Assembly: GCA_014584465.1 (NCBI GenBank)
Contig: JACTMU010000079.1
Span: 8,065-72,064, forward strand
Reading direction: 5' to 3'
DNA: 64,000 nt
DNA from: Pseudomonadota bacterium
Lineage (GTDB): Bacteria > Bdellovibrionota > Bdellovibrionia > Bdellovibrionales > JACTMU01
The position numbers were made by a program, and so were the translations under genes. Position 1 is the first letter of the stretch. Each line of letters begins with the position of its first letter. Shown one piece after another: positions 1-64,000 of the stretch. A model generated the notes under the pieces. The model was not told the DNA's origin, searched no databases, and saw only the letters and a list, made by a program, of their open reading frames with translations.

Positions 1-1656
1 CCTTGCCGTGGCACTACCAAGGGACTCTAGACTCTCTTCCACATGGAAGCCCTCCAAGATGTCCCGCAGTGAATTTATGATCTTCAGTTCGATCCGAATC
101 AACGTTCGCGCTGAATCTACCATGCTAGTGTAGCGACGGCAGAATGTAAAATGAGTTTCTGCTAAACCTTGACTCCTCATCCACTCCCTCAGTTCGTGAT
201 CAAAACGAACTAGACCTCGGTCCGCGGCATGAAGGATCTTTTCTCGTCGTTTGGATTTGAGTTGCATCCACAGACGTAAAAACCTCAAGATACCTCTCTT
301 GGTCATCTCACGCACAAATGTGAGAGCTAGACTTCCAACTTCGGAAAACTCCCCACCCGAGTGTTCCTGATTCAACGCCGCCGCCTGCGCCCACTGAAGA
401 ATCCATTGTCCCACCCAATCCACATTCCTACAAAAGGGGCGAAGGGCCCAAAATCCTCCCGGCATCAATGAAGAGCGATAGATCTTCACCTGTTCCTTAT
501 ACTCTTCAGCCACAGTCTGAAGCCCGATTTCGTTTCCCATAAGATGGTGATGCATGACCATCGCCACAAGTTCAGGCGCAAATTCATGGCAGTGGAACTT
601 CTCGTAAGGACAGGTCACGGAGTGGCTGCAAGGTGTGCAGGGTTGGCCACTTTGAATGAGGATGGCGTGAGGAGAGTAGGTTCCCGTCTTATCCACCTGG
701 CTGCTTCCTACGGAAATCTCTACAATCTTGATGTCAGTGGCAGAGGCCATGTGTTTGATGCCCGTGTCGCACGTTAAGAGAAGGTCCGCCCTTTTGAGCA
801 GTGCAAGCGCCCCTTCAAGAGAACAGATCAGAAGATCCGCCCAAACGGACCTCTCGCGCAAGAGCGTGCAAAGCTCCGTGAGACTCTCCTTTTCTGAAGG
901 CGCCCCAATCAACACAAAGCGTGCTTGAGGTTCCAATTGAGAGTAAACCTCCATCACCTTTGTAAATTTGAATTTGTCCCAACTCTTTTTCGGATCACTC
1001 GTGAACGGTTGAACCACGATCCACTTCGTTGGATTCAAGGAATCCAGAAAGATCTCTCCAAGTCTACCTCGTACCTCTTCCACACCGCACGCAGTCTCTT
1101 CCAGTTCAATACGGATGGATTCCCTTTCACCCAGAGACCTCTCTCTTGAACCCAAATCGTTGCCACATCTTGTGGCTCCTAGAAAGGCATCAATCCAATG
1201 AAAAAGAGCTGGTTCCGAACTTGAAAGGTTCTCATTGATGTAACGAAACCAACTGTTCAGACCGAAAATGGAGGGGTTGTGGGCTTCGTCCAATGAGATG
1301 CCCTCTCTCTGACCTCCCTCTATGATTCCCACAAGCCACCCACTGAGTCGATTGTGGGTCAGATTGAGGATCAGATCAAACTCTCTCTGATTCAACTCTT
1401 CGACCAACTCTTGAACTCTCCAGTAAGACTCTAAGATGGGCCGATCGCTCTCACCCAGGCCACTTTGAATGAGTCCATATTCAAAAAGGTGAACCTGATC
1501 CACCAACTTTCCTAACATCGGCGTCAACCCCTGGAACGAGCTGTTGATGAGGAGTTCCACTTCAGCTTCGGGCCACCGGTCTTTGATGGATCTTAAGATT
1601 GGGGTCGACATCACAATGTCCCCCATACGCAGAAGTTGAACGACCAAAACTCTCAT
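1..1656 (-). CDS. Glycosyltransferase family 9 (heptosyltransferase-like) protein. Partial: the 3' end lies beyond the window start.
   Basis: Manual translation of the minus strand from the ATG at 1656..1654 stays open to position 1, which is why the ORF track lacks it. N-terminus is MRVLVVQLLRMGDIVMSTPILRSIKDRWPEAEVELL. Later motifs VVQPFTSDPKKSW, LIGAPSEKE and ADLLLTCDTGIKHMA are typical of GT9. The ATG overlaps the upstream TGA (ATGA). Confidence 0.75.
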   Translation of the reverse strand, partial: MRVLVVQLLRMGDIVMSTPILRSIKDRWPEAEVELLINSSFQGLTPMLGKLVDQVHLFEYGLIQSGLGESDRPILESYWRVQELVEELNQREFDLILNLTHNRLSGWLVGIIEGGQREGISLDEAHNPSIFGLNSWFRYINENLSSSEPALFHWIDAFLGATRCGNDLGSRERSLGERESIRIELEETACGVEEVRGRLGEIFLDSLNPTKWIVVQPFTSDPKKSWDKFKFTKVMEVYSQLEPQARFVLIGAPSEKESLTELCTLLRERSVWADLLICSLEGALALLKRADLLLTCDTGIKHMASATDIKIVEISVGSSQVDKTGTYSPHAILIQSGQPCTPCSHSVTCPYEKFHCHEFAPELVAMVMHHHLMGNEIGLQTVAEEYKEQVKIYRSSLMPGGFWALRPFCRNVDWVGQWILQWAQAAALNQEHSGGEFSEVGSLALTFVREMTKRGILRFLRLWMQLKSKRREKILHAADRGLVRFDHELREWMRSQGLAETHFTFCRRYTSMVDSARTLIRIELKIINSLRDILEGFHVEESLESLGSATAR

Positions 1657-2273
1657 TGAATCATCTCCGAAAGAAGATTCCAGATTTTGGACTGCGAATC
1701 TTCCATTTTAAATTTGAGATCTTTGATGCTCAGAAGCTCGCTCTTTTCTTCACCAATTCGTGTGATCCCAAGTGGATCTAAGAGTTTCATCTGTGCTTCC
1801 AGCGACTTCCCATCTCGAGCGAGAAGATACTGCTGCCACTCGCTGTAGAAACGCTCCTCCTTCCTCATTGCAGGCGCATAGGGCAACACGCAATAGGGGT
1901 TGCGCAACAACAACTTCGCCTTTGAGGTGTCGAAGTAACGATGGGGTTCTTCTCCCACAATCATCGTCACTCGACTCTCCCAGCTCCTTTCAACGTGGTT
2001 GAAGACCCACTCAAGAGTTTCATTGCGGGCCTCAATCACCACAATCTGAGCTCTAGAACACTTTCTCAATAGAGCAAGAACATGATATCCACAACCGAGG
2101 CCCAAGACAAAGAGCGTCCTTTGTTTGCCCATGTAGGCCTCATCGTTGCAAATCGGTTTTTGATTCTCAATCCAACTTTGCGCTTGAGAAACGGGATCGT
2201 TGCGGGAAGCCATCAAAGTCCCGTCCAACTTGAAGATCCAGTGACCAGATCGAGAGTGACTGCTTTGAATCAT
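1653..2273 (-). CDS. Hypothetical protein with a Rossmann-like GLGCGYH motif. Function unknown; possibly methyltransferase- or MptE-like.
   Basis: 206-aa ORF with 4-nt overlaps to both neighbours, suggesting an operon. Contains FVLGLGCGYHVLALL followed by VVIEA. Confidence 0.6.
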   Translation of the reverse strand: MIQSSHSRSGHWIFKLDGTLMASRNDPVSQAQSWIENQKPICNDEAYMGKQRTLFVLGLGCGYHVLALLRKCSRAQIVVIEARNETLEWVFNHVERSWESRVTMIVGEEPHRYFDTSKAKLLLRNPYCVLPYAPAMRKEERFYSEWQQYLLARDGKSLEAQMKLLDPLGITRIGEEKSELLSIKDLKFKMEDSQSKIWNLLSEMIQ

Positions 2274-3394
2274 CCTACTGGTTGCCCCCGTGTAAGTTTG
2301 ATCTGCTCCTCAATAAGTCGACACAACTTGACTCCCCCTTCAATGTTTGGATCAAGAGCCAAAACCCTCTCCATTTCGATCAAAGCTTCGCTCAAGCGCC
2401 CCGCCAAAACAAAGACCTTTGCAAGCAAGAAGGCGATCTCCACGTCGTCACCGGACGACTCAAGGTAGACCTTCAACCGATCGATCACTAAGACCACCCT
2501 TTCCCCAGTGGTCGCCCACTCTGCAAAGAGTTTCAACGCCGTCACATTGAACGAGTTGAAATCCAGGGCTCTCTCCAAATTGGCAATTGCAAGATCACCA
2601 TCGCCCAGTTGATGGTGAATGAGCGCAAGCCCTACCCACGCTTTGTCATTTTTGGGATTGATCTGGAGTGCTTCACGAAAATGTTTGAGCGCTTCAACAT
2701 AAGATTCACGTTGAATTTCCAAGGTCCCATAGTTCACCCGAAGTGTGTCTGAGTTGGGGTCGATCGTATGGGCTCGATTGTAGTACTCCTCGGCCTGCGC
2801 AAAGTCCCCTTCTCGAAGAACAAGATTTCCAAGATTCTTGTAGATATCAAAGAGGATCGGATGAGCATCTTCAATCACCTCAAGAGCCCTGAGGTAGTAC
2901 TCCTTGGCCTGCACATCATGGTTCATCAAATAGTGCGATTCTGCGACAAGACTGAGCGTCACCATGTCAGGTTGAATCTCACAAAGCGCCAAATAACAGG
3001 TCAGCGCTTCATCCAACTTACCCATTTTCGTGAAGCAAAATCCCATCCACCGAATGGCCTCTCTCTCATAAGGATCAACGTCGAGGACTCGTCCCAAAAG
3101 ATTTTGAGCAAGCCCATACTCACCACTTTGGACGAGAAGAAGAGCATTCTTGAGATAGATGGATTCAAGTGTTGCAACTTCGATCTTCCCATCAATCTCT
3201 TGGTCCAGCTCTCGATCAAATTGGTCCAGGTACTTTTGTGAAAGCTCAAGCGGAAGGGCTGGACCTCCAACACCGTCTTCTCTACTTTGACCTTCTCCCT
3301 TTTTCTCATGCACTTCCACCTCCGCTCTGCCATTTGCTCTGCGACTCTTTCTACTCAATTCCAACTGAATTTGATCTCGATCCATAAACTTCAA
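2270..3394 (-). CDS. TPR repeat protein
   Basis: 374-aa ORF with repeated A..Y...G/A..A...Y..AL..P 34-residue-like units, for example EALKHFREALQINPKNDKAW and AEEYYNRAHTIDPNSD. Confidence 0.75.
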   Translation of the reverse strand: MKFMDRDQIQLELSRKSRRANGRAEVEVHEKKGEGQSREDGVGGPALPLELSQKYLDQFDRELDQEIDGKIEVATLESIYLKNALLLVQSGEYGLAQNLLGRVLDVDPYEREAIRWMGFCFTKMGKLDEALTCYLALCEIQPDMVTLSLVAESHYLMNHDVQAKEYYLRALEVIEDAHPILFDIYKNLGNLVLREGDFAQAEEYYNRAHTIDPNSDTLRVNYGTLEIQRESYVEALKHFREALQINPKNDKAWVGLALIHHQLGDGDLAIANLERALDFNSFNVTALKLFAEWATTGERVVLVIDRLKVYLESSGDDVEIAFLLAKVFVLAGRLSEALIEMERVLALDPNIEGGVKLCRLIEEQIKLTRGQPVG

Positions 3395-3448
3395 CCACCT
3401 TCGAACCCCGATTCGGGTTTTGAACTCATATGCCTTTGATGAGAAAGA

Positions 3449-3463
3449 GCAACTCGAGTGCCA
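3449..3463 (-). promoter_or_regulatory. Sigma-54 (-24/-12) promoter for the TPR / Rossmann-like / GT9 operon
   Basis: The minus strand reads TGGCACTCGAGTTGC, an exact TGGCAC-N5-TTGC match. It sits about 55 nt upstream of the ATG at 3394. Confidence 0.6.
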
Positions 3464-3710
3464 ACACCGACTTTAGGTGAGATGATCCGGTGAGATAGAG
3501 TCCAAAACTCATGCAGCCGGAAGAGAGCCTATTTGACGAGGCACTCCGTCACCTCGATTCGCCAAAGAGTTGACTTTTCAATTTGGTACTTCGTCAAAGA
3601 TTTGACGATTGAAACTCTGTCAAGATCGACAGCATGAGGTCCGGGTTGAATCGGCAGATTCATTGTTGGCGATGCCCAGATCTCTAGGTTTTATCTTTGG
3701 ACAGAGCTCC

Positions 3711-4352
3711 TTAGAAATAAGAATCCAACTCTTCTTGAGAGATCCCTTCTGGCCACGTTGACGAATCACCCGAATCAAACCCATCACCACCAGAGGTGTC
3801 ATTGGAATCCAAACCATCTGTCACTGGCTCTTCAAGGCCTTCGTCGATGGGTTCTCCACCATCGTCTTCAATATTCTCTACAGGTGTCTTTGCAAATGAT
3901 GGCAATTTAAGAACGGGCTTGAGGAGACATCCTCCATTTCCCTGCTGCACAACTGATCTTTCAGCGTCAAAGTCGATCACCAAAGAATAGGAGTATCCAT
4001 TTTCAAATGTGACAGGCTCTGAGAGCACAATTTTGATTCCCGTTTGCTGTGCGCTGGGAGTCTTCATTGAGCAAGTTGTTCCATCTGCCTTCAGACCATA
4101 ATGACCCTCGTCATCTAAGACGACTCGAATCTTACTCACTTTCAGATCCGTCATATCTTCGAGATCTGCCAGTGGCAAAAGCACACCATCCCTTAAAGTC
4201 ATAAGGTCTACATCACCTAAGTTTTCTGCAATGATCAGCCTGGCCTCTTTCCCCTTTCCCTCCAGCCAAAGCTCAACATGATGAACGCAAAATCGTCTCA
4301 AGCTTTTACAGAATGCGTCTCTCTTCCAAACAGATGGTTGTCGGTGAAACAT
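3711..4352 (-). CDS. DUF4382-like protein, apparently lacking an N-terminal signal or lipobox
   Basis: 213-aa ORF. The pattern DLMTLRDGVLLPLADL...IRVVLDD...GLKADG...IKIVLSEPVTFENG..YSLVIDFDAERSV resembles DUF4382. An in-frame TAG lies immediately upstream of the ATG. Confidence 0.5.
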   Translation of the reverse strand: MFHRQPSVWKRDAFCKSLRRFCVHHVELWLEGKGKEARLIIAENLGDVDLMTLRDGVLLPLADLEDMTDLKVSKIRVVLDDEGHYGLKADGTTCSMKTPSAQQTGIKIVLSEPVTFENGYSYSLVIDFDAERSVVQQGNGGCLLKPVLKLPSFAKTPVENIEDDGGEPIDEGLEEPVTDGLDSNDTSGGDGFDSGDSSTWPEGISQEELDSYF

Positions 4353-4650
4353 CTTTTGACTCGACTTGAAGCGCTAACTTTTCAACATGACAACTTTTTT
4401 TACTCTTTTTGCAAAAGTTGAAATCTTCTTTAAGAAATCAAGAGTTTACCTGCTCAATGAGGGACTGAATGATCCGAGTGACCAAAAGTTCTACAAAATA
4501 TTACAAAAACAAAAATAGATGAATTCTGACCCCGGATTTGAATATGGTCCCAATTTCTTTTTTACACACTCTTGAATTTGACCATAGCACATGTCTCAAA
4601 ATGTGATAAACTTGCCATCAGTTCTAACTTAACTTAGAGGAGCATGACCT

Positions 4651-5148
4651 TTGAGCCGACCTATCCACATCTTGATTTTGACTCTCTGTTTTGGAATCTA
4701 TCTCGGAACCGCGCATGCCAGAAAGGACTCTGCAGAGAGATGGGTGACGACTTGTGAAGGCCGACAGGAGATATTTGGTAAGAGTGGAATCTCCAAAGTG
4801 ATCTTCTATTCTGTGGGTCCGAAAGCCGTCCTTATGGGGACCTCCTTCACGGCTGAGGGTGAAGAGATTTCGTCAGCAAAGCATCTCTTTGAAGCCCATG
4901 AAATTGAAACTGAGTTGATTCAGGGGCTTCCCTCTTTCAACCTCCTTTTTGAAGGGGGTTACCTCTCAACTTTTCAGATCACCCGTCGATTTGAAAGCAG
5001 TGCATTGACATGGGACGAAAAGATGTTTCTTGCAGAATCATTTGACGCCATCGGCACAAAAGGGGAAAATTCAGTTAACTATTTGTGCTACTCGAAGGCT
5101 CTCAAGCAGCCTCTTCCCTCCGGAAGTGAACTTTTGGAGTCGCTGTAG
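4651..5148 (+). CDS. Hypothetical secreted protein
   Basis: 165-aa ORF with a TTG start, preceded by GAGGAG. Signal-like N-terminus ILILTLCFGIYLGTAHA. Confidence 0.55.
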   Translation: MSRPIHILILTLCFGIYLGTAHARKDSAERWVTTCEGRQEIFGKSGISKVIFYSVGPKAVLMGTSFTAEGEEISSAKHLFEAHEIETELIQGLPSFNLLFEGGYLSTFQITRRFESSALTWDEKMFLAESFDAIGTKGENSVNYLCYSKALKQPLPSGSELLESL

Positions 5149-5175
5149 AGTCCGGCATTCACATGATGGGGATCA

Positions 5176-5931
5176 ATGCTAAAGAAATTAAAGAGCCTTT
5201 TACAAGGTGGAGAAGAAGAAAAGTCCCAAGACAACTTGACGCACCATGAAGGAGAACGAAATTCTCGAAGAGAGCCTCGAGTTCGCCTTGATGGGGGGCC
5301 GATTCAGTTTCACCGGACAAGTGATGATAAGCCACTTGAAATTTACAATCTATCTGAGTCGGGAATCGGACTTAGCTTTGCACAAATGCAACCTCCCCCA
5401 AAACCAGGTTCTCAACTTGGAGGACGATTTACGATTGCTTCGACTGAGTTCGCCGTTGTTTGTGAAGTGGTCCATGTCACCGACCCCATTGTGGGATGCA
5501 GGCTTCTCAATCGATCCGAGGAGTTGAAGCATGCCATCAAGAAGGCCTTTGAACTCGAACTTAGAGCTCACAATTTGGTCAAAATTCGCCCCGATGTGCT
5601 TGCACCTCGTAGCGATGGAACTCCCTACTATTTTCAAGGATCTCATAAGGAAGAACTCTTCTTTGTCGTTCAAGACAAGAAGATCATCTCATTGAACCTC
5701 ACCTTTGCACCTCACTCCGTTGAGTGGAGTCATGAAAAGGGTTTGAGGGCAGGAAAGATTGTTCAACTTGCGAAACTTCGCGTGACCGATTCGAGCCACT
5801 CCAACCCGATTGACTATTTTGATCCAATTCCAAATGAGCTCTTATCCCAAGCTCGCAATTTCATCAATAACGTTGATTTTCTCTCATTTTCTCATAAGAG
5901 GGATCTTTTTGAGATTTTAAAAAATGTCTAA
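5176..5931 (+). CDS. PilZ domain protein (c-di-GMP receptor)
   Basis: PilZ signature RREPRVRL (RxxxR) followed by YNLSESGIGL (D/NxSxxG). Confidence 0.7.
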   Translation: MLKKLKSLLQGGEEEKSQDNLTHHEGERNSRREPRVRLDGGPIQFHRTSDDKPLEIYNLSESGIGLSFAQMQPPPKPGSQLGGRFTIASTEFAVVCEVVHVTDPIVGCRLLNRSEELKHAIKKAFELELRAHNLVKIRPDVLAPRSDGTPYYFQGSHKEELFFVVQDKKIISLNLTFAPHSVEWSHEKGLRAGKIVQLAKLRVTDSSHSNPIDYFDPIPNELLSQARNFINNVDFLSFSHKRDLFEILKNV

Positions 5932-7306
5932 ATTAAAATCCAAATCTCTCTTCGTCTGTCAGAGTTGTGGCTCTCAACGACCGAAGTGGGAGGGACGATG
6001 TACAGATTGTGGCTCGTGGAATTCGCTTGTGGAGGAGGTCGTGGAATCGGGTTCCTCCTCCGGTTCGCGTGGCTGGATGAAGGAGTCCTCCGCGACACAA
6101 ATTCTCTCTCTCGATCAGGTCGTCACAGAGACCCAACTTCACCGTTGGACCACCTCCATCAAGGAGATGGACCGAGTGTTAGGAGGTGGAGTCGTCCCAG
6201 GCAGTTTTGTACTTGTGGGAGGCGATCCGGGAATTGGAAAGAGCACACTCCTTCTTCAAATGGCGGGCTCCTTTGCGACCACTCATCAACGATCCGTTCT
6301 CTACATTTCAGGTGAAGAGAGTGTTTCGCAGACAGCCCTTCGCGCCCAACGCCTGGGCGTTCGTTCCACCTTCGTCAAGGTCGCATGTGAAAGCAACCTT
6401 GAAATCATTGATGGTTTGATCCGAGACCACAAGCCTGATCTTCTCATCGTGGATTCGATCCAAACTCTCTTTTTGCCTGAACTTAGCTCAGCGCCTGGCA
6501 GCGTTTCTCAAGTTCGTGAAAGTGCAGCCCATCTTATGAGTATTGCAAAATCCAATGATACGGCCATTTTCCTTGTGGGGCATGTCACCAAGGAGGGGAA
6601 TCTCGCTGGTCCTAAGGTTTTAGAACACATGGTCGATACCGTTCTCTCCTTTGAAGGGGAGAGAGGGCACCCCTTTCGACTGCTTCGTTCCATCAAAAAT
6701 CGCTTTGGGGCCACTCATGAACTGGGGGTCTTTGAGATGCGAGAAGCGGGCCTGATGGAGGTGGTCAACCCCTCAGAGCTCTTCTTGCAAGAGCGCGGGG
6801 AACAGCCTATGGGCTCATCAATCTTTGCAACCATTGAGGGAAGTCGACCACTCTTGTGTGAAATTCAGGCCCTCACCACCTCCACCCACCTTGCAATGCC
6901 ACGGAGGACCTCGGTGGGTTTTGACCTCCAGAGAGTTCATCTTCTCTCCGCAGTCCTTGAAAAGCATCTCAAGCTGAAACTTTCCAGTTGTGATCTTTTC
7001 GTCAATGTGGTTGGAGGACTCAAGATCTCAGAACCCGCAGCCGATCTCGCCGTCTGCGCCGCCATCATCTCCACCCAGACCAACAAAACGCTTGGCCCTC
7101 GCTCGATCTTCATGGGAGAGGTGGGTCTTACAGGAGAAATTCGCGGAGTTTCTCAGATTGAACAGCGACTTCGAGAATCGCTCAAACTGGGTTTTAATGA
7201 ATTTGTCCTCCCAGAGTCCAACCACAAACATCTTGAGCCATCTTTGGAAAGAGAGCGAGTAAAGTACCGTTGGGTCAAGCATGTCAGGGACCTCAATCTT
7301 GGATGA
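5924..7306 (+). CDS. radA: DNA repair protein RadA/Sms
   Basis: N-terminal zinc ribbon CQSCGSQRPKWEGRCTDCGSWNS, Walker A GDPGIGKST, KNRFG motif and a Lon-like C-terminus. Confidence 0.95.
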   Translation: MSKLKSKSLFVCQSCGSQRPKWEGRCTDCGSWNSLVEEVVESGSSSGSRGWMKESSATQILSLDQVVTETQLHRWTTSIKEMDRVLGGGVVPGSFVLVGGDPGIGKSTLLLQMAGSFATTHQRSVLYISGEESVSQTALRAQRLGVRSTFVKVACESNLEIIDGLIRDHKPDLLIVDSIQTLFLPELSSAPGSVSQVRESAAHLMSIAKSNDTAIFLVGHVTKEGNLAGPKVLEHMVDTVLSFEGERGHPFRLLRSIKNRFGATHELGVFEMREAGLMEVVNPSELFLQERGEQPMGSSIFATIEGSRPLLCEIQALTTSTHLAMPRRTSVGFDLQRVHLLSAVLEKHLKLKLSSCDLFVNVVGGLKISEPAADLAVCAAIISTQTNKTLGPRSIFMGEVGLTGEIRGVSQIEQRLRESLKLGFNEFVLPESNHKHLEPSLERERVKYRWVKHVRDLNLG

Positions 7307-7925
7307 TATGAATCAAGAGCCTCCTCTGCTGCGACGTCGTCTCTCCGCAGAATTGACCCAGTTGGAATTTCTTTGTCACAGTGAGAAGCTCACTTTGGGA
7401 ACTCTCATTGAGCAGATGACTCCAAGAAGCCATGCCATTTTGACCTTTTTTATCTCATTGCCGTTTTTGCTCCCCATCCCGCTGCCAGGGCTTTCGACTC
7501 CCTTTGGGCTCATGATTGCGGCACTTGGGATTTCGTTGTCTCTGCGCAAGAAGCCATGGCTTCCCCGATTTTTGAAGAGGCGTGAGATCTCACCGCGCTT
7601 TCTTGAAAAGGTCTTCCACAAATCTTCTGAACTCTCGATGAAAATGGAGAGATGGATACACCCGAGAGGGGCCTACATCGTGACTCACCCTTGGATTCGA
7701 CAACTCAATGGCGTATGGATTGCTCTTTGCGGTCTTCTTCTGGCTCTGCCACTTCCTCCAGGCACCAACGCCCCACCTGCACTTGCGATCGTTCTCCTCT
7801 CGATCGGCCACCTTGAAGAAGACCTTCTCGTATTGGGACTCGGATACATCGCAATGGCCATCAATCTCATCTTGTTTTTTCTTCTTTTTTTCTTTGGAGT
7901 CTCTCTACTTCCCACTCAAACGTGA
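7281..7925 (+). CDS. ExoD-family exopolysaccharide synthesis membrane protein
   Basis: LPFLLPIPLPGLSTPFGL...KKPWLPRFLKRR pattern with C-terminal transmembrane segments, typical of ExoD. Confidence 0.65.
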   Translation: MSGTSILDDMNQEPPLLRRRLSAELTQLEFLCHSEKLTLGTLIEQMTPRSHAILTFFISLPFLLPIPLPGLSTPFGLMIAALGISLSLRKKPWLPRFLKRREISPRFLEKVFHKSSELSMKMERWIHPRGAYIVTHPWIRQLNGVWIALCGLLLALPLPPGTNAPPALAIVLLSIGHLEEDLLVLGLGYIAMAINLILFFLLFFFGVSLLPTQT

Positions 7926-7936
7926 CGAGTGCCTGG

Positions 7937-8659
7937 CTAATTTTTTGGAATATAAGATGTTGGTTTGGTCTTTGCAATGACTCCCAAGATGATCTGCAGC
8001 GAATGTTTCTTGAGATTGACAAACTCAACACCGAAGCCAATGGGTTCCGTTTTTCTTCGCACCCAACGCACGACTCCCTCGCCCACAATGGAGCCTTCAC
8101 TTCCGTCAAAGGTGATTGAAAAGCCGATCTCCTGATCCACTTTTGGAAGTGAGTCCCTCATCTGGACAAACATCCCCCCTTGCCCTATGTTAAGTACATG
8201 GCCGCCAAGAGCACTCTGAAGATTCGAGAGTGAAAGTGCCACAGAACAGTCACAGACGTGTCGGTCCGGGCGCTCCTTCCACCGTTCCTCTTGCACAAGC
8301 AGCAATCTTCGAACCGTTGAAAAGATGTTGGCCAAATCAGGAGGCTTGTCAAATATCGCAGCAGCTCCTCGGTTGTAGGCCTCTTCAGGGGTAATGTCAC
8401 TGATCCCTGTAAGAAACAGGAGAATGGCAGCATTGCTATTTCGTCTCTTCACCTCATCAAGAAGAAAAACACCGTCCCCGTCAGGCATCCTTATATCAGT
8501 CAATATCACTTGTGTATCTGGATTCTCATCAAGTCGCCTCAGGGCATCCTTTCCTGAAATTGCGGTCACGGGCACAAATCCCTCCTCTCGAAACTCCTCT
8601 TCAAGACCCTCCAGGAAATCAACATTGTCGTCCACTAAGAGAACTTTTGCTGCACCCAT
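7937..8659 (-). CDS. Response regulator: receiver domain fused to a C-terminal PilZ domain
   Basis: REC motifs KVLLVDDN, ILTDIRMPDGDG and a conserved K-P region. C-terminal RPDRH...NIGQGGMFV matches the PilZ pattern. Confidence 0.75.
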   Translation of the reverse strand: MGAAKVLLVDDNVDFLEGLEEEFREEGFVPVTAISGKDALRRLDENPDTQVILTDIRMPDGDGVFLLDEVKRRNSNAAILLFLTGISDITPEEAYNRGAAAIFDKPPDLANIFSTVRRLLLVQEERWKERPDRHVCDCSVALSLSNLQSALGGHVLNIGQGGMFVQMRDSLPKVDQEIGFSITFDGSEGSIVGEGVVRWVRRKTEPIGFGVEFVNLKKHSLQIILGVIAKTKPTSYIPKN

Positions 8660-8687
8660 CTCGCTCCTCCCAAAAATGCAAGTTTCC

Positions 8688-9677
8688 TCATCCTGTGGCC
8701 TCCACAGCCTGAATCGGTCGATTGTGTGGCAACGTCACACAAAAGCAGGTCCCCTCTGGCCCACTCTCAACGTGAATGGCCCCTTTGTGACTCTCCACAA
8801 TCTTTCGTGTAATGCTTAGGCCTAGGCCCGTTCCAAGACCTATGGGTTTCGTTGTGAAGAAGGGCTGAAAGATCTTTGCTTGCAAATCTTTGGGAATGCC
8901 TGGTCCATTGTCGCAAACTTGAACCTCAACTTTGTCACCATCTCGCGATTTAACTTCAATCAATATCTTCTTGATCGTTTGACTGGTTTCTCGAAGAGCA
9001 TCAAATGCATTGTTGATCAGATTGATCAAAACCTGAGAAAGCTCAACGTAGCGCCCATAGAGAATGCAAGAGTCATCGTACCCATCCTTGTTCACAATCA
9101 CATCAACACCACTGCTCATGCTCCTTTCATGACACATCACTAGCACCTCACTGATCATGGCCGGCAGATCAATCGCCTCAAATGGGTCATCAGCCCCTCC
9201 ACGAGAAAATTTTCTCATCGAACGAGTCACCTCCATAATCTGATTGATGGTGCGGTCAATCACATCCAGTGGTTTTGTAATCTCGCTCTGTAGATCTTCC
9301 GGGAGTGAACGCCGGATCTTACGACTGTTGAGGAGGATGGTGCTGATGAAGTTGTTGATCTCGTGAACGATTCCACTGGTCATTTCACCTAAACTTGCCA
9401 TCTTTGAGGCAAATTCGCTCTTGGCTCGCTCCTCCAAGAGCAACTGGTGACCCCTTTCAAATGGAACCAGAATCGCATGATAGAGAATTGGAGTCAGGGT
9501 CACCACGAGCAATATCGAATCGACAATCGCCATCTCGATTCCACTTAGATGGGTGAGTTGACCCAAAATGAGCATATTGATCATCTCCACCACAAAGACA
9601 ATGATTGCTATGACCAACATGGATCTGTAGGCGACTCGTTTTTCCAAAAGAACCTCTCCCCCACACAAATGGATCAA
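8688..9677 (-). CDS. Sensor histidine kinase
   Basis: Transmembrane N-terminus, H-box SGIVHEINNFIS, N-box LINLINNAFDA and G-boxes DNGPGIP / GLGTGLGLSI. Confidence 0.85.
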   Translation of the reverse strand: MIHLCGGEVLLEKRVAYRSMLVIAIIVFVVEMINMLILGQLTHLSGIEMAIVDSILLVVTLTPILYHAILVPFERGHQLLLEERAKSEFASKMASLGEMTSGIVHEINNFISTILLNSRKIRRSLPEDLQSEITKPLDVIDRTINQIMEVTRSMRKFSRGGADDPFEAIDLPAMISEVLVMCHERSMSSGVDVIVNKDGYDDSCILYGRYVELSQVLINLINNAFDALRETSQTIKKILIEVKSRDGDKVEVQVCDNGPGIPKDLQAKIFQPFFTTKPIGLGTGLGLSITRKIVESHKGAIHVESGPEGTCFCVTLPHNRPIQAVEATG

Positions 9678-9737
9678 TCACCATTTTTACTGTCGCACGT
9701 GAACTCGCTCGTGATAACATCTTATCAATAGGACTCT

Positions 9738-11558
9738 ATGAAATGGAGTCCTAAAGGGAGACAAAACGTGAGTTTAAAACATAGGTACAGATGTGGAATC
9801 ATTGGAAACTGCGCATTCATTGCCCATATCGACGAAAGTGCAGACGTCAACTGGCTCTGTTGGCCCCGATTTGACAGCAGCTTCATCTTTGGAAATCTCC
9901 TCGACTCAAAACGAGGAGGTAGCTTCTACATTCGCCCCGAGGGCGAAAATTTTCTCTCTCATCAGACCTACCTCCAAAACACCAACGTTTTGGTCACAGA
10001 ATTTCATGCCGCAGATGGAAAATTTCGAGTGATTGATTTTGCTCCAAGGTTTCTTCAGTTTGAACGCTACTTTAAGCCCCTTATGCTTTGCCGAAAGATC
10101 GAGCTCCTTGAAGGACATCCCCGAATTCGCATCGTCTGCCAGCCTCGAGGAGAGTATGGTCAGACCACCCCTGAGGTCCAGGTTGGTAGCAATCATGTGC
10201 GATACAGTGGCTTAGGGGCTCAAGTTCGACTTACAGCCAATGTCCCTATCACCTACCTCGTTCAAGAACAGCCCTTTGTCCTTAACGAAACACGATATCT
10301 TGTGATGACTTGGGGCGCACCACTTGAAGCACCACTTGAAGCAACCTGTGAAGATTTCCTAAGAAAGACGATCAACTATTGGCGCCTGTGGGTGCTTCGC
10401 TGCTCCATTGGGAACTTCTTTCAAGATGCCGTCATTCGATCTGCTCTTGCTTTAAAACTTCACCAGTATGATGACACCGGAGCCATCATTGCCTCTGCGA
10501 CCACAAGTCTCCCTGAACATCCCCACAGTGGTCGAACGTGGGACTATCGTTACTGTTGGATGCGCGACGCCTACTACACGCTGACCGCTCTGAACAACAT
10601 CAGCCAGTTTGAAGAACTTGAACTCTACGCAAGCTATCTTCAAAACATCGCCACCTCAGAGCATGGACGTTACCGCCCCGTCTACTCGATCTCCGGGGAC
10701 CACAACCTCACTGAGAAGACCTTATCACTTGATGGATATTTGGGAAATCAACCCGTTCGCATAGGCAACCAGGCCTCTCTGCACATCCAAAACGACGTCT
10801 ATGGGCAGATGCTCGTCTCGATTCTTCGCTTCTATGTCGATCGAAGATTCATTGGCAACCACAGTCTCTACTCAAAAAAGCTCATTCATCATCTTCTCAG
10901 TTGCATTGAAAGTACTATGGAAGAACCTGATGCTGGTCTATGGGAGTTTCGAAATCGTGCCCAAAAGCATTGTTACACCTTCCTTTTTCACTGGGCTGGC
11001 AGTGCCGCGGCTGAACGAATCGGCGTTGCTTCACAAAACCTTGAGATGGTTCGTCTCGCACGAAAACTCAAGTCACTTGCTGCAAACCAGATTGAGTCCG
11101 CCTACAATCCGACTCTTCAAGCCTACACTCAATCGGTGGGAGGCGAAAATCTCGATGCAAGCCTTCTTCAACTGATTACGATGAACTACCTTGAGCCTCA
11201 ATCCCCTAAGACCGTAGCCCACCTCAGCCGACTTGAGAAGGAGTTGATGACTCCAGAGGGCCTCTTTTTTCGCTACAAACATCAGGACGACTTGGGCAAA
11301 CCTGAATCCACCTTTCTGGTCTGCTCCTACTGGTATGTCGAGGCATTGGCGTGCATGGGACGAATCGACGAGGCAATGAGTCATTTTGAAAATCTTCAAC
11401 AATATGGAAATCATCTCGGACTTTTGAGCGAAGATGTCGATGCCTCCACAGGAAGTCAGTGGGGAAATTTTCCACAAACCTACAGCCATGTAGGGTTGAT
11501 GAATGCGGCATTTCGTATTACAAGAAAGATTGATCGTCCCGATTTTCTGATTTCGTGA
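9738..11558 (+). CDS. Glycoside hydrolase family 15 (glucoamylase / trehalose-pathway associated)
   Basis: 606 aa. Contains TTSLPEHPHSGRTWDYRYCWMRDAYYT and a C-terminal LSEDVD...G.QWGNFPQTYSHVGL, both typical of bacterial GH15. Confidence 0.85.
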   Translation: MKWSPKGRQNVSLKHRYRCGIIGNCAFIAHIDESADVNWLCWPRFDSSFIFGNLLDSKRGGSFYIRPEGENFLSHQTYLQNTNVLVTEFHAADGKFRVIDFAPRFLQFERYFKPLMLCRKIELLEGHPRIRIVCQPRGEYGQTTPEVQVGSNHVRYSGLGAQVRLTANVPITYLVQEQPFVLNETRYLVMTWGAPLEAPLEATCEDFLRKTINYWRLWVLRCSIGNFFQDAVIRSALALKLHQYDDTGAIIASATTSLPEHPHSGRTWDYRYCWMRDAYYTLTALNNISQFEELELYASYLQNIATSEHGRYRPVYSISGDHNLTEKTLSLDGYLGNQPVRIGNQASLHIQNDVYGQMLVSILRFYVDRRFIGNHSLYSKKLIHHLLSCIESTMEEPDAGLWEFRNRAQKHCYTFLFHWAGSAAAERIGVASQNLEMVRLARKLKSLAANQIESAYNPTLQAYTQSVGGENLDASLLQLITMNYLEPQSPKTVAHLSRLEKELMTPEGLFFRYKHQDDLGKPESTFLVCSYWYVEALACMGRIDEAMSHFENLQQYGNHLGLLSEDVDASTGSQWGNFPQTYSHVGLMNAAFRITRKIDRPDFLIS

Positions 11559-11595
11559 AAGGAGGTGCACTATCCACTCGAACGATCGATGGATC

Positions 11596-13770
11596 GTGGT
11601 CAGCAACCGGCTGCCATTTTCAAAGGACCCGCTTACGGGAAATCTTCAACCCTCTTCTGGTGGTCTTGTCTCTGCTTTGAAGGGCATCAAATGGGACCAA
11701 GGGAAAATCTGGGTCGGAATTCCTGGTGGCCTGACTGAAGCGGAATGGAAGGACCTTCCCCGGGAGCAAGTAGAAAATTATGAGCCCCTCTTCATCTCAA
11801 GTCGCACCTACAGTCGCTACTACAATGGAATCTCAAACAATGTGCTTTGGCCTCTTTTTCACTACGAAAGTGATCTTGTTCGCTTTCGTTGGGAAGATTG
11901 GACGGCCTACAAGAGAGTCAATGAGGAGTTTGCCGAAAAGATTGCGGATCTTGCCCAACCCAACGATCTTATCTGGATTCATGACTTTCACCTCTTTTTG
12001 CTCCCTCAACTTCTGAAGGAGAGACGAGCTGAACTGCGAATCGGGTTCTTTCTACACATTCCTTTTCCAAGTTCTGAAATCTTTCGTCAACTCCCCGTGC
12101 GCCGCGAAGTTCTTGAAGGATTGATCGGAGCTGATCTGATTGGGTTCCACGACTATTCCTACCTTAGGCACTTTTGCAGCTCACTGCGCCTTCTTCTGGG
12201 CCTGGACTCCAACCTCGTTTCTGTCACACGAAGAGATCATACCACTCTTCAGCTCGGTGTCTTTCCTGTGAGCATTGAATCTGATGAACTCATGAAGAGA
12301 GCCATGAGCAAAGATGTGAGCTTCCACTTTAGAAAGTTCAAACACCACAAACAGACCCAACAACTCATTCTTGGAGTTGACCGACTCGACTATACCAAGG
12401 GGATCGACCTCAAGCTGGTCGCATTTCGAGAACTTTTGCGTGAACATCCTGAACTTCGAGAAACCGTTTCTCTACTTCAAATCGCGGTTCCAACCCGTCA
12501 CGAAATTCCAAGATACAGAGAGCTCAAGGGCAACATCGAACAGATGGTGGGTGAGATCAATGGAGAATTTGGAAGTCCAAATCATGTCCCCATTCAATAC
12601 CTCTACACCTCAGTGTCTCTGGACCAGCTTCTCGCCCTCTATCGGCTGTCCGATGTCCTTATGGTCACAAGCAAACGCGACGGGATGAATCTTGTCTGTT
12701 TGGAGTACATCATTTCTCAAGATCGTCATGATCCTGGCGTAGTCCTTTTAAGTGAGTTCGCAGGTGCAATCTCCAATTTGAGCCATGTGATCCCCTTAAA
12801 TCCTTGGGATATCCCCGACACAGCAGAACGATTGGCCAAGGCTCTATCCATCTCGAAGAAAGAGCGTATCCTACTTCATGAACCTATGGCTCAATATCTC
12901 AAACGATACACCTCCTCCCACTGGGCCCAATCTTTTATGGGCGCTTTGGATCGATGCAAAGCACGGACCACCCGAATTGTCGACCTTCCCATAAAAGGAG
13001 CCGATGTCCTTCTCCCCGATTCAGCACTTAAGATCATTTCCGATCGAGACATTCTTGTTTTTTGTGATTTTGATGGCACGCTGGTCCCTATTCATGAGAA
13101 TCCCTCCCAGGCGCTCCTGACCAAAGATCTAAAGGGAGAACTTGAAGCGGTTTTAGGAAGCGGGCGAATTTCGCTGGTTGTGGTGAGCGGTCGAAATGCT
13201 CCCTTTTTGCTCGATCAGTTTTCAACTCTTCATGTGGGTTTGGGTGCAGAACATGGGGCAAAATTTTATGACACTCAACGTGCCCGCTGGAGCTCACTTG
13301 TGCGATCGGACCGCCACTCTTGGATGCCACACGCGCGAAAGATTATGGAGGACTACACAGAGCGCGTGCCCGGAAGCCACATTGAGAAGAAGGAGTATTC
13401 TCTGGCTTGGCACTTTCGAAAATCACCAGAGGAGTTTGGAACCTACTTGAGTCATAAGCTAATGGAAGAGCTTCAGATTGGCCTCTCCAATCTTCCCGTC
13501 ACGATGGTGTATGGAAAGAAGGTCGTGGAAGCTCGCTCCATCGAAGCCAACAAAGGAAGCTTTGCAAGATGGTTCATCGAAACGCAATCCTCTGCCAAAG
13601 GTAAGTTCTTTGTTGCCATTGGAGATGATCAAACCGATGAGGACCTCTTTTCAGCGTTGCCAGAAGGAAGTCTCACTGTAAAGGTTGGAGAAGGAACAAC
13701 ACTTGCAAAATACCGCCTTCACGATCAAGCCAACGTCTACAACCTACTTCGCACCCTCTCCAGAATGTGA
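11596..13770 (+). CDS. Bifunctional trehalose-6-phosphate synthase / phosphatase (OtsA-OtsB fusion)
   Basis: GT20 N-terminus VVSNRLP...SGGLVSAL and WIHDFHL. C-terminal HAD phosphatase motifs FCDFDGTL and GDDQTDEDLF. The start codon is uncertain (see findings). Confidence 0.9.
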   Translation: MVSNRLPFSKDPLTGNLQPSSGGLVSALKGIKWDQGKIWVGIPGGLTEAEWKDLPREQVENYEPLFISSRTYSRYYNGISNNVLWPLFHYESDLVRFRWEDWTAYKRVNEEFAEKIADLAQPNDLIWIHDFHLFLLPQLLKERRAELRIGFFLHIPFPSSEIFRQLPVRREVLEGLIGADLIGFHDYSYLRHFCSSLRLLLGLDSNLVSVTRRDHTTLQLGVFPVSIESDELMKRAMSKDVSFHFRKFKHHKQTQQLILGVDRLDYTKGIDLKLVAFRELLREHPELRETVSLLQIAVPTRHEIPRYRELKGNIEQMVGEINGEFGSPNHVPIQYLYTSVSLDQLLALYRLSDVLMVTSKRDGMNLVCLEYIISQDRHDPGVVLLSEFAGAISNLSHVIPLNPWDIPDTAERLAKALSISKKERILLHEPMAQYLKRYTSSHWAQSFMGALDRCKARTTRIVDLPIKGADVLLPDSALKIISDRDILVFCDFDGTLVPIHENPSQALLTKDLKGELEAVLGSGRISLVVVSGRNAPFLLDQFSTLHVGLGAEHGAKFYDTQRARWSSLVRSDRHSWMPHARKIMEDYTERVPGSHIEKKEYSLAWHFRKSPEEFGTYLSHKLMEELQIGLSNLPVTMVYGKKVVEARSIEANKGSFARWFIETQSSAKGKFFVAIGDDQTDEDLFSALPEGSLTVKVGEGTTLAKYRLHDQANVYNLLRTLSRM

Positions 13771-13812
13771 ATGAAAATCAAAGAACAAAAAAACCCGGAT
13801 GTGCAGTGCACG

Positions 13813-14220
13813 CTACAGCTGATAGCCTTTCATTGCACGACGAGCTTTTTGAACTGAGGTTAAGTCTTGGATCATCTGTGTCTTCTCTTTTTCAACAAGT
13901 GAAAGAATTCTTAGATCCTGATCCACAATTCCAGCCACAAGGCTCTCTTTTTCGGAGACGAGCTTGGAGATCCTTTCGTGAAGGTCATTCTGATCCAGGT
14001 CTTCAACAGCAAGGTTCTTGAGGGCCAAATCAAGTTTTTGATCAATCTCCCCAATTACCTTCAAAATCTCATCACGAACTTCATAGAAGCGTTCAAGATG
14101 ATCAAAGTTTCCCTGTTCAAAGTTGAGCATTTCAACTTCGTTGAGAAGAAAGAATCTCTCTAAGAAGTGATTCTTGTTCTTTAGTAACACGATGATTCGA
14201 TTCATCTTGGACTCCCCCAA
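13813..14220 (-). CDS. Hypothetical helical protein. Proposed as a FliT-like export chaperone from its position only.
   Basis: 135-aa helical, charged ORF immediately downstream of fliS. The order flaG-fliD-fliS-X mirrors the Bacillus flaG-fliD-fliS-fliT arrangement. Confidence 0.4.
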   Translation of the reverse strand: MGESKMNRIIVLLKNKNHFLERFFLLNEVEMLNFEQGNFDHLERFYEVRDEILKVIGEIDQKLDLALKNLAVEDLDQNDLHERISKLVSEKESLVAGIVDQDLRILSLVEKEKTQMIQDLTSVQKARRAMKGYQL

Positions 14221-14246
14221 TATTTGTGAGTCGATCTACCGACTCG

Positions 14247-14639
14247 TTACAATCCAGAACTGTTTTCTCTCTTCAACTGTTCGACGGCGCGGCTCCATCC
14301 ATCATAGAGTGTTTCGAGCAACTTCAATACATGCTGCAATGGAACAACATCATTTTTAATGTTTGCTTGAGTCAGTTGACTTGTCATAAACATGTAAAGC
14401 TGTTCTAAGTTTGCCGAAAGCTCGCCTCCTGCCTCATGATTTAAGGTGTTGTTGAGCTCGAGAATGATATCATAGACGCGACCAACGTTCATTCCTCGCT
14501 CGCCAATATCGCCCTTTTCTACTGCGATGATTGCACGCTTGGTGAACTTGATGGCCCCCTCATAGAGCATGAGGAGAAGTTTTTCTCGACTGGCACTCTG
14601 AATGGATGTGGTTTTGTATTTTTGATATCCGCTCTTCAT
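14247..14639 (-). CDS. fliS: Flagellar export chaperone FliS
   Basis: YQKYKTTSIQSASREKLLLMLYEGAIKF... and a size of 130 aa are typical of FliS. Confidence 0.9.
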   Translation of the reverse strand: MKSGYQKYKTTSIQSASREKLLLMLYEGAIKFTKRAIIAVEKGDIGERGMNVGRVYDIILELNNTLNHEAGGELSANLEQLYMFMTSQLTQANIKNDVVPLQHVLKLLETLYDGWSRAVEQLKRENSSGL

Positions 14640-14687
14640 TGATGCTTTAAACCTCCGTGTGGTCGGATCAGTTTGACCTTAACCACT

Positions 14688-14715
14688 TCATCGGAATCTC
14701 TATTTCCTATCTTTA
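14688..14715 (-). promoter_or_regulatory. Candidate sigma-28 promoter between fliD and fliS
   Basis: The minus strand reads TAAAGATA-N12-TCCGATGA. The consensus is TAAAGTTT-N11-GCCGATAA, so the spacer is 1 nt long and each element matches at 6 of 8 positions. Confidence 0.35.
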
Positions 14716-14730
14716 AAATACAATTTCCTA

Positions 14731-16131
14731 TCATCCTGCCGTCAAAGATCCTGCACCTAAGTTAAGTCCTGTCGATGCCCCAGCAGAGGCCGCAAATGAT
14801 GCCATCGCGCTGCCTTGCGACTTAAGCTTGGACATGGACTGCTCGAGTCGAGAAAACTTCTGTCGCAACTGCACCTCTTTCTTTGCCAGCTGCTCCTCTT
14901 TTCTTGCAACACTTTTATCAAATTGTGAAATTCTGTTTTCCAGACTCTGCTTTCGATTGGCAATCGGACCAAAGGTTTGGTTGAGAATTGAATCAATGTC
15001 GCGCTTCAAGGTGGGAATGAAACCAACTTTGAATCCGTCTCCTGCAAAGAAGGCTTGAACATCACCAGGAGTTCGAGATGTGAGCGCATGAAATTTATCT
15101 GCATCAAAGTCAAGTAAGCCATTGCGATTGAAGGCAATTCCTAGTTGATTCAACCGTGTGATGGATCCTTGCACACCATACTGTGGGTCCAGAACCAACC
15201 TTCGAAGCCTCGCCTCAATGGTTCGAAGGATTGAGTCACCTCCTAGAGTGCGAGAGGTGTCGGTGTGTTCATTCATTTTGTTTTGACTCTGAATGAATGA
15301 GAAAACCTCGTTCATTGAGCTTACAAAATCCTTAACTTTTCCTGTGACGGCATCGATATCCTCTTTGACTGTGACATTCACTTGACGTCCGGGCGAAGCT
15401 TGTTTTAGATCTAGAGTTACTCCAGGAATGAGATCAACGATCTTGTTGTCCGAGATCTCCATCTCAAAGCCGTCCAGCTTGATCACACCATTTTGAGCCG
15501 AACGCTCTTCATCGAAGTAGAGATCCATATCTCCATCTAAGAAATAGAGCCTCGGATATTCGATCTGATTGTCATCACCCACATTTTCACCGGATAGAAC
15601 CAGACGAAATGGGTACTCTTTATCCTTTCGATCATTGATGACCGTTGCACGAATTCCGATGTTGGCCCCATTGATGGCCTTTGCCGCTCCATCCAGCGTG
15701 TTGTTGTCTCCATTGATGTAGACTTCACGTGTTCCTTCAGGAGTCTCAAATGAAAAATAGCCTACCCCGATCTCCGTTCGATCTTTATCCGGAAAGCCAT
15801 TGGTCACGGCCGCTGCCTTTTGGGCCAGCTGAAGAACTTCGATGTTCCAACTTCCCGGCGCCGCAAACTCTGGATCCACAGTCCCTTGAACAATGTTCGT
15901 ATCACCTGAAATGAATTTGATGTCCGAGAACCCTCGCGTTCCAGCAAGTTCTGCAATGGAGGCTTTGATTTTGCGCGTACTCTCTTCGAGCTTGTTGACA
16001 AGTTCTAACTTCGTGCTGCTTTGCTCACGTTTCTTTTCAATGTTTTTAATCGGAATCTTTTCAACTTCGATCAGCTGCTCGATCAAATTGGGCGGCAACC
16101 CCGTATTGATTCCTGAAAAGGCTATTGGCAC
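14731..16131 (-). CDS. fliD: Flagellar filament capping protein FliD
   Basis: GTG start preceded by AGGAGG. N-terminus PIAFSGINTGLPPNLIEQLIEVEKIPI, and the C-terminal coiled coil is typical of FliD. Confidence 0.9.
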   Translation of the reverse strand: MPIAFSGINTGLPPNLIEQLIEVEKIPIKNIEKKREQSSTKLELVNKLEESTRKIKASIAELAGTRGFSDIKFISGDTNIVQGTVDPEFAAPGSWNIEVLQLAQKAAAVTNGFPDKDRTEIGVGYFSFETPEGTREVYINGDNNTLDGAAKAINGANIGIRATVINDRKDKEYPFRLVLSGENVGDDNQIEYPRLYFLDGDMDLYFDEERSAQNGVIKLDGFEMEISDNKIVDLIPGVTLDLKQASPGRQVNVTVKEDIDAVTGKVKDFVSSMNEVFSFIQSQNKMNEHTDTSRTLGGDSILRTIEARLRRLVLDPQYGVQGSITRLNQLGIAFNRNGLLDFDADKFHALTSRTPGDVQAFFAGDGFKVGFIPTLKRDIDSILNQTFGPIANRKQSLENRISQFDKSVARKEEQLAKKEVQLRQKFSRLEQSMSKLKSQGSAMASFAASAGASTGLNLGAGSLTAG

Positions 16132-16207
16132 CCTCGTCCTCCTGACACAGGTGTTTTCTCATTTTATTATGGCAGATCTTTTTTAAAACTGTGAGTCAAT
16201 AATCCGT

Positions 16208-16618
16208 CTAGCCTACTCGATGGTAGAGAGAACCCGGACGATCCTCTTGTGAGTGAAGAATGGACCCGAGATCTTCCTCTTCGATTCTTCGCACAACCTT
16301 TCCCTGAAGATCTTCAATAACGACAAATCGTCGTTTTCCCACAAGGGTCACATGGACCTTGAGATGGTTGTTCTTCACTCCGGGATGAGATTCGATCATT
16401 CGTACAGCTTCTTGAAATTCCTCCTCGGTCAGAGGTCTACGCTGTTCTTCTTCCTTTTGGTCTTGCTGATAGGCTTGTCCACCGCCATCGCGATCGGTCG
16501 CAGACTGAAGCCTTGATCCTTCACGAAGGTTTTCTACACGATGATCCTGTTGAAAGGGGATCGGGTATTTGGGCAATATCTTAAAGTCCATGGCATCTCT
16601 CTTTCGGTCAAAATTCAA
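16208..16618 (-). CDS. flaG: FlaG-family flagellar protein
   Basis: The C-terminal VHVTLVGKRRFVVIEDLQGKVVRRIEEEDL matches the FlaG fold pattern. It sits directly upstream of fliD. The start is uncertain (TTG, or an internal ATG). Confidence 0.7.
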   Translation of the reverse strand: MNFDRKRDAMDFKILPKYPIPFQQDHRVENLREGSRLQSATDRDGGGQAYQQDQKEEEQRRPLTEEEFQEAVRMIESHPGVKNNHLKVHVTLVGKRRFVVIEDLQGKVVRRIEEEDLGSILHSQEDRPGSLYHRVG

Positions 16619-16657
16619 AATCTCTGAAGTCCAGTACTTCTACAGTTCACAAAGTAC

Positions 16658-16724
16658 CCCAGAGGGCTTTAGATAACCCTCTGGGTAGGTTGGGATACCC
16701 GGGAGACCTAAGGAGTATCTCCCG
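16658..16724 (-). terminator. Two stem-loops downstream of flagellin 1
   Basis: First hairpin: CCCAGAGGG-N10-CCCTCTGGG (16658..16685). Second hairpin: CGGGAGA-N11-TCTCCCG (16700..16724). Both follow the stop at 16741. The U-tract is weak. Confidence 0.5.
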
Positions 16725-16740
16725 TAAGACCACCTGGAAC

Positions 16741-17574
16741 TTAGCTGAGAAGCTTAAGTGCCATGGATGGTTGAGAGTTGGCTTGTGTCAAAACTGAAGT
16801 TGATGCATTTAACAAGATGTTATTGCGTGTCAGCTCTGCACTGGATTCTGCTATATCTGCATCTCGGACCCGCGAATTGGCGGCTGAGATGTTTTCTATC
16901 GAAATTCCTAAATTGCTATCTGCTGAGATGAGGCGATTTTGAACGGCTCCCAAGGTCGCTCGATAGCCATTGACCTTTCCGAGCGCCTCTTCGATGGTCG
17001 TAAGTGCGCCTCGTGCCCCATCTTTGGTTGTAAAGTCGAAACCGTCAGTGCCAAGCACATCATTGGTTGCAACCTGTTGTCCTGCATTGAATGTAATGCG
17101 ATCGTTGAAGTCATCATTCCCGATATCCACCTGAAACTCAAAAGAGTCAGCAGATCCATCCAGGAGATGAATGTTTCCAAATCGAGTCGCCTTTGCAATA
17201 CGTTGGGATTCGTTTTTGAGCTCTTGCACCTCCATGTCAATGAACGCTCTCTCTTCTTTACCTACGGTATCACTTGCCGCCTGCACACCGAGCTCTCTCA
17301 GTCGAATGAGAATGGTGCTGATCTCGTTAAGACCACCCTCTGCGGTTTGCACCATGGACATCGCGTCCTGCGCGTTTCGTTGCGCTTGGTGGAATCCACG
17401 AATGTGGGATTTTAAGGTCTCACTGATCGACAGCCCTGCAGCGTCGTCTGCAGCTTTGGTGATTCGATCACCAGATGAGAGTTGAGCAAAGCTCTTACTG
17501 ATGTTGCGTTGGCTGTTGGCAAGTGCCCTTTGGGCATTGATCGATGCCATGTTGGTTGTAATTCGTAAGCCCAT
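16741..17574 (-). CDS. fliC: Flagellin (paralog 1)
   Basis: N-terminus MGLRITTNMASINAQRAL...LSSG.RI..AADDAAGL and C-terminus TQANSQPSMALKLLS. Confidence 0.95.
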   Translation of the reverse strand: MGLRITTNMASINAQRALANSQRNISKSFAQLSSGDRITKAADDAAGLSISETLKSHIRGFHQAQRNAQDAMSMVQTAEGGLNEISTILIRLRELGVQAASDTVGKEERAFIDMEVQELKNESQRIAKATRFGNIHLLDGSADSFEFQVDIGNDDFNDRITFNAGQQVATNDVLGTDGFDFTTKDGARGALTTIEEALGKVNGYRATLGAVQNRLISADSNLGISIENISAANSRVRDADIAESSAELTRNNILLNASTSVLTQANSQPSMALKLLS

Positions 17575-18035
17575 TTCTTCTCCTCCTCAGAGTAGAAAAA
17601 TCCCTTTACCCTCAAAGAGAGTCCGACCTACCTCGGATCTTTTCTTTAGGAGCGCCGATTCCTGGCACATTTGGTTGAATACGTTGAAGTCTTTCAGGCT
17701 CAAACTCGCTTTGATCTCTCTGCAAACGATGATCTTGAAGCAGTCACTCTTCATGATCCTCTTGAGGGATCCAGTCGAGTTTTCACTTGACCGACACCAA
17801 CTCTTTCGGCGAGGTCGCGCTCTTCTGAAGTCTCGTCGAGCGAAACTGGACTAAAGGAGGAGAATATCTAGACTTAGGAATTGAAATCAAGACGAACAAC
17901 GCGTTCTTTTCAGGGCGAAGGTCGAGACTGACACTTTGTCTATGCCGACCTTATATCGATGGACATGAGACCAATTGGACGTTTTGCCAGTCTGGCAACG
18001 GAGCTTCACCATTTTGAACCCAGATCTTGGCATCA

Positions 18036-18068
18036 ATAAAGAAAAAACCCAGGGGATGATCCCCTGGG
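18036..18068 (-). terminator. Rho-independent terminator of flagellin 2
   Basis: CCCAGGGGA-TGA-TCCCCTGGG forms a perfect 9-bp stem (18048..18068). On the minus strand it is followed by TTTTTTCTTT. Confidence 0.8.
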
Positions 18069-18128
18069 CGGGCTTAAGAGTAGTTTGTCTGTGGGCTACT
18101 ACTCCAGTTTAAATATGCGACTGTGGGC

Positions 18129-18953
18129 CTAAAGCAGCTTGAGCGCCTGACTGCCTACGGTGTTCGCTTGCGCCAGAACACTGATCGCAGCTTGTTGAAG
18201 GATCTGAGATGAAGCAGCTTCAGCTGTCTCATAGGCAATGTCTGCGTCTGAGAGCCGCGAAAAGGCCGCAGCCATATTTTCATTTTGTATATCTAAGTTA
18301 CTTACAGTTGCTTGAAGTCGGCTTGACACCGCACCAAAATCGGCGCGGAGCTTACCAAGATCAATGAGTGACTGGTCCACGGCATCCAGAGTGGCCCGCG
18401 CGGCACTCTTTGATTCTACAGAGAGTCCAGAATATCCAAGAGTGCTTCCAGTGGCATCTGCCGTGATTTGGTAGCGAATGATATTTTCTTCACCGCCAAA
18501 AGCGCCTACATGAAATTCCATTTCATCACCAGCTCCATTAAGTAAAACCTTGTTTCCAAATCGGGTTGTTTGGGCAATTCGATCAGCCTCCATGATCAAC
18601 TGTTGCGCTTCCTGATCTAAGAATCCACGCTCCACCTCTCCAACGTTGTCACTGGCAGCCTGAACACCAAGTTCTCGAAGTCGAATGAGAACGTTGTTGA
18701 TCTCACTCAAGCCACCTTCACTGACTTGAATGAGCGATTGGGCATTGAAGGCGTTGTTTCGAGCTTGCACGAGTCCGCGTCTCTGTGCCTGAATGTTTTG
18801 TGAGATGGCCAGTCCAGCGGCATCATCTGCAGCTGTGACAATTCGGTTACCTGAAGACAAAGATGCCAATGCATGTTCGCTTCGCTTTTGCTGTTTCCCC
18901 AATTGCCTCTGTGCATTGATGGATGCGATGTTTGTGTTGATTCTTAAGCCCAT
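18129..18953 (-). CDS. fliC: Flagellin (paralog 2)
   Basis: The true start is taken at the internal MGLRINTNIASINAQRQL, whose ATG at 18953 is preceded by GGAGGTTTGAA. The track ORF extends to 19115 without flagellin similarity. Confidence 0.93.
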   Translation of the reverse strand: MGLRINTNIASINAQRQLGKQQKRSEHALASLSSGNRIVTAADDAAGLAISQNIQAQRRGLVQARNNAFNAQSLIQVSEGGLSEINNVLIRLRELGVQAASDNVGEVERGFLDQEAQQLIMEADRIAQTTRFGNKVLLNGAGDEMEFHVGAFGGEENIIRYQITADATGSTLGYSGLSVESKSAARATLDAVDQSLIDLGKLRADFGAVSSRLQATVSNLDIQNENMAAAFSRLSDADIAYETAEAASSQILQQAAISVLAQANTVGSQALKLL

Positions 18954-19197
18954 TTCAAACCTCCAACGGGTTGAACACATTTTCCCTGTGTCAAATCCGT
19001 CCGCCCCTTTGGTGCCCACCGGCCCAATGAAAAAGGGATGCAGCTCTGCTCTTCCGTAAGTGGTTATTAATTTTTTCTTGCTGGAGATGGGCCGGCGTTC
19101 AAGTGGTGACTGCACTTAAATCGCCGGTTTGACTTGATTGGCACTTCGAGTGACTGCTGAAATGCTTCGATCAAGAGCTCCAACGTATTCAAGCAAC

Positions 19198-19224
19198 TTC
19201 TCGGCCTTGGTCTAGAAAACTTTA
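19198..19224 (-). promoter_or_regulatory. Sigma-28 promoter of flagellin 2
   Basis: The minus strand reads TAAAGTTT-N11-GCCGAGAA. The -35 is a perfect match and the -10 matches at 7 of 8 positions. It lies about 245 nt upstream of the ATG. Confidence 0.75.
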
Positions 19225-19319
19225 GCCTTTGGTCTAGGCTGAAGTGCTACGCAAAGCGTCTTGTCATTGATATGAATGAGAGTTTATGGAAAATATTTTT
19301 TTTGCACGATGTCCTGAGG

Positions 19320-20144
19320 CTACAATAGCTGAGCAATCTTGACGGGCGAGGCGTTCGCTTGAGCCAAGACGGCCACCCCAATGTCGGTCAGCACCTGCCC
19401 CTGCACCAGCTCGGAAATCTCGTGGGCCACATCGGCATCTGAAATTCTCGACTTGGCTGTGGAGATGTTCTCATACTGATTGTCTAGGTTGTTCATGGCA
19501 ATCTGAAGGCGGCTCTGGATCGCCCCAAAATTGGATCTTACGCCCGCCAACTGCTTGATGGCCTCGTCCAGATCGGTGAGGGTTGCGCGAGCGGCGTCTC
19601 TCTTTTCGATGCTCAAATTTTCAATTCCCATAGTGGTGGCTGTTGTATCTGCATTGAGGTTGTACCTAAGCACGTTGAACTCATCGATATTGGCACCAAT
19701 ATGAAACTCAAATTCTCCACCATCGCCGGTCAGAAGTTTCTTTGTACCAAATTGAGTCGTGCGAGCAATACGATCGGACTCTGCAATGAGTTGGGTAAAC
19801 TCTTCGTTCAGAAACTCCCTCTCCACATCGGAGACCGTGTCGCTGGCTGCTTGAACAGCAAGCTCTCTCAAACGAATGGCGATGTTGTTCTGTTCATTAA
19901 GCCCACCCTCGGCGACTTGAATCAAGGACATGGCATTTTCCGCATTGCTTCTGGCCTGCTTGGTTCCACTCAACTGCCCTCGAAGATTTTCAGCAATGGC
20001 AAAGCCCGCGGCATCGTCCTGAGACGATACAATGCGCGAACCGGTTGCAAGTGCCTTTAGGGCGTGCTCCGTCCTCATTTGTGCCTTCCCCAACGCCCTT
20101 TGCGTCGAGATGCTGGCCGTGTTTGACCCAATTCGAATACTCAT
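19320..20144 (-). CDS. fliC: Flagellin (paralog 3)
   Basis: N-terminus MSIRIGSNTASISTQRAL...DDAAGFAI and C-terminus LAQANASPVKIAQLL. Confidence 0.93.
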   Translation of the reverse strand: MSIRIGSNTASISTQRALGKAQMRTEHALKALATGSRIVSSQDDAAGFAIAENLRGQLSGTKQARSNAENAMSLIQVAEGGLNEQNNIAIRLRELAVQAASDTVSDVEREFLNEEFTQLIAESDRIARTTQFGTKKLLTGDGGEFEFHIGANIDEFNVLRYNLNADTTATTMGIENLSIEKRDAARATLTDLDEAIKQLAGVRSNFGAIQSRLQIAMNNLDNQYENISTAKSRISDADVAHEISELVQGQVLTDIGVAVLAQANASPVKIAQLL

Positions 20145-20148
20145 GTCG

Positions 20149-20186
20149 CTCTCCTTGTTGCCCCTCAGTGCAAGGGGTTAGGAGAG
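20149..20186 (-). promoter_or_regulatory. Hairpin in the flagellin 3 leader that sequesters the Shine-Dalgarno sequence
   Basis: The mRNA reads CUCUCC-UAA-CCCCU-UGCACUG-AGGGG-CAACAA-GGAGAG-CGAC-AUG. The anti-SD CUCUCC pairs with the SD GGAGAG. The SD context ACAAGGAG resembles a CsrA site. Confidence 0.5.
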
Positions 20187-20248
20187 TAGCCCACAGATCT
20201 CTCGCACCAGACCCTTTGGGTCCAGTTGCATTTCAGCAGTCACACTCT

Positions 20249-20275
20249 ATTTCGGCGCTCTGCATCATAACTTTA
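20249..20275 (-). promoter_or_regulatory. Sigma-28 promoter of flagellin 3
   Basis: The minus strand reads TAAAGTTA-N11-GCCGAAAT, about 105 nt upstream of the ATG at 20144. Confidence 0.75.
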
Positions 20276-20303
20276 GGGATTTTTTACTTCTTGCGTTATT
20301 TTC

Positions 20304-21017
20304 TTAAAATGATCCATACCGAGAAAATGTATCTCTGTAGATCTCCATAACAAGAGCCATCATCTGTTTCTCAGGATACTGGGAGAGCATGATCCCCACA
20401 CGTGCATGAGTTTCGTTTCGACCTCCGGGTCGAGTTCTCTTGACCAGGCGAACTTCACCTTTGATTCGAAAGAGAACCTCGTCACTTCCTCTCATCAAAA
20501 GAGCTTGGACCTCATCTCCCTTCCCAAAGAGAGGATGATCAGGAAAATCCGCACTCTCCTTAACCAAAATCGCAAGTCCCGCACGACTCAAATCCAAAAC
20601 GGGAAAGACGATGGGTTTTGGCGAACGAATGCGATCCATATAAAGCCTCAGATCGCGACTCGAATGAACTTCAACCCGAAAATCCTTCCTTCTCTGCAAT
20701 CGAAAGATGGAGTCCGAAAGATCCAACGAAAACTGACCATCGTGACGTCTCTCTAAATTGGACTTTAAAAAGAATTGATCCGACTTCAACGAAAACGTGA
20801 CGACGACTTTTCCGAGTTGACTCTCTGAAAAGGCAGGACCGGTTGGTTTGACCACAAGCTTATTGTTGCTCACTCGAACTCCACGGACGGACAGACGAGA
20901 TCGATCTGCACTGGTGCAAGTCAGTTCAACTTCCCCACTACTTATGGCAGTTCGAATCTCTTCAATCTCACTTTGATGTGAGACAGGGACAAAGTCCGCC
21001 TTCTTGCGTTCACCCAA
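20304..21017 (-). CDS. YcgR-like flagellar brake protein (PilZN plus PilZ domains)
   Basis: PilZ motif LQRRKDFR ... VLDLSRAGLAIL with an N-terminal YcgR-type domain. It sits next to the flagellin genes and has a TTG start. Confidence 0.65.
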   Translation of the reverse strand: MGERKKADFVPVSHQSEIEEIRTAISSGEVELTCTSADRSRLSVRGVRVSNNKLVVKPTGPAFSESQLGKVVVTFSLKSDQFFLKSNLERRHDGQFSLDLSDSIFRLQRRKDFRVEVHSSRDLRLYMDRIRSPKPIVFPVLDLSRAGLAILVKESADFPDHPLFGKGDEVQALLMRGSDEVLFRIKGEVRLVKRTRPGGRNETHARVGIMLSQYPEKQMMALVMEIYRDTFSRYGSF

Positions 21018-21174
21018 TGCTCCTCCTAAGAAAAAGATTGAGGTACCACCACCGCCTTGCCATTTCCGTTCTCATGGCAGTTCGGCCATACCACAATTTT
21101 CCAAACAGCCTTCATTGTATTGAGGAGAACGATGGACAGCAACTTGATCTCGATGGCAAAGATACATCGCAGCA

Positions 21175-21522
21175 CTAGGCCGCATGATCGATATAAAGAC
21201 CTTTTGTTTTGATCATGGTGGTCTCAATGGCTTCCATGGTCTGCTGGTACCTTTTCATACCAAGCTCGTGGATGCTGGTCCCCTTGCGTTTGACCTGCTC
21301 TTTTGACCGATCCTTGAACTGCCGACGTTGCTCCTTTAAAAACTCAGCAAAACGCAAAAGTCCATCCTGGGACTCTTCCTCAGTGACATCATCCAAACCC
21401 TCTTGAGATGACGACTCAGAGACCGGTTGAGTCCCCCCACCTGTAAGTGAAGATGGTGCCTCTTGGAACTCACCATCTGGAGCCTCAACCACAAAAAAAG
21501 GGGTGACCTCAGCAACTCTCAT
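21175..21522 (-). CDS. Hypothetical acidic protein with its own sigma-28 promoter
   Basis: 115-aa ORF with an acidic, low-complexity middle and a basic helical C-terminus. I recognise no family for it. Confidence 0.55.
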   Translation of the reverse strand: MRVAEVTPFFVVEAPDGEFQEAPSSLTGGGTQPVSESSSQEGLDDVTEEESQDGLLRFAEFLKEQRRQFKDRSKEQVKRKGTSIHELGMKRYQQTMEAIETTMIKTKGLYIDHAA

Positions 21523-21561
21523 TGCAAAGGCACCTGGATGTTCGTCGACCCATAGTTCTAG

Positions 21562-21588
21562 GTATCGGCAACTATTTCAATAACTTAA
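21562..21588 (-). promoter_or_regulatory. Sigma-28 promoter upstream of the 115-aa acidic protein
   Basis: The minus strand reads TTAAGTTA-N11-GCCGATAC. The -10 lies about 40 nt upstream of the ATG at 21522. Confidence 0.6.
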
Positions 21589-21619
21589 TGCTTAGCATTA
21601 GTTTGGACGCAGGATGGCC

Positions 21620-23524
21620 CTAGATTGATCCACGACCGGAATCACCCACTTGATTTGAGACATTCCATTTCAGATCCGGGTTAAGAGGCCTCACGATCTT
21701 CCCCAAAGAGATCGCCCCCAAAAGCTCCTCTTTTCGAAATGGCTTTGAAATGATTCCATCAAATCCACAGGCCAAGATCTTGTTGCGCTGGAGGGGGTCC
21801 TCAATCCGGTGGGCCGTCAATGCTACTACATAATGACGTTTAAGCTGATTTTCCTCTTCCCACTTGCGAACCATTTTGATGCTCTCATAGCCATTGACGA
21901 CCGGCATTTCGATATCCATAAAGGTGATGTCGATCTCATTTTCTCGAAGTTGCCGAAACCCTTCAAAACCATTTCGGGCCGTGATGATCCCCTTAACAGA
22001 ACTCCCAAGGAAACTCTTCATCAAAATATGCATATCCGTGCTGTCATCCACGACGAGCACCACTTTGTCACTCAAATTGGTCAGGGTGCTCCAATCGCCA
22101 GGAATTGAGTTCCTCCTTTGCTCCTTGAAACCTTTCAACGCCGTTCCTGCTGATGAGCCAAATGGAATTACAAATAAGAAACAGCTACCTTTACCGAGAG
22201 TCGACTCCACATGCAATTGACCTCCATGGAGCTCCACCATCTTTCGAACAATGGCAAGTCCCAGTCCCGAAGAGCTCTCCCCCATGGTGGGTTTATTGGA
22301 CGGACGATGACCCTTTTCTATAAGATTCTTCAACTCCTTCTCTGAAATACCAGGTCCCTCATCCTCAACCCAACATCGAATCGACTGATCTTCACAAAGT
22401 GCCCCCATCACAATGGTGGTCTGAGTCTGAGAAAACTTGATGGCATTGGAGAGTAGATTGTTGAAGACCTGACCCAATCGCATCGGATCTACGAGGACCT
22501 CACCTATTTTTTCGCTCTTCTCCAGACGCAGAACGACCCCCTTAGCCTCTGCCAAAATACGATTGTTTTCAAAACAGTCCTCCACGAAGTGATCAAAATT
22601 CACCATCGATCGTTCGAGGTTCACCTTCCCCTGCTCAATCTGATTCAAATCAAGAAGATTTTCGATCAGATTCAACATGTAGCGCGAGTTTTCCCTCATT
22701 CGGCCCAGGGCTCTTTGAGCCTCCTTGTCAAAACTCTCTGATTTGTTAAAAAGCAAATCACCATAGAGCAGGTTGCTCGACAAGGGGCTGCGCAGATCGT
22801 GCGCAACCATTCCAATAAACTGATTCTTCCGATCATTGAGATCCATAAGTTTTCCATAAAGTAGGCTCTTTTGCACTGCCACCGCGATCTGACCTGCCAA
22901 CCTCTCAAAGTAATCGACGTGAGCAGGTTTGTAAGTATTTTTGGCAAAACTTGAGAAAAAGACGAATCCGATGGGTTCCTCACCTGAAAAGAGAGGACAC
23001 GTCATGCTCGAACGAATCCCCTCGCGTAAGATCAATCGGGTCGAACCCGAACCCGGATTTTCCTTAAGATAGGCTTCAAGATCACTGATGATGCGAGGTC
23101 CACCTTGAGTCAATATCGACTCAAGACTGCTTCCTCTAAGCGGAGCCGAATATCCCTTATCAATGAAGACCGAATCGTTTCGAGTCCAATGCCCTAGCGA
23201 AACCACACGGTCCTTCTTCTCATCAATGATCGCAATTCCAACGCGATCAAAGGGGATTCTTGAAGGAAAGTGTTCCACTAAATACTCCAACACTTCATCC
23301 AAAATAAGTGCCCTATGAACTTTCTCCGACACTTTAAAGAACTCCTGCATCTCACTTTTGCACTCCTGAAATGCAAGCACCATCTTGCGAAGAGCTGTTG
23401 CGATCTGACCGACACGATCTTTACCTCGAACCGCTTCAAGCAATCCTAGATCAGGCTCCCCCTGAATTGCCTTTTGAAAAAAGTCATCCAATATTTGCCA
23501 ACGCCCCTCATCCATTGTTTCCAC
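21620..23524 (-). CDS. Hybrid sensor histidine kinase / response regulator with a GAF-like sensor region
   Basis: H-box MVAHDLRSPLSS, HATPase motifs DEGPGISEKE and GLGLAIVRKMVELHGGQLHVES, and a C-terminal REC domain (VLVVDDSTDM...FMDIEMPVVNGYE). Confidence 0.9.
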   Translation of the reverse strand: METMDEGRWQILDDFFQKAIQGEPDLGLLEAVRGKDRVGQIATALRKMVLAFQECKSEMQEFFKVSEKVHRALILDEVLEYLVEHFPSRIPFDRVGIAIIDEKKDRVVSLGHWTRNDSVFIDKGYSAPLRGSSLESILTQGGPRIISDLEAYLKENPGSGSTRLILREGIRSSMTCPLFSGEEPIGFVFFSSFAKNTYKPAHVDYFERLAGQIAVAVQKSLLYGKLMDLNDRKNQFIGMVAHDLRSPLSSNLLYGDLLFNKSESFDKEAQRALGRMRENSRYMLNLIENLLDLNQIEQGKVNLERSMVNFDHFVEDCFENNRILAEAKGVVLRLEKSEKIGEVLVDPMRLGQVFNNLLSNAIKFSQTQTTIVMGALCEDQSIRCWVEDEGPGISEKELKNLIEKGHRPSNKPTMGESSSGLGLAIVRKMVELHGGQLHVESTLGKGSCFLFVIPFGSSAGTALKGFKEQRRNSIPGDWSTLTNLSDKVVLVVDDSTDMHILMKSFLGSSVKGIITARNGFEGFRQLRENEIDITFMDIEMPVVNGYESIKMVRKWEEENQLKRHYVVALTAHRIEDPLQRNKILACGFDGIISKPFRKEELLGAISLGKIVRPLNPDLKWNVSNQVGDSGRGSI

Positions 23525-24413
23525 CTTTGCTCACGGTCGCACTTTGAAAAAGCACTTCCAAATCCTCAACCGTTTCAACGGCAGCCACCTGCCTTTGAAT
23601 CTCCTGCTCATAAAGCCGCCGAAGGAGAACTCCTGCTTCACCTCGAAGGCGAACCACCGAATTTCGAAACGCCACATCGACCGCGAAATCTCTCTGTGAC
23701 ACAATCCACTGCGCAACCTTGTCGACCCCCTCACCACGTGTGGCCACAGTAGAAAAAATGGGAGATCCTTCGCGATAGATCTTGAGCTCCTGAATGAGAG
23801 ACTCGGCCCCCTCAAGATCACTCTTGTTCACTATGATCAGATCGCCGATCTCCTGGATCCCTGCTTTGATCAATTGAACTGAATCCCCGGCACACGGATT
23901 TAGCACCAGCGCCGTACGGTCGGCCAAGTGGACAATGTCAATCTCACTCTGACCCACTCCAACCGTCTCCACAATGACAAAATCAAATTCGATCGCATCG
24001 AAAACACGAGCCATTAGAAAGGCCGATGCCGCAACTCCGCCAAGATTCCCACGACTTCCAAGGGAACGTGCAAAAAAAATTCTCTCCCACTTTGAACTTC
24101 GATCCGCAAATCGCAGACGATCCCCAAGAAGTGCCCCCTGGGAAAAGGGACTTGAAGGGTCAATTGCCAAAACTGCAACTTTGAACCCTCTTCCACACAG
24201 ATGATCAATCAAACCCGCAAGCAGAGTGGATTTACCCACACCCGGAGCTCCTGTAAGTCCCAAACGAAAAGCCCTTCTCTGAGGACGGAGCATACAGGCC
24301 TCCCGCAACGAAGTCGGACCCATCTCATCCACTAGCGACAAAAGACGACCCAAGCAGGCCTGATCGCCCCCTTTGGATCGCTCAAAAAGGGGCCCAAATT
24401 GGTCACTCATCAA
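23508..24413 (-). CDS. meaB: MeaB/ArgK-type G3E GTPase (methylmalonyl-CoA mutase accessory)
   Basis: P-loop GLTGAPGVGKSTL, IVETVGVGQSE and NKSD motifs. Confidence 0.85.
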   Translation of the reverse strand: MMSDQFGPLFERSKGGDQACLGRLLSLVDEMGPTSLREACMLRPQRRAFRLGLTGAPGVGKSTLLAGLIDHLCGRGFKVAVLAIDPSSPFSQGALLGDRLRFADRSSKWERIFFARSLGSRGNLGGVAASAFLMARVFDAIEFDFVIVETVGVGQSEIDIVHLADRTALVLNPCAGDSVQLIKAGIQEIGDLIIVNKSDLEGAESLIQELKIYREGSPIFSTVATRGEGVDKVAQWIVSQRDFAVDVAFRNSVVRLRGEAGVLLRRLYEQEIQRQVAAVETVEDLEVLFQSATVSKGGNNG

Positions 24414-24619
24414 AGCTCCTCTCTTGTTTTCCTAGCATACTCTAACCTATAGAAATTGCGACCATTTTATGGATCTCACCCCGTTCCTGTCAAACCCATA
24501 GGCAGGGCCCTCCTGTGGGACCTCTCTTAGCCTATTTGAAAGACAATTCAATTCAACCACTTATCCCCTTGGTTCGACGGCACACTTTGTGCGTTCATGA
24601 AGACAGGTAGAAAGGAAGA

Positions 24620-25771
24620 ATGGAGAATAAAAGGTGGATCATAGTCATATTATTTCTCGTCGTTGGTATCGCCACGATTCGTGAAGGACTAAAGAATATG
24701 TCTTGGATGCATCCTGATTCCGCAGCCATTCAAATTGATCTTGGAATGCAGCCCTTTCTGAGCCCCGCAGTCCCTCGAAAAACCAAATACCAAGCAATTC
24801 GAGATGAGGTGGTGGCCAAAAATCTTGAGGAACCTTGCAACGATCCCGCTGGATGCGGAACCCTAACTCCAGAAGGGGATCTTGACGCCCACAAAGAGTC
24901 CGAGGAAGGACCAAAAAAAAAGAAGGGCAAGAACGAGACCGACAAAAAAAAGAAAAAGAAAAAGAAAAACGACAAGGACAAAAAGAAGAAAAAAAAGAAA
25001 AAGAAGAGTTCAAAAAAACGAAAAAAACGTTCCAATGAAGAGATCGCCAAATCAGATGATCCATCTGGAACTTCTCCAAAACAAGATGGCGAGACCGCTT
25101 CACCACGACCTCAAGGCGTGAGCACCATCGTTATCCACAATCCAAAGGACAAAAAAGATCAACAGGACAAGGAAGAGAGCGAGGAGGAACTTATTGAAAA
25201 ATGGAGGGCCGACCTCCTGTCCAAACCCAACCCAGAGAAGGTCAATGAGTTCATTGATCTCTATCTGATTCGCAAGATTCCTGAAAATGTCTTCTATACA
25301 TTGGCCCTTGAGATGGCCTTTGATGAGCGGACCGAAATGGTGGGTTACGGAATTCTCTGTCTCGGGTCCACTCCAAGTGTCAGAAGCTTTCAAGAACTGG
25401 TAACCATTGAATCCAGTTCCGAAATTCCAGATTGGGCCAAATCAGATGCCACTCGTTACCTCCAAGGCTACACCCAACTTCACCATGTGAGACTGCTCAC
25501 ACGCATTCTTACTCAAAGCAAATCCAGTTCCATCACGATCCGTGCGACTCAATTGCTTATGAGTTCAGCCCAACGAAACATTTCAGCTCTGCGATCCCCA
25601 ACAAGCCAATCCTCAGAGGGGAGTATGGATCGCGAAACTCAGACCCGCTCCATTGAGAGTTACAACAATGCCCTTTCAACTCTGGCAAGACTAAGGGAGA
25701 GTCAAGACGGTGACGTGAAAGAAGCAATGGGACAAGCCTATGAGACCATCTCATCCCTTTTGAATGGCTAA
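24620..25771 (+). CDS. Membrane-anchored protein with an extreme poly-lysine tract
   Basis: N-terminal transmembrane segment WIIVILFLVVGIATI. Contains KKKKGKNETDKKKKKKKKNDKDKKKKKKKKKSSKKRKKR encoded by A-runs. The C-terminal half is helical. Confidence 0.6.
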   Translation: MENKRWIIVILFLVVGIATIREGLKNMSWMHPDSAAIQIDLGMQPFLSPAVPRKTKYQAIRDEVVAKNLEEPCNDPAGCGTLTPEGDLDAHKESEEGPKKKKGKNETDKKKKKKKKNDKDKKKKKKKKKSSKKRKKRSNEEIAKSDDPSGTSPKQDGETASPRPQGVSTIVIHNPKDKKDQQDKEESEEELIEKWRADLLSKPNPEKVNEFIDLYLIRKIPENVFYTLALEMAFDERTEMVGYGILCLGSTPSVRSFQELVTIESSSEIPDWAKSDATRYLQGYTQLHHVRLLTRILTQSKSSSITIRATQLLMSSAQRNISALRSPTSQSSEGSMDRETQTRSIESYNNALSTLARLRESQDGDVKEAMGQAYETISSLLNG

Positions 25772-25840
25772 CGAACCGCTTGGCCATTTCCCCCCAAACA
25801 CAAACTACCCAATGAAATGAAAATGGACTAACCTTAAGAG

Positions 25841-26659
25841 ATGAGGCTCCAAAGTGTATCCCACATTCCACTCACTTTTCTCGCTCCTAAAGGATGCACT
25901 CGGAAGATCAGCCTCTTGCTCTTTGCTCTGGGGTTGACTCTTGCTCAAGCTCCAGCAGAGAAGAGCCTTGCCGCCATCGACATTCCTCGAAATCTTGACT
26001 CCACTGACCGAAAGCTTCTCCTTCACAACCTTGGCCTCGGATCCAGCAGCAAAGTGCTCTCCAACCCCTATCCACTCGGTGGATATTCAGGGTTTGAAAT
26101 CGGACTCACTGTGGAGTCCATTTCCATCCGTGACCTCTCTGCACTGGGCGATCAGGCGGACAATCCCAGCACCTTTTCCTTTCCAGTGATTTCCATCGGC
26201 AAGGGGCTCTACAACAACATCGATGTTTTTGTCCACTTCTCACCACTTACAGAGTCCTTTGGATTTTCCGAATTCGGTGCCCTTTTGCGATGGGTCTTCT
26301 TTCAAGCCAAATTCTTTCCCACCACATTTGCGCTTCTCGCTCACGGGAACAGTGCCAATTTCTCAAACAAAGTATCAACCGAAACATCGGGAGTTGATCT
26401 CGTTGCCGGAATCACCATTCGCAGGGTGGCAATGTATCTCGGAGCAGGACAGACAACATCCATTGGAAATTTCGTCGGAGGTGCAAGTGGTGTCACCGAC
26501 ACCGACCTCAGCGGCGAAAGGCCCGACCGCAAAGAGCAGGTTGCCTCTTTCCACTCAGTCATTGGGATGTCGATCCAGTTTGACCGTCTCTTCCTTGCTT
26601 TTCAAATTGATCGGTACCTTCAACCCGCGTATGGGCTCAAGCTCGGACTTCGATACTGA
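25841..26659 (+). CDS. Putative outer-membrane beta-barrel protein
   Basis: Signal-like LLLFALGLTLAQAPA, alternating beta-strand-like pattern, and a C-terminal GLKLGLRY ending in an aromatic residue. Confidence 0.5.
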   Translation: MRLQSVSHIPLTFLAPKGCTRKISLLLFALGLTLAQAPAEKSLAAIDIPRNLDSTDRKLLLHNLGLGSSSKVLSNPYPLGGYSGFEIGLTVESISIRDLSALGDQADNPSTFSFPVISIGKGLYNNIDVFVHFSPLTESFGFSEFGALLRWVFFQAKFFPTTFALLAHGNSANFSNKVSTETSGVDLVAGITIRRVAMYLGAGQTTSIGNFVGGASGVTDTDLSGERPDRKEQVASFHSVIGMSIQFDRLFLAFQIDRYLQPAYGLKLGLRY

Positions 26660-26671
26660 CTGGTTGAACCA

Positions 26672-27154
26672 CTAATAGGAACGAGAACCCGACTGCTTTT
26701 TCCACTCGTCAAAGAGAGCTGAACACTCTTTGGCCATAAAACCAGAGACGATCTTCAAAGGACTTCCACCCTGAGCCGCCATGTCATGATTCGAGATCGA
26801 AAGTTCCGAAAACCCAGCTTGATGGGCATTGCCTATGGAGGCACCAAAGATGACCGCGTCCAATTTGGCCCAGTGACAAGCCGCAAAGCACATGGGGCAG
26901 GGTTCACAGGTCGAGTAGAGCACCGCGCCTGTAAGATCGATGGTATGGTTCTGTTGGCAGCACATTCGAATGCAGGTCACTTCGGCATGGGCCGTCGGGT
27001 CCGAGGTCGCCCACACCTGATTGTGAGCTGCCATCAGGAGCTCGGAACCACGAACAATGACACTCCCAAATGGAGATTGGCCACAGAGAATCCCTCTTCT
27101 GGCAACTTCGATCGCCATCATCATGTATTGAGCATTCGGTGCCAACAGTAACAT
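26672..27154 (-). CDS. CMP/dCMP-type zinc deaminase (TadA / guanine deaminase family)
   Basis: Zinc-binding motifs HAEV and CEPCPMC. Confidence 0.8.
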   Translation of the reverse strand: MLLLAPNAQYMMMAIEVARRGILCGQSPFGSVIVRGSELLMAAHNQVWATSDPTAHAEVTCIRMCCQQNHTIDLTGAVLYSTCEPCPMCFAACHWAKLDAVIFGASIGNAHQAGFSELSISNHDMAAQGGSPLKIVSGFMAKECSALFDEWKKQSGSRSY

Positions 27155-27332
27155 CTGAGGACCAGGCTAGCAAATGAGGACTCCATTGGCAAAGCAAAAG
27201 ATCCGTCTCAAAATGGAACATCGAGGTTTCAAATGAAATATCGTGGATGGATCCTACCCAATTTTGCAACCTTTTCTCTCCCAAAACGTTTCACCCTCAA
27301 GGATCAATACTCTTTTCTCTGGGAGATCTTTT

Positions 27333-28349
27333 ATGAATTCAAGAACTCTACATCTCATCTTGGCCTGCCTGGCTTCTCTGCTCCTCACCCGATGTTCCTC
27401 AAGTGACGGCGGCTTTGAACCCCCCTCAACCGACCCCAAGGTGAATGAGTGCAGCGAAACGGGAGACTCTTCTTGCGGCGATCCATGCACTGAGAATCCT
27501 GATTCTGAAGATTGCAAGGAAGATCCTAAAGATCCCGAGGTCACTGCGAAGAGCTGCAAAGAGCTCTATGAAGATGACAACACCCTCAAAGACGGTGACC
27601 ATAAGATCCTGATCAATGACACAGAAGTGACTGTCTATTGCGATATGACCAACGGCGGTTGGACGGGCATCACCAGTTCCATCGCAGAGGAGCACCTGAG
27701 TGGAACAGCGAATCTGATTGCGGGCAAAACAAAACATGTCTCCTTGGACACGAGCTCAGGCTCATCCGATCAACTCTGTGCCTACGGAAAGAAGGGGTTC
27801 ACCTATCGATATGCATTCAATGTTCCATTTGGATACACTCAGTTCTATTTGAGCGAATATCAAATCAAAGCCAATGGTCAGACCAAGAAATCTTCGAAGG
27901 ACAAAAAGACAACGACGTCGACCACCACCACCACCAGTCCGAAGACCTCCTCATCAACCCAAACCAACACCTGTACTAACGCTGACTGCATGTCTACAAA
28001 ATCGACGACTCTTTCTAAGAAGGATTCCACAAAGAGATACAAGAGTGAAATTGTAGGAAAGAAATTCCAACAGACTGAGTGGGCCGTGGCCTACTCGAAG
28101 AAGAAGGGGGGAACTGGCGATGTCTCCTTTGGATCACCAACCAACTCAGGACCAACCACCTCATTTGCAACCGAAAATGAAGAGAATCAACAATGCGAAG
28201 ATTGCGAGCTCAGTTGGCCTAAAGGTTCGACCCAATATACAGTCTCCACGAGTGAACAGTCCACATTTCAAATCGAGTGGGGTGAATACAGCAAAAAACA
28301 GGTCGAGGGCTGGTGCGCTTGGCACAGTGGAACCATCTTCTTCTACTAG
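27333..28349 (+). CDS. Secreted protein with a fibrinogen-like YCD...GGW domain and a Thr/Ser-rich linker
   Basis: The start is taken at MNSRTLHLILACLASLLLTRCSS (signal peptide). Contains SCKELYEDDNTLKDGDHKILINDTEVTVYCDMTNGGWTGI and the linker KKTTTSTTTTTSPKTSSSTQT. Confidence 0.65.
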   Translation: MNSRTLHLILACLASLLLTRCSSSDGGFEPPSTDPKVNECSETGDSSCGDPCTENPDSEDCKEDPKDPEVTAKSCKELYEDDNTLKDGDHKILINDTEVTVYCDMTNGGWTGITSSIAEEHLSGTANLIAGKTKHVSLDTSSGSSDQLCAYGKKGFTYRYAFNVPFGYTQFYLSEYQIKANGQTKKSSKDKKTTTSTTTTTSPKTSSSTQTNTCTNADCMSTKSTTLSKKDSTKRYKSEIVGKKFQQTEWAVAYSKKKGGTGDVSFGSPTNSGPTTSFATENEENQQCEDCELSWPKGSTQYTVSTSEQSTFQIEWGEYSKKQVEGWCAWHSGTIFFY

Positions 28350-28446
28350 TGGTTCAACCACTAGCACTTCGAAAGCAGTTTTACAGTCCATTTCCATAAT
28401 TCTGCGACACAAATTGCGACGAGATTTCTTGCTACAACTCCAGTCT

Positions 28447-28908
28447 CTATAGACCAAGTTTTTCAATGGTTCGGGTCGTCGATCTTCCCTCGACCAACGG
28501 AAGCGACCGCGCCTCCCCTCCGTAAGATCTTACAAAATCACTTCCCACAATCTTCTCAACGGGCCAGTCGCCCCCCTTCACCAAAACATCGGGGCGAATC
28601 AGCTTGATAAGCTCTAATGGAGTGTCCTCATCAAAGAGAGTTACAAAATCGACGCATCTTAAGGCATCTAGAATCTCACATCGATCGACTTCGCTCTGAA
28701 TGGGACGCTGTTCGCCCTTAAGACGCTTCACACCTTGATCACTATTTACAGCCACGATGAGGACTCCTCCAAGTCGAGAAGCCTCTTGCAGGAGTCGAAT
28801 GTGTCCAACATGAAGTAGATCAAAACACCCATTGGTAAAGACAATTTTTTTACCTTGAACTCGCAGAGTCTTTAAGATTTCAGTTAAGAAAGTTTGATTG
28901 ACGACCAA
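28447..28908 (-). CDS. D-beta-D-heptose 1-phosphate adenylyltransferase (RfaE domain II-like cytidylyltransferase)
   Basis: FTNGCFDLLHVGHIRLL, VAVNSD and DVLVKGGDW motifs. Confidence 0.85.
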   Translation of the reverse strand: MVVNQTFLTEILKTLRVQGKKIVFTNGCFDLLHVGHIRLLQEASRLGGVLIVAVNSDQGVKRLKGEQRPIQSEVDRCEILDALRCVDFVTLFDEDTPLELIKLIRPDVLVKGGDWPVEKIVGSDFVRSYGGEARSLPLVEGRSTTRTIEKLGL

Positions 28909-28963
28909 CTTCCCCTCCTCAGAATCAATGAGCTGATCTTACAACAGCAGTGAGCCTCATAAC

Positions 28964-29851
28964 TTACGACTGAAAGCCATAGAGCGAAAGGCCACAGATG
29001 GTGCCGGCCAAGTCTCGTCGAAAGATGATGGAAAGAAGAGGTAAAAAGACGAACCCTGTCACAACTTGAATCACCATGCGAGCCAAAACTCGAAACGGAT
29101 AACTCAACTTCTTTTGATCTCCATCCTGTCCCAGTTGCAAATCAAATGCCCACTCACCCAGTGAGGCTCCAAAGAAACTTCGAGAGAGCACCATGTACAT
29201 CCCCCAAACTGCAAAAAGCAGAAGAGCAAGACTTGCTTGAGTCATCCGATCCACTTGAATATGTGAGAGAACAGTCGCAAGATTGAGATCCGTCACAAAG
29301 AGGAGCGACGCCACAAACATCAGAGAAAGTGCAAAGATCAAAATCCCATCAAGAAGGGCTGCAGATAGTGAACAGGGAACCATCTGAAGCCGAACCCTTC
29401 GAGGGCTCTGAGGACTCCCCTTTCTTGTTTGATCCTTTGTGGACGCACTGGGCAGCTTATCTAAGATGGTTGTGCTCAAAGGTAAAGAGGGGTTGTAGCC
29501 CACAGTTGCAGCTGAAGCTGTCTTGCTGGATCCAAAAATTTGACTTTGCGCAGGCGCACCCTCAACGGGCGATTTACGGGGAAGGGGAGCACTCCTTTTA
29601 CGACTGTAGTTCCGACGTTCACGCAAAGGATCGACGGCGGGGCTTGCCAAATCCTCTCGCATCTCAGAAAGGAGCGACTTCGCACTCGGAACATCCTCCT
29701 TGGGGAGTCCCTCAAAGAGTGGTGGAACAACAGCTGGCTTGAGCTCTCCATCCGAGAGCGAGGAACTCTCCTCTTTGAGTTTTGCGCGCTTCTTATGAAA
29801 GCCTAAACCTTGAGTCAGTGGTTTAAACTCAAACTCATCAAATGGATCCAT
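28964..29851 (-). CDS. Probable RDD-family membrane protein with a disordered N-terminal half
   Basis: The C-terminal half has three transmembrane segments and ends with FRRDLAGTICGL, as in RDD domains. The N-terminus is Pro/Ser-rich. Confidence 0.45.
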   Translation of the reverse strand: MDPFDEFEFKPLTQGLGFHKKRAKLKEESSSLSDGELKPAVVPPLFEGLPKEDVPSAKSLLSEMREDLASPAVDPLRERRNYSRKRSAPLPRKSPVEGAPAQSQIFGSSKTASAATVGYNPSLPLSTTILDKLPSASTKDQTRKGSPQSPRRVRLQMVPCSLSAALLDGILIFALSLMFVASLLFVTDLNLATVLSHIQVDRMTQASLALLLFAVWGMYMVLSRSFFGASLGEWAFDLQLGQDGDQKKLSYPFRVLARMVIQVVTGFVFLPLLSIIFRRDLAGTICGLSLYGFQS

Positions 29852-29916
29852 AGATCAAACCTCCCGAGGTTGGCCCTTCACGATCTCAAACCAAAGAGCG
29901 TCGCGTTACATAGCGA

Positions 29917-30687
29917 CTAGCAACGCATGAGATCGAACTCATATTTTATGATGCCTATCAAAGCCACGCAAGCCGTTTCCACACGAAGGACCTCCCGGCC
30001 CATTGTGACTGGGCTCAGCGAAAATTTCGAGAAGAGGGAAACCTCGCCATCGGTAAAACCACCTTCGCTTCCCACAAAGAGCCAAATGGCCTCAGTTTTC
30101 GATCCTTGGGCCAGACCGGGCCCCGGCTCTCTCAAAAAATCCTTGATCGCAAGCGCCTCCTGACCCTCATAGGCAAAGAGACCCCTCGTACGCTCAGCCT
30201 GGTTAAACTCCGTCAAAACATGACTCAAATCTTGAGGACTTGAAACCTCCATCAGGTGTCCGCGCCCACATTGACGACTGGCCGAAAGGACAATTCTCTC
30301 CCATCTCTCTCTTCTATTCTCCAAGACTCGACGATCCTTTGAGAAACAACGCTCAGTGCACACAGGCAAAAGCCGAGTCACCCCGAGCTCGACCATCTTC
30401 TCCACAACGTCATCCATAACCGGAAAACGTGAAATCCCTAACGCCAAGTGGATCAAAGGCTTTCGAGCATCCCCCAAATATCGAGGCGACTCCATCACGA
30501 TCGCCAGAGCCTCCCTCTTTCCAACCTTTTTCAACTCAACCAAGTAGATGCGATCACCGTCGGTCACCATCTCAAAACGATCGCCTACCTCATGACGGCA
30601 GACCACGCAGATGTGGTGAAAGAGATCCCCCTCAATTCGAATCCCATCCTGTCCGATCGCCTTTTGCTCAATCCAATAGCGCCTCAT
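29917..30687 (-). CDS. rsmE: 16S rRNA (uracil1498-N3)-methyltransferase RsmE
   Basis: The start is taken at MRRYWIEQ..., an ATG that overlaps the prmA stop (ATGA). C-terminal SPOUT motifs LFVGSEGGF and LRVETA. Confidence 0.85.
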   Translation of the reverse strand: MRRYWIEQKAIGQDGIRIEGDLFHHICVVCRHEVGDRFEMVTDGDRIYLVELKKVGKREALAIVMESPRYLGDARKPLIHLALGISRFPVMDDVVEKMVELGVTRLLPVCTERCFSKDRRVLENRRERWERIVLSASRQCGRGHLMEVSSPQDLSHVLTEFNQAERTRGLFAYEGQEALAIKDFLREPGPGLAQGSKTEAIWLFVGSEGGFTDGEVSLFSKFSLSPVTMGREVLRVETACVALIGIIKYEFDLMRC

Positions 30688-31544
30688 CCCCGCCCTTTTT
30701 GCAAACAATAGGAGACCCACTCTCCACATTCTTGCTGTTCTACCAACTTGAGTGAAGTCCCTGCCATGAACTCCTTCAAGAAAACCTCTCCATCTGCGAC
30801 CAGCAGACCAGAGAGAATGAGATGTCCATTGGTTTGCACTGCATTTACAAGATAGGACTTTAACTCTCGAAGGGTATTTTCAACGATGTTGGCCACAACC
30901 AGATCAAACTTCTCCCCGATTCTCTCGATGGGGGTGTCACAGATCTCGATGGAACCGAGATGATTCTTCTCCACATTTTCCCGACAGACACGCAGAGCCT
31001 CAGGATCATGGTCAATGGCCAAAACTCGTGAGCTTCCCTCTAAAGAGGCCACCATGGCCAAAATCCCAGTTCCCGTTCCTACATCAAGAACCGTACGACC
31101 ATGGGCCCTTCCCAGAAGAAGAGCCGCCGCCATCTTGGTCGTCTCGTGCGTTCCAGTACCAAACGCCATTCCAGGATCCATCCTTAAAGCCACGGTCGCC
31201 TCATTGGGGAGATCACACCAACTCGGAACAATCCAATAGGGCTCCTTCAAAACAAAAGGAGAAAAACTCTCCTTCCACTCGGCGAGCCAATCGCGAGAGG
31301 TCTCAACACTCCCCTCACACCTGAGGTTTGCAGTGATCGCTCTTAACTGAGAATAAAACTCCGCTTCTGGAGCATGAGCAAAGTAGATGGTCAGGTTGGT
31401 CGTCAAACCAGAAGCCTCCACAAAGGCCGAGGCACTCACCTGCTCTTCGATCCCCAAAGCACTCCACTCAAAACAGAGCTGTGAAACCCTCTCGTAGGCC
31501 TCCTCCTCAACTCCAAACAGGGTCAACCGATAAAATGATTCCAT
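30684..31544 (-). CDS. prmA: Ribosomal protein L11 methyltransferase PrmA
   Basis: DPGMAFGTGTHETT and VLDVGTGTGILA motifs. Confidence 0.9.
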   Translation of the reverse strand: MESFYRLTLFGVEEEAYERVSQLCFEWSALGIEEQVSASAFVEASGLTTNLTIYFAHAPEAEFYSQLRAITANLRCEGSVETSRDWLAEWKESFSPFVLKEPYWIVPSWCDLPNEATVALRMDPGMAFGTGTHETTKMAAALLLGRAHGRTVLDVGTGTGILAMVASLEGSSRVLAIDHDPEALRVCRENVEKNHLGSIEICDTPIERIGEKFDLVVANIVENTLRELKSYLVNAVQTNGHLILSGLLVADGEVFLKEFMAGTSLKLVEQQECGEWVSYCLQKGRG

Positions 31545-31604
31545 AATAGAGATGGGAAATAGCAGAGTGGAGCAAAGAGATGCAAGCTAAAACCCAGATC
31601 CGGA

Positions 31605-32171
31605 TCAAATCTCCATCATGGAAGAGGCCACAGTGTCTGATTCTGGCAGTTGAGGTAAGGACTCCTCAATCGAACCCTCATCATCATTCAGAGCTCCCTT
31701 CGTTTCTTTTACGGGCAACTCTATGGCGACACTGGAAAGATCGACACTATCGCCGATCATCACAGTCGCATAATCGAGCATGGGCAGGTTTTGCCTCGAT
31801 ATGGTCGAGAAAAAACGAGCCACCGCGATTCGTTTTTGGACAAAAATGATTTTGAGTTTCCCAACCGGGACGACCAAATCTCCCACAGGCTTATTTGCTG
31901 GGCCGTTATGAAGGGTCAATTTTCGAGTCAACGTCACGATCATCCCCTCTTTGAGACCAACTTCTGCCCCACCGTTGAGGTAGTAATCCTTGTAGGAGAT
32001 ATCTGCAGCGTCCAGCAAAAGGTTCTTTCGAATCTCAATCACTGTGACCTCGTCGGCAACGGCCGTTTTAAAATCACCGAGAATAAGTGCCCCTAGAATG
32101 AGGCCAGATCGAAGAAGAATATCGGGAAATTTCAAGCGATTCGTCATCGTCACCCTCCTTGGACGAATCAC
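31605..32171 (-). CDS. Hypothetical exported protein
   Basis: 188-aa ORF with a hydrophobic N-terminal segment GLILGALILG. It lies downstream of fliW. I recognise no family for it. Confidence 0.5.
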   Translation of the reverse strand: MIRPRRVTMTNRLKFPDILLRSGLILGALILGDFKTAVADEVTVIEIRKNLLLDAADISYKDYYLNGGAEVGLKEGMIVTLTRKLTLHNGPANKPVGDLVVPVGKLKIIFVQKRIAVARFFSTISRQNLPMLDYATVMIGDSVDLSSVAIELPVKETKGALNDDEGSIEESLPQLPESDTVASSMMEI

Positions 32172-32282
32172 CTTCCGTGGCCTCTGTTTTCACGTCATCC
32201 TGACGATGATAACAGCCTATCGGCTCAATGGGACGTGAAGTTTAACCACAAAAAAGAATCAAGCTTGAAATCAGGCTTCCGT

Positions 32283-32822
32283 CTATCCCTCAACCATTGG
32301 TGGTCGAGTTGCAGAATCAGGAATACGAATGGCAACAGATCGATCCTCAGAGTGACCCTTAAGAGCTTTGCTGGGACTTTGAACCACCCTCTGTTGAAGA
32401 CGAGCAAAAATGGGTTCTCTGATGGCAAGGCTGTTGTCCTGAAGGACACATTGACGAGCGCGTCGTTTGGCCACATTGATCACGACTGGGGCCTTGAAGT
32501 TGGCCGTCATCTGAGTAGGATCAGCGGGAATGGTGATGATCAAGAAACTTCTGGCCTTCATCGGATCGTCCAAACCAAGAACCTCAAGGTCACTCTTGAC
32601 AAGGTCCACGTGGTAATCCGTCGCAAAAAGTTCTGGCTCCAAAACAGGAAAGGCAACGTCGGGCTCCTCACAACTTTGAAGCCACGCAAATATCTCATCA
32701 TTGGGATCATCGAGGAGGACAAATTTTCGAAGGTTTCCAAAGCCCAAAAGACCCTCTGGGAATTGAAGTAGGTCTTCCTCCATAAGTTCCATGCTCCCAA
32801 ATCGAGATGTCACTACCTTCAT
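32283..32822 (-). CDS. fliW: Flagellar assembly factor FliW (CsrA antagonist)
   Basis: FPEGLLGFGNLRKFVLLD...FAWLQS...AFPVLEP..F..DY and NFKAPVVIN motifs. It has a C-terminal extension of about 35 aa. Confidence 0.9.
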   Translation of the reverse strand: MKVVTSRFGSMELMEEDLLQFPEGLLGFGNLRKFVLLDDPNDEIFAWLQSCEEPDVAFPVLEPELFATDYHVDLVKSDLEVLGLDDPMKARSFLIITIPADPTQMTANFKAPVVINVAKRRARQCVLQDNSLAIREPIFARLQQRVVQSPSKALKGHSEDRSVAIRIPDSATRPPMVEG

Positions 32823-32997
32823 CGAAGCCCCCCCTTATGAGTTATCTCTCGCAATCCAATAACCCTACCTCTCTTGAGGATGCACACAAAAGGTAGACAC
32901 CGCAAGACATAATATCGGGAAACTGCCGCTGCGTGTTATTTTAAATGGAGTGAACCTCTCCCGTTTTTGGCCCTCAATGGAACCAAAAAGCGGGTTG

Positions 32998-33225
32998 CTA
33001 CGACTTCAGCAACTTTGCAACGGCCCTGGTACTGTCCGAGGTCGCCTGAACGGAGACCTTGTTTTGATCCTGAATCGCTAAATAGACCTCTTCACGATGG
33101 ATCTTCGTTTCGCGTGGAGCCTCAATTCCTAATCGGACCTGCTTTCCTTTAATCTGAACCACACGAATCTTAATGTGATCATCGATGGCAATGCTTTCAC
33201 CAAGTTTTCGAGTTAATACAAGCAT
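32998..33225 (-). CDS. csrA: Carbon storage regulator CsrA
   Basis: The start is taken at the internal [48 protein letters not shown], whose ATG at 33225 is preceded by AAGGAGAAG. Confidence 0.92.
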
Positions 33226-33348
33226 CTTAGACTTCTCCTTCAACATCCTAGTCAAAGTTCCAACCCAAATGTCCCATTTGCATCTAAGCTGGCGCTTTTT
33301 CCTATCCTCTTCAACGGCAGAAAAAGAGCAGAACATTAGCTATTATTT

Positions 33349-34425
33349 CTATCTAAGAAAGTCAAGTAGACTTGGCTGGACCATTTTCCCGGAAGTGGCA
33401 AGAGTTGCCTTGAGAGTTGTTTCCGACTTATTAAGATCATTGACCGTGGAAAAGAGATCTGCGTCTTCAAGTTGAGACTGAGTGATCTTTGAGTTGATTT
33501 TCGATTTATCTAGAGTTTCCGATGCATTATTTAAGCCCATGATCCGAGCCCCGAGCTGTGAACGAGAAAGGATCACCTGCTCCAAGGCCTCGTCCAAGAA
33601 ATCAAGGGATTCATGAATGGTTCTCTTATCGCCAGTCCGAAGGCCCGCCTCAAGCTCCTTGAGCACCTTAAAGAGATTCACTCCTTGAGAAGAGTCCTCC
33701 TCTTCTTTGAAACCAGCGGGAGGACTCTCAACGCTCGAGCTAGCTGGTCCTCGAAAAACGAGCTCTTCACTTTGTTCTGGTGAAACCTCTCCATTTGGTT
33801 TTGGGCTGCGATCCCCGAGAGCCCCATTTCCTGGTGGCTGGGAACCACCCTGATTTCGCAGTCGGGCCGACGCCAACGATTCTCCATGAAAGAGCTCACT
33901 CCCTGGTATGTTGATATGAACAAAACCATCTTTATTGGTCTGAATCAAAATGGTTCCATCATCACCGCGATAACCACCTTTGGAATCAAATGGCGCCTCT
34001 AAAGTCTTGTACCCTCCGAACAAAAATCGATCACCCAATTTTCGATTCCCTATCTGCACAACCTGTGCGAAGAGCTGCTCCACCTCAGTGGCTGAGACCT
34101 TTCGTGTGGTCTCGTTGGAACTTGCATCGTTTGCCTGGCTCAATGCGAGTTCCTTGGCCCTGAGCAGTGTTTCCGTCAACTCGCCCATCGATTGATCGGC
34201 ATACTCCAAGAACGAACGAGCGTAGTCAGCGTTCTTCTTGTACTGATCCATTCCGGACACTTCAGTTCGCTCTACAAGCACGCGAGCTGCTGCAAGAGGA
34301 TCATCGGCAGGGCGATTGACACGCTTTTGTGTGGATGCCTGTGTTTGAAGCTTGGAAAGATCACTTCGATTCTTTGAAAGACTTGAATTGATCTGATCAT
34401 AAATCGACTTATCTGCAATTCTCAT
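33349..34425 (-). CDS. flgL: Flagellar hook-associated protein 3 FlgL
   Basis: Flagellin-like N-terminus (MRIADKSIY...RPADDPLAAARVL) and C-terminus, with a Gly/Pro-rich central insert. Confidence 0.85.
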   Translation of the reverse strand: MRIADKSIYDQINSSLSKNRSDLSKLQTQASTQKRVNRPADDPLAAARVLVERTEVSGMDQYKKNADYARSFLEYADQSMGELTETLLRAKELALSQANDASSNETTRKVSATEVEQLFAQVVQIGNRKLGDRFLFGGYKTLEAPFDSKGGYRGDDGTILIQTNKDGFVHINIPGSELFHGESLASARLRNQGGSQPPGNGALGDRSPKPNGEVSPEQSEELVFRGPASSSVESPPAGFKEEEDSSQGVNLFKVLKELEAGLRTGDKRTIHESLDFLDEALEQVILSRSQLGARIMGLNNASETLDKSKINSKITQSQLEDADLFSTVNDLNKSETTLKATLATSGKMVQPSLLDFLR

Positions 34426-34441
34426 CGACTCTTACCATATT

Positions 34442-35866
34442 CTACCGTTTGATATTCAAAACCGTTTCGAGCATCTCATCAGCTGTGCGAATCAGTCGTG
34501 CTGAGGCATCAAAAGTTTTCTGATACTCAATCATCTTGGTTGTCTCTTCATCAAGACTCACACCACTGATGCTGTCCCTGATCTTGTCCAGTTGGGCCAC
34601 AATTGACCGCTGCGACTCCACCAATCCATCGGCCTTTCTCGACATGATTCCAACTCGACCCACAATGCTATTGTAATGATCATCCAGGGTGGCCGTTCCA
34701 CCATTCATAATCTTCTGATATTGAATGGAGGAGATCGCATTGGCAATACGATTATCCCCTGGGGCCCCCATCTGGGTGGCGGAGGCGATGTGACGTACAT
34801 CCTTTGCGATGAGAGGATCAATACTCAACCTTTCGGCAGCATCATGGACCCCCTGCAGTGGTGTAAAGAAGGCTCTCCCTCTTTGATCGAAGCTGTCATA
34901 TCCCTGCACATGAAGCTTGTTGACCTCTCTTGCAAGTGAAAATGCCATCTCATCAACTTCTGAGATCAAGCCGTTGATAACCTCATCGCGAACATCCAAA
35001 ATCCCCCCAATGGTTCCACCTCGAATCTGTCTGGTAACGACGAATGGAGTACCTTGATCTCCCATCGTCATATAGACATCGACATTTCCCTCCCGCTTTC
35101 CTTCTCGACCTGTAGAGGGACGCACCTTAAGCTCCATAGCGTCATATCCCGACACCAAAACCACGGAGTCACCGGCCATCACGGTCACCTGCCCCGTATC
35201 ACTTTCGGCGTATCGAATGTTCAATCGTTTCGACAACTCTTTTAAGAGAAGCTCTCTGCGGTCACGCTCATCATTGGCAACGCCTCCTGTGAGTTCTGCC
35301 ATTTGAATCTTTTCATTCAAAGTTGCGATCTCAGATCCAATCTCGTTCACCTCGGAAATCTGCGAGATGATTTGACGATCAATGTCGTCCTGAATGCTCT
35401 TGAGCTGTCGGCTGACTCTCTGAAAATCCTTAGACATGTAGAACCCGGACTCTTTGACCAATGTTCGTGTTGCAAGACTCTCAGGATTGACCGACATCTC
35501 CCGAAAGGCATTGAAGAAATCAGATATGAACTGATTGAGCCCTTTGGTAATCTGTTCATTGTAGACATCCTCGACTCGAGCAAGAGTTTCGGCACGGCCT
35601 TCCGCCATCCCCATATGGTTGGCCTCCTTCTGGATCTGCTTTTCGAGGTATTCGTTGTTGATCCGAGTGATCGAAGATGTGGTGGCACCGGTTCCGACAC
35701 GAAGACGGCCTGACCCTATGGGGGGATTGCTCTGTTGTTCCACTCTTTGCCGTGAATAGCCTTCCGTCGATTTGTTGGCGATGTTGTGACCCACGACTTG
35801 AAGTGCCGTTTGGCTGTTCATGAGGGATCGTCTGCCAACGTCAAGCATTCCTGAGATTTTAGACAT
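34442..35866 (-). CDS. flgK: Flagellar hook-associated protein 1 FlgK
   Basis: N-terminus LDVGRRSLMNSQTALQVVGHNIAN and C-terminus EETTKMIEYQKTFDASARLI. Confidence 0.92.
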   Translation of the reverse strand: MSKISGMLDVGRRSLMNSQTALQVVGHNIANKSTEGYSRQRVEQQSNPPIGSGRLRVGTGATTSSITRINNEYLEKQIQKEANHMGMAEGRAETLARVEDVYNEQITKGLNQFISDFFNAFREMSVNPESLATRTLVKESGFYMSKDFQRVSRQLKSIQDDIDRQIISQISEVNEIGSEIATLNEKIQMAELTGGVANDERDRRELLLKELSKRLNIRYAESDTGQVTVMAGDSVVLVSGYDAMELKVRPSTGREGKREGNVDVYMTMGDQGTPFVVTRQIRGGTIGGILDVRDEVINGLISEVDEMAFSLAREVNKLHVQGYDSFDQRGRAFFTPLQGVHDAAERLSIDPLIAKDVRHIASATQMGAPGDNRIANAISSIQYQKIMNGGTATLDDHYNSIVGRVGIMSRKADGLVESQRSIVAQLDKIRDSISGVSLDEETTKMIEYQKTFDASARLIRTADEMLETVLNIKR

Positions 35867-35962
35867 CCTGTCTCCATCTTGAGTCTTACCAAATGATGGT
35901 TAGAATGAGGAGACCCTAGGCTCCATTGCCGAGCAGGCCATCACACCAACCACCCATCGACT

Positions 35963-36493
35963 CTATGCTTCGCGACTCACTAACTTTCCCGAGGGCTGAG
36001 ACAGAGCCGCCTTCTCACCTTGACGTTGATAAACGGAGCCACTCCCCTTGAGCGTGTCGCGAATCGACCCCAGTGCCCCTCGCACATGATTCAAACCTGA
36101 CTGTGCGAGAACACCATTTCGTGCATTGTTCTCATTCACCCGTCTCACCAGGAGATCCAAAACCGAATGGAGATTTCGAAAGCGATCCCCTTGCATTGGA
36201 TCAAGGCCCTTCGCCAAATCCATCAATCGCGGGGCCTCATCTTGAATTCCCAAGAGCTTACCAAGCTCGCGACTCTGCTTGATTCTCAATGATTCCAAAG
36301 ATCGGATCTGCACCAACAAGCTCTCTTTGCCTTCGTTGAGCTTGTCGAGTTCTGCAATGTTGGCCTCTGCAAGAAGATCATATTCTTGCCGAACCAGATC
36401 TAGAAGTCCACGATAGTACTTCACCATCATCTCAAGTGAGGCAATCAACCTTTGACACGCTTCGGGTTTATCTATTGGCTCCATACTTTTCAT
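35963..36493 (-). CDS. flgN: FlgN-family export chaperone
   Basis: 176-aa helical protein between flgM and flgK. The LLDLVRQEYDLLAEANIAELDKL pattern is typical of FlgN. Confidence 0.7.
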   Translation of the reverse strand: MKSMEPIDKPEACQRLIASLEMMVKYYRGLLDLVRQEYDLLAEANIAELDKLNEGKESLLVQIRSLESLRIKQSRELGKLLGIQDEAPRLMDLAKGLDPMQGDRFRNLHSVLDLLVRRVNENNARNGVLAQSGLNHVRGALGSIRDTLKGSGSVYQRQGEKAALSQPSGKLVSREA

Positions 36494-36543
36494 TCCTGTC
36501 CTATCTGTTGATCTATTGCTTCACACGACTTCCTCTAATAAAA

Positions 36544-36864
36544 TCACGAAGGAAACTTCAGATGTTCTTCCACCAATCGATCTGCAACTTTGGATGCATC
36601 CACCTTGTACTCTCCAGCATCAATCATCTTTTGCAATTGAGCCACTTTCGCCTCATTGACGTCGTCGCTCTCTTTAATCAAATCCTTCACCCTCTGAAGT
36701 TCCTTGGCACGATCGGACAGATTGACTTGAACCGAAGAGGATTTTTCAAGATTGGACGCCGGCGCCTCCATTCCTTCCTTCTTCCCAAGTCGTGTTGATG
36801 ACTTCTGCTTTAAACCGTTTAAACCTTGAACCTCAGATCCTAAACTCTCTTTACTGATTTTCAT
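36544..36864 (-). CDS. flgM: Anti-sigma-28 factor FlgM
   Basis: The C-terminal VNEAKVAQLQKMIDAGEYKVDASKVADRLVEEH is typical of FlgM. Confidence 0.85.
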   Translation of the reverse strand: MKISKESLGSEVQGLNGLKQKSSTRLGKKEGMEAPASNLEKSSSVQVNLSDRAKELQRVKDLIKESDDVNEAKVAQLQKMIDAGEYKVDASKVADRLVEEHLKFPS

Positions 36865-37042
36865 ATCTACCTCCTAAGGGTAGTTCTATTTCTACCATTG
36901 TATCATAATGAGACAAATCAACCTAACCCTATGGAGTCGCCTAGGCCTTCGTCGGACTCTCCTGCACCCCTTGACTCGTCGTTCGTCACCAGGCCCTCTT
37001 GCTCCAAAAAGCGGCGCGACCCTGGACCTGAAGCTAGGGATG

Positions 37043-37438
37043 CTACGGATTGGACTTTCGGTTAGCTCCATAGATCGCTAAACCTTGACTGGCCTTCGCT
37101 GGAGATTCCTGCGGTGAAGTTTCCTTAGGAATTCCGAGATGGGAACCATACCGCTCGATGAGCTGATCATAGATCATGTCGGCAAGGCCAACTCCTCCAT
37201 GCTCAGTCCAACTCTCTACATATTTGTTATCCAGTTCACCTTCAAAGATCTTTTCCGCCATTCCTTTTTCAATGAAACCTGACTCACCCACATTCTTTCT
37301 CATCTGACGAACCATCTCCTTGAGGAACTCTCCCTCATAGAGCTTCGCAACCTCTCGAAGTTGACCCTTCTTAGATTCAATCTCGTTTTCGACTTTCCTC
37401 TGAGCACTTAGCATAGACGGCGGTGAATTGATTTTCAT
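37043..37438 (-). CDS. flgJ: Rod-binding protein (FlgJ N-terminal domain-like; no muramidase domain)
   Basis: AKLYEGEFLKEMVRQMRKN and GGVGLADMIYDQL motifs. Confidence 0.75.
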   Translation of the reverse strand: MKINSPPSMLSAQRKVENEIESKKGQLREVAKLYEGEFLKEMVRQMRKNVGESGFIEKGMAEKIFEGELDNKYVESWTEHGGVGLADMIYDQLIERYGSHLGIPKETSPQESPAKASQGLAIYGANRKSNP

Positions 37439-37685
37439 GATATAAGAAAAAGGGGAGTTGAGTCAAAGCACGTCGTGCGTCCTGCACTACACTCTACAAA
37501 GTTTGTCTGTTGCCAATCCTTGGCCACTCTGTGACGAGATACTTTGTTTCCTGCGAAGAAAGAATGTAAAACCTTCCTTGGCTTTCCGACCATGAACCCA
37601 GCCTCCCCCGGCCTCAACACGTCCTGTGTTGATTTGATACACTTTAATTCTATATTCATTTTTGAATTCTAAGAACTTCTTTTTT
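37439..37685 (-). promoter_or_regulatory. Non-coding spacer between flgI and flgJ that is rich in GGA hairpins. Candidate CsrA-binding leader or sponge RNA.
   Basis: There are seven GGA motifs in 145 nt of the minus-strand RNA (37480..37624), and five are in a CA(N)GGA context. Four sit in the loops of short hairpins. The only ORF here (74 aa) lacks a Shine-Dalgarno sequence. Confidence 0.4.
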
Positions 37686-38702
37686 TCATAATATCTCTAA
37701 ATCACCGTGCAATGCCCCAACTGCCTTTAAATTTTGAAGAATTACAATCAGGTCTTTAGGTGAGACGCCAAGTTGATTCATGGCTTTCACAAGCGTACCC
37801 ACACTTACGTCTCCCTCAATGATCGCAACACGGTCTTGAGTCTGGCCCTTCTCTTTGCCTTTCGTCTGGCCCTCAACCCGAACCGACAGATCTCCGTGGC
37901 TGATGGCCACACGACTGACCCGCACTCTCTCTCCAATCACAACTGTTCCTGTCTTCTCATTGACCACAACTTTAGCTCGAAAATCAGGTTGAACCTCAAT
38001 CGTTTCAATTGCTGCCAGAAGATCCACTCCTTTGCCCTCATAAGTTGAAGGCACTACAACATCAATCGTTGCAGCATCACCCGCAGTTGCATACTTTCCA
38101 CCCAAATCCAGATTCACCTGCTTGGCCACACGGGCTGCAGTGGTGAAATCTGGATTGTGCAGGGTCAATCGATACATCTCGCGTTGGGCAAATCCTTGCC
38201 CTACATCTCTTTCTATGATCGCTCCGTTGGAGATTCTTCCAACCGTTGGATGTGAAGACTCGCCACCAACCAGAATCGCCCCCTGAGCCACAGCATAGAT
38301 CTGTTGATCGGCCGCACGAAGCGGAGTTTGCACGAGAGTTCCACCCATCAAACTTGTTGCATCTCCAATGGAGTTGACCGTGATGTCCAGCGGATTTCCA
38401 GAGCGAGCAAATGGCGGAAGGTTTGCCGTAATCAAAACCGCAGCCACATTCTTACTTGAAGCCTCTTTCCCTCCAAGCTTCATTCCTAGTTGATCCAGCA
38501 TTCGAACCATGCTCTTGTTGGTAAACTCGAGTTTGCTATCTCCAGTCCCCTTCAAACCCACAACCAACCCATAACCGATGAGTTGATTTTCTCGAACGCC
38601 ACGAATGCTTGCAATGTCTTTGAGTCGAGCAGCTTGACTCAAAGATGACATGATGATGGCAAGGATCGATATCAGAGTTTGAAGAATCAAGAACTCTCTC
38701 AT
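37686..38702 (-). CDS. flgI: Flagellar P-ring protein FlgI
   Basis: RLKDIASIRGVRENQLIGYGLVVGLKGTGD and the C-terminal LKAVGALHGDLEIL. Confidence 0.95.
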   Translation of the reverse strand: MREFLILQTLISILAIIMSSLSQAARLKDIASIRGVRENQLIGYGLVVGLKGTGDSKLEFTNKSMVRMLDQLGMKLGGKEASSKNVAAVLITANLPPFARSGNPLDITVNSIGDATSLMGGTLVQTPLRAADQQIYAVAQGAILVGGESSHPTVGRISNGAIIERDVGQGFAQREMYRLTLHNPDFTTAARVAKQVNLDLGGKYATAGDAATIDVVVPSTYEGKGVDLLAAIETIEVQPDFRAKVVVNEKTGTVVIGERVRVSRVAISHGDLSVRVEGQTKGKEKGQTQDRVAIIEGDVSVGTLVKAMNQLGVSPKDLIVILQNLKAVGALHGDLEIL

Positions 38703-39499
38703 TGTCGAATGTTTCTCCTTAAGCTTACAACATCAAAAGAAGGCTCCAACAGTTGCGATGCGCTAACGCCTTCGATACTAAAATCCTCAGATCGAACAAT
38801 GCCAGAGACCATCACTTTGTATTCACGATTTCCAATCATAAATGACTCTGAACCTCGTATCTTGTAATTGCCGTCGGACATTCTTTCGATGATCTTCGAT
38901 GGAACAGATTCCACTTCAAACTCGCTCTTCTCAACCTCGTGGCTCATCTCTTCTTGCTGAGCTCGTGCATTCTTCTCCTCTTCGGAAGGCTCCTTCTTCT
39001 CCTCAGCTTCAGATTTTGAACCCTTCTCCTTCTTTCCGGAATCCTTCTTCTTTTTGTCCTTCTCCGAAGCACTTGCAAGTGATCTCACAGGAGGTGGAGG
39101 CTGATAGAGGCGTTTAAGAAGTTTTTTGATCACCGCAACTTTCGTCTCAACCTGTTTTCGTGGAGCCCCCTCCAGTCGCACGTTGATGGAGTCCCCAACC
39201 ATTCTCATGATGTTTTCTGAAAAAAGATAGGCACCTTGACCCTCCATCACCCAAAGCGAACCTGATTGACTGTCAAGATGAGCCTCTCTTTCTAGCCTTT
39301 CTCGATTCATTCGACCATAGTTCCGTTTGACGGGCGTGCCCACATTCCTTTGTTGTGAGTACTTCACCTCCTGCCTATTTTCCGTTGGAGCAGGGTCACT
39401 TCCTGACAACCAGCTCTTCATCTTTTGGCCAAAACTGCCACAACCTGATTGAACAATGAGAATAAGAAAGAGAATGATGTGGGTAATCCACCATCTCAT
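38699..39499 (-). CDS. flgH: Flagellar L-ring lipoprotein FlgH, with a Lys/Glu-rich insertion
   Basis: Lipobox IVQSGC, GSLW...LFSENIMRMVGDSINV, and C-terminal GNREYKVMVSGIVR. The insertion spans roughly residues 133-195. Confidence 0.85.
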   Translation of the reverse strand: MRWWITHIILFLILIVQSGCGSFGQKMKSWLSGSDPAPTENRQEVKYSQQRNVGTPVKRNYGRMNRERLEREAHLDSQSGSLWVMEGQGAYLFSENIMRMVGDSINVRLEGAPRKQVETKVAVIKKLLKRLYQPPPPVRSLASASEKDKKKKDSGKKEKGSKSEAEEKKEPSEEEKNARAQQEEMSHEVEKSEFEVESVPSKIIERMSDGNYKIRGSESFMIGNREYKVMVSGIVRSEDFSIEGVSASQLLEPSFDVVSLRRNIRQ

Positions 39500-40452
39500 T
39501 GTTGAACCCTCACCACTCCCTCTTGAATGAGCTCTCCGGAGAAGATCCTCTTCGTTGCGGGGTTCATAACTCGTACGACGTCACCAATGAACCCCCCATC
39601 CATCGCGATGGCTGTAATGGTGACCTGCCAGTTCTCTTCGCCCAGAAGTGCTCGGACTGATTGATTTCTTTGGGTCCCGCGAATTCGTTCCAGATGACGA
39701 CTCCACAAAATCTGATTGGCCACCAGATTCTGCTTTGCTTCTCGCTTGATCCACTCATCCTCTTTGGGAACTCCCTCCAAACTGAAGGTGACATCTCGCT
39801 CCTCCCACTTCACATCCCCTGTTTGAAACTTCTGAGATGCTGCCACAGAACGAGTCAATACTGCCACCTTGAGATATGTTCGCATCTCTCCTGTAACTTT
39901 TGCATTGGCCTCTCCACTTGGTCCTACCAGATGATAGATAAAATTTCCCTTTGGAAGTTGCACAATGCGGGGCAAACGATAAGCTGAAAGATCTGTGGTC
40001 AGTGCCACACCGACGATTTTGACATTGGACACCACAAACCTACACTCTGGGCAGATCTGTTTTGCCCGTTCCTGAAGCTGGTCCACTAAGCCTGACACTT
40101 CAAACTGCTGTTCACGAACCAGGATACGAACGCGAGAGGGAATCTTTAGTTCAACTCTCTTCTTTGTAAATTTAGGGATCTCTCGTCTCAGTGTTTCAGA
40201 GAGAACCAGATTGGAAAGTACCTTGGACTCACCTCCGTTAAACCCTTCAAGAACCAAGATGTTTTTGATCTGATTTCGTTCGACCAATGACAATCCATCA
40301 ACTTTGGCCATCGCTCCGAGCAGGAGAGGAGTCCCAGGGGTTGCATAGACCTCGGACTGAATTTCAATGGTTGGCAGATTGGATTCTGCTCCCGCTTTAA
40401 GAGCCGCAAAGAGCAAAATGGTTAGAACTGCTGCTCTCATCTCTTTCATCAC
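39496..40452 (-). CDS. flgA: Flagellar P-ring assembly chaperone FlgA
   Basis: Signal peptide, C-terminal G.IGDVVRVMNPATKRIFSGELIQEGVVRV, and a position between flgG and flgH. Confidence 0.8.
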   Translation of the reverse strand: MMKEMRAAVLTILLFAALKAGAESNLPTIEIQSEVYATPGTPLLLGAMAKVDGLSLVERNQIKNILVLEGFNGGESKVLSNLVLSETLRREIPKFTKKRVELKIPSRVRILVREQQFEVSGLVDQLQERAKQICPECRFVVSNVKIVGVALTTDLSAYRLPRIVQLPKGNFIYHLVGPSGEANAKVTGEMRTYLKVAVLTRSVAASQKFQTGDVKWEERDVTFSLEGVPKEDEWIKREAKQNLVANQILWSRHLERIRGTQRNQSVRALLGEENWQVTITAIAMDGGFIGDVVRVMNPATKRIFSGELIQEGVVRVQQ

Positions 40453-41234
40453 CTCAGGTTGTTCACATTCTGTAACATCTGATCAGCTGCTTGAATGACT
40501 TTGGAATTTGTTTCATAGGCACGCTGAGCTGTGATCATGTTGACCATCTCATCTACGATGTTGACATTGCTCATTTCAAGTTGACCCTGTGCTAAATAAC
40601 CCATTCCATTACTTCCGGGAACACCTTGAGTTGGAAGTCCACTTGCTGTGGTCGGAAGAAAAAGATTCTTTCCAACAGGTTTAAGACCTGCAGGATTCAC
40701 AAAATTGACGATTTCAATCTGACCGATGGTCTGCGGCATTGTATTGGACCCCGTGGTTACGGACACCTCTCCTCCCGGAGAGATGGAGATGCCTGTTGCT
40801 CCCACTGGAATGACAATCTCTGGTTGCATTGGATTTCCATTTCCATCGACAATCCTGCCATTAGGATCCTTCTTAAAGGATCCACTTCGCGTGTAGGCAA
40901 TTTGAAGATCTGGCGTTTGAACAGGAAAGAAACCGTTGCCCTCAATCATAAGATCCAAAGGAGCCTTGGTCTCTTTGGGTGAGCCAATCGAAAAGTCCTG
41001 TTGAATCGCGCTGGTGCGAACCCCTAGGCCCGTTTGAACTCCCGTTGGAGTGATGGTGTTTTCTCCGGTCCGGGCTCCGGGTTCTTTGATGGTCTGATAG
41101 AGTAGATCTTCAAATTCGGCTCTGGCTTTCTTGAATCCGCCGGTCGAGACGTTTGCCATGTTGTTGGCGATGACATCCATGTTGGCCTGTTGTGCCTGCA
41201 TTCCCGTGGCGGCTGTGTTCAGCGACTTAATCAT
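40449..41234 (-). CDS. flgG: Flagellar distal rod protein FlgG
   Basis: N-terminus MIKSLNTAATGMQAQQANMDVIANNMANVSTGGFK and C-terminus MSNVNIVDEMVNMITAQRAYE. Confidence 0.93.
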   Translation of the reverse strand: MIKSLNTAATGMQAQQANMDVIANNMANVSTGGFKKARAEFEDLLYQTIKEPGARTGENTITPTGVQTGLGVRTSAIQQDFSIGSPKETKAPLDLMIEGNGFFPVQTPDLQIAYTRSGSFKKDPNGRIVDGNGNPMQPEIVIPVGATGISISPGGEVSVTTGSNTMPQTIGQIEIVNFVNPAGLKPVGKNLFLPTTASGLPTQGVPGSNGMGYLAQGQLEMSNVNIVDEMVNMITAQRAYETNSKVIQAADQMLQNVNNLR

Positions 41235-41245
41235 ACACTCTCATC

Positions 41246-42058
41246 CTAACCGAGGACTGGCACCTCGTTCACAAGCTTCTCATCGATCTGGTCATACGCC
41301 TTAATGGCCTTCTGGTTGGCTTCAAACGCGCGTGAGGCCTCAATCATTTCGGTCATCTCTTGAATCACGTTCACATTGCTTGTTTCCAAGTAACCTTGAT
41401 GAACTTGATTGTCGTTGGAAACGACCATCTCTGCCCCTATGTCTTCTCTCAAACCATAGAGAGACTGGCCAATCTTTCGAAGTGCATCCTTTCCCGATGC
41501 TTCCACCAAACTTAACTTCCCAATCCGATCGGGACCGCGGAAGATCTCTCCATTGGGCGTTATCGTTAAATTGATGGAATCAACTTTGATTGCACGACTT
41601 GAAGGATCTGCCTGTGCCGATCCATCGGCCAAAACAAGAAAGCCGCCCTTTGTGATCAGCCTCCCTTCGGTGTCAATCGTCAAGGCTCCGTTGCGAGTGT
41701 AACGCACTCCCTGTGGAGTGAGCACCTCAAAGAACCCCTTCCCCTCGATTGCGATGTCAAGTGAGTTCCCCGTCGCCTTCAGACCTCCTTGGGTAAAATC
41801 AGTCGCCGTTCCATTCAGATCCACATAGCCTCGATCTCCGCCTTGCAAATCATAAAAGCTCTCTAGGGAAGCCGTGACTCTGGGAACCACGATCACCTCT
41901 GGAGCCTTCTCTGCAGCGGTGAGATACTCACGAAAAAGCTGCTTGTCTTTCTTAAATCCAGGAGTGTTGACATTGGCAATGTTATTGGCAATCGTATCAA
42001 GACGAGTGTTTTGGGCCATTGCCCCACTCAGAGCTGAATAAATTCCTTTGCTACTCAT
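41246..42058 (-). CDS. flgF: Flagellar proximal rod protein FlgF
   Basis: Rod-protein N-terminus (SGAMAQNTRLDTIANNIANVNTPGFK) and C-terminus (TSNVNVIQEMTEMIEASRAFE), directly upstream of flgG. Confidence 0.85.
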   Translation of the reverse strand: MSSKGIYSALSGAMAQNTRLDTIANNIANVNTPGFKKDKQLFREYLTAAEKAPEVIVVPRVTASLESFYDLQGGDRGYVDLNGTATDFTQGGLKATGNSLDIAIEGKGFFEVLTPQGVRYTRNGALTIDTEGRLITKGGFLVLADGSAQADPSSRAIKVDSINLTITPNGEIFRGPDRIGKLSLVEASGKDALRKIGQSLYGLREDIGAEMVVSNDNQVHQGYLETSNVNVIQEMTEMIEASRAFEANQKAIKAYDQIDEKLVNEVPVLG

Positions 42059-42079
42059 ATTCCCTCCAACCTAGGATAA

Positions 42080-42094
42080 GCAATCCCCGTGCCA
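42080..42094 (-). promoter_or_regulatory. Sigma-54 promoter of the flgF-flgG-flgA-flgH-flgI operon
   Basis: The minus strand reads TGGCACGGGGATTGC, an exact TGGCACG-N4-TTGC match. It lies 22-36 nt upstream of the flgF ATG, with the SD GGAGGGA in between. Confidence 0.65.
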
Positions 42095-42224
42095 CCCATT
42101 CTCAGTACATTTTTGATGTAGGTGAGGTCTATTTCTCTATAGAGGTCGAGAATTTGATGTCAGCAAAATGGCAATGCGCCAAAAACTCCACAGGACTCAA
42201 AATAAAGTTTCGCGTAGAATTCCA

Positions 42225-43577
42225 CTACTTCCCATCGACGGGAAACTCGACGGCCATCAATGCCTTGCGAAAGGTCCCAACGGTGTGATCCTTTGTGTAT
42301 CGGAACTGTCGTACGAACTGATTGAACCCCGCCTTCTCCGGCTCTGCAAAGGTCGTAAATTTGACCAGATCGTGAGCCACAATGAAGAGTGCCGCAAGAG
42401 GTGCAATGTGATGCCCCGTAAGCCCCTTTGGAAACCCTGTACCATCAGGTCTTTCATGATGCTGAGACACAATCAGATCCACATCAGGAGGAACCTCTTT
42501 CATGTTGCGAATCATGGTCGCCGCGGCCAGGGGATGACCCTTGAACGTCTCCACATCTTCATTTGAAAGAGTCGCTGATTTTTGTTGCAGCTCCTCCAAA
42601 GTATCAATCTCAGAGAGCATGCCACCTCGCAGATGAATGTCATGAAAAAAGGCTGCCAGTGACAGTTTATAAAATGTGGATTCTGAGGGCCACTCAAGCT
42701 TCGCGGCCAAAGCACATGCCACGTGCGCTGTCGCAATGGAATGAAACGAAAAATAGGACCCCGCCTGATCCCGAATCATCGAATAGATCTCCTTCAATTG
42801 AGGGTCTTTACCTACACTCTGAACGGTCATATCCACTGCAGCTTTCGCAATCTTTTGAACCTCTGGACTAAAGCCTAGCTGAGAATGAAGTTCTGAAACC
42901 ACTTCGGTGATCGCCGCGGCCGTGATTGCCCGCTCAAACCGTGACCCCTTCTCGGTTAAGACCATCGCAGTGATCTTCTCTTGAAATTGTCCGATAAATC
43001 CGGCAACTTCCTCCATCTTCAGATAGAAGTAGTCGATCTTCTTTCTCCCCTGATACTTATCAAGATCTTCCTGCCCAAAAACTCGACCTTTTCGAAACAT
43101 CTTGACATATTTGATCTGAGAAAGTCGGATGTAGACGTCGGCTTCCAAAGGGATCACCTTCAAAAGAAGCTCCGTCTTGATCCGGCAAAATGAGTCATCA
43201 CTTTGTCGATCCTCGATAGCTCCTGATTCAATCGACCTCTCAATGAGATCCACAATCTCCCCAAGTTCTTTAAAAGAGGTGACCTCTCCAAGTTTGACGA
43301 GGTCAGGAAAGGCCTGAGAACCACTTGCAGCCTTTCCTTGCCCTAGGACGAGTATGTACGGAATCTTGCCTTCGACCGAGAGAAGGTACTTGAGAAGTTT
43401 GGTTCCATCAATCCCCTCCTGACAGAGGATCAACTGGACGGCGTTGTCTTCTAGAAGATGATCGACTGCTTGCACATAGTTTGTAACCCAATGCACTTTG
43501 CCATGAAATTTTCCTTCCAAGTTAAAGCGCGCCATCTCCCAAAGTTCAAACTTATCATGCAAAACCAATATTTCCAT
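42225..43577 (-). CDS. HD-GYP domain c-di-GMP phosphodiesterase with a degenerate receiver-like N-terminus
   Basis: Contains AAFFHDIHL, KGHP and HHERPDGTGFPKGL (HD-GYP signature). Confidence 0.85.
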   Translation of the reverse strand: MEILVLHDKFELWEMARFNLEGKFHGKVHWVTNYVQAVDHLLEDNAVQLILCQEGIDGTKLLKYLLSVEGKIPYILVLGQGKAASGSQAFPDLVKLGEVTSFKELGEIVDLIERSIESGAIEDRQSDDSFCRIKTELLLKVIPLEADVYIRLSQIKYVKMFRKGRVFGQEDLDKYQGRKKIDYFYLKMEEVAGFIGQFQEKITAMVLTEKGSRFERAITAAAITEVVSELHSQLGFSPEVQKIAKAAVDMTVQSVGKDPQLKEIYSMIRDQAGSYFSFHSIATAHVACALAAKLEWPSESTFYKLSLAAFFHDIHLRGGMLSEIDTLEELQQKSATLSNEDVETFKGHPLAAATMIRNMKEVPPDVDLIVSQHHERPDGTGFPKGLTGHHIAPLAALFIVAHDLVKFTTFAEPEKAGFNQFVRQFRYTKDHTVGTFRKALMAVEFPVDGK

Positions 43578-43710
43578 TTAAGTCCATTATTTAGTAATCT
43601 TATCTGTGACGTCTAGAGAAAATATTGATAGACTCAACAGCTGGGCAGAAGTCTATGAGAGGTCAAGACATGGACCACCAAAAGAAAAGTAAAAAGGCGG
43701 ATGCAACTGT

Positions 43711-44472
43711 ATGAAGTGGTTTACAAATGTCAAGCGAGTTGTACTTTCGCTCAGGCGCCGACGAAGTAAGATGGACAAAGATCAAAGACGGACGCCGCGA
43801 ATTCAGATCAAGGCGCTTCGTAAGATCTTCTTTCGCCCACAAGATCCCTCTTTGGGGAAAAAGATGATCGTGTTGAATGTCTCGACCACAGGGATTGGCT
43901 TAAAACCGCCGTCCTCGTTTGCTCTGATCGAAGAGGGAGAAGAGATTGTTGGGACGTTGGAGAGTCGAAACAAGAAGATCAATGTGACCTTACTTCCTGT
44001 GCATAAATCTGCTCACTTTATTGGATGTGCATTTGTCAAGCCTTCAATCGAATTGCAAAATTGGATCTCTCTCTACTTCGATGTGGAACTTGCGGCCATG
44101 AAGCTTGTGGGAATATCACCGTCCCATCTTTCACAGAAATCCACTCCAGGTGAGGAGGTGAGGTGGTTCTTTGGTAAAGAAAATTGTGAACTCTACTATG
44201 TTCATAGACAAAACGCCCTTAACCACTTTCATCTCTCATTTTTTGGAAACTATTTTGAGGGAGGAGCCAACCTTCCCGTACGATTCGGATATCTCATCGA
44301 AGATCTTGAAATTCAACGCTTTAAAAGATCATCGATGATTCGACTTATGACCAAGATCCCTCCGGATCTCTTGAACAAGGCCATTCATTTTGTGGAAGCC
44401 ATTGAGGACCTTGATCCTCACATCCGAGGAGAGATTGTTCGGCATCTCAAAAGTTTACCTGGAGAACTCTAA
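43711..44472 (+). CDS. PilZ domain protein
   Basis: QRRTPRIQI (RxxxR) followed by LNVSTTGIGL. Confidence 0.7.
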   Translation: MKWFTNVKRVVLSLRRRRSKMDKDQRRTPRIQIKALRKIFFRPQDPSLGKKMIVLNVSTTGIGLKPPSSFALIEEGEEIVGTLESRNKKINVTLLPVHKSAHFIGCAFVKPSIELQNWISLYFDVELAAMKLVGISPSHLSQKSTPGEEVRWFFGKENCELYYVHRQNALNHFHLSFFGNYFEGGANLPVRFGYLIEDLEIQRFKRSSMIRLMTKIPPDLLNKAIHFVEAIEDLDPHIRGEIVRHLKSLPGEL

Positions 44473-44474
44473 CA

Positions 44475-44650
44475 GTGATGGACCGAAAGGAATTTGACGT
44501 CCTGGAGGATTTCAGAAGATGACCTGGCTTAAGGGTTTGATGCTTCTTCATGGAGTCGGAGTTGGTGGGGGAAGTTTGGTCTATGCCAACACACTGATGA
44601 CTCCAAAGGAGGAGATCTTTCAGACCTCAATTTGGAGTCTTTGGAGGCGT
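44475..44650 (+). pseudogene. Remnant of a GMC-family (cholesterol-oxidase-like) FAD oxidoreductase gene
   Basis: Two frames carry fragments: ...KEFDVLEDFRR* and then TWLKGLMLLHGVGVGGGSLVYANTLMTPKEEIF. The second is a signature stretch from the interior of GMC oxidoreductases. There is no N-terminal FAD motif and no downstream continuation. Confidence 0.4.
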
Positions 44651-44799
44651 GCTCTCCAAAACGGTGGAGGCGACATCCCTTGCTCATTTCCCATTGCCCA
44701 AGAGTCCACAAGGATTTTCTTTGAATGTCCTTGGCGAGGTTCTGGCGAAGATAGTGTTTGGATCTTTCCCAGCTTGACAAAGCCGCATTGCTTTTCACA

Positions 44800-44839
44800 A
44801 AATAGTGCCTGGTGCGAAATAGTGCCTGGCGCGAAATAG
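44800..44839. repeat. 17-bp tandem repeat, about 2.3 copies
   Basis: AAATAGTGCCTGGTGCG / AAATAGTGCCTGGCGCG / AAATAG, located just upstream of the start at 44872. Confidence 0.85.
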
Positions 44840-44871
44840 ACGTGTCTTTTTCTCTTGAGGAGCTCAATCCT

Positions 44872-46050
44872 ATGAATCCCATCCTTTCTCAGCTCTTGAT
44901 TTTCTCATTTTTCACTACCCTTGCTGTGCACCAAGTTTGTGTTGCAGAACAGCTGATCGAAGAGCACATCAAAGGGACCTCTAAGGCCTCTCAACCTGCC
45001 GCCGCAAAACAGGAGATTTTGGATGAGGCGGTCGAAAGAGTCGCTCACACCTACTTCACCAAATTCCTCGGCGAGGAGAAGGTGAAAAAGAATCGAACTC
45101 TCATAAAAACCCGAATCCTCAGTCAATCTGGAAAATTCATTCCCTACATTAAATCGAGTGACTTGAGTAAGAATGGGAATCTCTTTGAAATGGAGGTTCA
45201 CCTTCAAGTTTCAACGAAGAATCTCAAAGAACTTTTGCTGAACCTTGGCCTGCTTTACGAAAGTGATGGCCCGATCCGCATTCTCCCACTTGTCTCCTTT
45301 TTTGATCGACGCAGATTGACCAACCTCCAGTGGTGGTCAACACCAGCCTCCGTGGTCGATTCAAGTCTCAGGCAGATCAACCTCTTACTCGATGATGAAT
45401 TGGAGACTCGATTTCGAAAAGAGAGTTTTTTTGTATTCCAGCCTTTCGAAAACAGGTTGGGAGATCTTTTGCCACCTCCATTTAAGGGCGGCGGACTGAG
45501 TGAAGGGGACGCCAGCTTCGCCACTCACTATTTTGAGGCTCACGTTGGCCTTGTGGGGAAAGTTGTGCTGGAACCAGACCCCGATCTTGTTGGGCAGAAT
45601 CTTGTGATCCTACAGATCGAGGCACGCCACAGTAGAAACGGTCGAGTCCTAGGACAAGTTTTCCGAAAGGAGTCCTTTGCACACTCCCACAATGAGGAGA
45701 TTCGTCGAGAAGATATGACCAACTATTTCAAAGAGGTCGCCGAAGGACTGGCAACTCAAGTGCTCCAATCTTGGAAGAGTGGAACCTTCGAATCAATTCC
45801 TTTACGACTCACCCTGCGCGGTCCTGCGACCTTTTCTCGAACTCAAAACTTCAAGTCCGAGCTCTCCAATCTGCCACAGATCAAAGCCATTCGGGAGCGC
45901 CGTCTCTCCGCTAAGGAACGCGTCTATGAGGTGGACTCGTCAGTTGAAAGCACTCTACTGAAGGATCTCCTCACTCAAGTTCGATTCGATGGATTCACCG
46001 TAAGAGCTTTGGAAACCTCTTCCGACTCTTTGATCCTCGAACTCTACTAA
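44872..46050 (+). CDS. Hypothetical secreted protein
   Basis: The start is taken at MNPILSQLLIFSFFTTLAVHQVCVA (signal-like). The ORF is 392 aa. I recognise no family for it. Confidence 0.55.
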   Translation: MNPILSQLLIFSFFTTLAVHQVCVAEQLIEEHIKGTSKASQPAAAKQEILDEAVERVAHTYFTKFLGEEKVKKNRTLIKTRILSQSGKFIPYIKSSDLSKNGNLFEMEVHLQVSTKNLKELLLNLGLLYESDGPIRILPLVSFFDRRRLTNLQWWSTPASVVDSSLRQINLLLDDELETRFRKESFFVFQPFENRLGDLLPPPFKGGGLSEGDASFATHYFEAHVGLVGKVVLEPDPDLVGQNLVILQIEARHSRNGRVLGQVFRKESFAHSHNEEIRREDMTNYFKEVAEGLATQVLQSWKSGTFESIPLRLTLRGPATFSRTQNFKSELSNLPQIKAIRERRLSAKERVYEVDSSVESTLLKDLLTQVRFDGFTVRALETSSDSLILELY

Positions 46051-46988
46051 TAGAGTTCGACGCGATCATTTTCTTTGAAGGCCGATCCTGAATGCACAAC
46101 CGCAATGGCACCGTCTTGACCAAAATAGGAGATCACTTCGAGAGTTCCCTTCATTCGACCCGGAACCTCTCCGATCAAGAGACCTGTCTCAGGATCGAAG
46201 ACCTCTTCGGACTCTTCGGTCACCTTGAGAAGGTCTCCCACCTGAATTCCCGAAAGTCTACCTGCATTGATGTAGATCTTTTCTCCGCTGACCAGTGCGA
46301 CTCGACCCTCCCAAGAGAGTTTCTCGACGACACGGACAATGTGTGGGACCATCTGTGCAAAGGCTTTCGTCACAACCTGATCCACCAACTGCGGCTCCTC
46401 TTGAAGAACAATTTGATCTAAATCGTGATCGCCAATCCTGACTGTGCTTGACTCTTCTGTGGCCGAACGGTCTTGATTGAGGACCTCCTTGCCATTTTTG
46501 GTCGAAAAGAGGCGAATTCGAACGGTGGTTTGAACTCCCACTTTGATGTTCCTGAATATTCCTACCGGATCCCCAAGTTTTCGAACACTGATCTCCTGAA
46601 CTCTTCCTTCAAGAACAGCTGCAACACCCATTCCGGCTGCAATCTTTGCTATGGATTCAAGATCATATTCTTGATTTGAAACATATTTAGACAAATCTTT
46701 GGGAAAGTCACTGTTTCGAACAATGACAAATTGGCCTGTCCGATGTATGGAGCGAACGACACTCATTCGGGCGACATCGGCTACCTTCTGAGAACGTTTC
46801 ACGTCTGAATTGAGAAAGGGGAGCACCATGATCCTCTTTCTCAGCTGATTGGTGGATCTGGCCTGAAAAGGAATGTCTCGCACTTCGCCCTCAGGACGCT
46901 TCCCTCGACTGAAGAGACTGCACGAAGTGGCGGTAAGTGCCAGTAAAATAGAAAGACCGACTTTCAATCTCATACTAGAAAGTTTCAC
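46047..46988 (-). CDS. Lipoprotein of unknown function
   Basis: Lipobox LALTATSC. The central RIMVLPFLN...GMGVAAVLEGRV stretch resembles periplasmic CsgG/LpoB-like lipoproteins, but only weakly. Its start overlaps the 3' end (stop region) of pilQ. Confidence 0.55.
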   Translation of the reverse strand: MKLSSMRLKVGLSILLALTATSCSLFSRGKRPEGEVRDIPFQARSTNQLRKRIMVLPFLNSDVKRSQKVADVARMSVVRSIHRTGQFVIVRNSDFPKDLSKYVSNQEYDLESIAKIAAGMGVAAVLEGRVQEISVRKLGDPVGIFRNIKVGVQTTVRIRLFSTKNGKEVLNQDRSATEESSTVRIGDHDLDQIVLQEEPQLVDQVVTKAFAQMVPHIVRVVEKLSWEGRVALVSGEKIYINAGRLSGIQVGDLLKVTEESEEVFDPETGLLIGEVPGRMKGTLEVISYFGQDGAIAVVHSGSAFKENDRVELY

Positions 46989-48993
46989 TCTTCAAAAAGG
47001 CCTTGTCTTGATTTAAAATTCGCGGAGTGAGAAAGATCAAGAGCTCATTTTTGTTGTTCGTATCTTCATCCACTCGAAAGATTCGACCTATGATTGGAAT
47101 CTTTGAGAGCCAAGGAACACCAGTTTCACTGGTCGTAACGTCGCTCTGATAGATTCCACCGATGACGGCGGTCTGAGCGTCCTTGACCAAAACCTTTGTC
47201 TTAGCTTGCCTTGAATTCATAGGTCGCGCCTGCGTATCTTTGTCCTGGATCTCCCCTAGAAATTCTCGAACAACATCAATGTCCATCATGACTCCACCAT
47301 CTGGCGTGATCTGTGGTGTGACTTCAAGCTGAAGTTTTGCGGTCTTAAAGGCAACGCTCTTGGTGGTTGTTCCCCCGCTGTCCGTCTGATATTGATAAAG
47401 TGGAATCTCGGTACTTTGACTGATCGTTGCCTTCTCGTTATTAAGTGCGACGACACGAGGTGAGGAGATGAGCTTGACGTTGCCTTCGGTCTCTGACAAC
47501 GCAAGACGTGCGGAAAGATCACCAATCACGTCTAACGTCCCCACATTGAGGAAGAGATCAAGCCCATCGGACTTCACAGCGGGTCCAACATTCAAACTCG
47601 AAGTGAATGCCGCCGAATTCCCCATGTCGACTTGAAATCCACTGTTGCTCCACTGAATTCCCACAGACTTCTTGAAGTTCTCCTGAGCCTCGACAACCTT
47701 ACCTTCAATTAACACTTGAGCTGGCGGAGTGTCTAAGTATTTGATGAGTTTGGTGACCCGCTCAATCGTCTCAGCTGTATCCTTCACAATGAGAGATGCG
47801 GAACGGGCGTCTGCCGAAACGGTTCCACGACCTGTCGTAAGAAGTGGCTGAACCTGGGTCGCCATATCCTTGACTTGAGTGTAGCTGATGGGAATGATCT
47901 TCACGACCAACTTTTCAAGCTTCTCTTGTGAATCCACAATTCTTTGAGCCTCTTCCGTTTCTCGTCGAATGGCCTCAAGTGGGGCAATACGGATCACAGA
48001 TCCTTGTCGTACATATCCGAGGTTTTTCGAACGCATGACCACCACCAAGGCCTGATCCCATGGAATGTCTCGCAATTTCAATGTGATCGTGCCCTTGATT
48101 TCATCCGCCAAGACGATGTTGGCACCACTTTGCTCAGCGATCATGTTGACCACATCTGCAATCTCAACCTCTTTCACCTGAATTGAGATCTTCTTTCCGT
48201 AGAAGCGGGTTTGACTGGTCAAAAATTCATCCAAAGTCCTTGGTGCAAAGGGTTCCTCCACTCTTGCAGCACCGGATGCTCCATTGATGTCCGAAGCTCC
48301 TCCACCACCCTGGGCGAGACTCTGACTTTGGATTCCTATCCCCGTAAGATCTCCCGTCGCCGACACGTAGATCGTCGTGCCTTCCTGACGAACTTTAGGC
48401 TCAATGCCAGGTTGAACTTGCAAAACCACCTTAGCACCCTTGGATTCAAGACTCTGATAGGCACGGATCCCGTCGATCTTTCCACCAAACTCCTTAGTGA
48501 TGTAGGGGCGCTGAAACTTTTGTGGAACTGACGTCGCTTCCAGTTCTACGATGAACTGCTTTCGTTCAGGCACTCTACGCGTTGTGTACTTCACTTCGCG
48601 GTCCGTTCGAATGACCACCGTTCCTGAGCCAACCTTGGATTGATATTGAAGATCCACAACTTGTCGATCCAGGACTGAAGGGGTTGAAATGCCCGACTTG
48701 GTCTGGCCACGCTTTGAAGTTTGTGACTCAAACTCCTCATCTTGATTAAAAAATTCATCACCGCCGGCTTCTTCGTCTCCACCAAAGTTCTCGTCATCGG
48801 CCCCATTGGACGCCGTTTCACCATCATTGGCATCACCGTCGAACGAATCGTCATCGCCTTCAAACTCAGCAATATCCTCCTCGCCCATCCCCGATTCATC
48901 TTGTGTACCTTGATTCGAAGCGCACGAGCCCGTAAGAATCGATCCTGCAAAAAGCAGACAGATAATAAATATTTTCATGAATAGTTCCCCCAC
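46975..48993 (-). CDS. pilQ: Type IV pilus secretin PilQ
   Basis: Acidic N-terminal region, an AMIN-like domain, secretin N domains and the C-terminal secretin core (VPWLSKIPIIGRIF...NELLIFLTPRIL). The start is probably the MKIFIICLL ATG at 48978. Confidence 0.92.
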   Translation of the reverse strand: MGELFMKIFIICLLFAGSILTGSCASNQGTQDESGMGEEDIAEFEGDDDSFDGDANDGETASNGADDENFGGDEEAGGDEFFNQDEEFESQTSKRGQTKSGISTPSVLDRQVVDLQYQSKVGSGTVVIRTDREVKYTTRRVPERKQFIVELEATSVPQKFQRPYITKEFGGKIDGIRAYQSLESKGAKVVLQVQPGIEPKVRQEGTTIYVSATGDLTGIGIQSQSLAQGGGGASDINGASGAARVEEPFAPRTLDEFLTSQTRFYGKKISIQVKEVEIADVVNMIAEQSGANIVLADEIKGTITLKLRDIPWDQALVVVMRSKNLGYVRQGSVIRIAPLEAIRRETEEAQRIVDSQEKLEKLVVKIIPISYTQVKDMATQVQPLLTTGRGTVSADARSASLIVKDTAETIERVTKLIKYLDTPPAQVLIEGKVVEAQENFKKSVGIQWSNSGFQVDMGNSAAFTSSLNVGPAVKSDGLDLFLNVGTLDVIGDLSARLALSETEGNVKLISSPRVVALNNEKATISQSTEIPLYQYQTDSGGTTTKSVAFKTAKLQLEVTPQITPDGGVMMDIDVVREFLGEIQDKDTQARPMNSRQAKTKVLVKDAQTAVIGGIYQSDVTTSETGVPWLSKIPIIGRIFRVDEDTNNKNELLIFLTPRILNQDKAFLKSETF

Positions 48994-48997
48994 TTCC

Positions 48998-49576
48998 CTA
49001 CTGTGAAATCTGCATGACTCGGGTTACAAAGGAGACCTTTCGGTCCGCCATGAACTCCTCAACCACAACAATCTCTCCTTCTCGGATGACCGCAATGTAG
49101 CCATTGTTACGCCCCATCCTTTGACTTACCCCGACCAGATGAATCCCACCCGAAGGATCCTTGATCATCGCCTGAGGCTTTGAGACGTCCCAAAGAATGC
49201 CAATAAGTATCAGCTGCGACAGATTGAAATTCTCAAGAGGATGATGATCCCCCTCTTCCTCAACGATTTTGACGTACGGAGAAAAGGGGTCTCGTCTCCC
49301 ACGAGGATCGTAATGAAAGGGTTCCATGAAATTGCGTGGCAAATAGGAACTTATGATCTGATCTAAGCCCTCACCCTCAGCATTGGACATATCCGGGATC
49401 ATCTCCTCTTCCGTAACGCCCTTTGCCTCCTCGATCTCTTTCTCAACATTGCCACCAGAACCCTGGGCCGCAACGAACGACGAGTTCAAAACGATCTTGA
49501 AAAATAAGATCAGTGCTCCTCGTATCGATGATCGTGAAATGATCATGGAATGTCTCCCGTCGCCGAAACCATCCAA
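48998..49576 (-). CDS. pilP: Type IV pilus assembly protein PilP
   Basis: It lies between pilO and pilQ. RDPF motif (RGRRDPFSPY) and a C-terminal beta domain. Confidence 0.75.
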   Translation of the reverse strand: MDGFGDGRHSMIISRSSIRGALILFFKIVLNSSFVAAQGSGGNVEKEIEEAKGVTEEEMIPDMSNAEGEGLDQIISSYLPRNFMEPFHYDPRGRRDPFSPYVKIVEEEGDHHPLENFNLSQLILIGILWDVSKPQAMIKDPSGGIHLVGVSQRMGRNNGYIAVIREGEIVVVEEFMADRKVSFVTRVMQISQ

Positions 49577-49607
49577 GAGTTCCCTATCTTGGCCAGAATC
49601 TCCTTTC

Positions 49608-50234
49608 TCAATGAGTTCCTCCTTGAGCTGTTGGGTCTTTATTTACAGGAACGCTTGGTTCAACATATCGATAACCTGCCACCGTCGAAGTAAATCCTAA
49701 AATTGGCGGCAAAGCCGTTCCCTGTTTAACCTTGTACGCCATCTTGGTGACATTGACGATGCGACGAACTCGTGAAATATTTGCAAGAAACATTGCAAGC
49801 TCCACAAATGTTCCCTCAAGCTCGATATTGACCGTGAGCTCCTCGTATCCATCTGAATTGTTGAGCTTTACTCCCTCTTTGTTTGGTTCCAACTTTATGA
49901 TATTGGTTCCCGAAGCTTTTGCTTCATTGGAAATGGTTCTCATAAGTTCCGCAATGCTGAATTCATTGGGCATGAAGTTTAGAGCTTTCCTGTATTGAGC
50001 TCCCATCTGAGAGATCTCTTCCTGGTACTTTTCTCGATTGGCAATCTGACTCTTGATCTGATTGAGCCGATTTTTTTTTGTTTGAAGTTCTGCCTGAGTT
50101 GCCTGAATTCGACCTTCGATGGCCGACCCATCATTGTAAAACATAAAAAAGTAGAGAACGGCGACGATAACACCTATTCCAGCGGCAACTCCTCGAGTGA
50201 GATTGTTGATCTCTTGAAGCACCTTCTCCATCAA
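49608..50234 (-). CDS. pilO: Type IV pilus assembly protein PilO
   Basis: Single transmembrane segment, coiled coil and ferredoxin-like C-terminus, in pilN-pilO-pilP order. Confidence 0.8.
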   Translation of the reverse strand: MMEKVLQEINNLTRGVAAGIGVIVAVLYFFMFYNDGSAIEGRIQATQAELQTKKNRLNQIKSQIANREKYQEEISQMGAQYRKALNFMPNEFSIAELMRTISNEAKASGTNIIKLEPNKEGVKLNNSDGYEELTVNIELEGTFVELAMFLANISRVRRIVNVTKMAYKVKQGTALPPILGFTSTVAGYRYVEPSVPVNKDPTAQGGTH

Positions 50235-50842
50235 CCCTTCTCCAAAACGAAAATAATCTCAAATCGTTTGATTACACCTGTGTTCGTTTTCACTTCTACA
50301 GCACTGGTCAGCACCACATCAGAGAAGTAGACATTGTCTTCAATTCCCTTGACAAAGTCGAGAATGGCATTGTCCTCCGTTGAATCGCCTTTCAATTTGA
50401 CGTTCTTGCCCTCAAAGGTCACCTCGGTGAACCAAACTTTCTCCGGAAGCAAAGTTTGAAGAGTATCGACGGCCTGCACGTAGGAGGTTCTTTTTTCTGC
50501 AAGTTTGCCAATGATTTCAAACTTTTTAATTAGACTCTCTCTTTCCTTGATGAACTGTTCCACCTCTGCTACCAGAGAACCAAGCTTACCAATCTCTACG
50601 TCATACTCGGCCTTCTGTTTGGTAAGGACACTCAACTCATCTTCCCTTTGCATGATGTGAAGAAATTCATATCCAACAAGAATCACCATAAAGCTCACTA
50701 TCAAACCGATCTTGATCGAGAGCTCTTTTTGATCCAGAGGCCCTGATGCCGACTTCATTGAGCCAAACAAGGAAAATTTCTTCTTAGCCAAGGAACCATG
50801 GGCGGAGGCTCCAATATTCTTAAGTAGATTGACTGTGATCAT
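50231..50842 (-). CDS. pilN: Type IV pilus assembly protein PilN
   Basis: MITVNLL N-terminus, one transmembrane segment, and 4-nt overlaps with both pilM and pilO. Confidence 0.8.
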   Translation of the reverse strand: MITVNLLKNIGASAHGSLAKKKFSLFGSMKSASGPLDQKELSIKIGLIVSFMVILVGYEFLHIMQREDELSVLTKQKAEYDVEIGKLGSLVAEVEQFIKERESLIKKFEIIGKLAEKRTSYVQAVDTLQTLLPEKVWFTEVTFEGKNVKLKGDSTEDNAILDFVKGIEDNVYFSDVVLTSAVEVKTNTGVIKRFEIIFVLEKG

Positions 50843-51885
50843 TCAGGCTTCCTTAGAGCAAGTCCTATCGCAACAGGAGCGTAGTTACGAATTCTCTCAA
50901 GATGTTCCAACGAAAACTTGTTACGATCGACGGCGATCTTTTCAAAGGGGTCCATGAGTTCATACGGGATGCTCAAGGTCTGACTGATCTGCTCCAACAG
51001 ACCCGGAACAAACGCGCCCCCCCCAGTAAAATAAATTCTTGAAAGTGATCCTTCCGCGGCGGTCGCACCGTAAAAGTCAAACCCGTGCTGAATCTCTTCA
51101 CTGATCGACTCACTCACTGAAGAGATAATGCTGTGAACCTCTTGAGGCACCTCCTGATTTTGAACCGCACTGATCTTAAGGGCTTCAGCTTCCTCAAGAC
51201 TGATGCCAAGATCCTTATTGATCTCTAAAGTGTAGTTCATTCCACCAACTGAAATGTCTCGACTGAAAACAACATTGCCATGCTCTACAATCACAAAGTT
51301 GGTCGTTGTTGCTCCAATGTTGATCAAAGCCACGATCTCAGACTTACGTTTCCCATAGTTAAACTCAAAGCAGTTTGCCAGGGCAAACCCCGTGACATCC
51401 ACAATATTTGTTGTAAGATCCGCCGCCACCATCGTTTCGACGTATCGAAATACAAAATCCTGCCGAGCGGCCACAAGAAGGACATCGATCCCATCACGAC
51501 TGCTCCCAGAACTGATGATATGATACTGGAGGTTGATCTCATCAAGCCCAAGTGGAATGTACTGCTCGGCCTCCCACTTGACCTGCTCTGCAATCAACGC
51601 TGAATCAATGGGTGGCATGCTGATTTTTTTGACAATGACGGAGGTTCCCCACATACCCGTTGCAACATGACCGCGCTTGATCTGCAATCGGTCAACCAGG
51701 GAACGAATGGCTTCTCCCAAAGATTCAGGCTCAACAATTTCACCACCCGATATGGAATTGGGCGGAGTTGGAGCAAATCCAAAGTTAAGAAGTTTGGCTT
51801 CCTTCTTACCTACATCCAGTTCCGCAAGTTTGATCGAACTGGAACCGATGTCGAGGCCAAGAAGTTTTTTTGATTTAAAAAACAT
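50839..51885 (-). CDS. pilM: Type IV pilus assembly ATPase-fold protein PilM
   Basis: The start is taken at MFFKSKKLLGLDIGSSSIKLAEL. Actin-like fold motifs are present (DIGATTTN, GGGA). Confidence 0.9.
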   Translation of the reverse strand: MFFKSKKLLGLDIGSSSIKLAELDVGKKEAKLLNFGFAPTPPNSISGGEIVEPESLGEAIRSLVDRLQIKRGHVATGMWGTSVIVKKISMPPIDSALIAEQVKWEAEQYIPLGLDEINLQYHIISSGSSRDGIDVLLVAARQDFVFRYVETMVAADLTTNIVDVTGFALANCFEFNYGKRKSEIVALINIGATTTNFVIVEHGNVVFSRDISVGGMNYTLEINKDLGISLEEAEALKISAVQNQEVPQEVHSIISSVSESISEEIQHGFDFYGATAAEGSLSRIYFTGGGAFVPGLLEQISQTLSIPYELMDPFEKIAVDRNKFSLEHLERIRNYAPVAIGLALRKPE

Positions 51886-52008
51886 CGCTCGGAAGCCCCC
51901 TCCTCCATGAAGGTCTAAAGATTTCATGCTGCAGCACGAGTATCGACCTGAGGATTAACCCTTAGGTCTACACTGGCTTTAGTCTATCACCATAATTAAC
52001 TTAGACAA

Positions 52009-52953
52009 TCATGGACCCAGAGTTTCAGGACTTGGGGTGAGGTAACGTAGATCACCGACAAAAAAACTCCAATACCAATCTGCGACCTCATGCCCGACAA
52101 AGAGATAAACCAGAGCCCCAAACACCAAATAGGGGCCAAATGGGATTGCAACCTTAAGCCCGCCTTTCGTCTTGATCGCAAAAAAAAGACCCACAAAACT
52201 TCCAAACACGCTTGAAACCAAGATCACAAACGGGATGCTCGGCGCTCCAAGAACTGCACCAATCCAAGCCAAAAGCTTGATGTCGCCTCCGCCCATCCCC
52301 TCCTCTTTTCGAACAAGCCAGTAGAGGTAGGCCGTAAGCCAAAGAAAACCACCGCCTAGAAGAACGCCCAACAGAGCGCTCAAGAACTCTCGTTCCGGAT
52401 TCAATAGGGCGCCCATCAATCCCATCACAATGCCCGAGAGCGTGAAAAGATCTGGCAAAATCATGTGGTCAAAGTCAATGAAGGTCACCACCACGAGTCC
52501 AAAAATAAAGATCTCAGCCTCCAAAAGAGACCAACTCCAACCCAACTTCAAAAAAGCAGCCATAAAGAGAGTTGCCGTCAAAAGCTCCACAAAGGGGTAA
52601 CGAAAGGAAAACGATCCCCCGCACTCGCGACACTTTCCACGAAGAATGAACCAGGAAAAGATCGGAATGTTGTCAAACCATCGGACCGCCTTACCACAAT
52701 GGTTGCACCGACTGCCCGGCACGATGCTCTCTTTTTTAGGAAGCCTTAAAATCAAAACATTTCCAAAACTTCCAAAAATCGCGCCAAGAATAAAGAAAAA
52801 GATGGTAAAGATGGAATCGAGATCAGACAAAATCTTTCCTCTCAAAGAGAAATCCTGTAAGTGAAAGGACGATGACCAACCACAGTCCGGCATGAATCGT
52901 CGACCAAGCCATCTCAGACCACGGAACAAGGTCTCCATAGGCCACAAGATCAC
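52009..52953 (-). CDS. pilD: Prepilin peptidase / N-methyltransferase PilD (A24 family)
   Basis: GSFGNVLILRLP, CNHCGK...RGKCRECG, GGGDIKLL. The ORF overlaps the upstream gene by 131 nt. A TTG at 52830 with GAGG upstream is a plausible true start. Confidence 0.88.
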   Translation of the reverse strand: MILWPMETLFRGLRWLGRRFMPDCGWSSSFHLQDFSLRGKILSDLDSIFTIFFFILGAIFGSFGNVLILRLPKKESIVPGSRCNHCGKAVRWFDNIPIFSWFILRGKCRECGGSFSFRYPFVELLTATLFMAAFLKLGWSWSLLEAEIFIFGLVVVTFIDFDHMILPDLFTLSGIVMGLMGALLNPEREFLSALLGVLLGGGFLWLTAYLYWLVRKEEGMGGGDIKLLAWIGAVLGAPSIPFVILVSSVFGSFVGLFFAIKTKGGLKVAIPFGPYLVFGALVYLFVGHEVADWYWSFFVGDLRYLTPSPETLGP

Positions 52954-53587
52954 GCCAATTGAATCTCTCCAAATTGGGAAGGATCACCTTGAGGACCATT
53001 TCAAACGCCTTGAAGAAAAATGCATCTGATTTTTCCGCAAAATAGTGCATGCTGTCCATCCAATGTCCAATGAGAAAAATTCCAATCACAAACATCATGG
53101 ACAAAAGAGGTGCGGTCAAAACCCCAAACAACACCGTAAATGAGAGGAGCACGAGAGACTCCAAAAGAACACCAAATCCCGCTTGAAAAAAGATGAGATC
53201 TGGAGATCGCCCTACAAACCCCAAAACAAGACCTAGGACTAGGAGTAGGCCAAACTCAAGAATCACCAAAACAAAACTCATCCCCAAAAACTTACCCAAT
53301 ATAAACTGAAATCGAGTCACAGATCTGGCCAGAACCGTCAAGATCGTCTGCTTCTCGAGCTCCTTCCAAACCAGCTGACTGCCCACAAAAAGTGATAGAA
53401 TCACGCACGATAGGTGTATACCCGTAAACCCAAAATCAATGGTGATACGAGCATTTTCCGCATAGCTCAACTCCCCTAAGGCGATGCTTAAACCAAAGAG
53501 AAGAAGTGCGAAGACACCTATTCCGATCAGAATGCGATCTCGAATGATCTCTTTAAATGTGTTGGCCGCGATGGTCAAAACAATCAC
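52823..53587 (-). CDS. ABC-2 type transporter permease
   Basis: 254 aa with six predicted transmembrane segments, directly downstream of the ABC ATPase. Confidence 0.7.
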   Translation of the reverse strand: MIVLTIAANTFKEIIRDRILIGIGVFALLLFGLSIALGELSYAENARITIDFGFTGIHLSCVILSLFVGSQLVWKELEKQTILTVLARSVTRFQFILGKFLGMSFVLVILEFGLLLVLGLVLGFVGRSPDLIFFQAGFGVLLESLVLLSFTVLFGVLTAPLLSMMFVIGIFLIGHWMDSMHYFAEKSDAFFFKAFEMVLKVILPNLERFNWRDLVAYGDLVPWSEMAWSTIHAGLWLVIVLSLTGFLFERKDFV

Positions 53588-53595
53588 AACTTACC

Positions 53596-54459
53596 TCAAA
53601 ATGCGAGTTTCACAAAGACATCCTCAAGAGAACTCCCCTCTTTACGAACCTCCAGAATCGACAATCCCTCACCTCGAAGACGATCAATCTCTTGCTGCAA
53701 CTCTTCGGCATTCCCACACTTAAATTGGTCCATTTTCTTGCTCTTGTCAGAAAATCGAATTACAAATTCACCTTGAACTCGACTCAAAAGATCTTTGGTG
53801 GCACCTTGATAAGCAACCTCGCCCGCCTTAAGAATCACAACCTGATCGCAAAGCACCTCTACGTCATGCAGCAGATGACTGCTAAAAAAGAGGGTTGTCC
53901 CCCCATTTGCAGTCTCACGAATGATCCGGGAAACCTCAGCACGACCGTCCGGATCAAGCCCCGTCATCGGCTCATCAAGGATCACAAAATCGGGTCTATG
54001 AATGAGTGCCTGTGCAATGCCAATTCTTTGAAGCATTCCTTTAGAATAGCCGCGAAGTTTGCGCTCCTTTGCATGGCTGAGCCCAACCCTCTCCAAAGCC
54101 AAATCGATCTCCTGCCCAAGATCTCCCTTCATATCTGAAAGGCGACAATAAAAGCGTAAAAACTCCTCTCCTGTCAGATATTCATAAAAATAGGGACGCT
54201 CAGGAAGAAAGCCAATCCGGCGTTTAAGGTTCCGATCGGGGCTCTGGGAACCAAAAATCTCCACACTCCCACTGTCAGGAAATATGAGCCCAAGAATGCA
54301 CTTGATCGTGGTTGTCTTTCCCGAACCATTGGCCCCCAAAAAGCCTGTTACACTCCCACGTTCAATTTGAAATGAGATGCCTTTGAGGATCTCCGTTCGC
54401 GGCGAATAAAAGTGGGTCTTAAAGCTCTTTCGTAAATCCGACACCTTGACCATGGACAT
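53596..54459 (-). CDS. ABC transporter ATP-binding protein
   Basis: Walker A GANGSGKTT, signature YSKGMLQR, Walker B FVILDEP. Confidence 0.9.
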   Translation of the reverse strand: MSMVKVSDLRKSFKTHFYSPRTEILKGISFQIERGSVTGFLGANGSGKTTTIKCILGLIFPDSGSVEIFGSQSPDRNLKRRIGFLPERPYFYEYLTGEEFLRFYCRLSDMKGDLGQEIDLALERVGLSHAKERKLRGYSKGMLQRIGIAQALIHRPDFVILDEPMTGLDPDGRAEVSRIIRETANGGTTLFFSSHLLHDVEVLCDQVVILKAGEVAYQGATKDLLSRVQGEFVIRFSDKSKKMDQFKCGNAEELQQEIDRLRGEGLSILEVRKEGSSLEDVFVKLAF

Positions 54460-54582
54460 GGTCTAAATTTAACCATGCTACCTGGGCTCGTTCAAGTCGT
54501 TTTCACTAAAAATGAAAGAACCATATCACCTGCGATTCCTTTGCTCCACCGAACAAGACTCAAATCCGCAACAATTTCCTCA

Positions 54583-55923
54583 CTACTTCTCAAAAACTCG
54601 ACCATCCCTGTAGGTCACCGAACTTAAGTCATTAGAAAAATCAAAGTCTTCGGAGTTGAATGATTCACTCTGTTTGTCCTTCGAGGATTGACACTTATCG
54701 CCGAAGAAGATCGTTTTTGGCTCACCATTCTTGGTCACAAACTTGATCTTGGACTTGTAAGATTTAATTTTACGACCTTTGGAGTTCTTGCATTTGTAGC
54801 CCTCTTCGTATTCAAAGTAGACGCGACCGTCAATCTCATCAAAGTCAGGTTCCGCCAGATCAAATTCATCTGAAATGTGTGATAGGATCTGTTGAATCTT
54901 TGTCACGCCCTCTCCAGTACAACCATCTTCCTCACATCGATTGGAGACGTAACACGCAAATCCGGGCTTCTGAGCAAAATCTGTTTCACCGGACACGAGA
55001 ATCCCTTCGACTCTAAAAGTGCCTTCACTAAAAACTGCGGACCCAGAGTTGCCACCATAAGTATCAGAGTTCAAATAGTAGATTTCTGATCCAACGCTTC
55101 GAACTTCTGCATTGTCCGTGATCTTGGACGGAATTCCTGATGGATGACCTACGACAAAAACCTCATCTTTCACCTTTGCCTCTTCTGCACGATTCAATTT
55201 CAGTGGCGATCGATTTTCCACACTTCGGTCAAGCCGAACTATTGCAAAATCAGATGAACTGGTTTCAATCCACTGCTTACCAATCTGAGCATACTCGACA
55301 TCTTTATCGTAGAGGAGTTCTTTGCATTTGTAGACGTCGCTCTCAGGAAAGCTCTTCGGTCCTTGAGAATCGGATTCACTTTGAAGCAGAGCAAAATCAA
55401 AAACAAATCTGGTATTGTCACAGTTATTTAGGTTCTGAACACATGAAGCATAGTTTGCAGATGAAAGACAATCCTCTTCATCACTAAAGCAGTGACCGGC
55501 TGTTAATACCAGATCTGGCGCGATCAGGAAACCTGAACAGTATCCGAGAGAGTACTGTTCATAAAAGCGTACGTCAGAGCACAAGAGCTGAGATTCACCA
55601 AAGGTCATGCTGTCGTGACTGTAGGTCATTGTTGTCGAATCGTATGTGAGATCCTGATCTTGCACCAATATAGCCGTTGAACGTGCAACCTCCTTATGCT
55701 CTTCGCTAGGCGCTTCATAAATCTCTTTTCGGTCGTCCTCACCGTAAATGACATGAGAAATCTGATTATCAATCGATTTCGTTCCAGAACTTGTTGACGA
55801 CGATGAGTTGGCTCCACTGCGCTCTTTCTCTGTAGCTAGATCTTGACTGCAACCCAAAAGCATACCCGAAAGACCCACAACGACAGACATTACGAAAATA
55901 AGTGAATTGGTTCTATTTTCCAT
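54583..55923 (-). CDS. Secreted trypsin-like (S1) serine protease lipoprotein with a C-terminal extension
   Basis: The start is taken at MENRTNSLIFVMSVVVGLSGMLLGC (lipobox LLGC, with GGAGG upstream). Catalytic motifs LTAGHC and GGNSGSAVF. Confidence 0.8.
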   Translation of the reverse strand: MENRTNSLIFVMSVVVGLSGMLLGCSQDLATEKERSGANSSSSTSSGTKSIDNQISHVIYGEDDRKEIYEAPSEEHKEVARSTAILVQDQDLTYDSTTMTYSHDSMTFGESQLLCSDVRFYEQYSLGYCSGFLIAPDLVLTAGHCFSDEEDCLSSANYASCVQNLNNCDNTRFVFDFALLQSESDSQGPKSFPESDVYKCKELLYDKDVEYAQIGKQWIETSSSDFAIVRLDRSVENRSPLKLNRAEEAKVKDEVFVVGHPSGIPSKITDNAEVRSVGSEIYYLNSDTYGGNSGSAVFSEGTFRVEGILVSGETDFAQKPGFACYVSNRCEEDGCTGEGVTKIQQILSHISDEFDLAEPDFDEIDGRVYFEYEEGYKCKNSKGRKIKSYKSKIKFVTKNGEPKTIFFGDKCQSSKDKQSESFNSEDFDFSNDLSSVTYRDGRVFEK

Positions 55924-56004
55924 ATTGAGCACCTCCGAAGAGAGGTGATTGCAAACCCGTGCCAAGACAGATGATCGGCTCAATGCCTAGAAATACTTGA
56001 AATG

Positions 56005-56029
56005 ACTCCCATATTCATACATTGGGAGT
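56005..56029 (-). terminator. Stem-loop at the end of the long helicase 3' region (possible terminator)
   Basis: ACTCCCA-N11-TGGGAGT (7-bp stem), followed on the minus strand by CAUUUCAAGUAUUUCU. Confidence 0.35.
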
Positions 56030-56119
56030 GACTAAATCTTATTCAATCCAAATTCCGCAGATGAGTGACCAAAACTTCAACACCATCCGATGGTCACAAC
56101 CTCCCATTTCACCTTGCAC

Positions 56120-56201
56120 TGGTCCATTTGAGATTCGAACCACCAAATTGCCTCTGACGGCCTATAGAGGCGCTCAGACCCTTGCAAAATGCCCTTGGAC
56201 C
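56120..56201 (-). other. tRNA-like remnant or structured element; not a functional tRNA
   Basis: On the minus strand a 6-bp acceptor-like stem GGUCCA/UGGACC encloses 82 nt. It contains a canonical T-loop string GGTTCGAATC, but the T-stem and anticodon arm do not fold canonically. Confidence 0.3.
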
Positions 56202-56339
56202 TCATTGAGAGTTAGGATCTTTCCAAAACTAGAAATGGATTCTAAGCAACGTGCAACTCATTTGGTATCTCACAGAACTGGAAATTGAGAAGAGTTACAA
56301 TTGGGATGACCACAACAGTCGCAGTCACCTTCACATTGT

Positions 56340-57626
56340 TTACCACGATCCGGTCGACCCAGCTACGCTGCGGGATGTTCGCTTCGGACGTGAACCGTAT
56401 GAGCTGGGTGAGGAGCGATTCGAACCAGACCTTTGTTCTGGGACTCTTTTACGCAAAGGGCGCTTGCCACTTCGTCTTCTCTTTGCACCCGGCAGCGCCG
56501 ATCTCATCCCTTCACCGATAAGAGCATCAGGAATATCATACTTTCTCACGAGATTGTTCCAGGCACGACACTCCTGCAAAGTCACAAAACTTACAGCTTC
56601 GCCTAGGGCACCATTACGTGCCGTACGACCCACACGGTGAACGTAGTCCTCATCGAACATCGGTAAGTCAAAGTTTATTATGTGTTCCACGTGGGGCACA
56701 TCGATGCCACGTGCAGCGACGTCCGTTGCGCAGAGAATTCGAGTTTCACCACTCTTAAAGGCCTTGAGTGCGCGATCCCTTTGCCCCTGCGTCCGTCCAC
56801 CATGTATGAGGTCTGCAGCAAAGCCATACTCCACCAAATGCTTTTTGAGTCGTTCCGTGCGAGATTTGGTCTTTAAAAAAACAATGACGGACCCTTTACG
56901 GCTATTGAGTTCATCCACAATGCGGTCAGCTTTGTTCTCCAATTCAACCCTCACAACAAACTGTTTGACCGTCGAAACGGGTCGAGATTCATCAAGCAAG
57001 AGCGAAAGTGGATTGTTCAGATATTTCTGAGCAAGACCCGTGACTTTCTTGTCCAACGTCGCCGTGAAAAACGACGTTTGTCTTTCACTGGGCAGATATT
57101 TGAGAATCTGTTCAAGCTGAGGCGCAAATCCCATATCAATCATGCGATCACCCTCATCAAGAACGAGATGGCCCACATTGTGGATCTGAACAGTGTTTCG
57201 TTTTAAGTGATCAATGAGCCGTCCCGGCGTGGCCACAATGATTCTGGGTCTACGCTGAAGGGATTTGAACTGTTTCCGAATGTCCTGCCCGCCAATCAAT
57301 TGGGCCGAGTAGAGGTCTTTCGGATCGGCAACCAGAGAGCGCAAAAACTCCGTGATTTGCTGGGCCAGTTCACGTGTTGGCACCAACACCAGTCCCTGCG
57401 ATTTGGGATCTTTAAGGAGTTTTACGATCATAGGGATCAAATAGGCTCCTGTTTTCCCAGAGCCGGTTTCCGCACGGGCCATAAGATCACGCCCTTCCAG
57501 CAAGAGCGGGATTGCCTTCTTCTGAATTTCGGTGGGATGGATGAAATTTACTTTCTCAAGGCCTCGCACAAGAAGCTGAGGAAGATCGAGCTCTACAAAA
57601 CTTTGCATAGGGAAGTTCCTTTTCAA
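56340..57626 (-). CDS. DEAD-box-family ATP-dependent RNA helicase (RhlE-like) with a variant DEGD motif II
   Basis: Q-motif PTEIQ, motif I AETGSGKT, PTRELA, motif II LVLDEGDRM, ATDVAARGIDV, HRVGRTAR, and a basic C-terminal tail. Confidence 0.9.
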   Translation of the reverse strand: MKRNFPMQSFVELDLPQLLVRGLEKVNFIHPTEIQKKAIPLLLEGRDLMARAETGSGKTGAYLIPMIVKLLKDPKSQGLVLVPTRELAQQITEFLRSLVADPKDLYSAQLIGGQDIRKQFKSLQRRPRIIVATPGRLIDHLKRNTVQIHNVGHLVLDEGDRMIDMGFAPQLEQILKYLPSERQTSFFTATLDKKVTGLAQKYLNNPLSLLLDESRPVSTVKQFVVRVELENKADRIVDELNSRKGSVIVFLKTKSRTERLKKHLVEYGFAADLIHGGRTQGQRDRALKAFKSGETRILCATDVAARGIDVPHVEHIINFDLPMFDEDYVHRVGRTARNGALGEAVSFVTLQECRAWNNLVRKYDIPDALIGEGMRSALPGAKRRRSGKRPLRKRVPEQRSGSNRSSPSSYGSRPKRTSRSVAGSTGSW

Positions 57627-57834
57627 CGGGTCCGATCACGAAAAGAGAACTCAGAACAACCCAGATTCCCTTAAATGATCTAAAGCTCTTACCCTAGTTT
57701 ACCGCACGATGCCAACGAAAAAGAGTCTAAATCATGATTTTTCAATATAAAGCCTTGATTTTCCGCCTTGATCCCGCAAATTTCGCCTCCAAACCGGGTC
57801 TGAAATTGGCCAAGGGACAAGAGGGATACGGGCC

Positions 57835-60800
57835 CTACTTTCCACTTATGGAGTATGCCCACACGGTCACTCCCGATACAACCCCATCTGTGAAGATGCA
57901 GGGCTGAAGAAGAGCTCCTTCACCCTGAAATGAACCCATATTGGGCGCATAGATGCAGGCCTCACCACTTTCGCACAGGGAGTTGTTGTTTCCGATCTGA
58001 TCCCCATTGATTTCGATGGCATGAAGTAAGAATGTCTTTGAAGCCATGGTCGTAGAATCGCTCCCACTCACTCCGTCTGGACAGCTGCTCCCAGAGGTAA
58101 AGGTCGCGTTGGACGCAGTTCCAGTGACACTGCGATTGTGGAGTGGCTTTCCCGTAACCACACGCCAGTCCCAAATGCGACATGTACCCGAGATGCAAGG
58201 ACCTTGATGGGACGAATTTGGAAAAGTTAGCCCATCCATCCCAAACCCCCTAAAAAACGAGTCAAAGTTCATCCAATCCACAATTGAAGCGTAGGAGGAC
58301 GTGCCGGCCGGTGCGCTCCCGTTTGTTGTGTCCGAACTTACCTTGCCTAGAAAAGTTGACGAGAGATCTGTTGCAATCGTTGTGACCGATCCAGAAGCAC
58401 ACGCAGTGTCCAATCCGCCACCACTGCAACCATTTGCAGTGCTTCCTTTGTGAAAGAATCCAGTGAAGCTCACCGACTGACTGCCACTTAGATCCACCGC
58501 AAAGGAGCCGTGATTGGCTGAGACCGTATCATGGAAGACATTGCCGGTACCACCACCGCCTGTGGGCGACTGAATTCCCTTATCCGTGTTCATAGTCACC
58601 AGCGAGTGAACATAGGTCCCATTCACACTCCCCGAAAGGTAGATCCCATTGTAGGTGTTGTTCACGGCCGTCACATATTGGATGATGTTGTCGGTCAACG
58701 ATGTGGTCCCATCGAGGAAAATTCCCGCATCGCTACCCCCAAACAGCGTTGCCTGACTTATGATGTTGCCCGAAGAAGCAATATAAATCGCCGAACTGGC
58801 ATTTGCACTGACTGCAACCTTTATATTTGAGATCGTGAGACCCGAGAGCATGTTGTTGGGGCCTAAGACCTTTAGACCATGGCTCGAACTGCCTGCATTC
58901 ATCTGAGACAGGCGAACCTCTTCCAAACGATTGAAGCTAGAGGAACCCGTGAGCATAAGAAGCGTCTGGCTTATCGAACTTAAATCAGTATTTCTACTCA
59001 CCGAAAAATCGTGCAAGATATTTTTACTGCCTGAAACTCGAGCCCCTCCCATCTTTCCCACACCCTCCGCATTTGATGATGTGATCAGATTCGAGTTGGA
59101 TAAGTAGCCGGTGGTACCCAGTTCAATGGCTGCCATTGAGTTGCTATTGTTCTTGAGATCCTTGATTATGACTTTATGAAGCCGACTGAATTTGGTCCCT
59201 ACGAGATTCATTCCAACCACAAGAGGCCAGGTCCCATTCGTCCCGTTGATCTGCGTTTCCAACCACAAGAAGTTTTGATTGGCCGAACAGATCATCTCTG
59301 CCAGCGCCGAGGAACTCGCGTAACAATCGCCCGATGCAAAGTTGTTGGTCGTCGCACCTGTTGATCGAAGGATCCCACCCCCAAGCGAGACCACTGCAAC
59401 ACGGTGAGCTGAAATCTTAATTCCCAGAGTCGTAAGTCCACCTGGTGGAACGAAGTAGATTGTTCCCGCACTGTTAAGATCGGTAAGACTTGAAGGGTTT
59501 GCTCCGAGAGCGGAGATAGGATTTGTCCACCAACACGTTGGAACACTCTGTCCCACGACGTTTCCACCCTGGTGAATCGTCACGCTGTTCGTCTTCCATG
59601 TGCCTCCACTTGCAATCAGATCGCCAAGTCCAACACCTGGCTTCAAGCCCTTTGAAAAGAAGGTCGCTGTTCCTGAGACATCTTCACAAAACCAATCCAA
59701 CGCATTCAAACTCTCAACCAGTGTGAGACCTGAGCAAGATTCAAAACCTGCCACCTCCACCATACGTTTTTCACCACCATGAATGCAGCCATTGATTTCT
59801 CCATAGTATCCGACCTCGGTCCCATCACAAGAGGCATTGGGTTGTTCGTGAACCTCGCTGTTTGAATCTGTGAATCTTACATAACTATTCCAATCACTAT
59901 TCCCGACATAAACTGGCTCAACCAGAACCGTTACAGGAGCGCTCACCACCAAATCGTGGTTCGCCCCAAGGGAGCCAGCACCCGACACTGCCGGTAAAAT
60001 CAAATTTGCACTGTTGCCAGCATGGTCCACCAGGGTCCCCGAGAGGGCGAGCGAACCCGAAGTCAGGTAATCAAGATCTGAGGAAAATTCCCCCTCTGCG
60101 ATCGTGTATTGAAAAGTGAGTGTACTGGAGCCAGACCCTGAAACGTAGGAGGCAGCTCCTGAAGAGTTGAGTGCCAAGATCATCGATCCACTTAAGGTCA
60201 CATCTTCACTGAAATGCACGTTGATCTCGATGTCATTTCCTGCTCCGTAAGTGCCATCGGAATTGGTCGACGTGACCTGTGTGACGGTCGGTGCTGTGGA
60301 GTCGTAGGTTCTCAACAGCGGATCAGATGCGAGATTTCCATTCCCCGCCAGGTCGACCAACATCGCCTCGGCAACAGAAATGCTCACACTTCCCTCAGAC
60401 GTTGGCGTTACAACTGCCGCAAATGAAGTATGGTCTGTGGTCGTCAGCGAACTCAACGTCCCACCAACCGCAGTGAGGTCACTTAGTGAAAAGCCACTCA
60501 CCTCTTCGGACGCCACAATGGAAATGGCAAAAGACCCATTGACCGCAGAGTCGCTGGTGGAACTCAAAGAGAGAGTGGGGGCCGTCGTATCAAGAACGTA
60601 GATCGCAACCGAAGAGCTGCAGGTTGAACTCCCATGATCGTTGGATTGCCTGCCACTAAAGAGATGAGACCCCTCAGACAACGAGGAGATGTTAAATAGA
60701 ACCGAAGCCCCTGATGCGACTTGCGTGCCGATTTCGGTTTCACATCCACCACCTAGATAGAGGTGGACTGTGTCTCCTTGAGAGACACCATTGACCTGAA

Positions 60801-61827
60801 TCGTAGGACTCACGACGTAATTTGGAGAAGTTGAAGGAGAATAGAGCACCACCGAAGTTGGCGGGGTAGGCGGAGCAGATGCCGTGGGTGGATTGGGATC
60901 AGGTGCCGGAGGTGATGTCTCAGGAATTTCACTCGAATCATCATCAACAATGTCAATCAAAACTGAACTTGTAAGGAGTCGAGAATTGATCGTATTTGAA
61001 AAAACGACACTGAAAGATTCCAAAGCTTCTGCCACGAGGTCATCCACAAGAGAAATTGAGATCTGTTTCAAAGTTTCCCCAGGGGCAAAATCAAGTTGCC
61101 CTGAACCACTCAAGAAATCAGATGAAGCAATGGCGGTTCCATCCACACTCTTCCATCCAATGGATACCACCGACGAACTCACCCGGTCCAGAGCCACACT
61201 TAAAATGACATTTCCAGTTTCACCTGACGGTTGTTCTAAAACAGAAATCGAGACCTGTGGCAACACTTCATGGTCAGAAATGCCAAATTGAAGCCAGTTA
61301 CAGTCATCAAGAATCTTCGAACCCACGATCGACGCCGTAATATCCACAGATTGGTCTGCAGCTCGAACATCCACAGTTGCCTCTCCCACCACCACTGGGG
61401 CCGAGAGATCTGTTCGGTCCATCTTTCCAGGGGCACAACGATAGTTGGCCGAGGTCCCTTGGCCTATAAGCACAATGCGTCGTCGATCCCCTGAAGTGAC
61501 TTCTAAAGAGACTGTCTCCCCTGAGAAATGGGGACCAGAGATCACTTCGGGCTTTAGATGGACAGCACCTTGAATATCCAAACAAGAACCTTTCGAAGCT
61601 TCTGGATACTCAACCGCGACCAGCCAGCAACGAATCTCCTCCATACCTTGAGGCGCAACGACGCCCCACTTTGACTTTGTGGAGGACTGAAGGCGTCGAA
61701 TCTTTTGATCGTTGGTACGAGCAATCTGATCGGGAAGTCGAATGGAAATGGTTGACGAGGTCTCCTTCTTTTGGCAGGAGACAATCCCTACAAACAAAAC
61801 AAGTCCCAATAGAGCGCGTGTCACCAA
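57835..61827 (-). CDS. Giant secreted surface protein: Calx-beta, Ig-like repeats and a beta-helix region
   Basis: 1330 aa with a signal peptide. The Calx-beta-like segment reads SVDGTAIASSDFLSGSGQLDFAPGETLKQISISLVDD. It also has a Pro-rich linker, Ig-like repeats (AGN.N...) and a Ser/Gly/Asn-rich beta-helix-like C-terminal half. Confidence 0.8.
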   Translation of the reverse strand: MVTRALLGLVLFVGIVSCQKKETSSTISIRLPDQIARTNDQKIRRLQSSTKSKWGVVAPQGMEEIRCWLVAVEYPEASKGSCLDIQGAVHLKPEVISGPHFSGETVSLEVTSGDRRRIVLIGQGTSANYRCAPGKMDRTDLSAPVVVGEATVDVRAADQSVDITASIVGSKILDDCNWLQFGISDHEVLPQVSISVLEQPSGETGNVILSVALDRVSSSVVSIGWKSVDGTAIASSDFLSGSGQLDFAPGETLKQISISLVDDLVAEALESFSVVFSNTINSRLLTSSVLIDIVDDDSSEIPETSPPAPDPNPPTASAPPTPPTSVVLYSPSTSPNYVVSPTIQVNGVSQGDTVHLYLGGGCETEIGTQVASGASVLFNISSLSEGSHLFSGRQSNDHGSSTCSSSVAIYVLDTTAPTLSLSSTSDSAVNGSFAISIVASEEVSGFSLSDLTAVGGTLSSLTTTDHTSFAAVVTPTSEGSVSISVAEAMLVDLAGNGNLASDPLLRTYDSTAPTVTQVTSTNSDGTYGAGNDIEINVHFSEDVTLSGSMILALNSSGAASYVSGSGSSTLTFQYTIAEGEFSSDLDYLTSGSLALSGTLVDHAGNSANLILPAVSGAGSLGANHDLVVSAPVTVLVEPVYVGNSDWNSYVRFTDSNSEVHEQPNASCDGTEVGYYGEINGCIHGGEKRMVEVAGFESCSGLTLVESLNALDWFCEDVSGTATFFSKGLKPGVGLGDLIASGGTWKTNSVTIHQGGNVVGQSVPTCWWTNPISALGANPSSLTDLNSAGTIYFVPPGGLTTLGIKISAHRVAVVSLGGGILRSTGATTNNFASGDCYASSSALAEMICSANQNFLWLETQINGTNGTWPLVVGMNLVGTKFSRLHKVIIKDLKNNSNSMAAIELGTTGYLSNSNLITSSNAEGVGKMGGARVSGSKNILHDFSVSRNTDLSSISQTLLMLTGSSSFNRLEEVRLSQMNAGSSSHGLKVLGPNNMLSGLTISNIKVAVSANASSAIYIASSGNIISQATLFGGSDAGIFLDGTTSLTDNIIQYVTAVNNTYNGIYLSGSVNGTYVHSLVTMNTDKGIQSPTGGGGTGNVFHDTVSANHGSFAVDLSGSQSVSFTGFFHKGSTANGCSGGGLDTACASGSVTTIATDLSSTFLGKVSSDTTNGSAPAGTSSYASIVDWMNFDSFFRGFGMDGLTFPNSSHQGPCISGTCRIWDWRVVTGKPLHNRSVTGTASNATFTSGSSCPDGVSGSDSTTMASKTFLLHAIEINGDQIGNNNSLCESGEACIYAPNMGSFQGEGALLQPCIFTDGVVSGVTVWAYSISGK

Positions 61828-62223
61828 ACATTCCCCTTTTCAGTTATCTTCTCTACGTCTTATCGGAAAGTCTTGCGGTTCTGAAGATCACTTGGAAAAA
61901 TATCTTTTGAGAGTTCTCAAAACGTGTCACGACTTGAATCAATCTGACTCAAGGACCCAATCGTTCCTTTTAGGATTCCATCCAACACTCAACTAAACCT
62001 AGAATCGCGCTCCATTCAATCATCCATTCTTGGTTCAAAATTGATGGCCATGTTGTCTCAGAAAGAGAACCCACACAAAGGAAGCATCGGCAAATCCACA
62101 GTAGGCTGGTTTGAAGGTGGTTGGCACCTGGATCCGAAAATCCTCTCTTTGGGAATTCGTCCTAGATTTTGGACCGACGATTCGTAGAAATGTTCTCTAA
62201 ATGGAATTGAGGCGTTAAATTAG

Positions 62224-62239
62224 TGGCACCGTATTTGCT
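62224..62239 (+). promoter_or_regulatory. Sigma-54 (-24/-12) promoter upstream of the heptapeptide ORF
   Basis: TGGCACCGTATTTGCT is an exact TGGCAC-N5-TTGC match. It lies about 50 nt upstream of the ATG at 62288. Confidence 0.6.
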
Positions 62240-62287
62240 TGAAGCTCATCGTTCGTTCAAACCGGGCGACGTTGCTTAGGAGGCACT

Positions 62288-62311
62288 ATGAACTCAACAG
62301 CACGCAATTAG
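62288..62311 (+). CDS. mccA: Microcin C-like heptapeptide precursor, MNSTARN
   Basis: ATG AAC TCA ACA GCA CGC AAT TAG, preceded by AGGAGG (62278..62283, 4-nt spacer). The peptide ends in Asn, as E. coli MccA (MRTGNAN) does. The ORF sits directly upstream of an MccB-like gene and is too short for the ORF track. Confidence 0.7.
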   Translation: MNSTARN

Positions 62312-62317
62312 ATGTAT

Positions 62318-62361
62318 TGGGAGCTTGAGTCCAGCAAAGGATCGATCAAGCTCCCATTTTT
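62318..62361 (+). terminator. Intrinsic terminator / attenuator between the heptapeptide ORF and the mccB-like gene
   Basis: TGGGAGCTTGA-N17-TCAAGCTCCCA forms a perfect 11-bp stem followed by TTTTT. It starts 7 nt after the TAG. Confidence 0.8.
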
Positions 62362-62444
62362 GAGGGACTCTGTTTCCAAAAGAGAAAACTGCAAGACCCA
62401 ACCATGTGGCATTTGCTTGCCAATACCGACGAGGGGGATGATCT

Positions 62445-63518
62445 ATGGATAAGCATAAAGTACTTCAACTGGCCAGGTACGTCCGATCTGGTGTTCAAAA
62501 CGGCATACTCTATTTTGGATTTGGATCCGTTCAACAAGCCATCCGTTGTCCAGAAATGCAACTTCAGGTTGCTGAAGTGGCCAAGCGTTGGGTGACCCCC
62601 TCTACGATCCTAGAGATCCAGAATCATCTGAGTGACTTAGGTGATTCCAAAGATTACAAACCCGCAATCGACTTCTTGATTGAACATGATTTTGTGAAGC
62701 CGGTCGAGTTTTTTGACCAATCTCACAGGTTCAGCCGTAGCCACCTGTTCTATTCAATGTACAAGGGAAACCCTCTTGAAATACAACGAATGATCTCTGA
62801 CAAATCCGTTGCGATCTTAGGATGTGGAGGAATTGGCAATATTGTGAGTGTCAATTTGGCAACCGCTGGGATCAATCGACTCATTCTAGTTGATCACGAC
62901 GAGATCGAGCTTTCGAATTTGTCAAGACAGATATTGTTCGTCGAAGACGACGTGGCAAAGAAAAAGGTGGATGTATTAAGTCATGAGCTAAGACGCCGTA
63001 ATTCTCAATTAGAAATCACCACCCAGTGTTCTCAAATTTCAACTTATGAAGATATTGAAAAGATAGGCCACCCCGACTTGATTGTTCTCAGTGCAGATGC
63101 GGGAGATATCTTCAATATTGTCAACCACTACGCTCTAAAGAACAACATTCCTTATCTTAATGTCGGTTATGTAGAGGATATCGCTGTGTTCGGACCATTT
63201 GTCATTCCAGGAGTGACAGGCTGTATGTTCTGTCAGGATACAACAGCAACAGTTGATGAGAGTGGTCACAATCCACTCACACCCTATCTAAAGCACATCA
63301 ACGAAAGCTATCAAGCCCCGTCCGTTGGGCCCGTCAACATGCTTGCTTCCTCATTAGCCACCTTGGATATTCTAAAGTATTTTGGAAAATTTGGCTCTAT
63401 TCTGTCGCAAAATCGCCGTGTCGGACTTTGGAGTCACGATCTACACTTTGAGTATCAGGATTACCAACGCAATCCAGAATGCAGGCAATGTGGCTTTCTT
63501 AACAATACAACAAGGTAA
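62445..63518 (+). CDS. mccB: MccB-like peptide C-terminal adenylyltransferase (ThiF/MoeB E1-like with an N-terminal peptide-clamp domain)
   Basis: 357 aa. Nucleotide-binding VAILGCGGIGNIVSVNLATAGINRLILVDHDEIELSNLSRQILF. Zinc CxxC pairs GCMFCQ and ECRQCG. YLNVGYVEDIAVFGPF, and an N-terminal extension of about 115 aa that ThiF and MoeB lack. Confidence 0.85.
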   Translation: MDKHKVLQLARYVRSGVQNGILYFGFGSVQQAIRCPEMQLQVAEVAKRWVTPSTILEIQNHLSDLGDSKDYKPAIDFLIEHDFVKPVEFFDQSHRFSRSHLFYSMYKGNPLEIQRMISDKSVAILGCGGIGNIVSVNLATAGINRLILVDHDEIELSNLSRQILFVEDDVAKKKVDVLSHELRRRNSQLEITTQCSQISTYEDIEKIGHPDLIVLSADAGDIFNIVNHYALKNNIPYLNVGYVEDIAVFGPFVIPGVTGCMFCQDTTATVDESGHNPLTPYLKHINESYQAPSVGPVNMLASSLATLDILKYFGKFGSILSQNRRVGLWSHDLHFEYQDYQRNPECRQCGFLNNTTR

Positions 63519-63530
63519 AGGTCGGCGGCA

Positions 63531-64000
63531 ATGAAAACAGTCCATCAGATTGTAAGACGATACTATTGTGTTAGCGCTCTCTTTGAGATGGCGAGAATGG
63601 GAATAGGGGCCACAAGTGTTCTCTTTATGCTCCATCATAATGTTACACTTTCAGATCTTGCATCCATCAAGATGATACAATGCTTTACCATGCTCATCGC
63701 GGAAATGCCTACCGGTCTATTCGCAGATGCATTTGGCCGAAAGAAGAGTATTGTATTGGCAAGTGTTTGCTCGCTACTTTCATTCACAATGTATTTACAA
63801 GCATCTGGATTTTCTGGCTTTTGTATCGCTGACATCTTCAATGCACTTGCGATATCTTTTTGGTCCGGAGCTTTTGATGCTCACGCCATCGAAACACTTG
63901 ACCAAAAGGGAGTCCCTCGGTCATTCTTAAACGTCTTCTTTTCTAGGGTGGCGAGCTATGACGCTGTAGGGGTCATGGTGGGCGGATTCGTTGGAGGCAT
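63531..64000 (+). CDS. MFS transporter, partial (runs off the window). Candidate MccC-like exporter / immunity protein.
   Basis: Manual translation from the ATG at 63531 stays open to the window end: MKTVHQIVRRYYCVSALFEMARMG...MPTGLFADAFGRKKSIVLA (MFS motif A-like), with successive transmembrane segments. Confidence 0.7.
   Translation, partial: MKTVHQIVRRYYCVSALFEMARMGIGATSVLFMLHHNVTLSDLASIKMIQCFTMLIAEMPTGLFADAFGRKKSIVLASVCSLLSFTMYLQASGFSGFCIADIFNALAISFWSGAFDAHAIETLDQKGVPRSFLNVFFSRVASYDAVGVMVGGFVGG

Follow-up and report, generated by a model that had tools for sequence, protein, structure and literature searches.

A terminator-type hairpin between a seven-codon mccA-like gene and an mccB homologue on a Bdellovibrionota chromosome

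The window analyzed in this study is the whole stretch of 64,000 nucleotides from a Bdellovibrionota chromosome, and it ends inside a locus with the gene order of a microcin C (mcc) cluster. All positions given below are those of the window. The locus contains the following features.

57835 to 61827, minus strand: nearest upstream gene, divergent, coding for a Calx-beta/Ig-like surface protein of 1330 aa
62224 to 62239, plus strand: sigma-54-type -24/-12 promoter TGGCACcgtatTTGCT, with GG at 62225-6 and GC at 62237-8
62250 to 62271, plus strand: predicted 5'-terminal stem-loop of the short transcript, from the fold of 62250-62361; it depends on the predicted start
62279 to 62284, plus strand: Shine-Dalgarno (SD) sequence AGGAGG of the mccA-like ORF, 3 nt (62285-62287) before the ATG
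62288 to 62311, plus strand: mccA-like precursor gene, 7 codons plus TAG, encoding MNSTARN (ATG at 62288, TAG at 62309-62311)
62318 to 62356, plus strand: terminator hairpin, an 11-bp perfect stem plus 4 inner pairs
62318 to 62328, plus strand: left stem arm TGGGAGCTTGA, from the sequence and the repeat finder
62346 to 62356, plus strand: right stem arm TCAAGCTCCCA, from the sequence and the repeat finder
62357 to 62361, plus strand: U-tract (T5), the predicted 3' end of the transcript, read from the sequence
62431 to 62438, plus strand: Shine-Dalgarno sequence of mccB, GAGGGGGA, read from the sequence
62445 to 63518, plus strand: mccB homologue of 357 aa, a ThiF-like peptide adenylyltransferase with an N-terminal peptide-clamp region, assigned by homology
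63531 to 64000, plus strand: mccC-like MFS exporter, N-terminal 156 aa; the gene runs off the window end

The divergent intergenic region upstream of the mccA-like ORF is 460 nt long. The rest of the window is ordinary chromosome, with flagellar rod, ring and hook-associated genes, flagellins, pilMNOPQ, trehalose synthesis genes and radA. Among named organisms, RadA is nearest to proteins of Bdellovibrionales and Bdellovibrio (60-65% identity), which places the host in a poorly sampled part of Bdellovibrionota.

The enzyme gene was compared with known structures and families. The MccB homologue matched the PDB structure of E. coli MccB (3h5n) over its full length, residues 9-350 on 8-350, with an E value of 6.5e-75. 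The next PDB families, PaaA, ThiF and other ThiF/E1 enzymes, reached only about 1e-14 and were matched in the Rossmann core only. The Pfam ThiF model matched at E 4.5e-38, and the protein is 38.5% identical to MccB of the E. coli plasmid MccC7-H22. Across 37 aligned sequences, no variation was seen in the GCGGIG nucleotide loop (G126-G131) or in the zinc cysteines C260, C263, C346 and C349. The mccC-like fragment matched MFS_1 at E 1.6e-4, which lies under the Pfam cut-off because the fragment is truncated by the window end; it also matched an HP1165-family MFS model. Full-length MFS genes are found 3' of mccB in E. coli and in the related loci L001, L002 and L165-L167. No mccD, mccE or mccF is visible in the window, which ends inside mccC. 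A 2021 review gives mccABC as the minimal cluster and describes the terminator between mccA and mccB as "commonly found" (PMC8323819). Judged by its gene content, the locus is a genuine minimal mccABC cluster.

The precursor gene is preceded by a strong SD, and a similarly strong SD stands before the short ORF in all of the relatives and in E. coli. MNSTARN has no repeated codons, and its C-terminal Asn is kept across the loci as a substrate feature. The mccA gene is absent from the RefSeq annotation even on the E. coli plasmid. Products of the mcc class are peptidyl-nucleotides in which the Asn becomes an isoAsn-N-P-nucleotide, and they inhibit AspRS. By analogy, the likely peptide-nucleotide antibiotic of this locus would be fMNSTAR-isoAsn-nucleotide.

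Direct reading of the region 62270-62370 gives ...ttAGGAGGcactATGAACTCAACAGCACGCAATTAGatgtatTGGGAGCTTGAgtccagcaaaggatcgaTCAAGCTCCCAtttttgaggg. The two arms of the stem, 11 nt each, are 100% complementary and 17 nt apart according to the repeat finder. The original prediction described an 11-bp perfect stem followed by TTTTT, which begins 7 nt after the stop codon of the heptapeptide and separates the peptide ORF from the enzyme gene (62445-63518). The sequence and the repeat finder bear out the stem, the T-run and the position. The distance also holds when it is counted to the first stem base, which is the 7th nt past the last base of the stop codon and leaves a spacer of 6 nt (ATGTAT). The T-run is followed by a G and the sequence continues as GAGGG, with only 5 U in the tract. 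Such a short tract, followed by GAGGG, would be compatible with partial read-through.

The stability of the hairpin was measured in several ways. The RNA fold of 62312-62365 has a free energy of -23.4 kcal/mol with z = -4.9, and none of 200 dinucleotide shuffles was as stable; a second z for the terminator hairpin was -3.35. The best hairpin ending no more than 2 nt from each T5 run was then scored on both strands of the 64-kb window. Among these 177 runs the hairpin ranked first with -22.6 kcal/mol, and the runner-up reached -17.2 kcal/mol. When the full-length RNA 62250-62361 was folded, the terminator pairs formed with a probability of about 1. The hairpin is real and highly non-random. It was not picked up by a standard terminator scan because only loops of 3-8 nt were allowed. 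Rfam gave no family at the hairpin, and its sole match was a sub-threshold plant miRNA model on the wrong strand.

The orientation of the element is clear from its flanks. Read on the minus strand, the hairpin leads into AATACAT and no T-run. The T-run is present on the plus strand only, and the hairpin is therefore a one-way element for that strand. The nearest upstream gene points away from the locus and the two downstream genes lie on the plus strand, so only RNAs that start between 61828 and 62317 and carry the 7-codon ORF can end at the hairpin. A terminator belonging to a neighboring gene was rejected on the same grounds, the divergent upstream gene, the plus-strand downstream genes and the minus strand without a T-run. 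A dispersed REP-like repeat was likewise considered and rejected, and the arm sequence has no second copy within the 64-kb window.

Related loci were gathered via look-ups of the encoding contigs and scans of genomes and metagenomes, and the 500 nt upstream of each full-length mccB homologue were examined. A genome scan with the single MccB protein found no relatives, and a scan with an alignment recovered them. The closest MccB relatives are only 60%, 51%, 51% and 47% identical; therefore the intergenic DNA is not alignable and covariation analysis is impossible. Sixteen loci, the one in the window and 15 others, were analyzed in detail. They come from an Oligoflexales MAG, Parachlamydiaceae, Anoxychlamydiales, Legionellaceae, Halarcobacter, Dietzia, Entomospira, an E. 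coli-type contig and several metagenome contigs, and they span at least six phyla. Several relatives also carry genes for an MccE-like acetyltransferase and an MccF-like S66 peptidase, and they are therefore genuine mcc clusters.

All 16 loci have an SD, a short Asn-ending ORF and a hairpin before mccB. The ORF has 7 codons, once 8. In addition to the four peptides named below, those of the relatives include MNTVVKN, MNVPTKN, MNTISKN, MRKYVHN and MRTGNAN, and all end in Asn. The hairpins range from -14 to -40 kcal/mol and their sequences are unrelated. In dinucleotide shuffles over the 16 loci, the 60 nt after the stop codon gave a mean z of -4.3, compared with -0.46 in control segments upstream of the SD. 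The same procedure recovers the experimentally mapped E. coli terminator (L086, L169; plasmid NC_010257.1). The hairpins typically lie close to the stop codon (median about 8 nt), and the spacers between mccA and mccB are 44-198 nt long. The distance from the stop codon to the core stem varies from about 0 to 42 nt. Eleven of the 16 loci have at most 11 nt, while L001 has about 16 nt, E. coli 25 nt and L164 about 42 nt. The 7-nt spacing seen in the window is thus not a family feature. Several hairpins (L006, L015 and L002) have little or no U-tract, and these may act differently. In six further loci, the Nocardiopsis loci L005, L009 and L011 and likewise L017, L018 and L088, the 500 nt upstream contained no Asn-ending ORF of 4-12 residues; they were excluded from the 16-locus statistics. 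Clusters of the mcc type conserve the position of a hairpin between mccA and mccB. It had been argued that the layout supports the reality of the 7-codon ORF, and the placement of the hairpin, kept across 16/16 loci analyzed in detail, bears this out.

Four of these relatives, the metagenome and MAG loci L164, L001, L002 (the Oligoflexales MAG) and L006, are among the closer ones to the window locus. They share peptides of the MN...N type (MNASVKN, MNASLKN, MNGFSSN and MNSVVRN), a TGGCAY-N5-KTGC element upstream, a hairpin past the stop codon, and MccB proteins that are 44-60% identical. However, the hairpin sequence, the spacer (about 7 to 42 nt) and the U-tract all differ between them and the window locus.

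The upstream element of the window is TGGCAC-N5-TTGCT, 49 nt upstream of the mccA ATG. The sequence TGGCACCGTATTTGCT at 62224-62239 matches TGGCAC-N5-TTGCW at 11/11 positions, is intergenic and faces the gene. The pattern TGGCAY-N5-KTGCW has 3 matches in the window versus 0.25 expected, and all three lie directly upstream of a gene and face it. The other two precede the flgF/flgG operon and a TPR gene. Upstream of mccA in L164, L001, L002 and L006, this element, identically spaced, is the sole conserved block; sigma-70-like -35/-10 boxes take its place in the remaining mcc loci. A search for a sigma-70-like site ahead of mccA at 62288 gave none. The original prediction did not mention the sigma-54-type promoter. 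Promoters of this class stay silent unless activated. Among the window ORFs that were screened, most of those of at least 300 aa and several smaller ones, none had a Sigma54_activat domain, and no convincing dyad that could serve as an upstream activating site was seen upstream of the promoter. The activator may be encoded outside the window. Searching the literature for a link between microcin C and sigma-54 or RpoN gave no relevant paper, and "mccA" in those found stands for methylcrotonyl-CoA carboxylase.

As a whole, the locus is very probably best explained by an intrinsic terminator that splits a chromosomal mccABC operon into an abundant mccA message and a minor read-through. This explanation starts from three observations made here, the anatomy of the locus, the homology of its enzyme, and the placement of a hairpin of unrelated sequence at each related locus analyzed in detail. 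Transcription would most likely start at the sigma-54-type promoter (62224-62239), with a start predicted near 62250. RNA polymerase would then cross the strong ribosome-binding site and the 7-codon mccA, and a large fraction would stop at the terminator. The product would be a compact RNA encoding only MNSTARN, predicted to run from 62250 to 62361 and to be about 110 nt long, close to the E. coli value. The remaining polymerases would continue into mccB, whose product would add a nucleotide to the C-terminal Asn, and into mccC, the exporter gene. The outcome would be a large excess of substrate message over enzyme message, and the 3' hairpin would also shield the short RNA from degradation. 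From the E. coli and H. pylori systems, we infer by analogy that termination is partial and that the short RNA is abundant and stable.

The E. coli operon provides a published reference. There, the hairpin in the mccA-mccB spacer works as an intrinsic terminator and gives an abundant, very stable mccA RNA of 105-107 nt (Zukher 2014, PMC4231749), with about 65% termination in vivo (PMC4231749). The element terminates by itself in a galK reporter, in one orientation only (PMC4231749). The terminator is masked by the RNA from +30 to +60, which contains the SD and the ORF; the binding of a ribosome at the SD unmasks it, and translation is not required (PMC4231749). The unrelated H. pylori sequence behaves alike and shows ribosome-induced termination in vitro (PMC4231749). 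Both terminators are silent without ribosomes, and terminator-like sequences occur in all mcc-like operons (PMC4231749). The mccA/mccB-style terminator layout proposed for the window matches this published E. coli and H. pylori architecture (PMC4231749, PMC8323819).

The window locus shares with the E. coli mcc operon (pMccC7 / MccC7-H22) the AGGAGG ribosome-binding site, a 7-codon ORF whose last residue is Asn, and a GC-rich sense-strand hairpin of about 10-11 bp before mccB, followed by an MFS exporter. The short transcript is predicted to be about 110 nt here and was measured as 105-107 nt in E. coli. The details differ. The stem is separated from the stop codon by 6 nt here and by 25 nt in E. 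coli, which has a second upstream hairpin in this interval. A clean U5 forms the tail here, compared with UACAAAAUUUAU in E. coli, and the gap between mccA and mccB is 133 nt versus 74 nt. The promoter is of the sigma-54 type here, whereas that of E. coli depends on sigma-S/CRP (PMC8323819). The window locus lies on a Bdellovibrionota chromosome, and the E. coli operon on an enterobacterial plasmid. Similarly, the mccABC cluster of H. pylori pHPG27 consists of the minimal three genes with a hairpin in the spacer between mccA and mccB, and it shares the architecture of the E. coli cluster, not its sequence. Unlike the window locus, the pHPG27 cluster is plasmid-borne, and its spacer is 84 bp. 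A likeness can also be drawn to the trp, his and pheA attenuators, in which an intrinsic terminator stands between a tiny translated ORF and the enzyme genes. However, the leader peptide of those attenuators is a sensor with runs of regulatory codons, while the window peptide is a product and the substrate of the next enzyme. The attenuators have defined antiterminator and terminator helices; the window locus lacks codon runs and showed no significant alternative helix.

Ribosome dependence is an experimental result for E. coli and, in vitro, for H. pylori. The original prediction described the E. coli terminator as coupled to ribosomes translating mccA. This stands in part: what matters in E. 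coli is a ribosome bound at the mccA SD or start codon, which relieves an inhibitory upstream RNA, and not a terminating ribosome in contact with the hairpin, and translation itself is not needed (PMC4231749). By the same analogy, a ribosome at the SD or start codon of mccA in the window is inferred to promote formation of the hairpin. In the nascent RNA, taken from 62250 to just before the right arm, the fold prediction pairs the ORF (62289-62306) with the left arm region 62318-62333. This pairing would resemble the E. coli masking, and a ribosome on the ORF would prevent it. The energy of the duplex between SD-ORF and left arm was compared with 500 shuffles in each of the 16 loci as an antiterminator test. 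The duplex was no better than the shuffles, with z -0.47 in the window and a mean of +0.26 over the 16 loci, in a test that is blind to the known E. coli case (L086, z -0.01). Ribosome coupling at the window locus is plausible by analogy.

A possible alternative, though one to which we give clearly less weight, is that the hairpin is a plain, ribosome-independent partial terminator that sets a constant mccA:mccB ratio with no input from translation. The lack of ORF:left-arm pairing beyond chance fits this reading, as do the great stability of the hairpin, its pair probability of about 1.0 in the full transcript, and its energy of about -23 kcal/mol compared with about -6 kcal/mol gained by the alternative fold. 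However, the E. coli and H. pylori terminators are silent without ribosomes in spite of their unrelated sequences, the strong SD is conserved in all loci, and the shuffle test has little power, as it misses the E. coli effect.

The geometry of the stop codon was also considered. In toeprints, the leading edge of the ribosome lies 17 nt from the first base of the P site (PMC4231749). Applied to the window, a ribosome with AAT (62306) in the P site would reach about 62322 and cover 62318-62322, whereas a ribosome on the start codon would reach only about 62304 and leave the stem free. The original prediction had proposed that a ribosome terminating at the TAG would contact the hairpin base. Such a ribosome would cover the first 4-5 bases of the stem and should oppose termination: it would melt the bottom 4-5 bp, which adjoin the U-tract and are required for termination, and weaker termination is therefore expected. 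The idea that a terminating ribosome would aid the hairpin is not supported.

The same geometry enters a bolder joint reading, which is speculative and rather improbable. In it, the locus is a "Trojan horse" microcin C-type operon that has been rewired to a sigma-54 promoter in this Bdellovibrionota lineage and its four closer relatives, and it would be strictly switched by an enhancer-binding activator, for example in predation or competition. The terminator 6 nt past the stop codon would then be a two-state device, in which a ribosome at the start codon permits termination and a ribosome at the stop codon allows read-through into mccB.

It is unlikely that the hairpin acts simply as a switch of the opposite sign, with a ribosome on the last sense codon or the stop codon melting the stem base and causing read-through into mccB. 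The ribosome edge falls inside the stem in the window (toeprint geometry, PMC4231749), and the core stem lies within 11 nt of the stop codon in 11/16 loci. The overlap is not universal, however, as the larger distances in E. coli (25 nt), L001 (about 16 nt) and L164 (about 42 nt) show. The distance from the SD to the U-tract is about 60 nt, and at typical E. coli rates the first ribosome is unlikely to be at the stop codon in time. In addition, the E. coli effect did not need translation.

We consider it just as unlikely that the hairpin is mainly an element of RNA stability or ribosome recycling, either as a 3' barrier to exonucleases once the RNA has been processed or as a roadblock that returns post-termination ribosomes to the AUG, which lies 21 nt upstream. 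Translation of seven-codon mccA messages is reiterative, with about 71 rounds per binding (Zukher 2019, PMC6495379), and the short E. coli RNA is exceptionally stable (PMC4231749). The hairpins also stay near the stop codon in spite of spacers of 44-198 nt, and in L006 and L015 they have no U-tract. However, the T5 directly after the window hairpin is a hallmark of intrinsic terminators, and the E. coli element terminates by itself in the one-orientation galK reporter; a role in stability or recycling is also not exclusive of termination.

Finally, it is extremely improbable that the hairpin is a palindrome arisen by chance or an operator for a protein, with no link to RNA structure. A dimeric regulator might in principle bind perfect arms of 11 bp, but a 17-nt gap between the arms is unusual for an operator, the hairpin ranks 1/177 among the T-run-adjacent hairpins with no shuffle matching it, and a hairpin of unrelated sequence at the same position in 16/16 loci fits a structural constraint and not a sequence-specific site.

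The intrinsic terminator between mccA and mccB remains the preferred reading. The architecture is already known, and the window adds a further mcc example, from Bdellovibrionota; the sigma-54 promoter and the very short spacer between stop codon and stem are lineage-specific details. The known picture of how the mcc operon works is unchanged by these results. A 7-codon gene that is not annotated by gene callers was validated, and a likely peptide-nucleotide antibiotic was identified in a little-sampled Bdellovibrionota bacterium. If the sigma-54 promoter is real, it would be a regulatory input that the literature searched does not record for mcc operons, and it would offer a handle for finding the inducing signal. 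The evidence for the mccA-hairpin-mccB arrangement is extended by this locus, and the arrangement appears as a near-universal design for keeping the substrate message far in excess of the enzyme message.

A sigma-54-type promoter with the pattern TGGCAY-N5-KTGC was found ahead of mccA both in the window and at the mccB-homologue loci of four closer relatives (L164, L001, L006 and L002, the last from an Oligoflexales MAG), whereas the remaining mcc-like loci carry sigma-70-like boxes. In the literature searched, no description of a sigma-54-type promoter for mcc operons was found. The promoters 5' of mccA are as follows:

62224-62239, plus strand: window
About 150-165: L164
About 5862-5877: L001
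About 5858-5873: L002
About 368-383: L006

Besides the element at 62224-62239, two further perfect sigma-54 -24/-12 elements are present within the window:

42079-42094, minus strand: perfect element preceding the flgF/flgG-flgA-flgH-flgI operon (start 42058) by 21 nt
3448-3463, minus strand: perfect element preceding a TPR-repeat gene (start 3394) by 54 nt

With the predicted transcription start near 62250, the first 22 nt (62250-62271, plus strand) would fold as a 5'-terminal stem-loop, CGUUCGUUCAAACCGGGCGACG. If transcription does begin there, this stem-loop could help to stabilise the short transcript. The closest relative is L164, with an MccB that is 60% identical and the peptide MNASVKN. 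Three tandem copies of TTTTCAGTGACCAG lie between its mccA stop and its hairpin (229-270), and the hairpin loop is unusually large, with the arms GGCGTCGG and CCGACGCC about 35 nt apart.

An additional reading frame directly follows mccA in the window:

62312-62452, plus strand: 46-aa ORF whose ATG adjoins the mccA stop codon (TAGATG)

The ORF spans the hairpin and extends past the start of mccB. It is probably spurious, because it has no Shine-Dalgarno sequence of its own and no counterpart was seen in the relatives. E. coli mccA, on the other hand, contains out-of-frame AUGs on which ribosomes can be positioned.

The 7-codon mccA of the E. coli plasmid locus (L169, NC_010257.1, 1392-1490) is not annotated by RefSeq. 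The RefSeq mccB CDS there starts at locus position 1414, so that it begins on the stop codon of mccA and includes the terminator hairpin; the published 74-nt spacer corresponds to the ATG at 1490. Three Nocardiopsis loci (L005, L009 and L011) encode full-length MccB homologues, about 42% identical, and no Asn-ending ORF of 4-12 residues was found within 500 nt upstream of them. These loci may use longer precursors or another arrangement.

Two features mark the divergent side of the cluster:

57835-61827, minus strand: gene adjacent to the mcc cluster and divergent from it, for a 1330-aa secreted/surface protein containing Calx-beta and Big_12 domains
61905-61922: perfect palindrome TTTTGAGAgtTCTCAAAA in the divergent intergenic region

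No functional link between the surface protein and the mcc cluster is evident. The palindrome may serve as a binding site for a regulator; its distance is about 80-95 nt to the start of the surface-protein gene, and it precedes the mccA promoter by about 300 nt.

A last sigma-54-like sequence precedes mccB:

62407-62420, plus strand: TGGCAT-N4-TTGC, 25 nt 5' of the mccB ATG

This sequence is probably not functional, because its spacing is one base too short for a sigma-54 element. If it were active, mccB would have a start independent of the terminator.
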